A stretch of 18,255 nt of DNA, from UHGV virus genome UHGV-0073224. The stretch is one strand, 5' to 3'. The notes beneath the pieces are model-generated. The model ran no database searches and was not told where the DNA came from. It saw only the letters and a program-made list of their open reading frames with translations. The DNA comes from a virus. Made by a program: the position numbers and the translations under genes. Below are positions 1 through 18,255 of this stretch, in pieces; within the stretch, counting starts at the first letter, position 1; the number at the start of each line of letters is the position of its first letter.

Positions 1-53
1 CCTTTCTCGTTGCACCACCAGTACTGCTGAATAACGATGTATGATTTGCTCAT
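1..53 (-). CDS. 5' end of a gene that runs off the left edge (partial)
   Basis: ATG at about 53..51 overlaps the stop of the 355-aa ORF (ATGA); reading frame stays open to position 1. Only about 17 codons visible. Confidence 0.3.
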   Translation of the reverse strand, partial: MSKSYIVIQQYWWCNEK

Positions 54-1117
54 AGCGCGGCTCCCTGTCGTAACTGGTCGGCGAGTTCGAATTCACCATG
101 GTTAGTAAATTCGCCTGCAAGTTTTTCTCTTAGCTTCATAACGGCTTCCTTTGCGCTTTCGATATCCTTATGGTGCCCTGCGCTGTACTTCTTCCCGTTA
201 AATTGAACGCTTGCTACATATCGCTTATCGCGCTTATTCCAATAGACCCCCTTGACACCAGTGGTGTTATTTTTCTGGGTTGGTTTGTTGAATTGATTCT
301 GCGATAGAGAGCAAAGGCGCAGGTTTCTTATGCTGTTGTCTTTCTTGATGCCATTGATATGGTCGATAGGCTGGGAAGGCCATTCTCCGTAATGTAGAAG
401 CCATGCTAGACGGTGAGCAAAGCACTTCTTGCCAAACAGCGAAAAGGCGTAATAGCCCTGCCAAGTTTGAGAGCCAATAATTGCTCCTTCCTGACGACCT
501 GCAAAGTTGACTTTCGCGGTAAGAACTCCAGTTTCAGGGTTGTAGTCAATAAGGTCTCTGATATCGCCAACAGACATGAGCAGATTCTTATTAAGGATTT
601 CAATTTCCTTCTGGAGTGGTTCAGATGCCTCACGCCTAACTTCAGCCAGGAAAGCATCGGTGGCTGGGGTTTTGTTATCTGACTCCAGCCACTGGTTGTA
701 GTAATAATCGAACATGCCAGTAGGATAACCACATCCGCCGTGCACGTGGTCTTTCATAGCAGAACCACACATGCAGTAGTCATTGTCAGTATTACTAATG
801 ATGTTGATAAGTTGCTGTGTCCGTTGCTTCAACATCGCATTCTCCGCCGCCAGCGCCGAAAACTTCTCGTGTGCCAACTTAACAGCTGCATCAGCCTGCT
901 TAATTGACTCAGTCGCTTTCTGGTGGTCTTCGGCCAGCCCTGCTAAATCAGCCTCCAGTTCGGCTAGGCGTTCATTTAATGCATCTCGTTCATCCAGTAG
1001 AGCCAGCACAACCTGAGGTGTTACTTTCATACGAAATGCCAGCAATTTTTGAGGTGTTGCTACTGTTTCAATTGCTACTGCTGCCTCACGCAGTACCTGA
1101 TAGTCAATCTTGCTCAC
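50..1117 (-). CDS. Ea22-family mosaic protein: N-terminal coiled coil, central HNH nuclease motif, C-terminal AP2-like DNA-binding domain
   Basis: Track ORF 355 aa. HNH-like motif HRLAWLLHYGEWP...IDHINGIKKDNSIRNLRL; AP2-like segment GVKGVYWNKRDKRYVASVQFNGKKYSAGHH. N-terminal coiled coil and C-terminal tail resemble the adjacent ORF 1114..1713. Confidence 0.7.
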   Translation of the reverse strand: MSKIDYQVLREAAVAIETVATPQKLLAFRMKVTPQVVLALLDERDALNERLAELEADLAGLAEDHQKATESIKQADAAVKLAHEKFSALAAENAMLKQRTQQLINIISNTDNDYCMCGSAMKDHVHGGCGYPTGMFDYYYNQWLESDNKTPATDAFLAEVRREASEPLQKEIEILNKNLLMSVGDIRDLIDYNPETGVLTAKVNFAGRQEGAIIGSQTWQGYYAFSLFGKKCFAHRLAWLLHYGEWPSQPIDHINGIKKDNSIRNLRLCSLSQNQFNKPTQKNNTTGVKGVYWNKRDKRYVASVQFNGKKYSAGHHKDIESAKEAVMKLREKLAGEFTNHGEFELADQLRQGAAL

Positions 1118-1695
1118 TGGTTGCCTCCTTTGCGAAGCTGGTCGGCGATATCTTCGAGAACGCCATCAGAGAATGAGCGGTCAAAATCGCCTTCCGGCGC
1201 ATTAGCCATAAACTCAGTTGAGGTAAGAATCATCCGGGCAATATCCGCTGCGTTCTTCGCAGTATCATCAATAAAACCAGCATCCCAGGCAGCCAGCATT
1301 CTGTTCGCCACAAAGTAAGCGCCTTCCTTGCGTGCTTCAGTCTTCACTTCATCCCAAAAAGCGTCGGTGACTTGGGTTTGCGGCATCCTTCCGTCTATTG
1401 CGCAGATATACGCATCAGATAGTTCACCCTGCTCGCCGTCAAACACGTAGCAACTCTGTACGATAAATTTATTCAGCCACGCATTCTCCACAGCCAGCGC
1501 CGCGCACTTGGCCTCAAGGTTATCAATCGTGATTCCAGCAGAACGACACTCCCGCAACGCCGTTTCTAGTTTTGATTCAAGTTCACCGAACTTACGGACA
1601 AGATATTCAGCGTTTGTTTCGTTAACCTTTAAATCTCGGGGGATGCATTTACCTTTCAGAAAACCATCCATCTCAATTAGTGACATTTGTTTCAT
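1114..1695 (-). CDS. Ea22-like early-left protein
   Basis: Track ORF 1114..1713 begins at a GTG; internal ATG ([10 protein letters not shown]) at 1695 follows a GGAG and overlaps the upstream stop (ATGA). Shares motifs [12 protein letters not shown] and ...[10 protein letters not shown] with the 355-aa neighbour. Confidence 0.6.
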
Positions 1696-1889
1696 TTCTT
1701 CCCACTCCGCCACATAGCATTCAGATATTTGTTTTGATTCACTGATGGAAAAGAATTTCTCTTAAGCAATTCCTCTCTCGATGGCATTGGCTTTACGCGT
1801 TGGCGAATAATCATTTCTGCCGGAAGAATGCCGGGATTGTATGCAAGTCCTCTCATGGTAAATTCCTCAGTCATTACTGATAGCGCCAT
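1692..1889 (-). CDS. small hypothetical early-left protein
   Basis: Track ORF 65 aa, co-oriented and overlapping its neighbours in a coupled chain. An alternative start MTEEF lies about 15 codons in. No recognisable motif. Confidence 0.4.
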
Positions 1890-2163
1890 AGCGTGAGCGG
1901 TAATTACGCAGGCGCGGGTCGATATATTCAGGGAATTTGTCTATTGTCGCTTTTCGCAACGGTCTCATTGCTGTTTCGTTTGTTCGGTCCTTCTCATCTT
2001 TTAACGCGAGTTGTATATCGCGTCGGTACATCCGTTCTGCTTTTGTTTCTGGTGGCAGATCGATAAACGTGTCGAAATTGTTTTTGATATTTTCCAGCAC
2101 CTCCGCCTTGGAGCTACCGGAACAGCGGCGCGGGTCATCCGCACCATACATAGGCGCTGGCAT
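1867..2163 (-). CDS. hypothetical early-left protein (98 aa)
   Basis: Track ORF; AAGGA about 7 nt upstream of the ATG at 2163; lies 24 nt downstream of the SSB-like gene. Confidence 0.55.
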
Positions 2164-2186
2164 AATGGAATCCTTATGTTGCTACT

Positions 2187-2570
2187 TTAGAAGGGAATTG
2201 AATCGTCGTATTCAGGATGATTTTGATGATTGCTACTTTGCTGCTGTTGGCTGTTTCCTGAGGTTGCAAATCCAATCTTTGCATTCAGTAATTCAAGAGT
2301 GATTGATTGACCATTTTGCCCCTGATAAACATCAACCCTGATGTTTTCTCCGGTAATTTCCACAATGCCACCTTCAACAAGAACACTACGGTAGTAATCC
2401 GCTTGCGCTCCCGGCTTGGCAAATACAACGGCGCTGTAGTTTGTCCATTCTTTCTTTTTTGTCTGGCGATCGTAATACTGAACGCCAGCACGGATGTTGA
2501 ATCCGATATTTTCCCCGGCCTGAAACTCTCTTGCGGGCTTGTTTAGTCTTACAGTAATCGAATGTGCCAT
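2187..2570 (-). CDS. ssb: single-strand DNA-binding (SSB-like, Ea10-type) protein
   Basis: Start MAHSITV at 2570 overlaps the erf stop (TAATG). Gln-rich linker and C-terminal tip ...EYDDSIPF resemble the SSB acidic tail (DDDIPF). Position next to erf fits a recombination module. Confidence 0.7.
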   Translation of the reverse strand: MAHSITVRLNKPAREFQAGENIGFNIRAGVQYYDRQTKKKEWTNYSAVVFAKPGAQADYYRSVLVEGGIVEITGENIRVDVYQGQNGQSITLELLNAKIGFATSGNSQQQQSSNHQNHPEYDDSIPF

Positions 2571-3175
2571 TAAGCAGCCGCTCCTTCTAATTCGTCTCGT
2601 CTGATGTTGTAAACGTCCTGCGCTTTGTGCTGCTCCGGTGTTCCTTCGAGCATCTTCCACGCTTTGGCGAACGCCTGTTTAAGCTCTTCCACGGTGTTTT
2701 TCTGCATTGCTGCGTCAGTGAATGCTTTTAGAACCTGTTCAGGTGTAGGTGATGGTTTTGATTGCTTTGCTACTGCGTTCTGCTGATGTTTATGCTCGTC
2801 TGTATCTGCATCTTTCGCATCATCAATGCCGAACAAACCATTGAGGCAATACTTGCGTGCATAAGAGCTTGTAGCTCCCGTAACTTGTGCAGAATCCATC
2901 CCTTTCTTGCTTTCTTCCTCTCGTGCAAGAGCGGTTGCCGTATGACTGTTTTCGCCATCGGTAATAGTTGCCGTGGCTTTCACGTAATACCGATCACCAA
3001 TCAACACAACTTCATCGCTGATTGATAAAAACAGGCCATTCAGTAACGGCTTAACGCCTTCAAGAATGTCTTCGCAGCTTCTGTATTTATATTTTCCGAA
3101 TGAGTTGTACTGATTCTTTGGCGCGTTCAGATTCTCCTGAATAGCTGCCAGTCTTGCGTAAAATTCTTTGCTCAT
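2570..3175 (-). CDS. erf: Erf-family single-strand annealing recombinase
   Basis: Starts MSKEFYARL... and contains ...SYARKYCLNGLFGI..., matching recalled P22 Erf. The track ORF extends to a TTG at 3205; the ATG at 3175 is the more plausible start. Confidence 0.85.
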   Translation of the reverse strand: MSKEFYARLAAIQENLNAPKNQYNSFGKYKYRSCEDILEGVKPLLNGLFLSISDEVVLIGDRYYVKATATITDGENSHTATALAREEESKKGMDSAQVTGATSSYARKYCLNGLFGIDDAKDADTDEHKHQQNAVAKQSKPSPTPEQVLKAFTDAAMQKNTVEELKQAFAKAWKMLEGTPEQHKAQDVYNIRRDELEGAAA

Positions 3176-3185
3176 ATGATTGTTC

Positions 3186-3356
3186 TCAGAATGGACATTC
3201 CCCAAGGAAATAACGCTGATTTAATACTTCGACTCGGGACAAATTAAGGCATACCCGCATTCCTTCGCGGTCGCCATTATGGCGATACCAGAGAGCTTTC
3301 TGCGTGTACATGCGTCTCTGTAACTTGCTCTCCTTCACTGTGGTTGCAAGTGACAT
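3186..3356 (-). CDS. small protein immediately upstream of erf (Arf-like by position)
   Basis: Not on track (56 aa: MSLATTVKESKLQRRMYTQKALWYRH...). Strong RBS GAAGGAGAT before the ATG; stop 10 nt before the erf ATG. Overlaps the next small ORF by about 80 nt in another frame. Confidence 0.4.
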   Translation of the reverse strand: MSLATTVKESKLQRRMYTQKALWYRHNGDREGMRVCLNLSRVEVLNQRYFLGECPF

Positions 3357-3435
3357 GAATATCTCCTTCGTTACCGATTAATTCTTTCATCTGACGAATG
3401 AATTCTTCGTCTGACCAGTTATCTGTAAAACTCAT
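3277..3435 (-). CDS. small acidic ORF overlapping the kil stop
   Basis: Not on track (52 aa: MSFTDNWSDEEFIRQMKELIGNEGD...). Its ATG overlaps the kil stop (ATGA) but has no clear RBS; overlaps 3186..3356 in another frame, so only one may be real. Confidence 0.3.
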   Translation of the reverse strand: MSFTDNWSDEEFIRQMKELIGNEGDIHVTCNHSEGEQVTETHVHAESSLVSP

Positions 3436-3584
3436 TTCCTGCGATACCACGGAAGGTTGATAGCTGATTTCATCGCTTTATTTGCTTCAAGCCACATTTT
3501 TGAATCACCAATAAATCTGGCTATTACTGCTTTGTTCTGTGCAGCACGAAGCATCTGGTGATTGATGGCTATTTCATTGCGCAT
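3432..3584 (-). CDS. kil: Kil-like host cell-division inhibitor
   Basis: Not on track (50 aa: MRNEIAINHQMLRAAQNKAVIARFIGDSKMWLEANKAMKSAINLPWYRRK). The IA.FIGD.KM motif and position directly after cIII match recalled lambda Kil. Confidence 0.6.
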   Translation of the reverse strand: MRNEIAINHQMLRAAQNKAVIARFIGDSKMWLEANKAMKSAINLPWYRRK

Positions 3585-3700
3585 AATAAGACCTCAACTC
3601 TTTTCCATCCGTCACGTAATTTACGGGTGATTCGTTCAAGTAAAGATTCATTTAATTGGAAGGCACCCATGCGAGCGCCTCCCGCGATTGCGTAAATCAT
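3569..3700 (-). CDS. cIII: CIII-like FtsH (HflB) inhibitor
   Basis: Not on track (43 aa: MIYAIAGGARMGAFQLNESLLERITRKLRDGWKRVEVLLCAMK). Core ESLLERITRKLRDGWKR matches recalled lambda CIII; AAGGAA RBS; overlaps the kil start. Confidence 0.7.
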   Translation of the reverse strand: MIYAIAGGARMGAFQLNESLLERITRKLRDGWKRVEVLLCAMK

Positions 3701-3724
3701 GGGTGGTTCCTTATGTTGGTTTTA

Positions 3725-4693
3725 TTAGTAGGTTATTTTTGTTGCGAATACTTCGCCTTTTACGATGGCTGTTATGATATTTTTAGCAACATCTTCTGAT
3801 GCACCAACCTTGATAAGGTCAGCAAGTATTTTGTTATTTACTTCTTTCCGGTGAGCTTTATCCTTTGCTCTACGCTCTTCTTCGTCCTTGATTCTTTTTT
3901 CTTCTGCTATTCTGGCTTGCTCTTTTGCTTCAGCCTCGCGCCGGATTCGTTCAGCCTCCTCCTGTGCTTTTCGGCGTTCTGCTTCAATTGCCGCCTGCTT
4001 TTCTCTTTCAGCTCGTTCTGCTGCCTCTTTTGCTTCGCGCTGTGCTCGTTGCTCGGCTTCAATGCGTTCACGCTCTGCACGTTCCGCTGCGGCCTTAGCT
4101 TCTGCTTCTCGCCTTGCTGCTGCTTCAATTTCGGCTTTTGCCTTTGCTTCGGCTTCTGCTCTGGCTTTCTCTTCAGCTTCTCTTTTTAAGCGTTCTTCAT
4201 GCTCTCGCTTTTCCTGCTCCGCTTTGAGTCTTGCCTCTTCTCTTTGGCGGTCAAATTCGCGATCCATCAAAATAGCTATTTCATGGTCAGACTCAATTTG
4301 CTTTGCGAGAGCTTCAGCTGCTGCCTTAGCTTCTTCTTCGGCTTTAATCCGCGCCTGTTCTTCCTCATAATCAGTAAGAGGCTGGCGCGCCTTGGCTTTC
4401 AGCTCATCAAGGCGATCACGCACTGTCTTGCGGTTGGCATCAATTAGCTTTGGAATTTCCTTCAGTTCAGCAACAAGGTCTTTGCCAAGACCATCGAGAT
4501 ATGTTTTCGTCTGCGCAACTTTATACGCCAGAGAAGCGATCTCCTTTCTGCCCTTTGCCGTTGTGATATCAGGCACAAAGGACATAACTTCACGTTCAAC
4601 CTTTTGAAGGATTTCTTCAATCTGGTCGGCAGACTGAAATACAGTCATTGCATTTGCTTTTTCAATAACAACTAAATCTGTTACTTCACTCAT
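3725..4693 (-). CDS. coiled-coil protein with long Glu/Ala/Lys/Arg-rich low-complexity central region
   Basis: Track ORF 3725..4747 begins at a TTG; ATG (MSEVTDLVV) at 4693 has a GGAGGATAT RBS. Central section is EAEAKAKAEIEAAARREAEAKAAAERAERE...; globular N- and C-terminal ends. Confidence 0.6.
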   Translation of the reverse strand: MSEVTDLVVIEKANAMTVFQSADQIEEILQKVEREVMSFVPDITTAKGRKEIASLAYKVAQTKTYLDGLGKDLVAELKEIPKLIDANRKTVRDRLDELKAKARQPLTDYEEEQARIKAEEEAKAAAEALAKQIESDHEIAILMDREFDRQREEARLKAEQEKREHEERLKREAEEKARAEAEAKAKAEIEAAARREAEAKAAAERAERERIEAEQRAQREAKEAAERAEREKQAAIEAERRKAQEEAERIRREAEAKEQARIAEEKRIKDEEERRAKDKAHRKEVNNKILADLIKVGASEDVAKNIITAIVKGEVFATKITY

Positions 4694-4705
4694 ATATCCT
4701 CCGTC

Positions 4706-4734
4706 AAAAAAATTGCCCTCACACTGGAGGGCAA
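4706..4734 (-). terminator. intrinsic terminator-like hairpin (minus strand) just upstream of the coiled-coil gene
   Basis: Plus-strand TTGCCCTC-ACACTG-GAGGGCAA gives an 8-bp stem; on the minus strand it is followed by a 7-T run. Confidence 0.5.
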
Positions 4735-4825
4735 AGAAGATTTCCAATAATCAGAACAAGTCGGCTCCTGTTTAGTTACGAGCGACATTGCTCACATAGC
4801 AGACTCGCAAATCTGCTATAGGTGC

Positions 4826-4987
4826 TTATTCGCATCGCATGACAACATCAAATTTTTCGAGATTACTTTGTCGCAACAATCCCTCTTCTACGCGGTCAGC
4901 TTTTCTATAATTATCAAATTCGAAATGTTTAATTACTTCTTTCGTTTCTCGCTCTATAACTTCAACAATGTATTTCTTATTCATCAT
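4826..4987 (-). CDS. small hypothetical protein (53 aa)
   Basis: Track ORF 4826..5050; internal start MMNKKYIVEV... at 4987 overlaps the stop of the upstream paralog gene (ATGA). Confidence 0.4.
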   Translation of the reverse strand: MMNKKYIVEVIERETKEVIKHFEFDNYRKADRVEEGLLRQSNLEKFDVVMRCE

Positions 4988-5262
4988 TCTTCCCCCAGGG
5001 CCTTGCTGATGGCTGCCTTGGCTCGTTTGTATTCGGTTAACTCTCTGCACCCTTCGTCATGCTCGTAAAGGAAGACAAGCTCTTGCAGTGCTTCAAGCAA
5101 ATCAGGAGCTGCTGCTATCAGTAGCGCATCCTCCCTTTCATTTCTTGTTGCTGCTTCAATGTATGTGTCACCAATCGTCACACCATGGAACGTAGTCATC
5201 ATCTCGTTGACGTTTCTAACCGTGTACTTCCATTTACCAGGCGTACCCTTAAACTCTTTCAT
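4984..5262 (-). CDS. small protein, paralog A of a duplicated family (conserved AAPDLLEALQ...ISKALGEE C-terminus)
   Basis: Track ORF 4984..5268 begins at a GTG; ATG (MKEFKGTPGKW) at 5262 has a GAGGTGG RBS. C-terminal half is shared with ORF 5783..6034. Confidence 0.55.
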   Translation of the reverse strand: MKEFKGTPGKWKYTVRNVNEMMTTFHGVTIGDTYIEAATRNEREDALLIAAAPDLLEALQELVFLYEHDEGCRELTEYKRAKAAISKALGEE

Positions 5263-5280
5263 ATCCACCTCTGTTGTTTA

Positions 5281-5310
5281 TGCCAAAAATAAAGGCCGAC
5301 TATGCGGCCT
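5281..5310 (-). terminator. intrinsic terminator (minus strand), copy 1 of a duplicated element
   Basis: Stem AGGCCG/CGGCCT with 6-nt loop (5293..5310), followed on the minus strand by TTTATTTTTGG; directly after the stop of ORF 5309..5779. The 32-bp block 5279..5310 is identical to 6053..6084. Confidence 0.55.
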
Positions 5311-5779
5311 AGTAGAATACCCAATTTTCTGTTTCTTGGTTGTGTCCAAAGTTATATTCAATATCTGGTGTTGATGTATCAATATTCTTCATCCCATCAA
5401 CAAGAGTTGATACAACAGCCAAATCTTGTTTGATTCTCATCAAATGGTATTTCTTCCGGCGCAATAAACTTTCAATGGCAAGTTTCTTCGTCGGGAACGC
5501 AAAAGATCTTTCTGCATTTTTTGCTACTTTCTTAATTGCATATCTATTTCTCCTTTGTTTCCATTCCTGTAACCACTGATTTGGTGCTGGTTTAAAATTA
5601 ACAATCCAATGCGCAGGAACCAACCATGCATAATGCTCTGTCTGATGAAAAGCTATATATTGAAGTGCGAATATTTTGATTCCATCTTCTTCAACTGTCG
5701 CTTGGAATCTCCAGAAAACAGGCATTCCATCATGTTCAGTTTCTGATTCAGGAAAAGGTACGCTCCATGATTTTGTCAT
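5309..5779 (-). CDS. hypothetical protein (156 aa), second gene of a two-gene module
   Basis: Track ORF; GGAG upstream; start 4 nt after the stop of paralog B; terminator hairpin directly after its stop. No motif I recognise. Confidence 0.55.
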   Translation of the reverse strand: MTKSWSVPFPESETEHDGMPVFWRFQATVEEDGIKIFALQYIAFHQTEHYAWLVPAHWIVNFKPAPNQWLQEWKQRRNRYAIKKVAKNAERSFAFPTKKLAIESLLRRKKYHLMRIKQDLAVVSTLVDGMKNIDTSTPDIEYNFGHNQETENWVFY

Positions 5780-5782
5780 ATA

Positions 5783-6034
5783 TTACTCATCTCCAAGGGC
5801 TTTGCTGATTGCTGACTGTGCTTTCGATACTTCATCAGGATAATGGTCATTCCAGTTTTGCTTGTATGCCTTGTTTAGCATCGCTTGCAGGGCTTCGAGC
5901 AAATCAGGAGCTGCCTCCATCAATCTCACATCACCTCGATGGATGGTTGTATCGTCAAACGTGAAATAAACCCCATCATCGTTAAATCCAGCGCCAACAA
6001 CATTCCATGGCCTTTTCATTCTTCCTACTGTCAT
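5783..6034 (-). CDS. small protein, paralog B of the duplicated family
   Basis: Track ORF 83 aa (MTVGRMKRPWNVV...); GAGGTG RBS; shares EAAPDLLEALQ and ISKALGDE with paralog A. Confidence 0.55.
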   Translation of the reverse strand: MTVGRMKRPWNVVGAGFNDDGVYFTFDDTTIHRGDVRLMEAAPDLLEALQAMLNKAYKQNWNDHYPDEVSKAQSAISKALGDE

Positions 6035-6054
6035 TATTCACCTCTGTGTATTTA

Positions 6055-6084
6055 TGCCAAAAATAAAGGCCGACTATGCGGCCT
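6055..6084 (-). terminator. intrinsic terminator (minus strand), copy 2 of the duplicated element
   Basis: Same hairpin and T-run as 5281..5310; sits just after the stop of the membrane-protein gene. Confidence 0.55.
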
Positions 6085-6088
6085 GAAA

Positions 6089-6538
6089 TTACTTAACCAA
6101 TGATGCTGCATATTCGATAAGGTAAAGCTTTGGGGCCAGCCAAATTTTTAACCAAGTCATATTGGTTACTACACCAATAATAAAAATCCCCCACAGAGTC
6201 AAAACTACAACCAATGGCATGATAAGAAGATTAATATCACCTTTGCTATCCCAAACCATTGTCGGCCTGTATTTGGGATTTCCTTTCTCCCATGAATATC
6301 CTTCATCACCGATTTTACCTGTCTCAACTCTTTGGCACTGCTTCTTCATAAACCAGAAAACCAGTGGGATTGTTAAAATGGCCATTAATGTTTTAATCAG
6401 ACTGTCAACCATATTCCATAGCAGCAACTGATGAACAACATCAGGAATCTGTGCCTGGCTGAATGAAACAGCCGCGTCTATTCCATTACTGGCTTTTTGC
6501 AGTAGTTCTACGAGAATCTTGTTTGCTTGTTCTTCCAT
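6089..6538 (-). CDS. two-TM inner-membrane protein, possibly superinfection exclusion (SieB-like by position)
   Basis: Track ORF 6089..6589 begins at a TTG; ATG (MEEQANKIL) at 6538 has a GAGGTTAGAT RBS. Hydrophobic segments LIKTLMAILTIPLVFWF and INLLIMPLVVVLTLWGIFIIGVV. Position matches lambda sieB; no sequence confirmation. Confidence 0.5.
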   Translation of the reverse strand: MEEQANKILVELLQKASNGIDAAVSFSQAQIPDVVHQLLLWNMVDSLIKTLMAILTIPLVFWFMKKQCQRVETGKIGDEGYSWEKGNPKYRPTMVWDSKGDINLLIMPLVVVLTLWGIFIIGVVTNMTWLKIWLAPKLYLIEYAASLVK

Positions 6539-6546
6539 ATCTAACC

Positions 6547-6711
6547 TCAAATAAGTGGTTTGCTGCGAAAATAAATACGTTCCCACCAAGTTCCGTATCT
6601 ATCTATCCAGTTACACCAATCATCGACATTCCATTTTGTTGTGTCGCATTTTGGCAACTGGCATGAATATCCACCTTCTTTGTAAAGTCGGCGTTTGACT
6701 TTCTTGAGCAT
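6547..6711 (-). CDS. small Cys/Trp-rich protein immediately downstream of N
   Basis: Not on track (54 aa: MLKKVKRRLYKEGGYSCQLPKCDTTKWNVDDWCNWIDRYGTWWERIYFRSKPLI). GAGGTGAGCC RBS overlaps the N stop; its stop lies 8 nt before the membrane-protein ATG. Confidence 0.4.
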   Translation of the reverse strand: MLKKVKRRLYKEGGYSCQLPKCDTTKWNVDDWCNWIDRYGTWWERIYFRSKPLI

Positions 6712-6719
6712 GGCTCACC

Positions 6720-7052
6720 TCAATCGTAATAAGCTGGAATTGATTTTCCGCGTTGCTTCTGGCGGCCTGAGCAAGTCACACCCATTTCACTGCGTGGCTT
6801 GCTGTACCATGTGCGCTGATTCTTGCGCTCAATACGTTGCAGGTTGCTTTCAATCTGTTCGTGGTATTCAGCTAGCACCGTAAGGTCTATAGGATTCAGT
6901 GCGCTTTCTACTCGTGATTTCGGTTTGCGATTCAGCGAGAGAATAGGGCGGTTAACTGGTTTTGCGCTTACCCCAACCAACAGGGGATTTGCTGCTTTCC
7001 ATTGAGCCTGTTTCTCTGCGCGACGTTCGCGGCGGCGTGTTTGTGCATCCAT
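6720..7052 (-). CDS. N: N transcription antiterminator (lambda type)
   Basis: Track ORF 110 aa beginning MDAQTRRRERRAEKQAQWKAANPLLVGVSAKPVNRPILSL..., matching recalled lambda N including the Arg-rich boxB-binding motif. Confidence 0.92.
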   Translation of the reverse strand: MDAQTRRRERRAEKQAQWKAANPLLVGVSAKPVNRPILSLNRKPKSRVESALNPIDLTVLAEYHEQIESNLQRIERKNQRTWYSKPRSEMGVTCSGRQKQRGKSIPAYYD

Positions 7053-7320
7053 CTGGATTCTCCTGTCAGTTAGCTTTGGTGGTGTGGTGGCTGGTAGTCT
7101 AGCTCCAGCTTGTTGAGTCTCATTCGGAGGGGTATAACCGGCACCCCAGCGATTTTTCCATGCGACAACGTGCGCGTTATGGCGGCCTTATCGCCCGCGG
7201 CTCCCCATCTCGTCCACGCTATTGCTAGCGTTGGGAGCGCTTCACCGCTCAACAGTAGGTAAGCACTTGCCAGTGACTAGCTGGCTTCACCACACCCCAA
7301 AGCCTTCTGCTTTGAATGCT

Positions 7321-7351
7321 GCCCTTCTTCAGGGCTTAATTTTTAAGAGCA
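7321..7351 (-). promoter_or_regulatory. nutL: nutL site (boxB hairpin plus boxA-like element)
   Basis: Minus-strand GCCCTGAAGAAGGGC at 7321..7335 (lambda nutL boxB) with ...GCTCTTAAAAATTAA upstream at about 7343..7351. Confidence 0.75.
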
Positions 7352-7390
7352 TCACCTTCATGGTGGTTAGCGCGTCCTGCTGATGGCTTA

Positions 7391-7463
7391 AAATTACAAG
7401 AAAGATTGTATACTGTAAACAAGAAATATTGTAAAAAGAGGCGTGAAAAACAAACTCCGTTGT
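7391..7463 (-). promoter_or_regulatory. pL promoter region with three 434-type operators (OL)
   Basis: Three 14-bp ACAA-N6-TTGT sites: ACAAGAAAGATTGT (7396..7409), ACAAGAAATATTGT (7419..7432), ACAAACTCCGTTGT (7450..7463). Minus-strand -35-like TTTACA (7414..7419) and -10-like TAATTT (7391..7396). Confidence 0.6.
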
Positions 7464-7513
7464 TTTTAAACGGAAAATAGTTTGTTTTTTGGTTATCGAG
7501 ATTGAGGTGGGGA

Positions 7514-8866
<1,353 letters not shown>

Positions 8867-8874
8867 GACATTCC

Positions 8875-8906
8875 CGCTCTTACACATCCCCGCCCTGAAA
8901 AAGGGC
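8875..8906 (+). promoter_or_regulatory. nutR: nutR site (boxA CGCTCTTAC, boxB GCCCTGAAAAAGGGC)
   Basis: boxA at 8875..8883 and boxB hairpin at 8892..8906, followed by the lambda-like tR1 and cII leader. Confidence 0.75.
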
Positions 8907-8985
8907 ATCAAATTAAACCACACCTATGGTGTATGCATTTATTTGCATACATTCAATCAATTGTTATCTAAGGAAATACTTACAT

Positions 8986-9264
8986 ATGCAACTTACAAGT
9001 ACTCGCAAGAAAGCGAATGCAATTACAAGCAACATCCTGAATCGAATTGCTGTACGTGGTCAGCGAAAGGTTGCCGACGCGTTAGGGATTAATGAATCGC
9101 AAATTTCGCGATGGAAAGATAGCTTCATCCCCAAAATGGGAATGCTTCTGGCTGTTCTTGAATGGGGTGTTGAAGACGAGGAGTTGGCGGAACTGGCTAA
9201 GAAAGTAGCCAGAATGCTGACAAAAGAAAAAGCCCCGAAGAACGGCGAATTCTTCGAGGCCTGA
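8986..9264 (+). CDS. cII: CII-like transcriptional activator (P22 C1-like rather than lambda CII)
   Basis: Track ORF 8926..9264; ATG at 8986 with AAGGA RBS; MQLTSTRKKANAITSNILNRIAVRGQRKVADALGINESQISRWK...LLAVLEWGV with the CII HTH motif. Confidence 0.8.
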   Translation: MQLTSTRKKANAITSNILNRIAVRGQRKVADALGINESQISRWKDSFIPKMGMLLAVLEWGVEDEELAELAKKVARMLTKEKAPKNGEFFEA

Positions 9265-9298
9265 TGTAGAAAGACTGGATCAATCCACAGGAGTAATT

Positions 9299-9943
9299 AT
9301 GACATACGAAAATGACAAATTCCAGGTTCTGAAGAGCATGAAGGTGCCAGATGATTTTAAATCAAATGGCTTTGTTTATGTGCTTTCTAATGAGTGCATG
9401 CCAGGAATTTATAAGATTGGGATGACTAAGCATTCACCAGAAGTTAGGGCTAAAGAAATTTCAGCCTCTACTGGCGTTCCTAAGCCATTTAAGGTGATAG
9501 CAGCCTTTCATTCAAATAATCCCGCATCAGATGAAAAACTCATGCATAAAGCCTTTGCAAAAGAGAGGCTTAGTGATAATCGAGAGTTTTTCAAGCTTGA
9601 AGATAATGAGCTTTCTGAATCTCTAAATGAAATAAGGGCGCTGGTTGGCCCTGAAAGAAATGGCGAGACGGCAGAATACGCAATTTACGACTCATTCATT
9701 TCTTTTCGCCATGAAAATGAGCTTGATCTTAATGAGGAGCTTATAGAGCAAGGTCTGGGTAGTGTAGTTGGTCATCTTCCTGCGGTGAAAAATTTCCTTA
9801 TTCGCGCCGGAATTGATTACGCGAAGCAACTGATAAGCAAATATAACTCATCGATAGTTATTAATACAGATGGCAGTGTGGTGATGGTTAAGTCTCTTGA
9901 AGCCCAATGCTTTGATGCGGAGGTTGGAAATGAGCCTGGCTGA
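9299..9943 (+). CDS. T5orf172 (GIY-YIG-like) domain protein inserted between cII and the replication genes
   Basis: Track ORF 214 aa; AGGAG RBS; N-terminal region GFVYVLSNECMPGIYKIGMTKHSPEVRAKEIS...PFKVIAAFH...EKLMHKAFAKERL...REFF fits the recalled T5orf172/MUG113 pattern. C-terminal half unassigned. Confidence 0.6.
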   Translation: MTYENDKFQVLKSMKVPDDFKSNGFVYVLSNECMPGIYKIGMTKHSPEVRAKEISASTGVPKPFKVIAAFHSNNPASDEKLMHKAFAKERLSDNREFFKLEDNELSESLNEIRALVGPERNGETAEYAIYDSFISFRHENELDLNEELIEQGLGSVVGHLPAVKNFLIRAGIDYAKQLISKYNSSIVINTDGSVVMVKSLEAQCFDAEVGNEPG

Positions 9944-10772
9944 AGTATTTTACCTGTCGAAGAGTGAACCTGTTGAACAGGAGCGAAGAGTGGCTGATAT
10001 CGATGATGGTTACACCAGATTCGCTAACGAGCTGCTGGAAGCTATCGCAAGTGCTGATTTAACCGCTCGCCAGTTGAAAGTTATGCTGGCCTACGTCCGG
10101 AAAACATATGGATTCAATAAGAAAACAGATCGAATAGCCGATGAGCAAATTGCTCAGTTAACAGGACTGTCAAGGCAGAATGTTAACAAGGCTAAAAAAG
10201 AACTGATTTCAATGAATTGCCTGTTTATGGATGGAAATCAAATCGGTGTAAACAGTGAGGTATCTGCGTGGCAATTCAGCAAGTGTCTCCAAGTTAGCAA
10301 CTTTGTCTCGAAGTTAGAGACAAAAAATGTCTCCAAATTAGAGACACTCAATGTCTCGAAGTTAGAGACACACAAAAGACATTCTTTAAAGACAAAAGAA
10401 AATATTAATAAACCCCCTATATCCCCCAAAAAAGTTTCTCAGAAGTTCGACCCGCTAGAAACAGAGTTGCCTGATTGGTTATCAGCAGAAACATGGTTGT
10501 CGTGGGTTACCTATCGCAAGGAGATAGGTAAGTCGATCAAGTCTAAGCAAAGTGTCACTCAGGCTATCAACGTTCTAAGCAGAAGTCTGGAGAAGGGATA
10601 TACACCTGAAGAAATTATAAACCAGAGCATCGCCAGTGGTTGGCAGGGGATTTTTGAACCCAAGACTCCAAAGGGGAAATCTCAACCGAGGCCGCAGCAG
10701 CGAGCTATGCAGGAAAACTTTGCCGCCAAAGATTACGGGCAAACTGAAATGCCTTCATGGGCGCAGGAGTGA
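9930..10772 (+). CDS. replication initiator, lambda O type (N-terminal origin-binding domain; divergent C-terminus)
   Basis: Track ORF 9897..10772 begins at a TTG; ATG (MSLAEVFYL) at 9930 with GGAGG RBS; ...GYTRFANELLEAIASADLTARQLKVMLAYVRKTYGFNKK... is O-N-terminal-like; origin iterons lie inside the gene. Confidence 0.8.
   Translation: MSLAEVFYLSKSEPVEQERRVADIDDGYTRFANELLEAIASADLTARQLKVMLAYVRKTYGFNKKTDRIADEQIAQLTGLSRQNVNKAKKELISMNCLFMDGNQIGVNSEVSAWQFSKCLQVSNFVSKLETKNVSKLETLNVSKLETHKRHSLKTKENINKPPISPKKVSQKFDPLETELPDWLSAETWLSWVTYRKEIGKSIKSKQSVTQAINVLSRSLEKGYTPEEIINQSIASGWQGIFEPKTPKGKSQPRPQQRAMQENFAAKDYGQTEMPSWAQE
10284..10370. repeat. replication origin iterons: four 19-bp palindromic repeats inside the initiator gene, followed by an AT-rich stretch
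   Basis: TGTCTCCAAGTTAGCAAC, TGTCTCGAAGTTAGAGACA, TGTCTCCAAATTAGAGACA, TGTCTCGAAGTTAGAGACA at about 22-bp spacing, then AAAGAAAATATTAATAAA. Encodes the repeated VSKLET motif. Confidence 0.7.
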
Positions 10773-10774
10773 AT

Positions 10775-11668
10775 ATGAATACGACAAATGGTTACAATCT
10801 GGCACTGCAAAGGCAACTTGTAGACTCAAAAATCAATGACATTTCTGATCTGAAACAGAAACTTGAGTTTAGCAAAATTGGATCAGCATCAGATGGAATG
10901 TCAGTTACCAGCACAGTGGAAGAGTGCGAGAAACACGGTAAATATACTTCCTATGAGAAATATCTGACCATCTCAGGAAAAAGAATTACTTCAAGTAAAT
11001 CTGAGTGCCCACAGTGCCTTGAGGAGAAAATTCGTAAGAAAGAGATTGAACGTGAGCAGGCAGAACAAAGAGCAAGACAATCAAAAATTGAATATTTGTT
11101 GAATTCTCTCAATATTCCAGAGAGGTTCAAAAATTGCACTCTTCAGAATTATGAGCCTGTTAACGATGATGCAAAGCGAGTTCTTAAGGTATGCCAGGCA
11201 TATGCCAGTAAGTGGCCTGAACGCCTTCAGAAAGGTGGCGGACTGGTCATGTGTGGTAAGCCTGGAACTGGAAAGAACCACCTTGCACTGGCTATCGCTA
11301 GGCACGCCATTATCGAGCATCAAAGCTCTGTGATATTTACCACTGCGTTGAAAATTGCCAGAGAGTACAAATCAACATGGTCTAAGGCCGCAACCAGAAC
11401 TGAAGAAGAAGTCATTAGGCAATTTACGCATCCTGACTTGTTAATAATCGATGAGGTTGGCGTGCAGTTCGGCAGTGATGCTGAAAAGCTAATCATGTTC
11501 GAAATTATCAACACCAGATATGAATACATGAAGCCAACAATCCTGATTAGTAATCAGAGCAAAGATGAACTTTCGGCATTCATTGGTGAGCGTGTTATTG
11601 ACAGGATGAATGATGGCGGCGGATGCACCCTTGCGTTTACATGGGATAGTTACAGGAGCAGATCGTGA
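10775..11668 (+). CDS. DnaC-like (IstB-type AAA+) helicase loader
   Basis: Track ORF 10757..11668; ATG (MNTTNGYN) at 10775, 2 nt after the initiator stop; Walker A GKPGTGKNHLA and Walker B LLIIDEVG. Confidence 0.85.
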   Translation: MNTTNGYNLALQRQLVDSKINDISDLKQKLEFSKIGSASDGMSVTSTVEECEKHGKYTSYEKYLTISGKRITSSKSECPQCLEEKIRKKEIEREQAEQRARQSKIEYLLNSLNIPERFKNCTLQNYEPVNDDAKRVLKVCQAYASKWPERLQKGGGLVMCGKPGTGKNHLALAIARHAIIEHQSSVIFTTALKIAREYKSTWSKAATRTEEEVIRQFTHPDLLIIDEVGVQFGSDAEKLIMFEIINTRYEYMKPTILISNQSKDELSAFIGERVIDRMNDGGGCTLAFTWDSYRSRS

Positions 11669-11955
11669 CTGGAAAAGAAATCATCCTGGAATATCTGAAA
11701 ACTCATGAACAATTCTCCCCACATGAATTAGCTCTGATCACCGGAATACCAAATAACAGAATCGCTCAAGCAGCAAGGCATATGGTGAAACAAGGGCATT
11801 TGAGTGTTGTTGAGCGTAAGTGGAAGACGGTTATTTATGCGAAACGCAAAGTGAAGAAGGAGCCAATTAAAAGAAATCCAGATGGTACGGGGTGGGGATG
11901 TGCAAATCCAATGACGGCGTTTATTAATAGGGCGCTTATGGAGGTAAGGCAATGA
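11665..11955 (+). CDS. ren: Ren-like protein
   Basis: Track ORF 96 aa beginning MTGKEIILEYLKTHEQF..., same length and N-terminal pattern as recalled lambda Ren; first gene after the replication genes. Confidence 0.65.
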   Translation: MTGKEIILEYLKTHEQFSPHELALITGIPNNRIAQAARHMVKQGHLSVVERKWKTVIYAKRKVKKEPIKRNPDGTGWGCANPMTAFINRALMEVRQ

Positions 11956-12221
11956 ATAAAAAACAATTAGCCATTCTCGAAAAGGCATGGGATGCACAAA
12001 TATCATGCGCTTTGAAAGAACAGGCACTACCAATAATCCAGACCAAATCGAAAATAGCCAGGCAGTTATGCGATGACGGATTCCTGAACGAAGTTGAGAT
12101 TACGCGCCAGATGGTAACGTTCAAAGGGTATGAGATAAATCATCATGGTATAGCGGCGTATTGCTCCCACCTTCCTGATGACGTTGACATTGATGAAATG
12201 GAAAGGGAGATGAAGCAATGA
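11952..12221 (+). CDS. hypothetical nin-region protein (89 aa)
   Basis: Track ORF; ATG overlaps the ren stop (ATGA). Confidence 0.5.
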   Translation: MNKKQLAILEKAWDAQISCALKEQALPIIQTKSKIARQLCDDGFLNEVEITRQMVTFKGYEINHHGIAAYCSHLPDDVDIDEMEREMKQ

Positions 12222-12304
12222 CCATCTACATCACTGAGCTAATAACAGGCCTGCTGGTAATCGCAGGCCTTTTTATTTGGGGGAGAGGGAATTGGAGGCT
12301 TTAA
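12218..12304 (+). CDS. candidate 28-aa hydrophobic peptide ORF
   Basis: Not on track; MTIYITELITGLLVIAGLFIWGRGNWRL; ATG overlaps the upstream stop (ATGA) but the coding sequence spans the terminator hairpin, so it may be spurious. Confidence 0.25.
   Translation: MTIYITELITGLLVIAGLFIWGRGNWRL
12247..12278 (+). terminator. intrinsic terminator-like hairpin in the nin region (tR2-like)
   Basis: AGGCCTGC-TGGTAATC-GCAGGCCT (8-bp stem) followed by TTTTATTT. Confidence 0.45.
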
Positions 12305-12307
12305 GAA

Positions 12308-12523
12308 ATGAGTACGATAGCTGAGCTTGTCAGGGCTAATTTTCGTGAAGAGTTGGTGCGTTGGTATCGGTATCGTTCATCGTCCAGTTTGCCGATTGAT
12401 GAGTTGTATGAGCATTCACCTGCTGCACGACGCTATCCGCGTGACCGTGTTCTTCGACGGTTGTCCAAACTCAACAATGAGTTTCAGCGCAACAGAATTA
12501 TTCGGAGTCTGGATTTAAAGTAA
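12308..12523 (+). CDS. hypothetical nin-region protein (71 aa)
   Basis: Track ORF; GGAGG about 9 nt upstream of the ATG. Confidence 0.45.
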   Translation: MSTIAELVRANFREELVRWYRYRSSSSLPIDELYEHSPAARRYPRDRVLRRLSKLNNEFQRNRIIRSLDLK

Positions 12524-12527
12524 AGGA

Positions 12528-12740
12528 GTGAGCATGACAAATCAGCAGCAAATAGAGTTCATCCTTGAGCAGATTCGAAAAATGCGAGAAAAGAACCAGC
12601 CAGACATGATGGAAATATGGAGACGCCAGCAGGAAGAATACCGCAAGCATATTTTTGGTGAGAGAAAACAGGATGACTGGAGCCTATATGGCTATGGCAC
12701 CAGGACAAATAAAAACGGATATAGCATTTACACATATTGA
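12528..12740 (+). CDS. hypothetical nin-region protein (70 aa)
   Basis: Track ORF; tightly packed with neighbours; AGGAG upstream. Confidence 0.45.
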   Translation: MSMTNQQQIEFILEQIRKMREKNQPDMMEIWRRQQEEYRKHIFGERKQDDWSLYGYGTRTNKNGYSIYTY

Positions 12741-12748
12741 GGAATTCC

Positions 12749-13159
12749 ATGAAACAGACAATTTTCCTCAGGAGTAAGCAACAACAGCAAGCCGCAATCA
12801 CCGCCATCCTCGCAACACCACTCGATAAAGACAAGCCAGTTACCATCCGCATTACTGACTACAAGCGCAACCTTGACCAGAACGCAAAATTTCACGCGAT
12901 GCTGGCGGATATCGCAAGTCAGGTTCAATGGTGCGGCAAATGGTTAAAACCAGAACAATGGAAGGTTTTGTTGATAAGCGGTCATGCAGTGGCAACAAAG
13001 CAGGAAGCTGATGTTTTGCCCGGGCTTGAAGGCGAATACGTCAACATTCGCGAAAGTAGCGCGCAGATGAGCGTGAAGCGCATGGCAAGCCTGATTGAGT
13101 ACACGACAGCATGGGCTATTGGTCAGGGTGTCAGATTTACCGACAGGAGGTACGAATGA
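12749..13159 (+). CDS. ninB: NinB (Orf-family recombination mediator)
   Basis: Track ORF 12737..13159; ATG at 12749 with GAGGAA RBS; motifs [13 protein letters not shown] and QVQWCGKWL match the recalled NinB pattern. Confidence 0.8.
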
Positions 13160-13338
13160 GACGACAGCGACGAAGCATCACCGACATCATCTGCGAAAAC
13201 TGCAAATACCTTCCAACGAAGCGCTCCAGAAATAAACGCAAGCCAATCCCAAAAGAATCTGACGTAAAAACCTTCAACTACACGGCTCACCTGTGGGATA
13301 TCCGGTGGCTAAGAGAACGTGCGAGGAAAACAAGGTGA
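13156..13338 (+). CDS. ninE: NinE
   Basis: Internal ATG of track ORF 13111..13338; [60 protein letters not shown] matches recalled lambda NinE; overlaps the ninB stop. Confidence 0.8.
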
Positions 13339-13505
13339 TTGACCAAAATCGAAGTTACGAACAAGGAAGTGTCGAGCGAGCTTTAACGTGCGCTAACTGC
13401 GGTCAGAAGCTGCATGTGCTGGAAGTTCACGTGTGTGAGCACTGCTGTGCAGAACTGATGAGCGATCCGAATAGCTCAATGTACGAGGAAGAAGACGATG
13501 AATGA
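13335..13505 (+). CDS. ninF: NinF (Cys-rich)
   Basis: GTG start overlapping the ninE stop; [47 protein letters not shown] matches recalled NinF. Confidence 0.7.
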
Positions 13506-14220
13506 GTTAATAAATGGCAATGCCATCAAAATGACAAGCATTGAAATCGCTGAGTTGGTGGGTAAGCGTCATGACAATGTGAAACGTACCATCGAAACAC
13601 TGGCTAAAAATGGTGTTATCCGGCTTCCTCAAATTGAGGTTTCCGAAAGAATCAATAACTTAGGGTTCAATGTTCAGTACGAGCATTACGTCTTCGAAGG
13701 CGAACAAGGTAAGCGAGATAGTATTGTTGTTGTTGCCCAGTTGTCGCCAGAGTTCACCGCTCGCCTTGTTGACCGCTGGCGAGATCTTGAAGACGCTGCG
13801 GTTAATATCCCCAAAACGCTACCAGAAGCGTTGCGCCTTGCTGCTGACCTTGCTGAGCAGAAAATGCAACTGGAAAACCAGCTCGCAATTGCCGCACCTA
13901 AAGTTGAGTTTGCCGATCGAGTTGGCGAAGCCAGCGGAATTTTGATTGGAAACTTTGCAAAGGTTGTCGGTATTGGTCCAAACAAACTGTTTGCGTGGAT
14001 GCGCGATCACAAAATCCTTATTGCTTCAGGTTCCCGGCGCAATGTGCCAATGCAGGAATATATGGATCGCGGCTATTTCACAGTGAAAGAAACAGCGGTC
14101 AATACAAATCACGGAATACAGATATCGTTCACCACAAAAATCACCGGGCGTGGTCAACAGTGGCTGACCAGAAAGCTGCTCGATAACGGAATGCTGAAAG
14201 TAACAGGGGAGGCTGCTTAA
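13498..14220 (+). CDS. Roi-like antirepressor-family protein (Rha-type N-domain plus KilA-C/Ant C-domain)
   Basis: Track ORF 240 aa; C-terminal segment FADRVGEASGILIGNFAKVVGIGPNKLFAWMRDHKILI is typical of the KilAC/Ant domain; nin-region position fits HK022 roi. Confidence 0.7.
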   Translation: MNELINGNAIKMTSIEIAELVGKRHDNVKRTIETLAKNGVIRLPQIEVSERINNLGFNVQYEHYVFEGEQGKRDSIVVVAQLSPEFTARLVDRWRDLEDAAVNIPKTLPEALRLAADLAEQKMQLENQLAIAAPKVEFADRVGEASGILIGNFAKVVGIGPNKLFAWMRDHKILIASGSRRNVPMQEYMDRGYFTVKETAVNTNHGIQISFTTKITGRGQQWLTRKLLDNGMLKVTGEAA

Positions 14221-14510
14221 TGGCCAATCTACGCAAAGAAGCACGCGGCAGAGAATGTCAGGTACGTATTTACGGCGTATGCAATGGCAATCCTGAAACT
14301 ACAGTTCTGGCGCATTACCGGATGGCTGGAATTTGCGGAACGGGAATGAAGCCTGACGACCTGATCGGCGCATGGGCTTGTAGTGACTGCCACGCGGAGA
14401 TCGACCGACGCACAATGATTCTCGACAACAAAGACGCCAGACTTTACCACCTCGAAGGCGTGATCAGGACGCAGGCGATACTGCTGAAGGAGGGGAAGAT
14501 TAAGCCATGA
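14220..14510 (+). CDS. DUF1364 (YbcO/NinX-like) Cys-rich putative nuclease
   Basis: Track ORF 96 aa; ...RGRECQVRIYGVCNGNPETTVLAHYRMAGICGTGMKPDDLIGAWACSDCHAEIDRR... resembles recalled DLP12 YbcO. Confidence 0.7.
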   Translation: MANLRKEARGRECQVRIYGVCNGNPETTVLAHYRMAGICGTGMKPDDLIGAWACSDCHAEIDRRTMILDNKDARLYHLEGVIRTQAILLKEGKIKP

Positions 14511-14869
14511 ACGAATATCAGTTTGTGCTTCCATACCCGCCGTCGGTGAACACCTACTGGCGAAGACGGGGAAGCCAATACTACATCAGCGATAAAGGCC
14601 AGAAATACCGAAAAGACGTTCAGCAAATCATCCGCCAACTCAAGTTAGACATTTTCACCAAATCACGACTCCGCATCAAAGTAATCGCAGACGTTCCAGA
14701 CTCCCGCCGCCGCGACCTCGATAACATCCTGAAAGGTTTACTCGATTCCCTTATCCACGCAGGATTTGCGGAAGACGACGAGCAATTCGATGACATTCGC
14801 GTAATTCGTGGCGTGAAAGTACCAGGCGGACGGCTTGGAATAAAAATCACCGAACTGGAGAACGTATGA
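14507..14869 (+). CDS. rusA: RusA Holliday-junction resolvase
   Basis: Track ORF 120 aa; MNEYQFVLPYPPSVNTYW...RRRDLDN... is the RusA signature. Confidence 0.9.
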   Translation: MNEYQFVLPYPPSVNTYWRRRGSQYYISDKGQKYRKDVQQIIRQLKLDIFTKSRLRIKVIADVPDSRRRDLDNILKGLLDSLIHAGFAEDDEQFDDIRVIRGVKVPGGRLGIKITELENV

Positions 14870-15054
14870 ACGCCACAATTCAAACGATACCAGAGCTTCT
14901 TATCCAGACACGAGGCAATCAGACCGAAGTGGCGAGGATGCTTTCCTGCGCAAGAGGAACAGTGCTCAAGTACAACCGAGACAGCAAAGGCGAGCGTCAC
15001 GTAATAGTTAACGGCGTCCTGATGGTCAAACAGGGCAAGAGGGGAAGACGATGA
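14866..15054 (+). CDS. ninH: NinH-like protein
   Basis: Track ORF 62 aa; ...GNQTEVARMLSCARGTVLKY...VIVNGVLMV... matches the recalled lambda NinH pattern. Confidence 0.7.
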   Translation: MNATIQTIPELLIQTRGNQTEVARMLSCARGTVLKYNRDSKGERHVIVNGVLMVKQGKRGRR

Positions 15055-15539
15055 GCATAAGAGAAATAAACCTCACCAAAGAACAGCACGATTGGCTGAA
15101 TGGCTGGCTTGAACTGTGGGGCGCATGGGTTTATTCAGGTCGTCTGGAAAAGCGCATGAGCAGCGTAATAGCGAAGTTCATGGAGAGCGTAGAGCCGGGA
15201 AGAGTTATGACAAGGCCAATGTGTAATGATGATGATGGAATGTTGATTTCTCAGGTCGTCGATTCCGTCATGTGCATTGACAAGAAAGCCTTTGGCATCC
15301 TCCTCAGCTACTACGCTCATGGATCTTCCAAGCATGCCATTGCATCTTACTATCATCGTGTCGCAAGACCTCGCAAGATGTTATGCCGGGGCGGCGGGCG
15401 TATTCAAAAACCATCGCTCGCAACCTGTCGCCGGGAAGTTGACGAAATCCTCAATGCTTCGTTGTTTATGATTTACCCAGTTCTGGATAGTGCGTTTAAA
15501 AACCGGAAACGTGTAGAGAAAATTAAACATGTAGCATAG
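15051..15539 (+). CDS. Q: late-gene antiterminator Q
   Basis: Track ORF 162 aa; last gene of the nin region, directly upstream of a promoter-like element; Cys/His-rich core typical of Q-family proteins. Confidence 0.75.
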   Translation: MSIREINLTKEQHDWLNGWLELWGAWVYSGRLEKRMSSVIAKFMESVEPGRVMTRPMCNDDDGMLISQVVDSVMCIDKKAFGILLSYYAHGSSKHAIASYYHRVARPRKMLCRGGGRIQKPSLATCRREVDEILNASLFMIYPVLDSAFKNRKRVEKIKHVA

Positions 15540-15545
15540 AACGTG

Positions 15546-15630
15546 TTGACATCATTGAGCAAATGAGCAACACTATTCGCATAAGCTGCCGTTAGTGACT
15601 CTTAAGTTGCAACGGTGGCTTTTTTTATTT
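15546..15630 (+). promoter_or_regulatory. putative late promoter pR' with a downstream terminator-like hairpin
   Basis: TTGACA at 15546..15551 just after the Q stop; imperfect hairpin GCTGCCGTT...AACGGTGGC followed by TTTTTTTATTT ending about 15630. Confidence 0.35.
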
Positions 15631-15705
15631 GGGTCAGTCGTATAAAGGTCATTACGGAAGGCTGTTAACCTTCTTATCGTGGTTCGAGTCCACGCTGTCC
15701 CGCCA
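15631..15705 (+). tRNA. tRNA-like gene, anticodon GUU (Asn) by manual fold
   Basis: Acceptor GGGTCAG/CTGTCCC, anticodon arm GAAGG-CTGTTAA-CCTTC, T-arm CGTGG-TTCGAGT-CCACG, 3' GCCA. D-arm is non-canonical (3-4 bp stem). Confidence 0.5.
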
Positions 15706-15710
15706 AACAT

Positions 15711-15786
15711 GCTGGTTTAGCTCCAATGGTAGAGCGGTCGCCTTGTAAGTGAATAGGTAGCGGTTCAAATCCGTTAACCGGCACCA
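15711..15786 (+). tRNA. tRNA-like gene, possibly Thr (UGU); anticodon stem imperfect, possible pseudo-tRNA
   Basis: Acceptor GCTGGTT/AACCGGC, D-arm GCTC-CAATGGTA-GAGC, T-arm AGCGG-TTCAAAT-CCGTT, 3' ACCA. Expected anticodon stem GTCGC/GTGAA does not pair; loop CTTGTAA. Confidence 0.4.
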
Positions 15787-15842
15787 AAAACCCAGCCAGG
15801 GTATCTTCAGCCGCAGAGCTGACATTGCCACACCCTAACATT

Positions 15843-15866
15843 CCCGCCTTGAGCGGGTTTTTTATT
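15843..15866 (+). terminator. intrinsic terminator between the tRNA-like genes and the lysis genes
   Basis: CCCGC-CTTGA-GCGGG followed by TTTTTTATTT. Confidence 0.5.
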
Positions 15867-15975
15867 TCAGGCTCACGGGAATCAATCACTACGTGCTTTG
15901 TTGAAAATCCAGCCAGTGAAGCCTGATCCTTTTCATACACACACAGCACCATCCGGAAAATCGGAGGTGAGGCCT

Positions 15976-16299
15976 ATGAAAATGCCATACAAACAAGATT
16001 TCATCGCTGCGCTACTTGCCGCCAAGGAGCAGGGTATTGGTGCAATGCTGGCTTTTATCATGGCGTATCTGCGTGGTCGCTATAACGGCGGCGCGGTAAC
16101 AAAAACGCTAATTGATGCGCTGATGTGCGCGATGATTGCCTGGTTCGTTCGTGACCTTCTGGACTTTATCGGCCTGAGCAGCAACCTCGCCTACATAGCC
16201 AGCGTCTTTATTGGATACATCGGCACCGATTCGATCGGCAATCTGATTAAAAAACTTGCAGCAAAAAAGGCGGGAGTTGACGATGCAAACCAGTCCTGA
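15976..16299 (+). CDS. S: holin, lambda S class I type, with dual-start motif
   Basis: Track ORF 15898..16299 begins at a TTG; ATG at 15976 with GGAGGTGAGG RBS; [39 protein letters not shown]... matches recalled lambda S including the Met1-Lys2-Met3 start. Confidence 0.9.
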
Positions 16300-16732
16300 C
16301 GGAATTGCTCTGATAAAAAAATTTGAAGGTTGTCGGCTGACTGCTTACCCCGACCCCGGAACGGGAGATGCGCCGTGGACCATCGGCTATGGCTGGACCC
16401 ATCCGGTTGACGGAAAGCCAGTAAAGCGCGGTATGACTATCGACCAGCAAACCGCTGACAGGCTTCTGAAAACAGGGCTTGTTGGTTATGAGAATGACGT
16501 GCTGAAAGTTGTCAGGGTGAAGCTGACACAAGGCCAGTTCGATGCCCTGGTGTCGTTCACGTATAACCTCGGTGCGCGGTCATTGTCGACATCGACTCTC
16601 CTGCGAAAACTCAACGCCGGAGATTACGCTGGTGCAGCCGATGAGTTCCTGCGCTGGAATAAAGCTGGTGGGAAGGTGCTGAATGGGCTGACACGTCGGC
16701 GGGAGGCAGAGCGAGCTCTGTTCCTGTCATGA
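16283..16732 (+). CDS. R: endolysin, T4/P22-type lysozyme (GH24 family)
   Basis: Track ORF 16256..16732; ATG at 16283; ...[23 protein letters not shown]... catalytic region and C-terminus ...[12 protein letters not shown] resemble P22 gp19. Confidence 0.9.
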
Positions 16733-17196
16733 TTAGCGCACTGGTTAAGCGTTACTGGCTGCAGTTGCTGGTGCTGGCGTTAATCGGCGCACTGGCTTTC
16801 TTCGTGAACCACTACCGCGACAACGCCATCACTTACAGAGACCAGCGCGATAAGGCCACTGAGAAACTCCTCCTGGCGACCGCCACCATTAAAGACATGC
16901 AGACCCGCCAGCGTGATGTCGCTGCACTGGATGCCAAATACACCGGAGAACTGGCTGATGCGAAAGAAACCATTGAGCGTCTGCATAGCGATGTCATTGC
17001 TGGCCGTAAGCGGCTGCAAGTCGCCGCCACCTGTGCAAAGTCAACGACCGGAGCCAGCAGCATGGGCGATGGAGAAAGCCCAGGACTTACAGCAGATGCT
17101 GAACTCAATTATTACCGTCTCCGAAGTGGAATCGACAGGATAACCGCGCAGGTTAACTACCTGCAGGAATACATCAGGACGCAATGCCTTCGATGA
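16729..17196 (+). CDS. Rz: Rz i-spanin
   Basis: Track ORF 155 aa; N-terminal TM segment then ...[18 protein letters not shown]...[20 protein letters not shown]... matching recalled lambda Rz. Confidence 0.85.
16958..17143 (+). CDS. Rz1: Rz1 o-spanin lipoprotein, embedded in Rz in the +1 frame
   Basis: Internal ATG of track ORF 16913..17143; [36 protein letters not shown]... has a lipoprotein signal with lipobox Cys and a Pro-rich mature part. Confidence 0.75.
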
Positions 17197-17463
17197 TAGC
17201 GATAATTTTACTCATCATCCTTCACATCAGGCCCTGTAGACAGAGTGGTGATTACTTCTGGAGTGGATTCAGATTAAACATCTCATTGCTAATGTTTGAG
17301 GTTAAGCATCTGGCGCGCGGTAAGTGGTTGCGTTGAAATAAGAGCCAGTCCATTACAAATTTCATCAAGCGTTATTGGTAAGGGTGATAATTATGAGATA
17401 CCTCTTCACTAAGAGTAATCTTAAGGGTAATGTGTAACCTCACTTTTTAATACGGAGGTTGTA

Positions 17464-17688
17464 ATGTTAGAGAATTATTTCCCTTCAGGAATAGGTGCTC
17501 AGCCTGTAACTCAAGCTCAAAAACAGAGGGTTATAGCTGTTCAAGCTGCCCTTGAATTAGTTAAGGCCTCACTTTCTTCTGCAGGTGGTCAGGCTACAAG
17601 TGCAAAATTTGAACAGGAATTAAAAGCAGCTATTGGCTTAATTGAACCATTAGCCGATGCCATTCAGAAAGCAATCAGCAAAGAATAA
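17464..17688 (+). CDS. hypothetical small protein (74 aa) in a moron-like position after the lysis genes
   Basis: Track ORF; strong RBS ACGGAGGTTGTA before the ATG; about 260 bp non-coding upstream and an intrinsic terminator downstream; Ala/Gln-rich, probably helical, no signal peptide. Confidence 0.5.
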   Translation: MLENYFPSGIGAQPVTQAQKQRVIAVQAALELVKASLSSAGGQATSAKFEQELKAAIGLIEPLADAIQKAISKE

Positions 17689-17794
17689 ATAAACCACCTG
17701 CATTTTGTTTTATTTCCCAACTAACGGGTGTAATAATCTTAATGTTTCCCGTGGATAGATAAGACAATAAGTATTCACCTTCAAGATATAAACG

Positions 17795-17821
17795 AGCCTC
17801 GCTAATGCGAGGCTTTTTTAC
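17795..17821 (+). terminator. intrinsic terminator
   Basis: AGCCTCGC-TAAT-GCGAGGCT (8-bp stem) followed by TTTTTTA. Confidence 0.55.
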
Positions 17822-17854
17822 GCATTGTAAGCGTGCACCAAAGAGGGGATATAA

Positions 17855-18205
17855 ATGCCACCACGAACCCCAAAAGCCTGCCGTTTTCGCGGTTGCCGCA
17901 ATACCACGACTGATCCGTCAGGCTATTGCGAAAGCCACAAAAGCGAGGGCTGGAAGCAATACAAGCCAGGACAATCCCGTCATCAGCGCGGTTATGGTTC
18001 GAAGTGGGACAGTATCCGCGCGGGTGTCCTGAAGCGTGACAAAGGCCTGTGTCAGTTATGTCTGCGTGCTGGTGTGGTGCGTGAGGCGAAAACCGTTGAC
18101 CACATCATCCCTAAAGCGCATGGCGGCACTGATGCCGACTGTAATCTGCAGAGTCTGTGCTGGCCGTGTCATAAGGCGAAGACGGCCCGTGAACGACTTA
18201 AGTGA
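17855..18205 (+). CDS. HNH endonuclease (packaging-associated type that precedes terminase genes)
   Basis: Track ORF 116 aa; Cys-rich N-terminus plus HNH motif ...VDHIIPKAHGGTDADCNLQSLCWPCHKAK...; AGAGGGGAT RBS. Confidence 0.8.
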   Translation: MPPRTPKACRFRGCRNTTTDPSGYCESHKSEGWKQYKPGQSRHQRGYGSKWDSIRAGVLKRDKGLCQLCLRAGVVREAKTVDHIIPKAHGGTDADCNLQSLCWPCHKAKTARERLK

Positions 18206-18255
18206 TAATAATTCTCAACTGTCTGAGGGGAGGGGCGGGTCAAATCTCTGTGACC

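Follow-up and report, generated by a model that had tools for sequence, protein, structure and literature searches.

Two neighbouring early genes in an 18,255-nt stretch of DNA (UHGV-0073224; hereafter the window), which was read as a lambda/P22-like E. coli prophage, appear to belong to one combinatorial protein family of the early-left (pL) operon, and one of them, ORF1, ends in an HNH-AP2 cassette of predicted nuclease type. Such a mix-and-match family with a nuclease tail cassette is real and is common in gut bacteria. Our favored reading, which we hold to be probable though far from certain, is that both proteins are products of this combinatorial family and that ORF1 acts as an oligomeric, early-made and sequence-directed nuclease. 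The family would comprise early-left operon proteins of lambdoid and P22-like phages, each laid out as an N-terminal module, a coil (ALAAENAxLK), a variable middle, a hinge (TPATDAFLAEV) and a swappable C-terminal cassette.

ORF1 (50..1117, 355 aa, GTG start) combines an Ea22-type scaffold with the predicted nuclease cassette, and ORF2, its sibling scaffold, lies at 1114..1695 (193 aa, ATG) or 1114..1713 (199 aa, GTG). All coordinates of ORF1 and ORF2 features given here are on the minus strand. A previous inspection of the letters alone (the sequence-only reading) had named ORFs at 50..1117 and 1114..1713, and both exist on that strand. The ATG at 1695 is the more likely start of ORF2 than the GTG at 1713, because it overlaps the stop of the DUF2737 gene (ATGA), is the start called on identical metagenome contigs and gives the length of most homologues. 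Upstream of ORF2 in the operon were the DUF2737 gene (1692-1889, minus strand) and the anti-RecBCD gene abc2 (1867-2163, minus strand), and further upstream the Erf gene (2570-3205) and a cI-type repressor gene (7915-8547). ORF1 thus has erf, abc2 and DUF2737 upstream and lies on the strand of the leftward operon, and its slot is likewise filled in E. coli and Salmonella prophages. Its GTG start overlaps the stop of ORF2 (GTGA), while its own stop overlaps the ATG of the next gene (ATGA), and a scan for promoters and terminators showed no such-like site on the coding strand of ORF1 and ORF2. Production of ORF1 would start early once the phage infects or is induced, with its translation coupled to that of the adjoining genes. 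An assembly or frameshift artefact joining two genes was ruled out, as the identical protein (P0001) was encoded on four independent metagenome contigs and homologous fusions were present in hundreds of genomes.

ORF1 starts with an Ead/Ea22 N-terminus, continues as a long coiled-coil helix and passes through the 11-aa hinge TPATDAFLAEV into the HNH_3 and AP2 segments. The N-terminal signature (aa 1-45, including VTPQVVLALLDERD; 983..1117) was recognised by Pfam as Ead_Ea22 (PF13935; aa 2-88, E 8e-9, 36.6 bits vs a gathering threshold of 27), and the comparison of aa 1-45 with aa 1-45 of lambda Ea22 showed 44% identity (E 2e-5). AlphaFold2 predicted a long helix, read as a coiled coil, at aa 34-108 (794..1018), with block pLDDT of 81-94 over aa 31-100. 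It is followed by a variable middle module at aa 109-149 (671..793), which contains a Cys/His cluster (CMCGSAMKDHVHGGC), drops below pLDDT 50 at aa 118-133 and has different counterparts in other family members. The model as a whole was of low confidence (overall pLDDT 65, shallow alignment). A PDB search with the single sequence gave no match for ORF1 or ORF2, and an NCBIfam search returned no meaningful family.

With lambda Ea22 and the Ead/Ea22-like family ORF1 shares this N-terminal signature, a coiled coil predicted in its middle part, a C-terminal domain that varies greatly, a terminal basic-Gly motif that is conserved, and a place between xis/int and the recombination genes within the early operon read leftward. 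However, the lambda protein's C-terminal domain is small, acidic, dimeric and alpha/beta, whereas that of ORF1 is an HNH-AP2 module of ~190 aa. The lambda protein forms tetramers, and its central part is a coiled coil (PMC10834534). By extrapolation from the lambda protein, with which the common sequence is the first ~45 residues only, the Ea22-type coiled coil would assemble ORF1 into dimers or tetramers.

ORF2 is laid out like ORF1 but starts with another N-terminal module, and its C-terminal domain, which is all helical, matched no Pfam family; its predicted long helix spans aa 26-85 in a model with pLDDT 64 from a shallow alignment. Both proteins had been described as Ea22-family paralogs. 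This stood for ORF1, through PF13935 and the lambda Ea22 match, but not for ORF2, which differs from lambda Ea22 in lacking the N-terminal signature: PF13935 was absent in the Pfam search, and comparison with lambda Ea22 showed no similarity (E 0.26). One ORF2 homologue of 76% identity carries PF13935, and several are named ead or Ea22-like by NCBI. ORF2 would accordingly deserve the name Ea22-like solely by way of the shared coil motif, the hinge and its mosaic relatives. As a separate observation on database names, the annotation "HNH endonuclease" has spread to Ea22-like proteins without an HNH domain.

Comparison of ORF1 with ORF2 by BLASTP showed three short collinear patches (E 0.03-0.15), none of them significant alone. 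A gap-tolerant local alignment scored 161 vs 111 ± 10.5 in shuffles (z 4.7; 0/2000 shuffles reached it), and the similarity that had been proposed between the two proteins was borne out by this chained score and not by any single patch. Both proteins also matched the same four PHROG families. Together with the reciprocal chimeras described below, these results indicate that ORF1 and ORF2 are members of one mosaic family.

The HNH-AP2 segment is the C-terminal domain of ORF1 (aa ~161-342), after which just a 13-aa tail remains. The sequence-only reading had placed it as a central insert; that description had to be given up, and the module instead replaces the C-terminal cassette. It opens with a connecting helix (RREASEPLQKEIEILNKNLLMSVGD, aa 161-185; 563..637), defined by AlphaFold2 and homologue comparison, which is specific to enterobacterial fusions and missing from free-standing HNH-AP2 genes. 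The HNH (His-Me finger) nuclease core follows at aa 186-280 (278..562), assigned by Pfam and by a profile match to I-HmuI, and within it HNH_3 was matched at aa 233-275 (293-421) with E 1.4e-15 and 57.1 bits vs a gathering threshold of 24.8. The expected HNH motif was found together with its catalytic residues, located by alignment as D252 (362-364), H253 (359-361) and N277 (287-289). Among 27 diverse relatives the invariant columns hold ORF1 D252, H253, N261, N265, R267 and N277, and the motif was kept in 75/75 fusion homologues examined, with a conservative L-to-M/I change in three.

The profile of the 27 relatives aligned to the catalytic motif of I-HmuI (1u3e) with E 5.3e-7, and the His-Me finger motif DH...N...NLR...N aligned residue for residue; an upstream hairpin region and an HRLAW helix were conserved across the family. 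This kinship was detectable by profile only: a profile of close fusions (A2) gave nothing but noise against the PDB, and I-HmuI and the AP2 structures came up only with the one built from diverse HNH-AP2 representatives (A3). I-HmuI is intron-encoded and monomeric, whereas ORF1 is an in-frame fusion of a coiled-coil scaffold with an AP2-bearing nuclease module; the DNA-binding modules of I-HmuI are of a different kind from AP2. The AlphaFold2 model was poor in the catalytic core (aa 248-284, pLDDT <50), and Foldseek of the low-confidence model against the PDB gave no significant whole-protein match. By its residues the HNH active site of ORF1 is apparently intact, and the protein may be an active nuclease. 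A terminase-associated HNH of the HK97 gp74 type was rejected, having the wrong genomic position and a different Pfam family.

Behind the nuclease core, an AP2-type DNA-binding domain was predicted at aa 286-335 (113..262) from a sub-threshold Pfam match, profile comparison and the predicted fold. The AP2 match (PF00847; E 1e-5) reached 26.1 bits, below the gathering threshold of 33.3, and the 27-sequence profile of diverse relatives matched the solved AP2 domains of WRI1 (7wq5, 1.2e-5) and TEM1 (7et4, 2.4e-4), so that the AP2-type segment of the sequence-only reading is profile-backed. The predicted fold consists of strands at 291-294, 299-306 and 309-316 and a helix at 319-338 (pLDDT 73-85), and local Foldseek matches of this region to 7et5 and 1gcc had 1.3-1.4 A rmsd, the whole-protein E-values being not significant. 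The cassette would therewith comprise an I-HmuI-like HNH nuclease followed by an AP2 DNA-binding domain. Distant relatives of the HNH-AP2 type are often tandem HNH-HNH-AP2 proteins, which suggests that two HNH units are useful. AP2 may pick the DNA sites at which ORF1 introduces nicks or cuts, with the oligomer joining two or more active sites.

Another explanation takes ORF1 as a non-catalytic variant of a pro-lysogenic Ea22 regulator, in which HNH-AP2 merely tethers the scaffold to specific DNA. The Ea22 proteins of lambda and Stx phages, the only ones for which a pro-lysogenic phenotype is reported, favour lysogeny (PMC7093339); AP2 domains bind DNA and were recruited as transcription factors in plants, and the first HNH repeat is degenerate in many distant relatives. 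However, ORF1 retains the His that acts as general base, the Asp and Asn that bind the metal and the Asn residues of structural importance. They stand in invariant columns and persist in all 75 fusion homologues, which one would not expect if the module had no more than a structural part to play, and we regard this explanation as very improbable. Compared with its Salmonella version, the HNH-AP2 cassette has a dN/dS of 0.03, with 188/206 aa identical and a nucleotide identity of 80.6%, and is under strong purifying selection.

The modules of both proteins are bounded by short joints. The coil joint motif LAAENAMLK of ORF1 (GCGCTGGCnGCGGAGAATGCG; 827..853) is conserved at the DNA level and forms a direct repeat with LAVENAWLN of ORF2 (1471..1497), the DNA identity between 828-865 and 1472-1509 being 79%; the longer coil motifs quoted before, ALAAENAMLKQ in ORF1 and a 12-aa counterpart in ORF2, are both present. 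The hinge TPATDAFLAEV (638..670) marks the 5' boundary of the ORF1 cassette, as defined by DNA-level conservation and breakpoints, and its 11-aa variant in ORF2 was placed by alignment at 1345..1377. It is a 32-nt island conserved even at synonymous sites; homology breakpoints fall there, and homology tracts start at the hinge and stop at the gene junction. The 3' boundary is formed by the ORF1 tail (FELADQLRQGAAL, then the stop) with the gene junction cagGGAGccgcgctATGA (46..91), a direct repeat of 1110-1148, where the 12-aa tail of ORF2 and its junction cgcAAAGGAGGcaaccaGTGA (1110..1148) put the start of ORF1 7 nt behind a Shine-Dalgarno sequence of consensus type. At the end of ORF1, an SD-like GGAG and a 7-nt spacer precede the ATG of the next gene, which overlaps the stop.

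The gene-end junction is in general conserved at the nucleotide level as AAAGGAGG plus 7 nt plus NTGA. The NTGA overlap was found in 78/79 junctions, and AAGGAG or AGGAGG in 66/79, mostly 7 nt upstream. The Gly codon of the tail was GGA in 62/68 cases vs 52/289 elsewhere in the same ORFs. A similar C-terminal tail had been noticed in the two proteins; it is present as a repeat, but it seems to be largely a coding shadow of the Shine-Dalgarno sequence and overlapping start codon of the downstream gene. Mostly a reflection of the ribosome-binding site of the gene that follows, such a tail is weak evidence for homology at the protein level.

Domain shuffling, proposed from the two ORFs, was directly seen in reciprocal chimeras from other genomes: P0002 joins the ORF2 N-terminus to the HNH module of ORF1, and P0076 joins the ORF1 N-terminus to the C-terminal domain of ORF2 (74/76 identical). 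At least 114 viral-contig ORFs, their starts taken as the first possible start codon, carry the exact 32-nt hinge and unite ~25 N-part with ~26 C-part types in 52 combinations, the module counts coming from single-linkage clustering and serving as approximate lower or upper bounds. The HNH module was fused to at least 16 N-terminal types in prophages of Salmonella, Enterobacter, Citrobacter and E. coli, and the N-part of ORF1 to at least nine other C-terminal domains, that of ORF2 among them. The N-terminus of ORF1 is also carried by the HNH-less relatives mEp043, mEp213 and CurroJimenez Bas106. By sequence comparison, the C-terminal cassettes that can be interchanged number at least 26, and HNH-AP2 appears to be one among these. 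Pfam found no domain in ten other cassette types. Recombination at three short DNA islands, which are the coil motif, the hinge of 32 nt and the gene-end junction, would swap the modules. Homology of roughly 30 nt is usable by phage recombinases of the Red/Erf type. The other C-terminal cassettes are shuffled equally freely, and shuffling is therefore uninformative on nuclease function.

In the sequence-only reading it had been suggested that the nuclease could serve in homing or in exclusion. The same boundaries bear on the explanation that HNH-AP2 is a selfish in-frame homing cassette, which cuts Ea22-type alleles without it, for example at the junction of hinge and "RAQGV", and is copied in through hinge and junction arms. 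The combination of HNH and AP2 is recognised as an architecture of homing endonucleases (PMC10448857). At a single fixed slot with sharp boundaries the cassette is polymorphic, being either present or absent; many different N-termini in four genera carry it, and its alleles part right after the hinge from the "AEV-RAQGV" continuation, "RAQGV" being common to many HNH-less alleles. Two recombinase genes of the phage, erf and abc2, are its close neighbours upstream, and free-standing relatives in T1-like phages are 49% identical. However, cassettes that are no nucleases have spread in the same combinatorial way, so nuclease drive is unnecessary, and the cassette is rare: it was present in 2/114 hinge-bearing viral-contig ORFs among the matches listed, and near and distant DNA searches did not find it in 5,426 complete E. 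coli genomes. The DNA searches did not find it in deposited phage genomes either. No sign was seen of the decay that selfish homing genes typically go through, with active sites intact and the low dN/dS given above; there is no intron and no intein domain, and the target site is purely conjectural. We consider this explanation unlikely. The more specific version, in which HNH-AP2 propagates itself by cutting at or near the hinge and is copied by the Erf-type recombinase with the ~30-nt hinge and the Shine-Dalgarno/NTGA as arms, is judged marginally less likely again. If it held, the cassette would add a fourth kind of housing for homing endonucleases to the three of free-standing gene, intron and intein, and would be a nuclease-driven engine that diversifies an accessory-effector locus of temperate phages.

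The HNH of ORF1 is neither free-standing nor intron- or intein-encoded; it is read in frame, as the C-terminal domain within a larger ORF. Pfam found no Hint/intein domain in ORF1, and Rfam found no intron or other RNA, giving two sub-threshold eukaryotic families only; an intron- or intein-borne HNH was thereby ruled out. Free-standing phage genes such as Bas77_0074 of a T1-like phage and the ICP1 "IPA-HNH" have the same order of HNH and then AP2, with 49% identity between ORF1 aa 186-342 and Bas77_0074, and the HNH-AP2 superfamily numbered 96,663 cluster representatives at E<=1e-3, while 40,278 relatives reached E<=1e-10. In contrast, those genes are ~160-210 aa long and stand alone beside essential or recombination genes, whereas the ORF1 core has no start of its own and is translated as an Ea22-type C-terminal domain after the family-specific connecting helix. 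The ShiLan HNH insertion in a phage methylase gene likewise places an HNH inside another gene with no intron or intein, but it is out of frame and interrupts that gene (PMC11855218), whereas the HNH of ORF1 keeps the frame of its gene, takes the place of an entire domain and, as a portion of the fusion protein, is subject to purifying selection.

The selection and the operon position could also be accounted for by a domesticated competition nuclease, which has lost its self-mobility and, made early and directed by sequence, harms rival lambdoid phages, resident prophages, satellites or host DNA to the advantage of its own phage. The strong purifying selection and the universally intact catalytic residues are consistent with it, as is the stable place in the early-left accessory region beside anti-RecBCD and recombination functions, and homing-endonuclease domains have been co-opted in conflicts between phages and satellites (PMC10448857). 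However, PADLOC found no defence system: a homing-endonuclease (HEase) model was matched marginally (E 0.0027), and the matches to LmuB and DruC were noise from the coiled coil. No separate promoter of ORF1 is evident, and it is therefore probably silent in the lysogen, which argues against classic prophage-encoded exclusion. We give this explanation a low probability, somewhat above that of a homing cassette, and prefer the early, oligomeric nuclease of the combinatorial family. The literature searched held no experiment on ORF1 or any close homologue; a search for Ea22 together with HNH gave no relevant paper, and no Ea22 paper mentioning a nuclease variant was found.

The joints and the cassette bear on the biology of the whole family. 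That the modules are bounded by joints of ~30 nt conserved at the nucleotide level bears on how mosaics form. The significance of the terminal basic-Gly motif has been stated to be unknown (PMC7093339), and the motif would find a simple explanation as the site at which ribosomes bind for the following gene, whose translation is coupled. Among the early proteins of lambda-like and Shiga-toxin phages, Ea22 is one of the last left uncharacterised; it biases the lysis-lysogeny decision, and to our knowledge no member of its family has a known biochemical activity. Since HNH-AP2 is the only recognisable enzymatic domain among the cassettes examined, it may serve as an entry to the function of the scaffold and as a handle on the delivery of its cargo.

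An ORF listing recovered both ORFs of the sequence-only reading on the minus strand, ORF1 (50..1117, 355 aa) and ORF2 (1114..1713), and both coiled-coil motifs quoted for them were found. ATG 1695 (193 aa) is the more probable start of ORF2, because it overlaps the DUF2737 stop as ATGA, is called on identical contigs and fits most homologue lengths. The HMM check of ORF1 gave Ead_Ea22 (aa 2-88) and HNH_3 (aa 233-275, E 1.4e-15) above the Pfam threshold and AP2 (aa 286-335, E 1e-5) under the curated one, confirming the domains proposed; ORF2 had no Pfam match. The HNH-AP2 segment had been described as a central insert, but it is the C-terminal domain of ORF1, with only a 13-residue tail after it. 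BLASTP of ORF1 against ORF2 aligned the coil motif, TPATDAF..EV and ADQLRxG and nothing more; these three short patches are collinear, but none is significant by itself (E 0.03-0.15). A gap-tolerant local alignment of the pair scored above 2000/2000 shuffles (z 4.7). Both proteins matched PHROG families 368, 614, 492 and 14548 (E 1e-15 to 1e-86). The first 45 residues of ORF1 resemble lambda Ea22 (E 2e-5) and direct comparison found no such resemblance in the N-terminal residues of ORF2, which is therefore a sibling scaffold with an N-terminal module of another kind. A Cys/His cluster, CMCGSAMKDHVHGGC, lies in the variable middle module of ORF1 (aa 115-129, window 731-775); it is disordered in the structural model and may be a small zinc knuckle. 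Cys-rich middles of other kinds, e.g. RCNCCGDELMCH and CPNCSH, occur in other family members.

A T1-like phage has a free-standing HNH endonuclease that shares 49% identity with the core of ORF1 (aa 186-342). This core belongs to a very large HNH-AP2 family: 96,663 cluster representatives reach E<=1e-3, of which 40,278 reach E<=1e-10. Alignment of ORF1 to 26 diverse representatives of the family placed H235, D252, H253, N261, N265, R267 and N277 in invariant columns. The profile of this alignment matched I-HmuI (1u3e) with E 5.3e-7, aligning DH...N...NLR...N residue for residue. The same profile matched the AP2 domains of WRI1 (1.2e-5) and TEM1 (2.4e-4). D252, H253 and N277, the predicted catalytic residues of ORF1, are equivalent to D74, H75 and N96 of I-HmuI, which are the metal-binding and general-base residues of that enzyme. 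The AlphaFold2 model was confident for the long helix, moderate for the AP2-like sheet and helix, and poor in the HNH core, so that Foldseek gave only local, non-significant AP2 matches. The catalytic pattern was kept in 75/75 fusion homologues examined. Between the E. coli version here and the Salmonella version, the cassette showed a dN/dS of 0.03, with synonymous sites near saturation and 188/206 residues identical; by this measure the cassette protein is maintained by selection, not decaying. A non-catalytic role, in which HNH-AP2 would only tether the protein to DNA, is unlikely because the catalytic residues are conserved.

Domain shuffling, suggested earlier from the two ORFs, was borne out by reciprocal chimeras: P0002 joins the ORF2 N-terminus to an HNH-AP2 module identical in sequence to that of ORF1, and P0076 joins the ORF1 N-terminus to the ORF2 C-terminal domain (74/76 identical). 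The ORF1-type coil segment is also present in some ORF2 homologues. Residues 1-161 of ORF1 are 97-98% identical to non-nuclease proteins of CurroJimenez, mEp043 and mEp213, whose C-terminal domains differ from that of ORF1. In a large protein search, a protein identical to ORF1 was found in metagenomes only, and the HNH-AP2 module (74-94% identity) was joined to many unrelated N-termini. At least 16 N-terminal types were found on the module, and at least 9 other C-terminal domains on the ORF1-type N-terminal part. The fusions, plainly annotated 'HNH endonuclease', occur in Salmonella (two clusters, on 561 and 405 contigs), Enterobacter, the source of the closest cassette proteins (94% identical), Citrobacter and E. 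coli. Two phage proteins recorded under the same name, QOI68480 of Salmonella phage VSe13 (L003 3031-3657) and XPK40801 of Dewey (L001 2245-2784), had no HNH domain by Pfam, one being a plain Ead_Ea22 and the other without a match; the name was apparently carried over to non-nuclease relatives from the Ea22-HNH fusions.

Homology with other genomes begins or ends at three spots, namely the coil motif, the hinge (window 638-670) and the gene end. Two common tracts start at the hinge: the one with an E. coli draft genome (99.1% identity) stops some 20 nt inside the second gene downstream, and the one with Salmonella (80.6%) is bounded exactly by the hinge and the stop/start junction. Conservation of the hinge extends to synonymous positions, and at least 120 viral-contig stretches have its exact 32-nt pattern. 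Among the matches listed, 114 complete ORFs contained the hinge; their N-parts formed 25 clusters and their C-parts 26, in 52 combinations, and 2 of the 114 had the HNH cassette. Ten other cassette types had no Pfam domain; of the cassettes examined, HNH-AP2 alone allows an activity to be predicted.

A homing-type drive of the cassette is possible, as HNH-AP2 is a known homing family (PMC10448857), presence of the cassette is polymorphic, and recombinase genes lie close by. Such a drive is unnecessary, however, because non-nuclease cassettes shuffle equally, and the cassette is rare in E. coli: its DNA (window 54-640) had no match in 5,426 complete RefSeq genomes at distant blastn sensitivity, nor in 50,697 deposited phage genomes; about 2,000 genomes of E. 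coli have its flanks. That the cassette is instead a domesticated competition nuclease is roughly as plausible as homing.

The similar C-terminal tails noted earlier are real, as a conserved LR(K/Q)G, but are mostly the predicted ribosome-binding site of the next gene. In Ea22-like genes this tail falls on a consensus Shine-Dalgarno, AAAGGAGG, 7 nt before the overlapping NTGA start, and is conserved because of these two elements. Among the matches listed, the stop was overlapped by the next start at 78/79 distinct junctions, AAGGAG or AGGAGG stood at 66/79, mostly 7 nt upstream, and the tail Gly codon was GGA in 62/68 cases vs 52/289 elsewhere in the same ORFs. On the minus strand, the ORF2-ORF1 junction (window 1110-1148) reads cgcAAAGGAGGcaaccaGTGA and that of ORF1 with the next gene (46-84) reads cagGGAGccgcgctATGA. 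The '+GE' ending of Ea22 proteins, whose significance is given as unknown (PMC7093339), probably likewise reflects a downstream Shine-Dalgarno. The lambda ea22 end reads AAAGGAGAGTGA, with a spacing that no longer suits a functional start, so this extension is tentative.

Two metagenome contigs from the human gut (ENA ERZ1745642 and ERZ918551) match window bases 1-2,300 at 100% identity; on them the region runs on into an integrase adjoining pectinesterase and aconitase genes. The pectinesterase is presumably ybhC, beside the lambda attachment site on the E. coli map. DNA comparison showed the window to be a mosaic, matching P22-like and lambdoid coliphages as well as Salmonella phages. Its leftward early operon, on the minus strand, includes a cI-type repressor (7915-8547), erf (2570-3205) followed by an SSB-like gene, anti-RecBCD abc2 (1867-2163), the DUF2737 gene (1692-1889), ORF2 and ORF1. 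A 340-aa ORF of the same operon (3725-4747, minus strand), whose repetitive central region is extremely Glu/Ala/Lys/Arg-rich, had no Pfam match. The same operon has a third Ead_Ea22 gene beyond the window, the second one downstream of ORF1 (L008 7334-7678; Pfam E 2.5e-17; 114 aa with the ending ...AAGKGE), so the prophage has three family members in a row with one 90-aa gene between. Overlaps of ATGA / GTGA / ATGA link DUF2737, ORF2, ORF1 and the next gene in turn, which points to translational coupling, and a sequence scan found no promoter-like or terminator-like sites on the ORF1/ORF2 strand. We infer that the nuclease would be co-expressed with the early-left operon and off in the repressed prophage.

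Sequence comparison demonstrated the architecture of ORF1, its putatively intact active site, selection on it, its cassette boundaries and its operon position. Lambda Ea22 is a tetramer (PMC10834534), and by analogy the coiled coil of ORF1 would oligomerise the protein, with two or more HNH-AP2 units acting jointly on DNA sites read by AP2. Among distant HNH-AP2 relatives (P0123-P0160), many of 250-390 aa are tandem HNH-HNH(-HNH)-AP2 proteins in which the Asp-His pair is gone from the upstream HNH repeats, a sign that the enzymes may be pseudo-dimeric; the frequent tandem order fits a need for paired units.

The N-terminus of ORF1 places it in the Ead/Ea22 family, and its C-terminus in the nuclease family that combines HNH_3 (I-HmuI-like) with AP2. 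The protein differs from free-standing, intron-borne and intein-borne homing endonucleases, and from the HNH insertions of ShiLan, which are out-of-frame (PMC11855218). The combination is abundant in databases under generic labels, and a literature search found no publication describing an Ea22-type HNH-AP2 fusion. The fusion offers experimental access to the Ea22 family, and the ORF1/ORF2 family is a clean example of joint-mediated module exchange.

Follow-up and report, generated by a model that had tools for sequence, protein, structure and literature searches.

We identified, in the window (the whole 18,255-nucleotide stretch of UHGV virus genome UHGV-0073224 that was analysed), a gene for a 322-amino-acid protein at 3725..4693, stop codon included. 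The gene and all other genes and features described here are on the minus strand, except where stated. Both the list of open reading frames (ORFs) and the sequence place the start of the gene at the ATG at 4693, and a Shine-Dalgarno sequence, GGAGG (4698..4702), was read 4 nt before this codon. The gene is part of a lambdoid early-left operon, in which N and the tL2 terminator precede it and cIII, kil, Erf, an SSB-like gene and Abc2 follow. The next gene downstream is cIII (3569..3700; Pfam Lambda_CIII, E = 4e-15), followed by kil (3432..3584; Pfam Lambda_Kil, E = 1.7e-20) and by a recombination module (1867..3175) delineated with Pfam and PHROG matches. This module comprises Erf (2570-3175; Pfam ERF, 5.6e-44), the SSB-like gene (2187-2660; PHROG 44 SSB, 1.5e-29) and the anti-RecBCD gene Abc2 (1867-2163; Pfam Anti-RecBCD_p2, 7e-37). 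The early-left location proposed in an initial annotation of this DNA is therefore correct, as the gene lies between N/tL2 and cIII, kil and Erf. The same annotation dismissed several overlapping ORFs on both strands as spurious, and we agree: four low-complexity ORFs lie over the gene, three on the plus strand (3851-4189, 3888-4370 and 3925-4098) and one on the minus strand (3907-4128).

The gene is preceded by a 132-nt structured leader that carries a terminator and separates it from a 53-aa ORF (4826..4987; PHROG 6949). The predicted RNA fold of positions 4690-4830 has a minimum free energy of -45.9 kcal/mol (z = -3.84 relative to shuffled sequences), and a search of the leader against Rfam returned no RNA family. 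Folding places an 11-bp hairpin (4795..4820) upstream of an element resembling an intrinsic terminator (4706..4734), which was also recovered by a pattern scan. The latter consists of a hairpin at 4734-4713, with an 8-bp stem and a 6-nt loop, and a run of seven T residues whose end is 12 nt from the ATG, with 11 nt in between. The presence of a terminator hairpin and strong ribosome-binding site belonging to the gene, as noted initially, is thus upheld. The counterpart in Shigella phage Sf6 is annotated ‘terminator; homology to phage lambda; tL2A’, and on this correspondence the hairpin is the homologue of lambda/Sf6 tL2A. It is contained in an 87-nt conserved block (4707..4793) defined by megablast and by the Sf6 features, in which it is labelled ‘bsq4’. 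A megablast search with 4694-4987 matched 325 records, most of which span just query positions 195-281; only 7 phage records span at least 80% of this stretch, which includes the 53-aa ORF. The block occurs in ~320 records of lambdoid/Stx phages, mostly in those that do not carry the 322-aa gene, and homology to most phages ends at window position 4793. Judged from these alignments, the block is a module boundary. The 53-aa ORF had been described as following the 322-aa gene and coupled to it. Instead, it lies upstream, and its start overlaps the stop of a 94-aa ORF (4984..5268; PHROG 1273) in an ATGA. Given that it precedes the gene in the transcript and is coupled to the 94-aa ORF, we do not assign it to the module of the 322-aa gene.

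The protein is 100% identical to the product of Sf6 gene 33, with no non-synonymous changes between the two genes at a dS of 0.035-0.107. Copies of the gene at ~99% nucleotide identity occur in 35 phage records, and 530 of 5426 complete Escherichia coli genomes (~10%) contain it. It is a real, ordinary and widespread early gene of prophages. CUS-3, whose genome record belongs to the phage collection, carries a +1 frameshift allele, as does the UTI89 lineage; further frameshifted alleles exist as well. These alleles indicate that the gene is non-essential, and CUS-3, with its frameshifted copy, is a viable phage.

We distinguish two conserved domains, one at each end of the protein, and a long helical region between them. 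The N-terminal domain (residues 1-117; 4343..4693), delimited by phmmer, AlphaFold2 (AF2), conservation and dN/dS, is predicted to fold as two short helices packed against the start of a long one (residues 12-20, 22-37 and 46-117; pLDDT 88.7, pTM 0.61). The segment 46-115 of the long helix shows an amphipathic periodicity of 3.6. Alignments reveal a set of invariant or nearly invariant residues (D42, T45, G48, R49, S54, K63, G70, D85, R88, R103-P105-L106 and E110), and the window protein contains the corresponding motifs VPDxxTxKGR, SKT and RxPLTxWE. The dN/dS ratio of the domain is ~0.04. With phmmer (E<=1e-3), 4939 representatives of clusters at 50% identity match this domain, which is always N-terminal in the matched proteins; most of these are ~190-430 aa long, and full-length ones mostly ~280-430 aa. 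On the basis of these matches, the domain marks out a very large family of phage proteins for which Pfam has no model. The long helix continues, in alignments and in the AF2 model (pLDDT >85), through residues 118-150 (4244..4342). This segment carries the conserved motif (I/F)E(A/S)DHE(I/M)A(L/I)LM..FDR, in which E138 and A140 are nearly invariant among diverse phages in two alignments.

The C-terminal domain (residues 281-322, ~45 aa; 3728..3853) was recognized from alignments, AF2 and dN/dS. It has the motif H-(R/K)-x-x-I-N ... G-x-x-E-x-x-A-K ... I-x-Y, with the tyrosine at the carboxyl end. H281 is nearly invariant. The domain closes with an aromatic residue (I-x-Y/F in the family); 94 of 112 family members have the terminal tyrosine, and the window protein itself terminates in ITY. 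AF2 predicts the domain with a pLDDT of 89-96, with one helix running to residue 295 and another at 300-311. Purifying selection is also evident here (dN/dS of 0.035-0.058 in the comparisons with L045 and L046, and 0.12 with L053). The linker between the end domains measures 158 aa, and the median for the family is 171. The two ends, which the initial annotation expected to be globular, indeed have ordinary composition and are folded confidently by AF2. The relative P0182 shares 90% identity with the window protein in the N domain and 26% in the C domain, whereas P0184 shares 60% and 88%, respectively, so the end domains reassort between relatives.

Database searches added little to this description. 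No meaningful match to the whole protein was found in Pfam, NCBIfam or PADLOC, and Pfam searches with 10 diverse members and 57 C domains gave noise or weak hits to RuvA_C, UBA, HhH and Glycos_trans_3N. PHROGs match the protein solely as the function-unassigned families 1376, 17211 and 21365. Searches of the PDB with the protein and with profiles of each end domain returned coiled or charged proteins, designed repeats and RuvA domain III (E = 0.16). The separate remote-homology searches with the two ends that had been proposed therefore produced no informative relative, nor did the sequence and fold searches overall.

The central region (residues 151-280; 3854..4243) is a low-complexity rod of E, A, K and R residues, defined by composition, charge pattern and AF2. 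Residues ~150-285 are 87-97% E/A/K/R/Q, with an entropy of about 2.0-2.6 bits. Charged residues make up 59% of the core, strongly hydrophobic residues 6% and alanine about 25%, and there are 0.41 opposite-charge i/i+4 pairs per residue. The full-length AF2 model contains helices at 46-160 and 172-295 (pLDDT 86) with a low-confidence break at 161-171, and its pTM of 0.39 is compatible with what may be a monomeric rod, a hairpin or an oligomer. The low complexity and helical nature of this centre agree with the initial annotation, but its designation as a coiled coil is not supported. Hydrophobic residues occupy 0.12-0.25 of heptad a/d positions (0.16 in the best heptad), compared with 0.56-0.88 in controls, and there is no hydrophobic seam of heptad or hendecad type. 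Neither hydrophobic residues nor alanine showed periodicity above that of shuffles, including at 3.5-3.67 residues. An 11-residue repeat was likewise rejected, as the peaks of the identity autocorrelation lie at lags 8, 14 and 22, with a weak signal at lag 11; its sole trace is that E and D residues recur modestly with a period of 2.75 residues.

Single alpha-helix domains of the ER/K type occur in myosin VI, myosin X and caldesmon. Lacking a hydrophobic seam, the core looks like such a helix rather than a coiled coil: computationally, it shows a high E/K/R content, dense i/i+4 pairing of E with K or R, a predicted continuous helix, scarcely any hydrophobic residues and no hydrophobic face, with ~60% of its residues charged. 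It differs from the known domains in being richer in alanine, and the likeness is one of analogy, not homology. The analogy suggests a role as a rigid spacer.

Genes of this family almost always adjoin phage DNA-recombination genes. In most of 80 IMG/VR loci examined, the family gene is beside or inside modules encoding a single-strand annealing protein (SSAP) and an exonuclease, and the linkage is seen in phages whose hosts are gamma-, beta- and alpha-proteobacteria. The family gene is followed by Erf and an exonuclease in the Pseudomonas phages D3 and JBD44 and, in the same order, in Sinorhizobium phage phiLM21. Iodobacter phage PhiPLPE has the order RecE, Bet, family gene and RdgC; phi80 and a Klebsiella phage have the family gene, GamL, RecT and exonuclease; and Vibrio, Shewanella and Yersinia phages likewise place it beside SSAP and exonuclease modules. 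On one metagenomic contig, ERF, the family gene and YqaJ are joined by overlapping stops and starts. The linkage in the window is looser than in other phages, since cIII and kil intervene between the gene and Erf. No recognizable SSAP was found within 5 kb of one distant member, P0425. Proteins ~99% identical to that of the window are variously combined with Erf and Abc2, with Erf, SSB and Abc2, or with RecT. Together with the reassortment of the end domains, this combination of the same protein with different recombination modules indicates that its partners are not phage-specific.

Given these analyses, we propose that the protein is a cytoplasmic, non-essential adaptor or spacer of the module that carries out recombination and controls host nucleases, a reading to which we assign a probability of roughly 0.5. 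Transcription of the gene would start at pL and pass tL2 through antitermination by N, and its strong ribosome-binding site would drive translation. A stiff, charged single alpha-helix would hold the helical N domain of ~115 aa apart from the C domain of ~45 aa; residues 151-280 as one helix would measure about 20 nm, and a continuous helix from 46 to 295 about 35 nm. Each end may bind a partner, probably host factors or DNA and not a particular phage recombinase, and the adaptor would thereby tune the action of phage recombination or anti-nuclease proteins on host RecBCD and SbcCD. The initial suggestion of a scaffold or host-targeting factor of the early operon remains apt as a broad guess. 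Helper genes of this kind are familiar: Abc1/Arf of P22 are accessory recombination functions, and DUF1351 proteins adjoin recombinases in phages of Gram-positive hosts. These share with the window protein the concept of a non-essential helper within a phage recombination module, but we detected no sequence relationship to either (Phage_Arf reached E = 0.6 in one member). A likeness to DUF1351 (PF07083) was not supported, as its model failed to appear at E<=5 in hmmscan searches of 10 diverse members.

On its own, such a neighbourhood is weak evidence of function, because early-left regions gather many unrelated host-targeting genes. The protein might accordingly be an early host-takeover or anti-defence factor apart from recombination, for example an inhibitor of, or decoy for, an SMC/Rad50-like long-armed complex, and might owe its place near recombination genes only to the accumulation of such genes in early-left operons. 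Nearby, cIII, kil and Abc2 all encode small host-targeting proteins, the gene is an accessory one found in a minority of E. coli genomes, the reassortment pattern suggests a target on the host side, and P0425 shows that a distant member can lie away from an SSAP. However, the linkage to SSAP and exonuclease genes is kept in very distant phages and across differing operon layouts, with the gene even placed between the two, and no match to a PADLOC or anti-defence family was found. We consider both the takeover function and this explanation of the neighbourhood unlikely.

The closest approach to a functional assignment comes from phage phi80 (Lula), in which agt, a CHARACTERISED homologue, carries the annotation ‘anti-toxin for Gam; Mog (modifier of Gam)’ and gamL the annotation ‘toxic without Mog’. 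In tblastn, phi80 agt matched at 41.5% identity (E = 7e-17) and D3 orf53 at 54.6% (E = 1e-30). The phi80 protein (Agt/Mog, gp39) is also 322 aa long, is homologous over its full length and has the same three-part architecture, the N domains being 42% identical, the cores 71% and the C domains 40%. As in the window, its gene belongs to the early-left operon and heads the recombination module, but there gamL follows 7 nt on, and then RecT and the exonuclease, where the window has cIII, kil, Erf, the SSB-like gene and Abc2. The other named relatives are uncharacterized. Sf6 gene 33 likewise lies after tL2A, and its product shows no difference from the window protein. D3 Orf53 shares both end domains and is encoded directly upstream of Erf and an exonuclease, but it is 354 aa long and has an insert after the N domain. 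By these homologies, the window protein is a member of a phi80 Agt/Mog - Sf6 gp33 - D3 Orf53 family.

The phi80 annotation raises the question of whether the protein serves as a dedicated antidote to, or modifier of, the RecBCD inhibitor that the phage itself encodes, which in the window would mean binding or tempering Abc2. The role of Agt as an antitoxin of GamL is annotated in GenBank, and the evidence for it stands at that level; we found no mention of agt or Mog in the literature searched. Consistent with an antidote, the family gene and gamL are tightly spaced (10 nt) in 23 loci, and Abc2 is encoded within the window operon. However, the family is missing from 52 of 75 GamL loci, which rules out an obligate GamL antidote; at GamL loci, the small ORF that replaces the family gene is a phi80-type Kil. 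Conversely, GamL queries detected no gamL in the window locus by BLAST, and some modules that contain the family lack any known anti-RecBCD gene (D3, JBD44, phiLM21 and the loci L052, L064 and L065). Since GamL and the family each occur alone, a GamL-specific role cannot be general. With identical proteins joined to differing downstream modules, and Abc2 at least five genes away in the window, we regard a dedicated antidote as quite improbable.

The DNA of the core is repetitive, and the initial annotation stated that such repeats can expand or contract by slippage. It is, as stated there, a degenerate short-period repeat: Tandem Repeats Finder (TRF) reports periods of 6, 15 and 18 that score 43-48 at 63-87% matches, and there are repeat families of 27-37 nt at 67-89% identity. 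Near-perfect tandem repeats accompanied by frequent length polymorphism were not found (TRF scores <50; most copies 969 nt). A length of exactly 969 nt is shared by 32 of the 35 full-length copies in phage records and by ~47 of 60 copies sampled from E. coli genomes. The length of 322 aa is common to relatives in E. coli, Enterobacter, Citrobacter, Cronobacter and Salmonella, and is also found in Klebsiella phage ST101-KPC2phi6.1 and in phi80, although many relatives in Klebsiella and Raoultella have 333 aa instead. The 969-nt length is held without gaps even where cores are merely 47-63% identical. In-frame variants of 245, 275, 290, 296, 300, 302, 304, 306, 309 and 333 aa all change the helix at residues 151-280 or the region just upstream. 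At the junctions checked, a 22-aa deletion falls at the direct repeat AAERAERE and a 77-aa deletion at AKAAAE; an 11-aa duplication was also seen. Such junctions indicate that slippage or illegitimate recombination does happen, but its products are rare. The variants are minority alleles and not a variable-repeat system, and comparison among relatives, the check that had been proposed, shows a length essentially fixed at 322 aa with rare variants of 245-333 aa.

A contingency locus, in which repeat slippage yields functional diversity, would account for the confinement of in-frame variants to the helix and for their junctions at short direct repeats. We consider it very unlikely given the degeneracy of the DNA repeats, the preponderance of copies of exactly 969 nt and the retention of 322 aa in lineages with divergent cores. 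The initial annotation had contrasted its own view with that of a known, conserved component of recombination modules with fixed repeat length; the latter largely describes what we find, namely a conserved family beside recombination modules with an essentially fixed length. Finally, many database records give the protein a TolA name, which reflects only an Ala/Glu/Lys-rich composition akin to the long helix of TolA domain II. A TolA-like role in the cell envelope or in colicin import is effectively refuted by a score of 9.2 bits against the TIGR02794 cut-off of 59.45 (E = 0.62, aligning the charged helix alone), by the lack of an N-terminal membrane anchor (no hydrophobic stretch is evident there by eye) or TolA C-terminal domain, and by its cytoplasmic phage context.

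We advance tentatively, and as less likely than not, a bolder form of the adaptor reading. The protein may be a ‘molecular ruler’, the founding member of an unnamed class of phage recombination-module components, with ~5000 clusters (at 50% identity) and no Pfam model. Its length-selected helix of ~20-35 nm would keep two binding modules a set distance apart, so that they bridge or cap host double-strand-break machines, for example RecBCD or SbcCD, or else a DNA end and a replisome or SSB. If so, it would set the extent to which host nucleases are inhibited instead of blocking them outright.

The Casjens/Smith 2025 survey of 325 lambdoid phages states that few genes of recombination modules are still unexplained, and it does not discuss the 322-aa gene (PMC12315714). 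The family is an exception to that picture, being abundant, under strong purifying selection and, in phages of diverse proteobacteria, positionally tied to annealing proteins. The Red, Erf and RecET modules are widely used tools and drivers of phage mosaicism. The ‘TolA’ misnaming affects thousands of records, which correct annotation would clean. A defined function for the family could explain how phages temper their inhibition of RecBCD and SbcCD, and might improve recombineering.

The 322-aa protein is encoded on the minus strand, from an ATG at 4693 to a stop codon at 3725-3727 (ORF and translation), and is 100% identical to the gene 33 protein of Sf6; the annotation there reads 'similar to D3 Orf53', with 'tL2A' ahead of the gene. 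The kind is already known, though barely characterised: GenBank has contained the identical protein since the Sf6 genome, and one homologue, agt (Mog) of phi80, bears a genetic name. Copies with ~98-99% nucleotide identity are found in 35 phage records, among them mEp043, mEp213, mEp234, HK544, HK633, IME10, Sf101, CUS-3, HF4s and some Stx1a phages; of 5426 complete E. coli genomes, 530 carry the gene.

In the window, the gene sits in the early-left operon of a lambdoid prophage, on the minus strand throughout. N (6720-7052) heads the operon and is followed by several unknown ORFs and then by a 94-aa ORF (4984-5268) that matches PHROG 1273 and whose stop overlaps the start of a 53-aa ORF (4826-4987). 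A structured leader with a terminator, the 322-aa gene, cIII (3569-3700), kil (3432-3584), two small ORFs, the recombination gene Erf (2570-3175), an SSB-like gene (2187-2660) and Abc2 (1867-2163), the resident RecBCD inhibitor, complete the order. The initial annotation took the 53-aa ORF for a coupled downstream partner; since it precedes the 322-aa gene and is coupled by overlap to the 94-aa ORF, it is not one. The 94-aa ORF and an 83-aa ORF (5783-6034, minus strand) have a common C-terminal motif, (E/M)AAPDLLEALQ ... A(A/Q)(S/A)AISKALG(E/D)E, and appear to be paralogues. A pattern scan found a second terminator-like hairpin (AGGCCG-CATAGT-CGGCCT with a T-rich tail; 5293-5310, minus strand) between a 156-aa ORF (5309-5779) and the 94-aa ORF. 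The window also contains, on the right-hand side of the prophage, an adjacent pair of tRNA genes (15631-15702 and 15711-15783, plus strand; Rfam tRNA, 55 bits each) and a 355-aa protein (50-1117, minus strand) with an Ead/Ea22-like N-terminus joined to HNH_3 and AP2 domains.

The gene does have its own terminator hairpin and a strong ribosome-binding site, as first described. Pattern scan and sequence place an 8-bp terminator-like hairpin at 4734-4713 (minus strand) followed by a T7 run, the run stopping 12 nt 5' of the start codon (11 nt intervening), and a Shine-Dalgarno GGAGG is read 4 nt 5' of the ATG. The 141-nt leader folds at -45.9 kcal/mol (z = -3.84 against shuffles). In the minimum-free-energy fold, UCUUCUU pairs with GGAGGAU of the Shine-Dalgarno region (4690-4745, minus strand), lengthening the terminator stem, and this predicted pairing could sequester the ribosome-binding site in the full-length transcript. 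An 87-nt block containing a tL2-type terminator (4707-4793, minus strand) is 94-100% identical across ~320 lambdoid and Stx phage records, the majority without the 322-aa gene; most of the ~325 phage records matching the interval from this gene through the 53-aa ORF match only the block. It is thus a mosaic 'boundary sequence' (bsq4 in Sf6) common to lambda and Stx phages.

Residues ~150-285 are 87-97% E/A/K/R/Q and of low entropy, and both ends are normal in composition, which bears out the low-complexity centre and globular ends originally proposed. The underlying DNA is a degenerate short repeat and only weakly repetitive, with TRF scores of 43-48 and 27-37-nt repeat families of 67-89% identity. 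Because the coding strand is purine-rich, long spurious ORFs open up in the remaining frames of either strand. In the core (residues ~151-280), 59% of residues are charged and 6% strongly hydrophobic. Heptad a/d occupancy reaches 0.16 at best, against 0.88 for GCN4 and 0.56 for tropomyosin by the same measure. No helical periodicity of hydrophobic or alanine positions rises above shuffles in the core; helix 46-115 in the N domain (residues 1-117) has periodicity above shuffles. With its low occupancy, few hydrophobics and absent periodicity, the core is not a canonical coiled coil, and the coiled-coil centre of the initial annotation is not supported. Opposite-charge i/i+4 pairs number 0.41 per residue, versus 0.12-0.17 in controls. 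An AF2 model of the protein built with a 112-sequence alignment (pLDDT 86, pTM 0.39) has helices at 12-20, 22-38, 46-160, 172-295 and 300-311, then an ordered tail, with a low-confidence break at 161-171. From its composition, charge pairing, missing hydrophobic seam and modelled helices, the core looks like an ER/K-type single alpha-helix, which could run as a straight rod, fold into a hairpin or oligomerise.

With the 117-residue N domain as query, 4939 representatives of 50%-identity clusters match at E<=1e-3, of which 3420 reach E<=1e-10. The matches are invariably N-terminal in the target; the listed proteins span ~95-429 aa, full-length ones mostly ~280-430 aa. Three features are conserved among 112 diverse members of this family. 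The N domain carries the motifs VPDxxTxKGR, SKT and RxPLTxWE; the linker is helical and charged, with a median length of 171 aa (48% charged residues, 21% Ala); and the C domain, ~45 aa long, has an almost invariant His and, in 94 of the 112, ends in Tyr.

In the annotated distant phages examined, the gene is always in a same-strand block with a single-strand annealing protein (SSAP), which directly adjoins it in most and is one gene away in the Vibrio (Erf, one gene, homologue) and Shewanella 1/41 (homologue, one gene, RecT) phages. The order is homologue, Erf, YqaJ exonuclease in D3, JBD44 and phiLM21; RecE, Bet, homologue, RdgC in PhiPLPE; homologue, cIII, then Erf and SSB in a Yersinia phage; and homologue, GamL, RecT, exonuclease in phi80 and a Klebsiella phage. 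One metagenomic contig carries ERF, the family gene and YqaJ with overlapping junctions, and on another, ERF and YqaJ lie ~2-3.6 kb upstream in the same orientation; no SSAP was found within 5 kb of one distant member's gene. Among 80 IMG/VR loci, an SSAP (Erf, Sak-like or RecT, in some cases accompanied by SSB, exonuclease, Abc2 or GamL) follows the family gene in most, and about a dozen loci, some truncated, have none with the query set used.

A ~99%-identical protein occurs with differing recombinase types. Within the gene, identities of N domain, core and C domain (residues ~281-322) are discordant between relatives (related proteins P0182 and P0184, and phi80 Agt, in one protein alignment), which implies probable recombination inside the low-complexity core. 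Phi80 Agt (4501-5466 of its locus) is 71% identical to the window protein in the core and 40-42% at the ends. Taken together, the mixed recombinase types, the reassortment of N and C domains and these divergent ends point to host factors or DNA, not one specific phage protein, as the partners, and also argue for three separable modules.

The reading we favour, at a probability of roughly one half, is that the protein serves the recombination or host-nuclease-control module as a non-essential accessory, an adaptor or spacer. Two small binding modules would be held apart by a stiff charged helix, and their targets would be host double-strand-break enzymes or DNA. An early host-takeover or anti-defence factor, unconnected with recombination, is unlikely.

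Somewhat less probable still is a protein dedicated to modifying the RecBCD inhibitor of its own phage, Abc2 in this case. Phi80 Agt, exactly 322 aa like the window protein, is the product gp39, which carries the annotation 'agt, anti-toxin for Gam; Mog (modifier of Gam)'; gamL, directly after it, is labelled 'toxic without Mog'. Rotman and colleagues in 2012 reportedly described gamL as inhibiting both RecBCD and SbcCD, with agt as its 'antidote, apparently encoding a modifier protein'. Among 75 GamL loci with sufficient upstream sequence, a family member lies 10 nt upstream of GamL in 23 and is absent there in 52, and the window and many other loci have a family member without GamL. The two are thus often apart, and we reject the family as a dedicated GamL antidote. 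Inspected GamL-RecT-exonuclease modules without an Agt-like gene carry, shortly upstream of gamL, a ~68-90-aa ORF starting MHYGT (for example at 3216-3422 of one locus, L139). Considered as an alternative Agt, it proved to be a phi80-type Kil (PHROG 294), which stands in place of the family member at several inspected loci.

A variable-repeat contingency gene is very improbable. Among close relatives, 322 aa predominates (471 sequences fall into a single 90%-identity cluster) and is kept by Enterobacter, Citrobacter, Cronobacter and Salmonella homologues at 76-80% identity; many Klebsiella and Raoultella homologues have 333 aa. Ungapped against 969-nt genes of other lineages, the N domain is 85-93% identical, the C domain 64-93% and the core only 47-62%, so length is conserved while core sequence is replaced or drifting. 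End domains have dN/dS ~0.04, and the gene differs from that of Sf6 by 14 synonymous and 0 non-synonymous changes. In-frame alleles of 333 (an 11-aa duplication), 309, 306, 304, 302, 300 (HK633, -22 aa), 296, 290, 275 and 245 aa (-77 aa) are a minority; all changes fall within the helix, and the checked junctions lie at short direct repeats such as paired 'AAERAERE' and 'AKAAAE'. The slippage initially proposed is thus real as a rare mutational mode, but stabilising selection on length is the dominant signal. Frameshift alleles also occur, through a +T at nucleotide 336 (CUS-3, UTI89 lineage), loss of 14 nt or loss of single bases. The +T, seen in CUS-3 (301-1270 of its locus), E. coli UTI89, FDAARGOS_1295, EC13 and N63, leaves 116-aa and 214-aa ORFs, and PHROGs 17211 and 21365 are split because it breaks the gene in the CUS-3/K1 lineage. 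CUS-3 is a viable phage, so the 322-aa gene appears dispensable. A TolA-like envelope protein is the least credible reading: at 9.2 bits the match falls far below the TolA model's cut-off of 59.45, no hydrophobic stretch able to anchor was seen by eye at the N-terminus, and database names such as 'cell envelope biogenesis protein TolA' or 'colicin import' are artefacts of composition.

What is new here is the size of a family that has no curated model, its conserved length, its independence from GamL, its cross-phylum linkage to recombination modules, and what looks like a single alpha-helix instead of a coiled-coil centre.

Follow-up and report, generated by a model that had tools for sequence, protein, structure and literature searches.

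Two copies of a lambdoid terminator repeat at the probable edge of an exchangeable cargo slot in the pL operon of a phage genome

The phage genome UHGV-0073224 (18,255 nucleotides, analysed at full length and called the window here) carries two exact copies of a 34-nt direct repeat in its early-left operon. Going by its sequence and distribution, the pair very probably represents two copies of one widespread lambdoid intrinsic terminator together with a short leader and a ribosome-binding site. The explanation that we favour with good confidence is a cargo slot, with the repeat as its widespread left edge, in which cassettes are swapped and of which two happen to be stacked in this genome. Such an exchange already has a name, boundary-sequence mosaicism, and is an ordinary product of phage mosaicism; the tandem layout is likewise rare but ordinary.

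The sequence-only reading of this region had described a 32-bp repeat within a near-repeat of roughly 47 bp, each copy of which holds a terminator hairpin on the minus strand, GAGGTG as ribosome-binding site and the beginning of a small gene. This was borne out, the exact repeat being two nucleotides longer than noted (Table 1). Allowing up to three mismatches, the 34-nt repeat occurs exactly twice in the window against a shuffle expectation of 0.00 (200 shuffles), and on the minus strand the similarity of the copies runs on via the GAGGTG site to the ATG of the small gene, over about 50 nt with one indel and two mismatches. Minus-strand terminator-like sites were called at both copies, with a stem AGGCCG/CGGCCT of 6 pairs (5 of them G-C), a loop of 6 nt and the U-tract tail TTATTTTT, and the hairpin is also present in RNA minimum-free-energy folds. 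Each copy thereby combines the sequence features of an intrinsic terminator, i.e. a GC-rich stem-loop with a U-tract directly after it, on the transcribed strand and 3' of a stop codon: the hairpin of copy B lies 7 nt past the TM149 stop and that of copy A overlaps the stop of p156.

Table 1. Features of the early-left operon in the window, in the order of minus-strand transcription.
Feature	Position	Strand	Details
nutL, early-left operon	~7321..7351	-	boxA TGCTCTTAA, then boxB GCCCTGAAGAAGGGC at 7321-7335
N antiterminator, lambda type	6720..7052	-	Pfam N36, 1.6e-26; PHROG 271
p54, 54-aa DUF5484 protein	6547..6711	-	Pfam PF17583, 1e-10
TM149, 149-aa hydrophobic protein	6089..6538	-	PHROG 3054, profile match
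Terminator repeat copy B, left boundary sequence	6051..6084	-	hairpin 6067-6084 plus U-tract; terminator-like site called at 6084-6067
Conserved leader TACACAGAGGTGAATA with RBS of the 83-aa gene	6035..6050	-	common to L006, L122, L029, L081
p83, 83-aa PF27050 / PHROG 1273 paralog	5783..6034	-	PHROG 1273, 4.6e-18; PF27050 precomputed on exact sequence
p156, 156-aa partner	5309..5779	-	PHROG 1636; TAG stop overlaps start of repeat A
Terminator repeat copy A	5277..5310	-	hairpin 5293-5310 plus U-tract; terminator-like site called at 5310-5293
Conserved leader CAACAGAGGTGGAT with RBS of the 92-aa gene	5263..5276	-	sequence comparison
p92, 92-aa PF27050 / PHROG 1273 paralog	4984..5262	-	PHROG 1273, 7.9e-24
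p53, 53-aa partner	4826..4987	-	PHROG 6949; ATGA overlap with p92 stop
Right boundary, conserved non-coding tail (~130 nt)	4700..4833	-	starts GCGAATAAGCAC, ends in second terminator; common to lambda and P22
323-aa coiled-coil-rich protein, next gene of the operon	3725..4696	-	PHROG 1376; then cIII, kil
cIII	3569-3700	-	downstream of 323-aa gene
kil	3432-3584	-	downstream of 323-aa gene

Evidence for the cargo slot comes from the wider distribution of the repeat. Phage records with the 34-mer number 139, and it also occurs in more than 120 contigs of IMG/VR, normally once in each. Among the 124 sites in the matches listed, it joins 10 classes of upstream gene end to 12 downstream continuations in 30 combinations, class frequencies being biased since the IMG/VR sample consists of listed matches picked by exact identity to the 34-mer. 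Empty, lambda-like sites make up 63 of these 124, about 43 have a PF27050 gene first and 12 have p156 first; TM149 is the commonest gene upstream of the terminator (47 of the 124 listed sites). Compared with an empty site, a filled one has a precise insertion, which lies between AACAGA and ATAA(A/G)CAC. The same short sequence thus flanks differing contents on both sides, as expected of a boundary sequence. Together with the eight unrelated partner classes described below, these combinations uphold the earlier proposal that the repeats bound exchangeable cargo.

The right edge of the slot would be the conserved tail, which the window shares with lambda (in the ral-ea10 intergenic region) and with P22 (in the orf87-17 intergenic region). 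It holds a perfect hairpin (4795-4821) and a second intrinsic terminator (4713-4734), its RNA is structured (z = -3.2), and the stem of the first hairpin comes in three unrelated versions, each of them perfectly paired. The boundary sequence GAATAA(A/G)CAC comes after at least 10 different gene ends; in the window, the last two codons and the stop of p53 fall inside it. A query spanning 4700-6720 matches 2258 of 5426 complete E. coli genomes, and in most of these 2258 the match covers 4700-4793. The prophage small RNAs AgvB, AsxR and the Pas family were considered and rejected as candidates for this region: they sit near Q and the lysis genes, and their Rfam models were unmatched.

Both edges can be traced to the two best-known lambdoid phages. 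Lambda has the same nutL in an N-antiterminated pL operon, a near-identical left edge (GGCCTTTATTTTTGGCATAAA.AACAGA) and, as right edge, a tail of about 100 nt with the terminator TTGCCCTCCAGTGTGAGGGC and a T-run. It differs from the window in representing the empty state with zero genes between the edges, GGCCTTTATTTTTGGCATAAATAACAGAATAAACAC standing directly past the ral stop and leading straight into the tail and terminator that precede ea10 and are the same as here, and also in its degenerate left hairpin and in the other sequence of its tail hairpin stem. Members of the tL2 terminator cluster are reported to lie in this ral-ea10 intergenic region (Luk and Szybalski, 1983). P22 has the PF27050 gene orf78 at the same position of its pL operon, between ral and gene 17, and shares with the window the leader GAGGTGAATATG, an ATGA-coupled small partner and, before gene 17, the right boundary with the same hairpin. 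In contrast to the window, P22 carries a single cassette instead of two, a degenerate upstream sequence at the left edge that lacks the GC hairpin of the intact terminators, and orf87, a DUF551 protein, as partner in place of p156 and p53. The slot would be the counterpart of lambda's ral-ea10 intergenic region and of the segment ral / orf78-orf87 / gene 17 of P22, and would hold from zero to several small accessory genes per phage. Most commonly the first of these is a PF27050 gene of the P22 orf78 type, whose translation would be coupled to that of a partner from among many unrelated ones.

This arrangement fits well into the concept of lambdoid mosaicism, in which homologous recombination centres on short conserved "boundary sequences" (Susskind and Botstein; Clark et al., 2001; both as cited in PMC3029335 and PMC2327257). 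Boundary sequences are short conserved non-coding or junctional stretches which flank swappable modules and are common to a subset of related phages, as is the case here. The window differs in having further joints within a gene (the AAPDLLEALQ codons) and where a stop overlaps a start, and in that one joint occurs twice in one genome. From the mosaic pattern we infer that phage recombinases may reshuffle the flanking segments at four such joints, i.e. the terminator with its ribosome-binding site, the AAPDLLEALQ codons, the stop-start overlap at AISKALGxE and the tail.

The operon itself is of the lambda type, and the N-to-cIII location given by the sequence-only reading stands. Over the aligned leader, pL and nutL hardly differ from those of lambda, and boxB is the same as the annotated Nutl in J02459. 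With boxA and boxB of nutL and the N gene upstream on the same strand, the region has the sequence hallmarks of an N-antiterminated pL operon. When all proteins of the interval were compared with Pfam, NCBIfam, PADLOC and the PDB, the only significant matches were N36 for N and DUF5484 for p54. A consensus scan, which may miss weak or non-canonical promoters, gave no usable sigma-70-like promoter serving either cassette, and promoter-like sites were fewer than expected by chance (2 found, 6.6 expected). In a lysogen, pL would be kept off by a cI-like repressor. After induction, transcripts made without N would end at the first terminator, past N, p54 and TM149, and N acting at the lambda-type nutL would allow RNA polymerase to read through both repeat copies and the tail terminator, so that both cassettes would be delayed-early, N-dependent lytic genes. 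This N-relieved role of the repeat in the pL operon is a predicted mechanism, against which it may be held that the stem is short, with only 6 base pairs.

For the small genes that follow the repeat copies, the proposed paralogy with a shared C-terminal block could be substantiated: p83 and p92 are 47% identical over the C-terminal 51 residues (E=2e-11). PHROG 1273 profile matches span both proteins at full length, PF27050 (Phage_P22_Y8K6) is precomputed for the exact p83, for the 92-aa gene of L127 and for all close homologs, and the family namesake, P22 orf78, aligns in BLASTP with p92 (43% identity, E=4e-9) as well as with p83 (32%, E=6e-9). The motifs (A)APDLLEAL and C-terminal A-I-x-K-A-x-G form invariant columns in our alignments (A2, A4) and recur in distant representatives, and both proteins carry them, so that profile, orf78 homology and motifs agree on membership in PF27050 / PHROG 1273. 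Contrary to the statement that none of the four proteins is recognisable, p83 and p92 thus belong to a curated Pfam family which is named after a P22 protein with the same layout and place. None of the four had a match in PADLOC, NCBIfam, the PDB or the Pfam copy searched, a copy without the PF27050 model. The family is very large (14,117 cluster representatives at 50% identity), with one member in P22 and one in many E. coli prophages. An AlphaFold model of p92 (pLDDT 72.7) shows a three-stranded beta-meander and a helical hairpin; it gave zero PDB matches at E<=0.001, and its BFVD matches were all uncharacterised phage proteins. Likewise, when distant homologs with a name or a fusion were sought by profile, only "hypothetical" proteins came up, Pfam scans of longer representatives gave no fused domains, and nothing usable was found in the literature on PF27050, P22 orf78 or lambda tL2/ral.

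The paralog genes are chimeric themselves. PF27050 genes come with six types of N-terminus, six middle segments and eight classes of partner, all in free reassortment; unrelated middle segments stand between the conserved AAPDLLEALQ and AISKALGxE, N-terminal domains can be exchanged, and some database proteins are 100% identical to p92 over only 59% of its length. The partners are tightly coupled, as had been proposed: p53 overlaps p92 by ATGA and p156 starts 3 nt past the p83 stop. p156 is basic (pI 9.1), and p83 and p92 are acidic; the p156 family is confined to Enterobacterales, and its model was poor (pLDDT 60) and without any fold match, the PDB search with it being uninformative. Among the listed matches p156 is usually without an upstream paralog, lying directly after the terminator in 12 sites and upstream of it in 18, and the exact 83-aa p83 is accompanied by p156 in some cases and by a 62-aa ORF in others, or stands by itself. 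By query coordinates, tblastn matches in H-19B and Stx phages comprise p156 and the tail, not the 53+92 pair. What accompanies the repeat is therefore an uncharacterised family with partners of eight classes, and not a characterised family with conserved core genes as partners.

Several other explanations for the repeat and its tandem layout were weighed. Duplication of one terminator-plus-gene unit within a phage lineage, followed by divergence, is suggested by the direct orientation of the flanking repeats, by the paralogy of the genes and by two-unit PF27050 tandem fusions inside one protein elsewhere (P0194, P0241, P0261). However, the repeat is 100% identical in its two copies, yet the genes are 47% identical over only half their length, and p83 and p92 are each 99-100% identical to single-copy genes of other phages, which have other neighbours. 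In addition, the p156-terminator-p92 junction occurs alone in L001 and terminator-p83-p156 alone in L006/L128, and the existence of both parental single-cassette arrangements argues against duplication in place, which we regard as quite improbable. In-situ duplication and divergence fits the data worse than inter-phage recombination: the stack of p83+p156 and p92+p53, each behind its own left-edge copy, would most probably have arisen by homologous recombination of two different phages that crossed over inside p156 or at the terminator they share. Apart from the window, the tandem form was seen only in scaffold L127 and in L122, which is truncated. It is also very unlikely that the cassettes are morons, i.e. 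autonomous insertions of promoter, gene and terminator which are expressed from the prophage. A terminator does stand at the module edge, the precise insertion between empty and filled sites would suit such an origin, and repeat B contains the promoter-like TTGGCA-16-AATAAT (6060-6033); but the terminator precedes each cassette instead of following it, repeat A has no such -10, and in repeat B the -10 overlaps the p83 ATG, so that the transcript would lack the start codon. The deficit of promoter-like sites also speaks against morons. Since the lambda copy has a degenerate stem and yet keeps the flanking bases, terminator function alone does not explain the conservation of the repeat, and repeat and tail could be maintained not as terminator or recombination joint but mainly for a function of their RNA or DNA, for instance as processing site, small RNA or palindrome bound by a protein. 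The structured and widely matched tail and the perfectly paired stem versions of its first hairpin point in this direction, but the region 4600-7300 contains no Rfam family at the gathering threshold or at E<=1, no literature on such an element was found, and frequent recombinational spread would also explain the conservation; we consider this reading unlikely.

Regarding function, the sequence-only reading was reminded of toxin-antitoxin or anti-defence pairs. The first of these, in which p83+p156 and p92+p53 would be toxin-antitoxin or abortive-infection modules and a variable toxin would be neutralised by the small conserved member of each pair, did not hold up and is extremely unlikely. 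Like type II systems, the pairs consist of two small, tightly coupled genes, the four proteins are uncharacterised, and acidic p83/p92 stand beside a basic p156. They differ from type II systems, however, in the missing family match, in a consensus scan that gave no usable promoter of their own, in a predicted expression restricted to the lytic phase and in the lack of co-inheritance that is evident from the eight partner classes, from p156 without paralog and from p83 without p156. Furthermore, the lytic operon would be under repressor control and dependent on N, and genes behind its terminators would not be expressed in a lysogen. For the PF27050 proteins, and perhaps also for their partners, we tentatively consider a role in anti-defence or host takeover early in infection, which is compatible with the cargo slot; the reassorted N-terminal domain and the tip of the helical hairpin would then set target specificity. 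The argument for it is one of position: lambda and P22 both have ral (restriction alleviation) in this interval, and P22 also has gene 17, by which, according to the note in its record, the phage can grow on a Fels2 lysogen. Production of the proteins would be early and confined to lytic growth, and a conserved frame around unrelated middles with swappable N-terminal domains in such a large family is in line with this role. On the other hand, we found no sequence, fold or literature link to any anti-defence protein, and accessory genes under weak constraint would be expected to vary just as much at a hot spot of recombination. Our best guess, given with low confidence and by analogy with ral, is that the four proteins may be dispensable accessory proteins for host interaction or anti-defence. 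A bolder and rather doubtful extension would have PF27050 as a class of modular phage proteins made early, very large but overlooked so far, in which a conserved two-helix clasp (AAPDLLEALQ on AISKALGxE) displays a swappable N-terminal beta-domain and a hairpin tip that bind variable targets of host defence or rival phages, with recombination at the joints creating new specificities and stacked paralogs widening the range.

The cargo slot with swapped cassettes makes the striking repeat a probable case of textbook lambdoid mosaicism with unusually clean joints which can be traced to lambda and P22, and the value of the finding is mostly one of clarification. Besides, it flags PF27050, with about 14,000 clusters at 50% identity, as a very large and uncharacterised family. 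With its left and right edges and its empty state, the slot is well defined and may be used to catalogue early accessory genes over thousands of prophages.

The arrangement between N and cIII is a rare stacking of a cassette type that is already known from phage P22. The window represents early-region DNA of a lambdoid prophage, in which two paralogous small genes, p92 and p83, lie behind one copy each (repeats A and B) of a terminator-like repeat, and each is coupled to a partner, p53 or p156 (names give the protein lengths). Over the C-terminal 51 residues, both paralogs share 47% identity (E=2e-11), which bears out the common block recognized in the sequence-only reading, and both match the functionally uncharacterized PHROG 1273. 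Precomputed Pfam assignments place their database relatives in PF27050 (Phage_P22_Y8K6), while a Pfam search with p92 and p83 gave no match because the Pfam copy searched has no PF27050 model. The family namesake is P22 orf78, and the order in P22 is ral, TTTTGGCAGCAAGCCACAGAGGTGAATATG, orf78, orf87 (ATGA overlap; DUF551, 4.8e-21), GCGAATAAGCAC with a hairpin identical to that of the window, and gene 17. Since orf78 also aligns with p92 (E=4e-9) and p83 (E=6e-9), the window holds the orf78-orf87 cassette type twice. P22 orf78 and orf87 stem from the original PL-operon sequence.

Features of the window, with counterparts in lambda (L125) and P22 (L135)
Feature	Position	Strand	Remarks
cI-like repressor	7915-8547	minus	
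pL leader and nutL	7321-7335 (boxB)	minus	near-identical to lambda's; boxB GCCCTGAAGAAGGGC
N, lambda-type	6720-7052	minus	Pfam N36, 1.6e-26
54-aa DUF5484 protein		minus	after N in gene order
149-aa hydrophobic protein		minus	between DUF5484 gene and cassettes
Repeat B	6051-6084	minus	before p83
Promoter-like TTGGCA-16-AATAAT	6033-6060	minus	inside repeat B
p83	5783-6034	minus	
p156	5309-5779	minus	
Repeat A	5277-5310	minus	before p92
p92	4984-5262	minus	
p53	4826-4987	minus	
Conserved tail	4700-4833		non-coding
Right boundary GCGAATAAGCAC	4826-4833		P22 about 2374-2385
Perfect tail hairpin	4795-4821	minus	lambda 1215-1250; P22 about 2340-2370
323-aa protein, then cIII, then kil		minus	beyond cassettes
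tRNA genes	15631-15702, 15711-15783	plus	Rfam tRNA, 55 bits each
Long ORFs	50-1117, 1114-1713	minus	N-terminal halves related

The repeat, originally described as 32 bp, is indeed exact and present in two copies, but it measures 34 nt and reads AGGCCGcatagtCGGCCT-TTATTTTT on the transcribed strand. Allowing up to three mismatches, exactly these two copies were found in the window and none in 200 shuffles; similarity between them extends via GGCATAAA, a short leader and GAGGTG up to the ATG. A terminator-like site was called at both copies, and the hairpin appears in RNA minimum-free-energy structures. The 34-mer is no private duplication of the window, as it occurs once each in 139 phage records and, among the matches listed, in more than 120 IMG/VR contigs. 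Sorted by their flanks, 124 copies represent 30 combinations of 10 upstream with 12 downstream classes: 63 copies run straight into a lambda-like tail (the empty state), about 43 are followed by a paralog-family gene, 12 by a 40-nt leader and then p156, and the remainder by other small ORFs. The right edge GAATAA(A/G)CAC is preceded by at least 10 different gene ends. According to PMC3029335 and PMC2327257, short conserved boundary sequences serve homologous recombination between lambdoid phages, and the flanks of the 34-mer display this already described pattern. The 30 combinations therefore sustain the proposal of cargo exchanged by recombination, as an instance of a known phenomenon.

In lambda, GCTGCCTGATAGTGGCCTTTATTTTTGGCATAAATAACAGAATAAACAC follows the ral stop codon, then a perfect hairpin and GAGCAATGTCGCTCGTAACTAAACAGGAGCCGACTTGTTCTGATTATTGGAAATCTTCTTTGCCCTCCAGTGTGAGGGCGATTTTTT, immediately before ea10. 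The left part of this region aligns with the repeat, and the right part almost base for base with the tail; relative to lambda, genes are thus inserted between AACAGA and ATAA(A/G)CAC. The tL2 terminator cluster of lambda is said to have been mapped between bet and ral by Luk and Szybalski in 1983. Across phages, the tail hairpin has three unrelated stem versions (TGTGTATTCA...TGAATACACG, TATAGCAGA...TCTGCTATG and TAATGACCA...TGGTCATT), all fully paired and enclosed by a common pair of conserved flanks. From this hairpin, the tail (folding z = -3.2; no Rfam match) could give rise to a small RNA, or the hairpin could be a processing site or a palindrome bound by a protein. Its segment 4700-4793 (about 94 nt) ends in the terminator TTGCCCTCCAGTGTGAGGGCAA and a T-run. 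The query 4700-6720 is matched by 2258 of 5426 complete E. coli genomes, in most of them by this segment, which is 96-100% identical among the E. coli matches listed and far commoner than any neighbouring gene. Besides, the right boundary contains the last two codons and stop of the preceding partner (...CE in p53, ...SE in DUF551-type partners), and a C-terminal LPEPPSE is common to several otherwise unrelated partners; judged by sequence, it looks as if partner gene ends belong to the recombining joint.

A profile search (E<=1e-3) retrieved 14,117 cluster representatives of PF27050, nearly all stand-alone proteins of 85-115 aa together with a few tandem fusions, and no named or characterized member emerged from any of the database, structure and literature searches made. 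P0194, P0241 and P0261 fuse two complete units in one polypeptide, so unit duplication recurs in other lineages. In the p92 model (pLDDT 72.7), which has no PDB match at E<=0.001, a helical hairpin comes after a beta-meander of three strands. Based on alignments A2 and A4, the genes are three-part mosaics: a swappable N-terminal domain precedes the conserved AAPDLLEALQ, and between this motif and a second conserved one, AISKALGxE, lies an unrelated middle segment whose length varies. Databases commonly contain intragenic chimeras: P0011 and P0026 join the p92 N-terminal domain to the p83 middle segment, P0183 carries the C-terminal half of p92 behind another N-terminal domain (P0090 is a further example), and several proteins are 100% identical to p92 across only 59% of its length. 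As the conserved blocks of p83 and p92 differ at synonymous sites, they are conserved as protein and not only as DNA.

The tight coupling noted earlier is evident from an ATGA overlap for p53 and a 3-nt gap for p156, and this layout had raised the idea of toxin-antitoxin or anti-defence pairs. However, 40 PF27050 genes from fetched loci have eight partner classes, namely the p53 type (13), a 62-aa MKVKITAS type (7), a 67-70-aa MMCEFYEADI type (6), a 42-aa type (4), p156 (3), a 35-aa type (3), DUF551 (2) and a second 62-aa type (1), with one gene lacking a partner; these classes reassort against the PF27050 genes, which have six types of N-terminus and as many middle segments. Downstream of genes for the exact p83 protein there is either p156, a 62-aa ORF or nothing. 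p156 (PHROG 1636; no domain, poor structural model) belongs to a small family confined to Enterobacterales, occurs widely among Stx phages, H-19B included, and mostly lacks a PF27050 gene upstream, being located directly after the terminator in 12 sites and upstream of it in 18; p53 belongs to PHROG 6949 (function unknown). No cassette protein matched any defence or toxin family, and a consensus scan found no usable promoter (2 promoter-like sites vs 6.6 expected). In the site within repeat B (10/12 matches), the -10 element, which repeat A lacks, coincides in part with the start codon of p83, and the match is probably due to chance. Taken together, reassortment, missing family matches and the apparent lack of a usable promoter argue against p83-p156 and p92-p53 as cognate toxin-antitoxin pairs, and the family searches lend no support to anti-defence. 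By analogy, position is what suggests a host-interaction or anti-defence role, as ral occupies the same interval in lambda and P22.

Two terminators with two paralogs were seen in three sequences only: besides the window, these are L122, a truncated identical record, and L127, a metagenome scaffold of 41 kb. Coverage of 4700-6720 stays below 80% in every record among 50,697 phages and 5,426 complete E. coli genomes. Duplication in situ with later divergence fits poorly, since the repeats are identical yet the genes highly diverged, and near-identical orthologs of each gene exist elsewhere. The halves also occur alone, as terminator-p83-p156-tail (L006, L128, L129, L132) and as p156-terminator-p92-partner (L001, L032, L083, L100), and a crossover between two phages carrying them, within p156 or at the terminator, would generate the window's arrangement.

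Further observations concern the surroundings. The related phages or prophages mEp213 (L002; 3283-3555 and 4708-5040) and L004 (3756-4118 and 4121-4393) have two different N-type antiterminator genes per early-left operon, and in mEp213 a p92-p53 cassette sits between them. Within the late region, the two neighbouring tRNA genes stand upstream of the lysis genes. The long ORFs at 50-1117 and 1114-1713, adjacent to each other and with helical, coiled-coil-like stretches, presumably resemble Ea22-type proteins, and the end of the first looks to us like an HNH/AP2 domain.

With nutL and N upstream, N-dependent read-through of the terminators would permit delayed-early lytic expression of the cassettes, and homologous recombination at the joints would exchange them. 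The remaining interest lies in PF27050 as a modular uncharacterized family and in the conserved tail, where the hairpin keeps its perfect pairing although its sequence changes.

Follow-up and report, generated by a model that had tools for sequence, protein, structure and literature searches.

A DUF5484 gene and a phrog_3054 membrane protein gene downstream of N in the early-left region of a lambdoid phage

In lambda and P22, the early-left interval between N (or 24) and cIII is the place of ral and sieB. SieB (PF14163; lambda, P22, Rac), the product of a dispensable accessory gene, has only 162-192 aa and carries hydrophobic segments near its N-terminus; it stops superinfecting phages without Esc from completing lytic growth. 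In lambda, P22 and Rac, sieB lies on the strand opposite to pL; it is expressed from the prophage, and a promoter of its own is annotated in the P22 record. Other accessory genes of lambdoid phages are organized as morons, composed of promoter, gene and terminator. T4 Imm, P22 SieA and HK97 gp15 are further exclusion proteins, located in the inner membrane, that keep the DNA of superinfecting phages from entering, and characterized exclusion proteins are generally narrow in distribution and evolve fast. For DUF5484, T4 gp55.4, phrog_3054 and Sf6 gp34, which are the closest relatives of the proteins described below, no functional work was found in the literature; T4 gp55.4 was mentioned once, in a transcript list, without a function being given.

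The window analyzed here is a stretch of 18,255 nucleotides from virus genome UHGV-0073224. Downstream of N, it carries two small genes that were compared with the systems above by profile searches, alignment of homologous loci, and structure prediction. The outcome is mostly a clarification: the genes following N are accessory genes of the usual mosaic kind, and Sf6, HF4s and many prophages already carry them without a name.

Layout of the early-left region

All features described here were assigned to the minus strand. The oL/pL region (7395-7463) holds three operators of the 434 type (ACAAGAAAGATTGT, ACAAGAAATATTGT and ACAAACTCCGTTGT) overlapping the early-left promoter, with exact matches to ACAA-N6-TTGT at 7396-7409, 7419-7432 and 7450-7463. 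It is followed by nutL (7321-7350), which was read from the sequence and carries a boxB hairpin (GCCCTGAAGAAGGGC) that we take to be identical to lambda nutL boxB. The terminator and hairpin scan also detected this hairpin on the other strand. Equivalent OL/PL sites and, at the matching relative place, a putative nutL are annotated in the Sf6 record. The N antiterminator (7052-6720; 110 aa) was identified by Pfam N36 (E 1.6e-26) and phrog_271. The phage is lambdoid, with an immunity region of the Sf6/434 type.

N is followed by a 54-aa open reading frame (ORF) (6711-6547), a 149-aa ORF encoding two transmembrane (TM) segments (6538-6089) and an intrinsic terminator (stem 6084-6067). Both ORFs begin at most 8 nt from the preceding stop codon, and in both cases the Shine-Dalgarno (SD) sequence overlaps that stop: GAGGTGA overlaps the stop codon of N (GAT TGA GGTGAGCC ATG), while GAGGT overlaps the stop of the 54-aa ORF and serves the ATG start of the 149-aa ORF. 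An earlier note on this DNA, made from the letters alone, had described the first of these ORFs with its three Cys, five Trp and overlapping ribosome binding site, and the second with its two hydrophobic segments and terminator; these descriptions and the coordinates given there were confirmed. A TTG-started version of the membrane ORF (166 aa) was dropped because its homologues are uniformly 149 aa long.

Between pL (~7440) and position 6084, no terminator-like site was found on the minus strand. The internal promoter that the earlier note had proposed to look for did not turn up either: no promoter-like site was present on the minus strand from N to the membrane gene (7052-6538) in a crude consensus scan, which could miss a weak or non-sigma-70 promoter active in lysogens. 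Further downstream, a promoter-like site at 6060-6033 was treated as chance since its -10 hexamer shares bases with the ATG that starts the next ORF. Transcription from pL would lead to joint production of N and the two proteins encoded after it before N-dependent antitermination sets in; later, N-modified polymerase would pass through the terminator.

This layout bears on the proposal, put forward in the earlier note, that both ORFs form an exclusion or abortive-infection pair. The two proteins of such a pair, for example a sensor with its effector or a toxin with its regulator, would be expressed from the prophage and replace ral and sieB. Its location in the ral/sieB slot agrees with this, and the order of a small membrane protein and then a terminator is typical of lysogenic-conversion morons. 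The membrane gene is, however, co-directional with pL and lacks a promoter-like site, so it should be silent under repression.

The 54-aa protein and its independence from the membrane gene

The 54-aa protein is small, basic and Trp-rich. It scored 41.5 bits against Pfam DUF5484 (PF17583; gathering cut-off 27), with residues 5-42 aligned to model positions 3-41 of 43, and is thus a member of this family; phrog_1871 was matched with E 4e-21. Identity to T4 gp55.4 is ~50% over 39-41 residues. The core PKxDTTKWxVxDW is common to the 54-aa ORF, T4 gp55.4 and Sf6 gp36, whereas the three Cys and a linker-encoded C-terminal tail are additions relative to T4 gp55.4. A hydrophobic segment is absent. 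Using tblastn, 1,029 phage records were retrieved, mostly from Escherichia and Klebsiella phages, 1,019 of them at less than 60% identity; among the matches listed, all records of ~165-177 kb, including T4 itself, look T4-like. Both this ORF and the 149-aa ORF are real genes and not chance ORFs.

The Cys/Trp richness of the protein is largely incidental, because all three Cys are missing from T4 gp55.4 in an alignment that also included Sf6 gp36. A zinc-finger reading of these residues was ruled out on the same comparison, T4 gp55.4 being without them. Two Rac genes were considered as homologues and rejected, ydaF being annotated as DUF1391 and ydaG being unlike in sequence by eye. The ORF had been called unlisted, which is true of E. 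coli BEN2908, where it was left unannotated by PGAP, but not of Sf6 and Bas106, where it is annotated as gene 36 and Bas106_0043, respectively.

The lack of resemblance to Ral and SieB stated in the earlier note was borne out for both proteins. Searching Pfam at E<=1 with the 54-aa ORF gave a match to DUF5484 only; Sf6 has both its homologue (gene 36) and, next to it, a distinct ral (gene 35), and Ral queries match other ORFs in 25 of the 76 contigs examined. Profile-profile comparison (hhalign) of the membrane protein family (150 sequences) with a SieB alignment comprising Rac, lambda, P22 and five others gave a probability of 0.4% over 8 columns.

Co-occurrence of the two genes is rare. Among close relatives, the 54-aa ORF was found upstream of the membrane gene in 7/76 viral contigs and 1/22 genome loci, and either gene is found without the other. 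Phage Bas106, for instance, has the 54-aa ORF without the membrane gene and directly preceding a different gene. In the more distant phages phi92 and FSL SP-076, the ORFs upstream of the membrane gene had no DUF5484 match, and a conserved small upstream partner was not found there. The 54-aa protein is a neighbour unrelated to the membrane protein, and the evidence does not support reading the two as a pair for exclusion or abortive infection.

The mobility of both genes can be followed at their junctions, which were aligned for the window, HF4s, BEN2908, Oslo, a Salmonella prophage, Sf6 and Bas106. A linker of ~40 nt (6539-6580), carrying the SD of the membrane gene, is a relic of the 3′ end of an N gene and recurs at several module junctions; it encodes the last ~10 residues (RIYFRSKPLI) of the 54-aa protein. 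At the other end of the membrane gene, the terminator (stem AGGCCG/CGGCCT, followed by a T-run; minimum free energy -10.1 kcal/mol) is part of a 34-nt boundary sequence (6051-6084) that recurs exactly at 5277-5310. Terminator-like hairpins are located within 80 nt downstream of the membrane gene in 77/80 related loci, and the terminator accompanies the gene in the Oslo and Pantoea contexts too. Membrane gene and terminator move as one. In the Sf6 record, the equivalent terminator is annotated as tL2A and the boundary sequence as bsq4. These junctions provide a concrete case of N 3′-end relics and terminator-bearing boundary sequences as recombination handles in the pL region.

With lambdoid morons, the membrane gene shares its variable presence at fixed hot-spots (after N, after Rz), the terminator directly after it, and the flanking boundary sequences. 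It differs from them with regard to an own promoter, for which the crude consensus scan gave no candidate in any of four contexts (the window, PhiR46_1, Oslo and Pantoea).

The membrane protein family phrog_3054

The 149-aa protein matched phrog_3054 over its entire length (E 1.1e-64; residues 1-149 on model positions 1-137 of 137). Both motifs of the family, N-terminal FSQAQIPDV..QLLxW and C-terminal WLKIWxAPKLYLIEYAASLxK, are present and flank two TM helices. On the Kyte-Doolittle scale, the 19-mer maximum is 1.87 for the hydrophobic segment at residues ~43-64 and 2.69 for that at ~103-125. The resulting plan consists of a conserved N-terminal segment (1-42), TM1, a class-specific loop (65-102), TM2 and a conserved C-terminal segment (126-149; WLKIWLAPKLYLIEYAASLVK). 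The mean K+R content is 4.26 in the flanks of the loop vs 2.01 in the terminal flanks, with 91/101 members in agreement. Judged by the positive-inside rule alone, the two conserved ends would face the periplasm and the variable loop the cytoplasm.

An AF2 model built from 150 sequences reached a pLDDT of 77 and contains a helix (2-68), a short beta loop and two further helices (106-125 and 128-148); an earlier model from 24 sequences was poor (pLDDT 65). Using Foldseek, no structural neighbour of the model was found in the PDB, and family members were the only matches in BFVD. Searching the PDB by sequence with two profiles returned chance TM matches only (E>=0.12). The 149-aa protein had no match in Pfam (E<=1), NCBIfam or PADLOC; for 50 diverse relatives, the same three collections gave nothing consistent, only single chance matches to hydrophobic families.

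The family is large: 516 close homologues, all of ~149 aa, were collected, and 2,597 representatives at 50% identity (E<=1e-3). Within it, the N- and C-terminal segments are conserved while the central hairpin is exchanged between classes. HF4s gp37 ('TM helix-containing protein'), a member of the family, is 96.6% identical to the 149-aa protein. Sf6 gp34, also of phrog_3054, shares the first ~39 and last ~20 residues as well as the terminator but has an unrelated central TM-loop-TM cassette, and in Sf6 gene 36 and ral lie between gene 34 and N. At the nucleotide level, the first 120 nt are identical to Sf6 gene 34 at 118 positions and the last 30 nt at 28, with an unrelated middle. Central hairpin and loop are swapped as a cassette between alleles. 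Values of dN/dS amount to 0.03-0.27 in the ends, ~1 in TM2 and, when members of one class are compared, ~0.2 in the loop; the conserved ends are under strong purifying selection.

Conservation of the termini extends over phages of Enterobacteria, Vibrio, Pseudomonas, Ralstonia and Achromobacter. Further carriers of phrog_3054 proteins are phi92 (gp220), the Schitoviridae phage FSL SP-076, many Vibrio phages and the 344-kb Ralstonia phage RsoM2USA, all of which we take to be virulent. The family thus appears to occur in both temperate and virulent phages.

Possible activities of the membrane protein

The reading preferred here, at a probability of roughly 0.4, takes both as accessory genes that move horizontally, independently of each other, and are carried on the immediate-early transcript from pL; the membrane protein would act at the inner membrane, preferably by conditioning the envelope in the manner of T4 Imm. 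The protein is probably active during lytic growth, in infected or induced cells, and hardly in the quiescent lysogen, because no own promoter was found and the family is apparently present in virulent phages. Once at the inner membrane, it might condition the envelope against secondary infection through an early block in T4 Imm style. Its likeness to T4 Imm and P22 SieA is one of mechanism only, all three being small inner-membrane proteins. In P22 SieA, which is expressed from the prophage, there are three TM segments and the motif FxRYPxEAxxFNK; the 149-aa protein has neither this layout nor the motif. Homology to known inner-membrane exclusion proteins such as T4 Imm, P22 SieA and HK97 gp15 was looked for in Pfam, PHROG and PADLOC, where phrog_3054 was the only match. 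An exclusion function for the membrane protein is possible.

The comparison with SieB leads to a similar distinction. The membrane gene resembles sieB in being an accessory gene of the early-left interval and in encoding a small protein with hydrophobic segments, but it is co-directional with N and coupled to the preceding gene. Genuine SieB (PF14163) adjoins the membrane gene in phage Oslo and Salmonella P22-like prophages, and lies beside homologues of the 149-aa protein in 10/76 viral contigs. The membrane gene is no positional substitute for SieB, because the true SieB is its neighbour in these genomes. That relatives of the membrane gene have exclusion-related genes next to them, gp17 and SieB, might be counted in favor of a prophage-expressed pair in place of ral and sieB. 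The presence of SieB alongside the membrane gene nevertheless speaks against such a replacement, as do the relatives in phage groups believed not to form lysogens and the negative PADLOC result, which together with the co-occurrence data make this pair very unlikely.

Concerning genomic context, the membrane gene belongs to the early-left operon in 73/76 close relatives; its place in other phages is directly after N, after ral, beside a genuine opposite-strand sieB, or in a late operon after spanin genes. The late positions could point to a lysis-associated factor, involved in holin or spanin timing or in envelope integrity before lysis, of which the pL copy would be a displaced one. Pantoea prophages have a copy that starts 4 nt inside the o-spanin stop, the copies of E. 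coli lambda-like prophages and PhiR46_1 are found between the lysis cassette and Nu1, and Rz or a DUF2514 i-spanin is immediately upstream in 4/32 diverse representatives. The predominance of the early-left operon argues against this, however, and the listed neighbours in phi92 and FSL SP-076, which include RNA polymerase, dUTPase, ATPase and endonuclease, hold no annotated lysis gene. Moreover, the Rz-cos interval is itself a classic site for insertion of unrelated genes, such as lambda bor, and no likeness to any holin or antiholin Pfam family was detected. A role in lysis is accordingly considered highly improbable. Since the gene is found in both immediate-early and late operons, it has no set time of expression, as one would expect of a protein that blocks injection early.

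Together with the narrow range of characterized exclusion proteins, the conservation of the termini from Vibrio to Ralstonia phages fits better with binding of a conserved host component or with self-assembly. This is the basis of another explanation, in which the protein is a host-takeover or anti-defence effector: its conserved termini would bind a conserved component of the host envelope (for example a membrane protease, an insertase or translocon, Tol-Pal, parts of the divisome, or a membrane-bound defence effector) and alter its activity during infection, with the central cassette tuning stability or host specificity. Consistent with this are the accessory genes in its neighbourhood (cIII, kil and gp17 in the pL operon of relatives; one Acb2/Tad1 among the diverse loci). 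Clustering of the neighbours in 32 diverse loci revealed no recurrent one, the largest cluster having 6 members; a partner of the membrane protein would therefore have to be a host factor. On the other hand, no result points to a host target, and searches of Pfam and, by Foldseek, of PDB and BFVD gave no resemblance to anti-defence or takeover proteins already described. Because TM2 is near-neutral and the loop is swapped between classes, only ~65 residues are left for a conserved interface. An effector of this kind is possible, if doubtful.

Extending the preferred reading, envelope conditioning at the inner membrane, to the whole family, phrog_3054 might be an unrecognized pan-proteobacterial modular class of exclusion or envelope-conditioning proteins, in which the periplasmic ends provide the mechanism and the cassette the specificity, serving phages of both lifestyles and with alleles shuffled within the conserved ends. 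As a whole, this proposal is speculative and rather unlikely.

The genes following N do not constitute a new two-gene defence system, and the main interest lies in the membrane protein family. phrog_3054 is among the larger phage protein families still without a Pfam model. In view of its size, its unusual layout and its spread, work on a single member such as the E. coli or the Sf6 allele could annotate thousands of phage genes.

Organization of the early-left region

The window represents a lambdoid phage or prophage whose immunity region, with its 434-type operators, is in essence the one found in Shigella phage Sf6. All genes described here lie on the minus strand. The 434-type repressor (8547-7915) is followed by the gene for a 134-aa protein whose N-terminus resembles a signal peptide (7918-7514; 99% identity with Sf6 gp38). 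Three operators, exact matches to ACAA-N6-TTGT, overlap pL (7396-7463), and the nutL boxB hairpin GCCCTGAAGAAGGGC is found on the minus strand at 7335-7321. N (7052-6720) was identified by Pfam N36 (E 1.6e-26). A 54-aa open reading frame (ORF; 6711-6547) begins 8 nt past the N stop and its Shine-Dalgarno sequence, GAGGTGA, includes the N stop codon. Similarly, a 149-aa ORF (6538-6089) begins 8 nt past the stop of the 54-aa ORF, which is overlapped by its GAGGT Shine-Dalgarno sequence. Four bases past the 149-aa ORF, a GC-rich hairpin followed by a T-run constitutes a terminator (6084-6067, minus strand). The order N, small ORF, two-transmembrane (TM) ORF and terminator, read by the earlier note from the sequence alone, was borne out, and the Shine-Dalgarno/stop overlap described there was found at both junctions.

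In site scans of the window, the minus strand lacked terminator-like sites from pL to 6084, and nothing resembling a promoter was detected in the interval separating N from the membrane gene; in three other contexts scanned, no promoter that could serve the membrane gene was detected. A first, N-independent pL transcript would span N and both ORFs and end at 6067, and the two proteins would be made together with N, directly after infection or induction. The terminator would later be read through by N-modified polymerase. Under repression, both genes are expected to be silent.

The gene for the 134-aa protein lies immediately past the 434-type repressor gene and ahead of oL/pL, in the position that rexAB has in lambda. 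The protein gave no Pfam or PADLOC match and belongs to phrog_2651 ('unknown function'). A prophage-expressed function is more plausible for this protein than for the N-proximal genes.

The 54-aa and 149-aa protein families

The 54-aa ORF is a real gene. It scored 41.5 bits against Pfam DUF5484 (cut-off 27), also matched phrog_1871, and corresponds to Sf6 gene 36, with T4 gene 55.4 among its relatives. Using tblastn, 1,029 phage records were matched, 1,019 of them at <60% identity and these mostly from Escherichia and Klebsiella phages; T4-sized genomes, T4 itself included, were among the matches listed. The conserved core of the family alignment reads K-R-x-L-x-K-x-G-x-Y ... PKxDTTKWxVxDW. 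The protein has a basic N-terminus, is Trp-rich and contains, as noted earlier, three Cys and five Trp; a hydrophobic segment was looked for and none was found. A zinc-binding reading was considered and rejected, since none of the three Cys is shared by T4 gp55.4 in the alignment and the Cys richness is therefore incidental.

The 149-aa ORF is a real gene as well. The 516 close homologues found in Enterobacteriaceae are nearly all exactly 149 aa long, which places the start at the ATG at 6538. A profile search against 1.84 billion cluster representatives yielded 2,597 relatives at E ≤ 1e-3, of which 1,189 remained at E ≤ 1e-10, and phrog_3054 ('unknown function') took in 50 of 50 diverse members tested. 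Both hydrophobic segments expected from the first reading were recovered (~43-64 and ~103-125). The architecture was read from alignments of 24, 50 and 150 members: a conserved, net acidic N-terminal segment of ~45 residues (MNEQANKxLxxLLxKAxxGxDAAVxFSQAQIPDVIxQLLxW), TM helix 1, a loop (10 to 74 residues) wholly different between classes, TM helix 2, and a conserved Trp/Tyr-rich C-terminal segment of ~24 residues (WLKIWxAPKLYLIEYAASLxK).

AlphaFold with a deep alignment modeled the 149-aa protein at pLDDT 77, as a single long helix (2-68), a short beta-like loop and helices 106-125 and 128-148. Foldseek with this model gave no match in the PDB and, among viral models, only family members. Lys+Arg averaged 4.26 in the loop flanks versus 2.01 in the terminal flanks, the loop flanks being richer in 91 of 101 members. 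On this basis, the positive-inside rule predicts a cytoplasmic loop with both conserved termini in the periplasm.

Nei-Gojobori dN/dS within the 149-aa class was 0.03-0.27 at the two ends and ~0.2 in the loop. For TM2, values of ~1.0-1.4 were obtained in five recent pairs, a weak estimate based on only 23 codons, which could reflect relaxed constraint or diversifying selection. TM2 comprises codons 103-125 (window 6164-6232); elsewhere in the gene dN/dS was 0.03-0.3. Between classes, the entire middle is exchanged. In the alignment with Sf6 gene 34 (2539-2961 of L001, the Sf6 locus), the first 120 nt are identical at 118 positions and the last 30 nt at 28, while the central 270-300 nt are unrelated, with identity at chance level. 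Judging from this alignment, the TM-loop-TM cassette has been swapped within the gene. As the ends are near-identical and the middle is replaced, the conserved ends would double as recombination handles for cassette swapping.

Neighboring genes and module junctions

The 149-aa protein is not SieB and the 54-aa protein is not Ral, as the earlier note had suspected. Pfam (E ≤ 1), NCBIfam and PADLOC returned no match for the 149-aa protein, and profile-profile comparison of its family with a SieB alignment (Rac, lambda, P22 and five others) gave a probability of 0.4%. In lambda, P22 and Rac, SieB is encoded opposite to pL, with a promoter of its own annotated in the P22 record, whereas the window membrane gene runs in the same direction as N. 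Moreover, genuine SieB (PF14163) adjoins a 149-aa family gene in phage vB_SosS_Oslo and in widespread Salmonella P22-like prophages (order: c2, 24, sieB on the opposite strand, 149-aa gene, variable genes, gp17, cIII, kil); the membrane gene is not a SieB substitute. Ral is a separate gene in Sf6, where the order is N, gene 36 (small ORF), ral, gene 34 (membrane protein), tL2A.

Upstream sequence was sufficient in 76 viral contigs carrying relatives at ≥76% identity. Upstream of the membrane gene were N alone (34), N followed by Ral (21), opposite-strand SieB (10) or late-operon genes (3); the 54-aa ORF was upstream in 7. A set of 22 loci from various bacterial species contained the small ORF once, and there it was non-adjacent. 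Phage HF4s carries the membrane gene directly after N, and phage Bas106 carries the small ORF followed directly by a 156-aa gene with 100% identity to window 5779-5309. Clustering the neighbors of 32 diverse family members revealed no recurrent partner. The two genes are not a pair, and the prophage-expressed exclusion or abortive-infection pair proposed earlier is improbable, with the co-occurrence data, strand, missing promoter and coexistence with SieB all against it. By sequence comparison, the window corresponds to Bas106 plus an inserted block of membrane gene, terminator and 83-aa gene.

The likeness of the two junctions is historical in origin. The ~40 nt preceding the membrane gene, CGTATTTAYTWYCGCAGCAAACMACTTATTTGAGGTGA, align with the 3′ end of HF4s-type N (…CCGTATTTACTACCGCAAGCCAC…CTTATTACGATTGAGGTGAGAT) with an internal deletion, identifying this linker (window 6539-6590, minus strand) as a relic of the N 3′ end. 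The relic also precedes the membrane gene in BEN2908, Oslo and the Salmonella prophages, and the 156-aa gene in Bas106; it recurs at several module junctions, including those of loci L002, L003, L034, L035 and L041. The small protein ends WWDK* in Sf6 and BEN2908. In the window and Bas106 this native stop is lost and the ORF runs into the relic, giving the tail RIYFRSKPLI (cf. RIYYRKP in N).

The terminator sits in a 34-nt sequence (6051-6084, minus strand) with an exact direct repeat at 5277-5310; Sf6 labels the equivalent 'boundary sequence', overlapping tL2A. The shared junctions are likely substrates of the module shuffling seen across the 76 contigs. Behind each 34-nt copy lies a phrog_1273 ORF (83 aa, 5783-6034; 94 aa, 4984-5268); the two ORFs are paralogues sharing an AAPDLLEALQ motif, and the repeat brackets a cassette of the 83-aa and 156-aa genes. 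This arrangement looks like boundary-sequence-mediated insertion or duplication. Further downstream, a 340-aa ORF (3725-4747) has a long, highly charged E/A/K/R-rich central region. One comparison candidate is Sf6 gp33, whose homologues are found past the membrane gene in some relatives (L016, L017); the HF4s counterpart, HF4s_0036, is annotated 'antitoxin / similar to phi80 Agt'.

Occurrence and possible function

Relatives with 70-76% identity are located in the late operon, between the lysis cassette and Nu1, in E. coli lambda-like prophages (L047-L052, L033) and phage PhiR46_1. In Pantoea stewartii prophages (L036-L040), a relative with 62% identity begins 4 nt inside the o-spanin stop and has a strong terminator behind it. 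The directly upstream gene is Rz or a DUF2514 i-spanin in 4 of 32 diverse representatives. A lysis-associated role, to which only these copies adjoining spanins point, seems doubtful. A terminator-like hairpin lies ≤80 nt downstream of the gene in 77 of 80 close relatives.

Distant members were found in phi92-like myoviruses (phi92 gp220) and Schitoviridae Salmonella phages, where the neighbors include RNA polymerase, dUTPase, ATPase and endonuclease genes, and in many Vibrio phages, Pseudomonas phages and the 344-kb Ralstonia phage RsoM2USA. We take these distant host phage groups to be virulent and the loci presumably to be early regions. In one diverse member (L133-L211 set), the immediate downstream neighbor is an Acb2/Tad1-hairpin protein, an anti-defense family by its Pfam name, which would put that copy beside an anti-defense gene.

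The expected silence under repression and the family's apparent presence in virulent phages argue for a role in the infected cell rather than in the lysogen, and the membrane protein probably acts there. It would form a membrane hairpin presenting two constrained terminal segments on one face, probably periplasmic, with hairpin and loop exchangeable. Our preferred reading, at roughly 40% confidence, is an envelope-conditioning protein of the lytic program; its most concrete version would be an early block to secondary infection, by analogy with T4 Imm. Almost as likely, if still tentative, is a host-directed or anti-defense effector in the membrane that would use its conserved ends to bind a conserved component of the host, a reading favored by the breadth of conservation, which speaks against narrow exclusion specificity.

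Public phage records already hold both genes as hypothetical proteins (Sf6 genes 36 and 34, HF4s gp37, Bas106_0043), and the family of each is catalogued with 'unknown function'. No paper assigning a function to DUF5484 or phrog_3054 was found; the single literature mention of gp55.4 is in a transcript list. The membrane family has no Pfam model, and its size, its conserved ends with a swappable middle and its dual early/late locations are absent from the curated libraries searched. Both window genes fit the known pattern of mosaic accessory genes at the N-proximal hot-spot. As lambdoid genomes go, the region is ordinary, but it points to a very large uncharacterized membrane-protein family that would be cheap to test.

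Follow-up and report, generated by a model that had tools for sequence, protein, structure and literature searches.

A T5orf172/GIY-YIG nuclease-like gene set into the 5′ end of the replication initiator gene of a lambdoid phage, possibly as a homing-like cassette

The T5orf172 genes of ICP1, of T5-like phages and of other lytic phages are treated as homing endonuclease genes belonging to a GIY-YIG subfamily, and adjoin essential genes at boundaries of genetic exchange (PMC10448857). Zn-finger DNA-binding repeats of the CapR, DUF723 or DUF4397 type are present in 87% of these homing genes (PMC10448857). In Odn, a T5orf172 domain is combined with RepA_N and the protein cuts a satellite origin, while CapR is a derived regulator (PMC10448857). 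SNIPE/PD-lambda-1 has a homologous nuclease domain that is active as a GIY-YIG enzyme (PMC13190303). The occurrence of nuclease genes at module boundaries has been described before, and RefSeq already assigns a GIY-YIG domain to the gene described below. We found no literature tying a GIY-YIG gene to the lambdoid cII-O junction.

The gene lies in the virus genome UHGV-0073224, of which a stretch of 18,255 nt (hereafter, the window) was analyzed. It resembles the T5orf172 homing genes of ICP1, T5-like phages and Plateaulakevirus (Barth, Dunham and Seed, 2023) in that the nuclease domain sits at one end of a small two-part protein, and in being free-standing, adjoining an essential replication gene at an exchange boundary and being optional among close relatives. 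Unlike the ICP1-type genes, it carries an acidic domain instead of Zn-finger modules and, whereas the ICP1 homing genes are multi-copy and partly decayed, it is present as a single copy at a fixed position in a temperate lambdoid phage. Our favoured but tentative reading is that the gene forms a selfish or competitive nuclease cassette akin to homing endonuclease genes, with pR driving its expression early in the lytic cycle. The features of the locus are as follows.

8986..9264, plus strand: cII-type transcriptional activator gene (full-length match to Pfam Phage_CII, E 1.8e-42)
9220..9262, minus strand: oop-like intrinsic terminator, overlapping the cII 3′ end (terminator scan)
9274..9304, no strand: conserved lambdoid boundary sequence ACTGGATCAATCCACAGGAGTAATTATGACA (alignments with phages N7 and mEpX1)
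9299..9943, plus strand: T5orf172/GIY-YIG nuclease-like gene, 214 aa, ATG start
9305..9974, no strand: cassette proper, 670 nt (alignments with N7 and mEpX1)
9368..9634, plus strand: T5orf172/MUG113 domain with predicted GIY-YIG fold, aa 24-112
9635..9898, plus strand: family-specific C-terminal domain, aa 113-200
9919..9974, plus strand: new SD and recoded first 15 O codons, supplied by the cassette (sequence; comparison with N7 and mEpX1)
9930..10772, plus strand: O-like replication initiator, the right neighbour (Pfam Phage_rep_O, E 3.4e-36)
10281..10375, no strand: putative ori iterons inside O (repeat search, families D1 and D2)
10775..11668, plus strand: DnaC/IstB-like helicase loader (Pfam IstB_IS21, 1.3e-18, and Bac_DnaA, 1.7e-07; Bas106 annotation)

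The ORF at 9299-9943 is a real gene, as evidenced by 52 homologues, a dN/dS of ~0.1 and its annotation in RefSeq. There it is labelled "GIY-YIG nuclease family protein" and occurs in 19 of 5,426 complete E. coli genomes, with one copy per genome; all 19 copies are annotated as intact coding genes, with no decayed ones among them. The dN/dS value was ~0.1 in both halves of the protein when compared with a 71%-identical copy (at which dS is saturated), pointing to purifying selection on the gene, its C-terminal half included, while the final 14 codons, at the overlap with O, show no constraint.

The cII gene, for which an alternative start exists further upstream, at 8926, is identical to that of phage N7 up to the junction. 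The minus-strand terminator at its 3′ end consists of a 14-pair stem (9262..9230) followed by a T run, and is presumably the oop terminator, by comparison with lambda. Within O, four copies of ~TGTCTCNAARTTAGAGACA, spaced at 20-24 nt, constitute a putative origin of the lambda type, by analogy with lambda itself, and the loader ORF is open from 10757. The entire cII-gene-O-loader block is 99.8% identical to that of Escherichia phage CurroJimenez_Bas106, in which the counterpart of the nuclease gene, Bas106_0049, is annotated "hypothetical protein". Over its full length the window is 56% covered at 97%, which makes it a mosaic relative and not Bas106 itself. An Rfam search found no RNA family at the nuclease locus, its only hits being two tRNAs elsewhere in the window. 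The GC content of the cassette (39-41%) equals that of its flanks and thus gives no compositional sign of foreign origin.

As gene-less references for the breakpoints we used phage N7, which has the same cII, and phage mEpX1, which has the same O allele. In both, the nuclease gene is absent and O begins 32-34 nt after cII. The window matches these phages through ...ACTGGATCAATCCACAGGAGT(C/A)ATTATGACA, with 9304 as the last matching position, and identity resumes from 9975, at GAACAGGAGC.... The 670-nt cassette between these points stands in place of a 42-nt lambda-type O leader, AATACAGCAAAAATACTCAACTTCGGCAGAGGTAACTTTGCC, at the 5′ end of O; an exact search confirmed that this 42-mer is absent from the window. 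On the left, the boundary sequence at 9274-9304 contains the SD AGGAG (9289-9293), five nt 5′ of the nuclease-gene ATG, as well as the ATG-ACA start, and the alignments identify it as the left recombination joint of the cassette. At position 9295, within this sequence, carriers have A where gene-less genomes have C. In phage Sf6 this stretch bears the annotation "bsq5; boundary sequence". On the right, the SD GGAGG (9919-9923) precedes the O ATG at 9930, and the O N-terminus reads MSLAEVFYLSKSEPV in the carrier and MTNTAKILNFGRGNFA in gene-less genomes. Among complete E. coli genomes, the recoded O N-terminus was never found without the nuclease gene. This arrangement suggests that O is translationally coupled to the nuclease gene.

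The original prediction, i.e., a 214-aa ORF on the plus strand between cII and the replication initiator whose end overlaps the initiator start by 14 nt (9930-9943), was confirmed, and the cII-O junctions of N7, mEpX1 and E. coli prophages bear out the further claim of an insertion relative to gene-less lambdoid genomes. The gene had also been credited with an RBS of its own, but this RBS and the ATG-ACA start are those of O itself in gene-less relatives. Nor does the gene fill a gap between cII and O, as had been proposed: because the cassette takes over the RBS and start of O and recodes O, it is located inside the O 5′ end and not in an intergenic gap. Other lambdoids have small accessory genes in the same slot, immediately to the right of bsq5 and to the left of the initiator, an example being Sf6 gene 42, a homologue of HK97 gp53; these slot genes encode unrelated 53-aa proteins that are not nucleases.

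The assignment of the N-terminal half to T5orf172/MUG113 was upheld by significant Pfam matches, both far above gathering scores, to MUG113 (PF13455; E 1.2e-15, 58.3 bits against a cut-off of 22.3, aa 38-111) and T5orf172 (PF10544; E 1.1e-14, 55.2 bits against a cut-off of 20, aa 24-112), and by a predicted GIY-YIG alpha/beta fold for which SLX1 and I-TevI were the top PDB matches. We aligned 37 full-length homologues sharing 33-83% identity, from Escherichia, Klebsiella, Pectobacterium, Pantoea, Cronobacter, Enterobacter and metagenomes. Residues G24, Y27, Y38, K39, G41, R50, E53, H83, R95, E96 and F97-F98 were invariant in all of them. Of these, Y27, Y38, R50 and E96 (the last in an NREFF motif) appear to represent the retained GIY-YIG catalytic set, their match to Y6, Y17, R27 and E75 of I-TevI being by motif order and not by residue-level superposition. 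By sequence the gene falls in the T5orf172 branch and not in the canonical Pfam GIY-YIG family, and it further differs from I-TevI and the T4 Seg-type homing endonucleases in having an acidic C-terminus without a recognisable DNA-binding domain, and no intron. Compared with the structure-specific endonuclease SLX1, it shows 9-13% identity, no RING domain and no known SLX4-like partner, and the structural resemblance may simply reflect the shared GIY-YIG core. In PHROGs the protein matched phrog_8430 and phrog_16524, both families of unknown function, while an NCBIfam search gave no meaningful match.

PADLOC profiles also matched the protein, within aa 21-113 only: PDC-S57 at E 4.1e-29 (profile positions 3-94 of 212) and PD-Lambda-1 at E 3.5e-12 (profile positions 355-450 of 496), in each case over the nuclease domain alone. 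With the SNIPE nuclease domain known to be an active GIY-YIG enzyme (PMC13190303), these matches could indicate a lysogen-expressed anti-phage defence gene, i.e., a moron related to PDC-S57 or SNIPE that cuts the DNA of superinfecting phages. We regard this as very improbable. SNIPE is a host protein of ~490 aa with an N-terminal membrane anchor, a DUF4041 domain and the GIY-YIG nuclease at its C-terminus, whereas the window gene is phage-borne, encodes 214 aa and lies in a lytic operon; Pfam detected no DUF4041 in its product, which thus lacks the SNIPE architecture, and inspection of the first 23 residues by eye revealed no transmembrane segment. The PDC-S57 proteins, of which we found no description in the literature, are similar in size (profiles of 212-245 positions), but only the nuclease domain matches.

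The predicted expression of the gene likewise speaks against a moron. Between cII and O, no promoter or terminator of its own was found on the plus strand, and the promoter scan returned four promoter-like sites against 4.3 expected by chance. Because this total is at chance level, neither a minus-strand site at 9976-9947 nor an internal plus-strand site is claimed as a promoter. Its position thus places the gene, in all likelihood, in the pR early operon, and the absence of a promoter and terminator of its own implies expression in the lytic phase, disfavouring exclusion from a lysogen. A gene in a repressed operon, with no promoter-like site upstream, no terminator of its own and coupled to O, is the opposite of a moron.

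The C-terminal half had been left unassigned in the original prediction, and it remained so after profile, sequence and fold searches and structure prediction. Pfam gave no match for aa 113-214, and searches of PDB and BFVD were likewise negative for this half. It forms an acidic domain (pI 4.6, net charge -8; pI 5.1 for the whole protein) that was modelled as alpha/beta. Profile and fold searches detected no HTH or other DNA-binding match in it, and no Cys-rich motif was visible in this half. Among the Zn-fingers typical of T5orf172 homing genes, DUF723 and DUF4397 (both presumed to be in Pfam; the CapR repeat has a custom profile outside it) gave no match to the protein at E <= 1. When the C-terminal profile was searched against 1.84 billion representatives, only 15 clusters were recovered, nearly all of them proteins of 200-245 aa with the domain at the same position. 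As the domain thus occurs in essentially one architecture, there is no other domain context from which to borrow a function. One sequence (P0032) in which the C-terminal domain appeared to be fused to O was judged to be a frameshift or homopolymer sequencing artefact. In a sister clade the proteins end in ...SDDSDIPF, ...EPIPF or ...GIYGPxxPxEF, resembling the C-terminus of E. coli SSB; this SSB-like tail is missing from the clade of the window protein.

The association of a T5orf172 nuclease with initiator functions is shared with Odn of ICP1 and with the Odn-like proteins of coliphages Inny, Muut and Mt1B1_P17. In Odn and the related coliphage proteins, T5orf172 is joined to a DNA-binding domain of the initiator type and the cleavage target is a satellite origin (PMC10448857); a similar anti-rival or anti-satellite nuclease here would be directed to the replication origin of a competitor, either a satellite or another lambdoid phage, and destroy it. 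In keeping with such a role, the gene is linked in all carriers to the origin-binding half of O and to the iterons, and one PHROG family, phrog_8130, matches both a T5orf172 domain and an initiator N-terminus, suggesting fusions between the two. We nevertheless consider it improbable. In Odn, which is used in mobile-element conflicts, the RepA_N initiator DNA-binding domain is in the same polypeptide, whereas here nuclease and initiator are encoded separately, with the nuclease gene lying upstream, and the C-terminal domain of the nuclease is unrelated to the initiator. Pfam detected neither RepA_N nor any other initiator-type DNA-binding domain in the nuclease protein, an alignment of the C-terminal profile with O by hhalign had a probability of 1%, on which we rejected this domain as an initiator-like DNA-binding module, and no candidate target element was identified.

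The wider family was sampled in IMG/VR (at one genome per species), in public phages and in assemblies, giving 50 clusters at 90% identity. An ORF of 240-350 aa starts between -85 and +12 nt from the nuclease stop codon in 45 of these clusters. By Pfam, these downstream ORFs comprised Phage_rep_O (13), HTH_36/DnaT-like (6) and DUF1376 (1), and most of the others had a common N-terminus, MARSRNIKPGFF. Five out of five downstream ORFs sampled against PHROGs, including one from the MARSRNIKPGFF family, were replication initiation proteins or DnaD-like loaders. Relatives down to ~35% identity always lie directly upstream of an initiator gene, even where the initiators are unrelated; two nuclease proteins that are 77% identical (L032 and L034), for example, adjoin unrelated initiators. 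The gene upstream of the nuclease varies (cII, YdaT-like and others). The pattern extends to Salmonella phage S107, Proteus phage Brookers and Burkholderia phage KL4, the KL4 form being 132 aa long and lacking the C-terminal domain. A homologue of 319 aa in Vibrio phage K303 has only hypothetical proteins as neighbours and a C-terminal part without an assignment, and was uninformative.

These observations bear on the main alternative to a homing-like cassette, namely that the replication module includes an accessory nuclease whose targeting depends on protein contacts and not on DNA sequence. The acidic C-terminal domain (in the sister clade, the SSB-tail-like C-terminus) would bring the SLX1-like GIY-YIG domain to a replication or repair partner, for instance the replisome, the O-some or a host factor that interacts with SSB, where it would cut branched or replicating DNA. 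The substrate might be host forks, resulting in host shut-off and the freeing of replisome parts, or phage intermediates, resulting in a change of replication mode. An initiator-sized ORF at the nuclease stop codon in 45 of 50 clusters, the 77%-identical nucleases ahead of unrelated initiators and the recurrence of the arrangement in Salmonella, Proteus and Burkholderia phages all fit this account, as do the structure-specific nuclease SLX1 as best fold match, an acidic C-terminal domain devoid of DNA-binding features, the sister-clade C-termini, and long-term purifying selection on a gene held in one copy per genome without decay in the 19 RefSeq copies. The double match of phrog_8130 further hints at nuclease-initiator fusions. 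On the other hand, the gene is dispensable, being absent from viable phages and from 26 prophages that share the O allele; gene order in lambdoid phages is conserved for every accessory gene, making a fixed position weak evidence of coupling; the window clade has no SSB-like tail; and the C-terminal domain is unrelated to O. On balance we consider a partner-recruited nuclease unlikely, albeit a serious contender. A broader version, which we consider distinctly more doubtful, is that of an initiator-coupled nuclease family, not seen before, in temperate phages, in which a GIY-YIG domain and a new acidic adaptor are recruited to the host replisome, the SSB interactome or the origin complex and cut replicating host or rival DNA; the sister clade may carry a mimic of the SSB C-terminal tail.

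The distribution of the gene among close relatives returns us to the homing-like cassette. Of 47 complete E. coli genomes that have the same O allele (98.6-99.8% identical), 19 carry the gene and 26 lack it; in all of the latter the match starts exactly at 9975. Presence is thus sporadic and the insertion point precise among near-identical genomes, as would be expected of a homing gene. With the gene in only 19 of 47 genomes of one O allele, and absent from N7, mEpX1 and 26 prophages, it is neither a core lambdoid replication factor nor a universally conserved replication accessory factor, the latter being a possibility that bore directly on the original prediction. The uninterrupted cII-O junction of the N7 type occurs in at least 107 genomes, and just one of 50,697 phage records (Bas106) contains a close homologue.

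The genes of the carriers are 98.4-99.8% identical, and their left flanks include at least four cII alleles, among them lambda's own and an HK97-like one; whichever the cII allele, the left joint always lies within the 31-nt boundary sequence. To the right, the N-terminal half of O is common to all carriers (99-100% identity), while the C-terminal half of O and the loader differ in some. SNP haplotypes over 9975-10400 placed the carriers essentially in one haplogroup (9985G and 10256T being diagnostic), with one recombinant. We had considered repeated independent insertions, but a single carrier haplogroup gives homing neither support nor refutation. As judged from these alleles, the distribution fits a single origin followed by spread through recombination, a pattern that neither calls for nuclease-driven homing nor speaks against it, and ordinary recombination at boundary sequences explains the incongruence of the cII alleles equally well as independent spread.

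The 42-nt O leader that the cassette replaces is exactly conserved in at least 120 viral contigs. In 101 contigs, which had been chosen for an exact match to the 42-mer, it is flanked by at least five cII-body and at least six O-body clusters at 90% identity. The site is therefore a conserved sequence of an essential gene that is disrupted in the carrier, as is the rule for a homing gene. The leader presumably also bears the -35 element of pO, the promoter of the antisense oop RNA, as in lambda. As the 42-nt segment would bear this element, the cassette is expected to split pO, with the -10 CATAAT kept and the -35 now reading TGGAAT. This placement of the cassette between the -10 and -35 elements of pO, which relies on lambda and on the terminator, could suit a domesticated, non-cutting DNA-binding regulator of the CapR kind, acting on early transcription or replication or on the split antisense oop promoter, and CapR is a precedent for a regulator derived from T5orf172 (PMC10448857). 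The full GIY-YIG catalytic set is, however, invariant across the family, and the function of CapR resides in a Zn-finger DNA-binding domain, whereas no Zn-finger was found here by Pfam (which lacks the CapR profile). We regard a regulator as the least probable of the readings considered, and scarcely credible.

A homing or competitive role is plausible on the sequence evidence, and would operate as follows. Early in the lytic cycle the nuclease gene would be co-transcribed from pR along with cII, O and the loader gene. Its translation would use the former RBS and start codon of O, and O would be restarted by translational coupling from the new SD and ATG within the 3′ end of the cassette. Its N-terminal T5orf172 domain would be a catalytically competent DNA nuclease. 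Where a cassette-less lambdoid genome shares the cell, whether through co-infection or the induction of a polylysogen, the nuclease would cleave it within or close to the 42-bp O leader, a sequence that the carrier itself does not possess. The cut would either destroy the rival or, on repair templated by the carrier, copy the cassette into it, with the conserved blocks at 9274-9304 and from 9975 onward serving as homology arms.

We favour this homing-like reading because the T5orf172/GIY-YIG domain, its fold and its invariant catalytic residues have homing precedents in the family; because presence and absence are precise on one O allele; because the replaced 42-mer is, as a homing target should be, exactly conserved amid varied cII and O alleles; because a near-identical gene is joined to at least four cII alleles; because the cassette joins on the left within a boundary sequence already annotated in lambdoids; and because predicted lytic-phase expression is combined with a dN/dS of ~0.1 in both domains. 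Several points weigh against it. No sequence-specific DNA-binding domain was found by profile and fold searches, and the protein is acidic, in contrast to the basic DNA-binding domains of homing endonucleases. The breakpoints fall in conserved sequences, where ordinary lambdoid recombination also places them, and, with one O haplogroup, a single origin and ordinary recombination suffice. The fixed position upstream of non-homologous initiators is not explained by one conserved DNA target, and each genome holds a single intact copy, against the multiple and partly decayed homing genes of ICP1. The recombination-type breakpoints, the one haplogroup, the single intact copy and the position ahead of unrelated initiators are also what feed the main rival, i.e., the partner-recruited nuclease.

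Beyond what was already known, the analysis adds the exact anatomy of the insertion, in which the start of O is taken over, O is recoded and a conserved leader is replaced. It also adds a family-specific acidic C-terminal domain in the place of a DNA-binding module, the restriction of the gene to temperate lambdoid phages, and its invariant coupling to an initiator gene with family-wide synteny. If the nuclease is recruited by a partner, it would represent an extra accessory function in the best-studied phage replication system, together with a new adaptor domain, and its relatives would carry a mimic of the SSB tail. An initiator-coupled family, if true, would amount to a replication-coupled weapon or replication-mode switch and not to a sequence-specific homing enzyme. 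If, as we tentatively favour, the nuclease acts in homing or exclusion, the gene would clearly exemplify T5orf172 activity in temperate lambdoid phages; it would be placed exactly on a "boundary sequence" of the kind long suspected of driving lambdoid mosaicism, and would give a direct handle on whether nucleases create the recombination joints of these phages.

At its left joint, the cassette carrying the T5orf172 nuclease gene appears to split the lambda-type pO promoter, from which the oop antisense RNA is transcribed and which we take to lie at 9296-9324 on the minus strand, between its -10 and -35 elements. The carrier retains the -10 element, CATAAT, which is preceded by TG and reads as ATTATG on the plus strand at the start codon. 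In place of the -35 element TTGAGT of lambda and N7 the window has TGGAAT, contributed by the coding sequence of the nuclease. The cassette leaves the oop-like terminator intact:

9262-9220, minus strand: oop-like terminator

Expression of oop, and hence control of cII, may consequently be altered in the carrier. Two elements associated with the right joint were also recorded, the second approximately 300 nt downstream of the first:

9976-9947, minus strand, leftward: promoter-like site TCAACA-18-TAAAAT, at the right joint
9652-9635, minus strand: weak terminator-like hairpin

Together, the pair could produce an RNA antisense to the nuclease gene over its 3' half. A promoter scan of the region returned promoter-like sites at the number expected by chance, with no excess.

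Outside the cassette, three further features of the window were identified:

7514-7990, minus strand: ORF of 158 aa whose N-terminus includes a hydrophobic segment; lies immediately downstream of the cI-like repressor gene (7915-8547), with a 76-nt overlap
15631-15705, plus strand: phage-borne tRNA-Asn(GTT), late-regulatory region
15711-15786, plus strand: phage-borne tRNA-Thr(TGT), late-regulatory region

The 158-aa ORF may be a lysogen-expressed moron of the repressor operon. It had no match in a Pfam search, and no such ORF is annotated at the corresponding place in Escherichia phage CurroJimenez_Bas106.

Of 50,697 phage records, Bas106 alone carries a close homologue of the gene. This phage is reported to form clear plaques on E. 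coli K-12 and to behave there as non-temperate, which sets it apart from the related phages Huey, Dewey and Louie; no obvious defect is seen in its lysogeny genes (PMC11990801). An early-expressed nuclease could be relevant to this phenotype in the single phage concerned (n=1); however, the gene is also present in 19 E. coli prophages.

The N-terminal half of the O-like replication initiator, iterons included, is common to every cassette carrier, and the repeats within its gene presumably constitute the origin:

10281-10375, within the O gene: four iteron-like repeats, approximately TGTCTCNAARTTAGAGACA, spaced 20-24 nt apart

In P0032, an ENA metagenome protein of 202 aa, the C-terminal domain of the nuclease is apparently joined in frame to O. 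Compared with O, this protein has one additional Lys within a Lys run, and a homopolymer sequencing error is most likely, rather than a real fusion. Natural fusions of an initiator N-domain to a T5orf172 nuclease (Odn-like) are implied among temperate-phage proteins by profile matches: within a single PHROG family, phrog_8130 (434 positions), positions 11-102 match the MARSRNIKPGFF-type replication initiator at its N-terminus, and positions 181-257 match the T5orf172 domain. Additionally, one MARSRNIKPGFF-type initiator of 340 aa, downstream at an IMG/VR locus (L047), contains an HNH endonuclease domain (Pfam HNH, E 6.5e-11) as an insertion, a second nuclease module tied to the same replication slot.

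Finally, C-termini were compared across the sister clade of T5orf172 proteins (P0029-P0040; loci L035, L047-L059, L067-L070 and L078-L088), which are 225-250 aa long with 33-37% identity. These proteins end in ...GIYGPxxPxEF, ...EPIPF, ...SDDSDIPF or ...DFDDAPF, resembling the C-terminal tip of E. coli SSB, DFDDDIPF; the SSB-like tail is missing from the window's own clade. This resemblance suggests that sister-clade nucleases may dock onto SSB-interacting proteins.

What the first reader, a model, noticed from the sequence alone, without database searches (positions are those of the whole stretch)
15631..15786. Two tandem tRNA-like genes with non-canonical arms between Q and the holin
Two 75-76-nt elements each have paired acceptor stems, a canonical T-arm and a 3' CCA. 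The first has a clean anticodon arm (GUU, Asn) but a short D-arm. The second has a good D-arm but an anticodon stem that does not pair in my fold. They sit on the late transcript between a tR'-like hairpin and a second terminator. Phage tRNAs at this locus can tune late-gene translation, and degenerate ones may be decoys or processing signals.
Basis: seen in the sequence. Interest (0 to 1): 0.5.

Follow-up and report, generated by a model that had tools for sequence, protein, structure and literature searches.

The report
Known phage tRNA-Asn/tRNA-Thr late-leader cassette
These are two genuine phage tRNA genes (Asn and Thr) already annotated in phage 21 and its relatives, and the odd anticodon stem of the Thr tRNA matches a published trick that lets it survive a bacterial defence enzyme that destroys the host's own copy.

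Summary
ARAGORN and Rfam both call tRNA-Asn(GUU) at 15631-15705 and tRNA-Thr(UGU) at 15711-15786, at 55 bits against a threshold of 29. They lie between the phage-21-type Q/pR'/tR' module and a lambda-type holin.

It is not new. The same cassette is annotated in phage 21, Sf6, SfI, BTP1 and many P22-like phages. It matches 841 of 5,426 complete E. coli genomes.

The Asn gene is identical to phage 21's. The Thr gene differs from phage 21's at 5 of 76 bases and is a rare allele.

The "non-canonical arms" are genuine:
- Thr has a G27·A43 mismatch and a G30·U40 wobble.
- Asn has U4·U69 and U13·U22 mismatches.

The G27·A43 mismatch is present in all 13 phage-21-type Thr variants and U4·U69 in 10 of 12 Asn variants (U·C in the other two). 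Other stem pairs show compensatory changes, so these are tRNAs under selection, not decayed copies.

A 2025 paper showed that phage 21's tRNA-Thr resists the P2 Old tRNase and rescues cells. Resistance comes from its shortened anticodon stem and lost CNG cleavage motifs. The window allele keeps both features and also lacks C40.

Codon-usage compensation is poorly supported. The role of tRNA-Asn remains untested. Interest is low to moderate.

The parts
15051..15539 (+). Q antiterminator gene (phage-21 type)
   Evidence: phrog_943 anti-termination protein Q-like, E 1.6e-89. About 98% DNA identity to phage 21 Q over the part of the gene covered by the query (window 15500-15539) and the downstream leader to 15786.
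15546..15581 (+). Late promoter pR': -35 TTGACA at 15546-15551, Q-binding element ATTGAGCA/AATGAGCA at 15554-15569, -10 at 15569-15574, transcription start at 15581
   Evidence: Coordinates transferred from the phage 21 annotation (OL657228.1) through a gap-free identical alignment. The sequence was read directly.
15583..15630 (+). tR' intrinsic terminator of the 50-nt leader RNA: hairpin 15583-15621, U-tract to 15630
   Evidence: Identical to the phage 21 terminator feature. Folds at -20.2 kcal/mol, z -4.7.
15631..15705 (+). tRNA-Asn(GUU), anticodon at 15664-15666, CCA encoded
   Evidence: ARAGORN. RF00005 55.3 bits. 100% identical to the annotated tRNA-Asn of phage 21, Sf6 and HK446.
15706..15710 (+). 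5-nt spacer AACAT between the tRNAs
   Evidence: Read from the sequence. AACAT or AATAT in relatives.
15711..15786 (+). tRNA-Thr(UGU), anticodon at 15744-15746, CCA encoded. A rare allele of phage 21 tRNA-Thr with G26, U40, A45, A59 and G70
   Evidence: ARAGORN. RF00005 55.4 bits. 71/76 identical to phage 21 and HK446 tRNA-Thr. The exact allele occurs in 1 of 5,426 E. coli genomes, 0 phage records and 1 IMG/VR contig.
15843..15867 (+). Second intrinsic-terminator-like hairpin (CCCGCCTTGAGCGGG plus T-run) upstream of the holin
   Evidence: Terminator scan. The hairpin is conserved, with different stem sequences, in Klebsiella phage 2 LV-2017, HK225 and several IMG/VR loci.
15976..16299 (+). Lambda-family holin, first gene of the lysis cassette
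   Evidence: ORF list. PGAP annotates 'phage holin, lambda family' in the closest prophage.
3277..3450 (-). Homologue of HK446 gp33, a published trigger of P2 Old. Context for why an Old-resistant tRNA would pay.
   Evidence: tblastn 88% identity over 52 aa. Trigger function is from bioRxiv 10.64898/2026.07.10.737580.
1114..1713 (-). Homologue of HK446 gp27 (Oad2), a published protein inhibitor of P2 Old
   Evidence: tblastn 47.6% identity over the full length, E 6e-47. Not tested for this homologue.

Best explanation
The element is the phage-21-type two-tRNA cassette of lambdoid and P22-like phages.

Expression (inferred):
- Both genes lie in the leader of the late operon.
- RNA polymerase starting at pR' (15581) normally stops at tR' (U-tract ending 15630), one base before tRNA-Asn.
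- When Q loads on the polymerase it reads through and transcribes tRNA-Asn, a 5-nt spacer, tRNA-Thr and then the lysis and late genes.
- Host RNase P and 3' trimming enzymes would release the two tRNAs, whose CCA ends are encoded.

Both carry the elements their synthetases need. Asn has G34-U35-U36 and G73. Thr has G1-C72, C2-G71, G35 and U36.

tRNA-Thr(UGU) most likely works as a nuclease-resistant stand-in for the host's single-copy tRNA-ThrU.
- Toprim tRNases of the OLD family, carried by P2 prophages and P4-like satellites, cut the host tRNA in its anticodon stem and stop phage protein synthesis. P2 Old cuts after C28 and C40 at paired CNG motifs. PARIS AriB cuts at C40|A41.
- The phage tRNA has no CNG motif on either strand.
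- It has only 4 stem pairs because of G27·A43.
- It has G39/G41/A16 where AriB needs U39/A41/U16.
- In this allele U replaces C40.
- It should therefore escape cutting and keep ACA decoded.

tRNA-Asn(GUU) is probably a second replacement tRNA of the same kind. It has no CNG, C39 in place of U39, and A16 in place of U16.

Shown here: the genes, their structure, their conservation and covariation, and their context.
Shown by others, for the phage 21 and HK446 allele: resistance to Old and rescue.
Inferred: that this allele and the Asn tRNA behave likewise, and the processing route.
For: - tRNA calls.
- Identity to the annotated phage 21, Sf6, SfI and HK446 cassettes.
- Present in 841 of 5,426 complete E. 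coli genomes.
- Family analysis: compensatory changes at Thr pairs 3:70, 5:68, 6:67 and 51:63. In Asn, compensatory changes at 6:67, 7:66, 11:24, 13:22, 27:43, 28:42, 29:41, 49:65, 50:64 and 51:63. G27·A43 (Thr) is present in all 13 phage-21-type variants; U4·U69 (Asn) is kept in 10 of 12 variants and is U·C in the other two.
- PMC12445682: P2 Old kills by cleaving host tRNA-ThrU at paired CNG motifs. Phage 21 tRNA-Thr protects against Old and resists cleavage in vitro. [quoted passage not shown] The rescue tRNA replaces the host tRNA and does not shield it.
- bioRxiv 10.64898/2026.07.10.737580: HK446 tRNA-Thr, identical to phage 21's, restores plating of Old-sensitive phages.
- PMC12409363: AriB cuts host Lys(UUU), Thr(UGU) and Asn(GUU). 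Changes at U39, A41 or U16 block or reduce cutting. T5 Thr and Asn variants contribute to rescue.
- The window phage encodes a homologue of the Old trigger gp33 and of the Old inhibitor Oad2.
- BTP1 RNA-seq sets its two tRNA genes apart ('excluding the two tRNA genes') when listing the five prophage genes with TPM above 100, which reads as those genes also being highly represented (PMC7067206). BTP1's cassette is 97.6% identical.
- A related cassette carries Thr(UGU) plus Gly(UCC), the first two tRNAs listed as depleted by Old.
Against: - The window Thr allele differs at 5 bases from the tested one and is rare. Its anticodon arm is very weak at -1.6 kcal/mol. Function is therefore not guaranteed.
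- Thr tRNA alone did not rescue lambda from Old.
- The cassette lacks tRNA-Lys(UUU), AriB's main target.
- tRNA-Asn is not among the strongly Old-depleted tRNAs, and nobody has tested the phage Asn tRNA.
- Some family variants keep a full CNG pair: Asn types D and E, and Thr type C. Loss of the motif is therefore not universal.
- The genes are expressed late, whereas Old is triggered early.
- The HK446 authors themselves suggest its tRNA may be a lysogeny adaptation, because HK446 also has a protein inhibitor.
Confidence: 0.72

Rival explanations
1. Codon supplementation. [quoted passage not shown] This would speed late protein synthesis in any host, whether or not a defence system is present.
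For: - Window early and nin genes use ACA at 18.3 per 1000 codons (0.38 of Thr codons). E. coli uses about 7 per 1000 (own knowledge; the SfI paper gives 7.1 against 17.3).
- Asn codons run 48-50 per 1000 in the window early genes and in HK446.
- In phage L, 24 of 25 Asn codons in the capsid gene are AAC.
- Host thrU is single-copy.
Against: - The ACA excess is in early genes, which are translated before a Q-dependent tRNA is made.
- Late genes have only 10-11 ACA per 1000, or 0.16-0.18 of Thr codons.
- Lambda has no tRNAs and shows the same pattern: 16.3 per 1000 early and 10.1 late.
- Extra host tRNA-ThrU gave little or no protection in the Old assay, whereas phage versions did.
- Supply alone does not explain the conserved mismatches.
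- The host has four tRNA-Asn genes (own knowledge).
Confidence: 0.2
2. Degenerate tRNA-like elements that act as decoys for nucleases, or as RNase P processing signals that cut the leader from the late mRNA, without being used in translation.
For: - Rfam scores are about 18 bits below the host isoacceptors.
- The Thr anticodon arm is weak.
- The PARIS authors raise competition with host tRNAs as a possibility.
- RNase P cleavage would necessarily separate the leader from the late mRNA (inference).
Against: - Synthetase identity elements, U33, A37, the T-loop, G18G19 and the encoded CCA are all intact.
- The stems covary.
- Phage 21 tRNA-Thr restores ACA decoding, and phage tRNAs did not protect host tRNA-ThrU from degradation.
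- Working T5 tRNAs score the same or lower.
Confidence: 0.05
3. Lysogeny housekeeping. The tRNA compensates for a host tRNA gene (thrW) disrupted by prophage integration, as the HK446 authors suggest.
For: HK446 and the SfI/P22-type phages integrate in thrW. The preprint's discussion proposes this for HK446.
Against: - thrW is the CGU isoacceptor, not UGU.
- attP rebuilds an intact thrW on integration.
- It does not explain tRNA-Asn, or the position behind tR' in the late operon.
- The same cassette occurs in phages with other integration modules.
Confidence: 0.03

Closest known systems
Phage 21 tRNA-Asn / tRNA-Thr ('tRNA-Thr21'), OL657228.1 39591-39746
   Same: Same Q21, pR', Q-binding element and tR'. 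Same position and 5-nt spacer. tRNA-Asn is 100% identical. tRNA-Thr shares the anticodon, the G27·A43 mismatch, the C28U/G42A loss of CNG, and C14 in the D-loop.
   Different: The window tRNA-Thr has G26, U40, A45, A59 and G70, giving two extra G·U pairs and no C40. Homology to phage 21 ends at the CCA of tRNA-Thr. Downstream lies a different leader with a second terminator and a lambda-type holin, not the S21 pinholin.
HK446, Sf6, SfI and BTP1 / P22-like late-leader tRNA cassettes
   Same: The same Asn-Thr pair directly after the U-tract of tR' and before the lysis genes.
   Different: The upstream regulatory module differs: lambda-type Q and tR' in HK446, and other Q/promoter versions in Sf6 and the P22-like phages. 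The second tRNA can be Leu(UAA) in phage L, Arg(UCU) in a Klebsiella phage, or chimeric Thr plus Gly(UCC).
T5 and T4 tRNA-Thr(UGU) and T5 tRNA-Asn(GUU), used against PARIS and Old
   Same: Same anticodons. The 31:39 pair is changed from the host A-U to C-G or G-C. There are substitutions around the 40/41 cleavage site, mismatches in the anticodon stems, and similar Rfam scores.
   Different: No detectable common descent: about 60% identity or less. The T5 genes sit in a large tRNA array of a virulent phage that also supplies tRNA-Lys(UUU). They are not on a Q-controlled late leader.
Stx-phage 933W-type ileZ-argN-argO tRNA genes downstream of pR' (own knowledge; ileX reference cited)
   Same: tRNA genes placed between Q/pR' and the late or lysis genes of a lambdoid phage.
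   Different: Different tRNA species that read rare Ile and Arg codons. They are classically explained by codon supply. No sequence relation was tested here.
Host E. coli thrU and asnT
   Same: Same anticodons, discriminator bases and identity elements, and the same T-loop.
   Different: The host anticodon stems carry paired CNG motifs and UAAUC at positions 36-40, and they have U16. The host tRNAs have fully paired acceptor, D and anticodon stems and score 72.6-73.8 bits against 55.

Membership tests
Bacterial elongator tRNA (Rfam RF00005) | Score above the curated covariance-model threshold, plus an independent tRNA-finder call | tested here: met
   55.3 and 55.4 bits against a gathering score of 29, full-length matches. 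ARAGORN calls both.
Bacterial elongator tRNA (Rfam RF00005) | Cloverleaf with 7/4/5/5-bp stems, a 7-nt anticodon loop with U33 and a purine at 37, a GTTCRA T-loop and G18G19 | tested here: met
   All loops are canonical. Each tRNA has one or two non-Watson-Crick stem positions: Asn U4·U69 and U13·U22; Thr G27·A43 and G30·U40. Thr has C14 in place of A14.
Bacterial elongator tRNA (Rfam RF00005) | Stems maintained by compensatory substitutions among homologues | tested here: met
   Double changes occur at 4 Thr pairs and 10 Asn pairs across 16 and 12 distinct family sequences. These were counted by hand on structure-parsed sequences. No phylogenetic correction was applied.
Bacterial elongator tRNA (Rfam RF00005) | Aminoacylation and use in translation | not testable with these tools
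   The identity elements are present by inspection: Asn G34-U35-U36 and G73; Thr G1-C72, C2-G71, G35 and U36 (own knowledge of E. coli AsnRS and ThrRS). The phage 21 allele restores ACA decoding.
Phage-21-type late-leader Asn-Thr tRNA cassette | Sequence homology to the annotated phage 21, Sf6 and SfI genes | tested here: met
   Asn is 75/75 identical and Thr 71/76 identical to phage 21. The 287-nt region is 98.3% identical.
Phage-21-type late-leader Asn-Thr tRNA cassette | Position directly after the tR' U-tract and upstream of the lysis genes, on the same strand | tested here: met
   Asn starts one base after the U-tract and the holin starts at 15976. The same arrangement holds in 9 of 10 loci inspected.
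Old-resistant phage tRNA-Thr(UGU) (Govande et al. 2025) | UGU anticodon with A37 | tested here: met
   The anticodon loop is CUUGUAA.
Old-resistant phage tRNA-Thr(UGU) (Govande et al. 2025) | Altered CNG motifs at positions 28-30 and 40-42 of the anticodon stem | tested here: met
   The host has CUG/CAG. The window has UCG/UGA, so there is no CNG on either strand and no C at position 40.
Old-resistant phage tRNA-Thr(UGU) (Govande et al. 2025) | Shortened anticodon stem | tested here: met
   G27·A43 leaves 4 pairs. This holds in all 13 phage-21-type variants.
Old-resistant phage tRNA-Thr(UGU) (Govande et al. 2025) | Resists Old cleavage and rescues Old toxicity | not testable with these tools
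   Shown for the phage 21 and HK446 allele only. The window allele differs at 5 bases.
Anti-PARIS phage tRNA set (T5 Lys/Thr/Asn) | Substitutions at the AriB determinants U39, A41 and U16 | tested here: met
   Thr has G39, G41 and A16. Asn has C39, U41 and A16. The determinants are, where they were established on tRNA-Lys.
Anti-PARIS phage tRNA set (T5 Lys/Thr/Asn) | Supplies a resistant tRNA-Lys(UUU), the required component | tested here: not met
   The 18-kb window holds only two tRNAs. HK446's whole genome also holds only these two.
Codon-compensating phage tRNA | Cognate codons are enriched relative to the host in the genes translated while the tRNA is made, and more so than in relatives lacking the tRNA | tested here: not met
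Late genes have 10-11 ACA per 1000 codons and early genes 18. Lambda, without tRNAs, has 10.1 and 16.3.

The most novel reading that the evidence does not exclude
The cassette could be a coordinated, evolving counter-defence kit, not one useful tRNA plus a passenger. This reading has three parts.
1. tRNA-Asn, the constant first member with its conserved U4·U69 mismatch, would be a nuclease-evading replacement for a tRNase that cuts host tRNA-Asn. That tRNase could be AriB-like or not yet identified.
2. The rare window Thr allele would be a second-step escape, because it removes C40, the base after which both Old (site 2) and AriB cut.
3. The terminator-tRNA-tRNA-terminator layout would let transcripts that leak through tR' make tRNAs in lysogens without expressing the holin.
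Probability: 0.3. Interest if true: 0.55.

Novelty: already known. Interest (0 to 1): 0.3.

Why it matters
The finding confirms that a sequence-only reader can spot real tRNA genes and real structural oddities. The genes themselves have been annotated since the phage 21, Sf6 and SfI genomes were published. The oddity in tRNA-Thr now has a published mechanistic explanation: it evades the P2 Old anticodon-stem nuclease.

Three things remain worth a specialist's time:
- The untested tRNA-Asn partner, which is the constant member of these cassettes.
- The rare U40 allele found here, which may mark ongoing escape at the second cleavage site.
- This phage combines an Old trigger homologue, an Oad2-like inhibitor and the resistant-type tRNA. 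That makes it a compact natural system for studying layered counter-defence in temperate phages.

Tried and rejected
- Lowest-energy folding as a test of tRNA-likeness. Rejected because host thrU and asnT also fail to give the cloverleaf as the lowest-energy fold.
- Codon-usage compensation. Tested on the window, HK446, the EC2001 prophage and lambda. ACA enrichment is confined to early genes and is equally present in tRNA-less lambda.
- The count of structure pairs on the MAFFT alignments A4 and A5. Not used, because MAFFT misaligned the T-stem of the divergent type C. Pairs were parsed by structural position in a script.
- A literature search for BTP1 with the tRNA names returned only mitochondrial genome papers.
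- A megablast count of tRNA-Thr alleles in E. coli genomes finds only alleles that share a 28-nt exact word. It therefore gives the frequency of the exact window allele (1 genome) but not of the phage 21 allele.
- The species-representative genome scan found only 5 loci: Escherichia, Shimwellia, Atlantibacter and two probably contaminated metagenome-assembled genomes. It added little.
- PADLOC and Pfam scans of unknown early-operon ORFs gave no defence hits, apart from a T5orf172-domain protein.
- Loss of the CNG motif as a universal family trait. Rejected, because Asn types D and E and Thr type C retain paired CNG motifs.
- PARIS as the sole selective agent. Considered unlikely, because no tRNA-Lys(UUU) is supplied.
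Full report

Yes. ARAGORN finds exactly two tRNA genes in the 18,255-base window: tRNA-Asn(GTT) at 15631-15705 and tRNA-Thr(TGT) at 15711-15786, both on the + strand. Rfam's tRNA model matches both over its full length at 55.3 and 55.4 bits, against a gathering score of 29 and with E about 1e-9. No other Rfam family reaches threshold in the window. Both genes encode the 3' CCA and are separated by 5 nt.

**2. How non-canonical are the arms?**

The Rfam alignment and a position-by-position parse give the following.

tRNA-Asn:
- acceptor GGGUCAG/CUGUCCC with U4·U69
- D-stem GUAU/UUAC, which is three pairs plus U13·U22
- a clean 5-bp anticodon stem GAAGG/CCUUC
- a 4-nt variable loop, a normal T-arm and discriminator G73

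tRNA-Thr:
- a fully paired acceptor with one U3·G70
- a 4-bp D-stem, with C in place of the near-universal A14
- anticodon stem GUCGC/GUGAA, in which G27·A43 is unpaired and G30·U40 is a wobble
- a normal T-arm and discriminator A73

The stem has four pairs and is weak: -1.6 kcal/mol for the isolated arm, against -3.5 for the phage 21 allele and -2.4 for host thrU.

ViennaRNA's lowest-energy fold of tRNA-Thr is not a cloverleaf. The same holds for host thrU and asnT, so this is uninformative.

Host asnT and thrU score 72.6 and 73.8 bits. The tRNAs of phage T5 score 33-69 bits, with T5 Asn at 55.4 and T5 Thr at 45.4. The window genes are thus clearly less canonical than the host's and typical of phage tRNAs.

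**3. Context**

The 287 bases from the end of Q to the CCA of tRNA-Thr are 98.3% identical to phage 21. That phage's curated record annotates, in order:
- the -35 element
- the Q-binding element
- the -10 element
- the transcription start
- the sigma-dependent pause element
- the tR' terminator
- tRNA-Asn and tRNA-Thr

Transferring these through a gap-free alignment places the elements in the window as follows:
- pR' -35 at 15546-15551
- the Q-binding element at 15554-15569
- the transcription start at 15581
- tR' at 15583-15630

tRNA-Asn begins at the very next base. The tR' hairpin folds at -20.2 kcal/mol, z -4.7.

Homology to phage 21 stops at the CCA of tRNA-Thr. The next 190 bases resemble the holin-upstream leader of Klebsiella phages, HK225 and mEp237. 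They contain a second terminator-like hairpin at 15843-15857 followed by a T-run. The stem of that hairpin differs in sequence but is maintained in those relatives. A lambda-family holin starts at 15976.

**4. It is a known element**

The same pair is annotated in phage 21, SfI, Sf6, JLK-2012, BTP1 and many P22-like Salmonella phages. PGAP annotates it in E. coli prophages, and 841 of 5,426 complete E. coli genomes have a match to the region. The SfI genome paper describes the two genes and notes their presence in Sf6, ST64T, PS3 and phage 21. The phage L paper discusses the same site in P22-like phages.

HK446 carries the identical pair at 35097-35252, behind a lambda-type Q, pR' and tR'. The pair is unannotated in that record.

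In a sample of 119 loci with the phage-21-type Asn gene:
- 106 have Asn plus Thr(UGU)
- 8 have Asn, a chimeric Thr and Gly(UCC)
- a few have Asn alone

In 9 of 10 loci inspected, Asn starts within 0-4 nt of the U-tract of an intrinsic terminator. The hairpin differs between loci: phage-21 type, lambda type and three others.

**5. Are they tRNAs under selection?**

I compared 12 distinct Asn and 16 distinct Thr sequences of the family.

Thr shows double, pair-preserving changes at:
- 3:70 (U-A to C-G, with the window's U·G as an intermediate)
- 5:68 (G-C to U-A)
- 6:67 (U-A to C-G)
- 51:63 (C-G to A-U)

Asn shows double, pair-preserving changes at:
- 6:67 and 7:66
- 11:24 and 13:22
- 27:43, 28:42 and 29:41
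- 49:65, 50:64 and 51:63

By contrast, the G27·A43 mismatch is present in all 13 phage-21-type Thr variants. The Asn acceptor stem is identical between two types whose other three arms have diverged at most paired positions, and U4·U69 itself is kept in 10 of the 12 Asn variants, with U4·C69 in the other two. This is the pattern of working tRNAs whose deviations are themselves selected. These counts are by hand and are not corrected for phylogeny.

In BTP1, whose cassette is 97.6% identical, RNA-seq of lysogens lists five prophage genes with TPM above 100 'excluding the two tRNA genes', which reads as those two also being highly represented, and places the start of the late operon directly after them.

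**6. What the deviations do**

Govande et al. (PMC12445682) showed the following:
[quoted passage not shown] It cuts after the C of paired CNG motifs at positions 28-30 and 40-42.
- Phage tRNA-Thr(UGU) genes rescue the cell.
- Resistance needs both an altered CNG motif and a shortened stem.
- Phage 21's own tRNA-Thr protects cells and resists cleavage in vitro. [quoted passage not shown]
- The rescue tRNA replaces the degraded host tRNA and does not shield it.

A 2026 preprint confirms the rescue with HK446 tRNA-Thr, which is identical to phage 21's.

The window allele keeps every one of these features. It has C28U/G42A and the G27·A43 mismatch, so it has no CNG on either strand and only four stem pairs. 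It also has U at position 40 where phage 21 has C.

The paper reports that site 1 of tRNA-Thr21 was nearly fully resistant, that cleavage mapped to the same two sites as in host tRNA-ThrU, and that these nucleases usually cut 3' of a cytosine. Loss of C40 may therefore harden site 2. This is an inference.

PARIS AriB is a second Toprim tRNase, carried by P2 prophages and P4-like satellites. It cuts host Lys(UUU), Thr(UGU) and, more weakly, Asn(GUU) at C40|A41. U39A abolishes cutting, and A41C and U16C reduce it. The window Thr has G39, U40, G41 and A16. The window Asn has C39, U41 and A16.

A third prophage nuclease, HepS of Gifsy-1, lists Thr(UGU) among its secondary targets. The single-copy host tRNA-ThrU is thus a recurrent target.

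**7. The phage in the window is itself engaged with Old**

Its left operon is a P22/HK446-type recombination module. Identities to HK446 proteins are:
- Erf: 99.5%
- gp31 (the ORF that also matches a PHROGs SSB family): 99.2%
- Kil: 100%
- Abc2: 62%
- gp33, a homologue of the protein reported to trigger Old: 88% (window 3280-3435)
- Oad2, a homologue of the reported Old inhibitor: 47.6% over the full length (window 1117-1695)

This is circumstantial support that an Old-resistant tRNA pays for this phage.

**8. Codon usage**

ACA use per 1000 codons:

| Genome | Early genes | Late genes |
|---|---|---|
| Window | 18.3 | 11.3 (lysis genes only, 532 codons) |
| HK446 | 18.0 | 11.4 |
| EC2001 prophage (related) | not measured | 10.3 |
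| Lambda (no tRNAs) | 16.3 | 10.1 |

The E. coli value is about 7 per 1000 (own knowledge; the SfI paper gives 7.1).

The bias therefore lies in genes translated before a Q-dependent tRNA appears, and it is not specific to phages that carry the tRNA. Asn codons are 28-50 per 1000 with no consistent excess. Codon supply may contribute but does not explain the element.

**9. What is unresolved**

- tRNA-Asn is the constant first member of these cassettes. The second member can be Thr, Leu(UAA) or Arg(UCU). No paper I found tests the phage Asn tRNA.
- Host tRNA-Asn is only a slow Old substrate and a secondary AriB target.
- Some Asn variants retain paired CNG motifs.
- The cassette lacks tRNA-Lys(UUU), so it should not defeat the B185 PARIS system alone.
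- Thr alone did not rescue lambda from Old.
- The window Thr allele is rare. The exact sequence occurs in 1 of 5,426 E. coli genomes, none of 50,697 phage records and one IMG/VR contig. Its activity is untested.

**10. Verdict**

The element is already known, and its most striking oddity already has a published mechanism. The remaining novelty is modest: the Asn partner, the U40 allele and the terminator-sandwich layout.

Noticed in passing
window 1114-1713 (-), 3277-3450 (-), 50-1117 (-): The early-left operon encodes three items of interest. One is a 47.6%-identical homologue of HK446 gp27/Oad2, a published P2 Old inhibitor. One is an 88%-identical homologue of gp33, a published Old trigger. 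The third is a fusion of an Ead/Ea22-like, weakly Oad2-like N-terminal domain to an HNH endonuclease.
   Followed up: partly
L129 (HK446, NC_019714.1) 35097-35252: [quoted passage not shown] Neither is annotated in the record. A 2026 preprint describes HK446 as encoding a single Thr(UGU) tRNA.
   Followed up: yes
L024 ~1134-1370 (+), L078, L163, L164, L174, L181, L182, L192: A three-tRNA cassette variant: phage Asn, a chimeric Thr(UGU) and Gly(UCC).
- The chimeric Thr joins phage nt 1-25 to host thrU nt 26-76.
- The Gly is 88-99% identical to host glyT.
- Host tyrU and the spacer between thrU and glyT are deleted.
- L192 has a host-identical Thr 3' half.
- The other seven carry G42U and U43C, which leave a 3-bp anticodon stem that ARAGORN no longer calls.
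- Thr(UGU) and Gly(UCC) head the list of Old-depleted tRNAs.
   Followed up: partly
window 15631-15705; L076, L071, L080: The tRNA-Asn acceptor stem, including its U4·U69 mismatch, is identical in two cassette types whose D, anticodon and T arms have diverged with compensatory changes. I have no explanation.
   Followed up: partly
L137 (Klebsiella phage 2 LV-2017, KY271396.1) 967-1123: Unannotated tRNA-Asn(GUU) plus tRNA-Arg(UCU) lie between Q and the lysis genes. They are followed by a leader homologous to window 15787-15975, including the second terminator hairpin.
   Followed up: partly
window 15843-15867; L076, L071, L080, L137, L136: A second intrinsic-terminator-like hairpin downstream of the last tRNA recurs in many cassettes, with different stem sequences. 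The result is a terminator-tRNA-tRNA-terminator layout ahead of the holin.
   Followed up: partly
window 9299-9943 (+): A 214-aa ORF between cII and the O-like replication gene has a T5orf172/MUG113 domain. It partly matches the PADLOC models PDC-S57 and PD-Lambda-1.
   Followed up: no
window 15652-15831 (-) and 15674-15952 (-): Antisense ORFs of 59 and 92 aa overlap the tRNA genes. At least one phage record (KY709687.1) annotates a 'hypothetical protein' over this stretch where the tRNAs lie.
   Followed up: no
window 4984-5268 (-) and 5783-6034 (-): Two small paralogous ORFs of the same unknown family (phrog_1273) flank a 156-aa ORF of unknown function in the early-left operon.
   Followed up: no
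L132, L134 (genome contigs): The enterobacterial phage tRNA-Thr sequence turns up on short contigs binned into Segatella copri and Collinsella metagenome-assembled genomes. These are probably mis-binned phage contigs.
   Followed up: no
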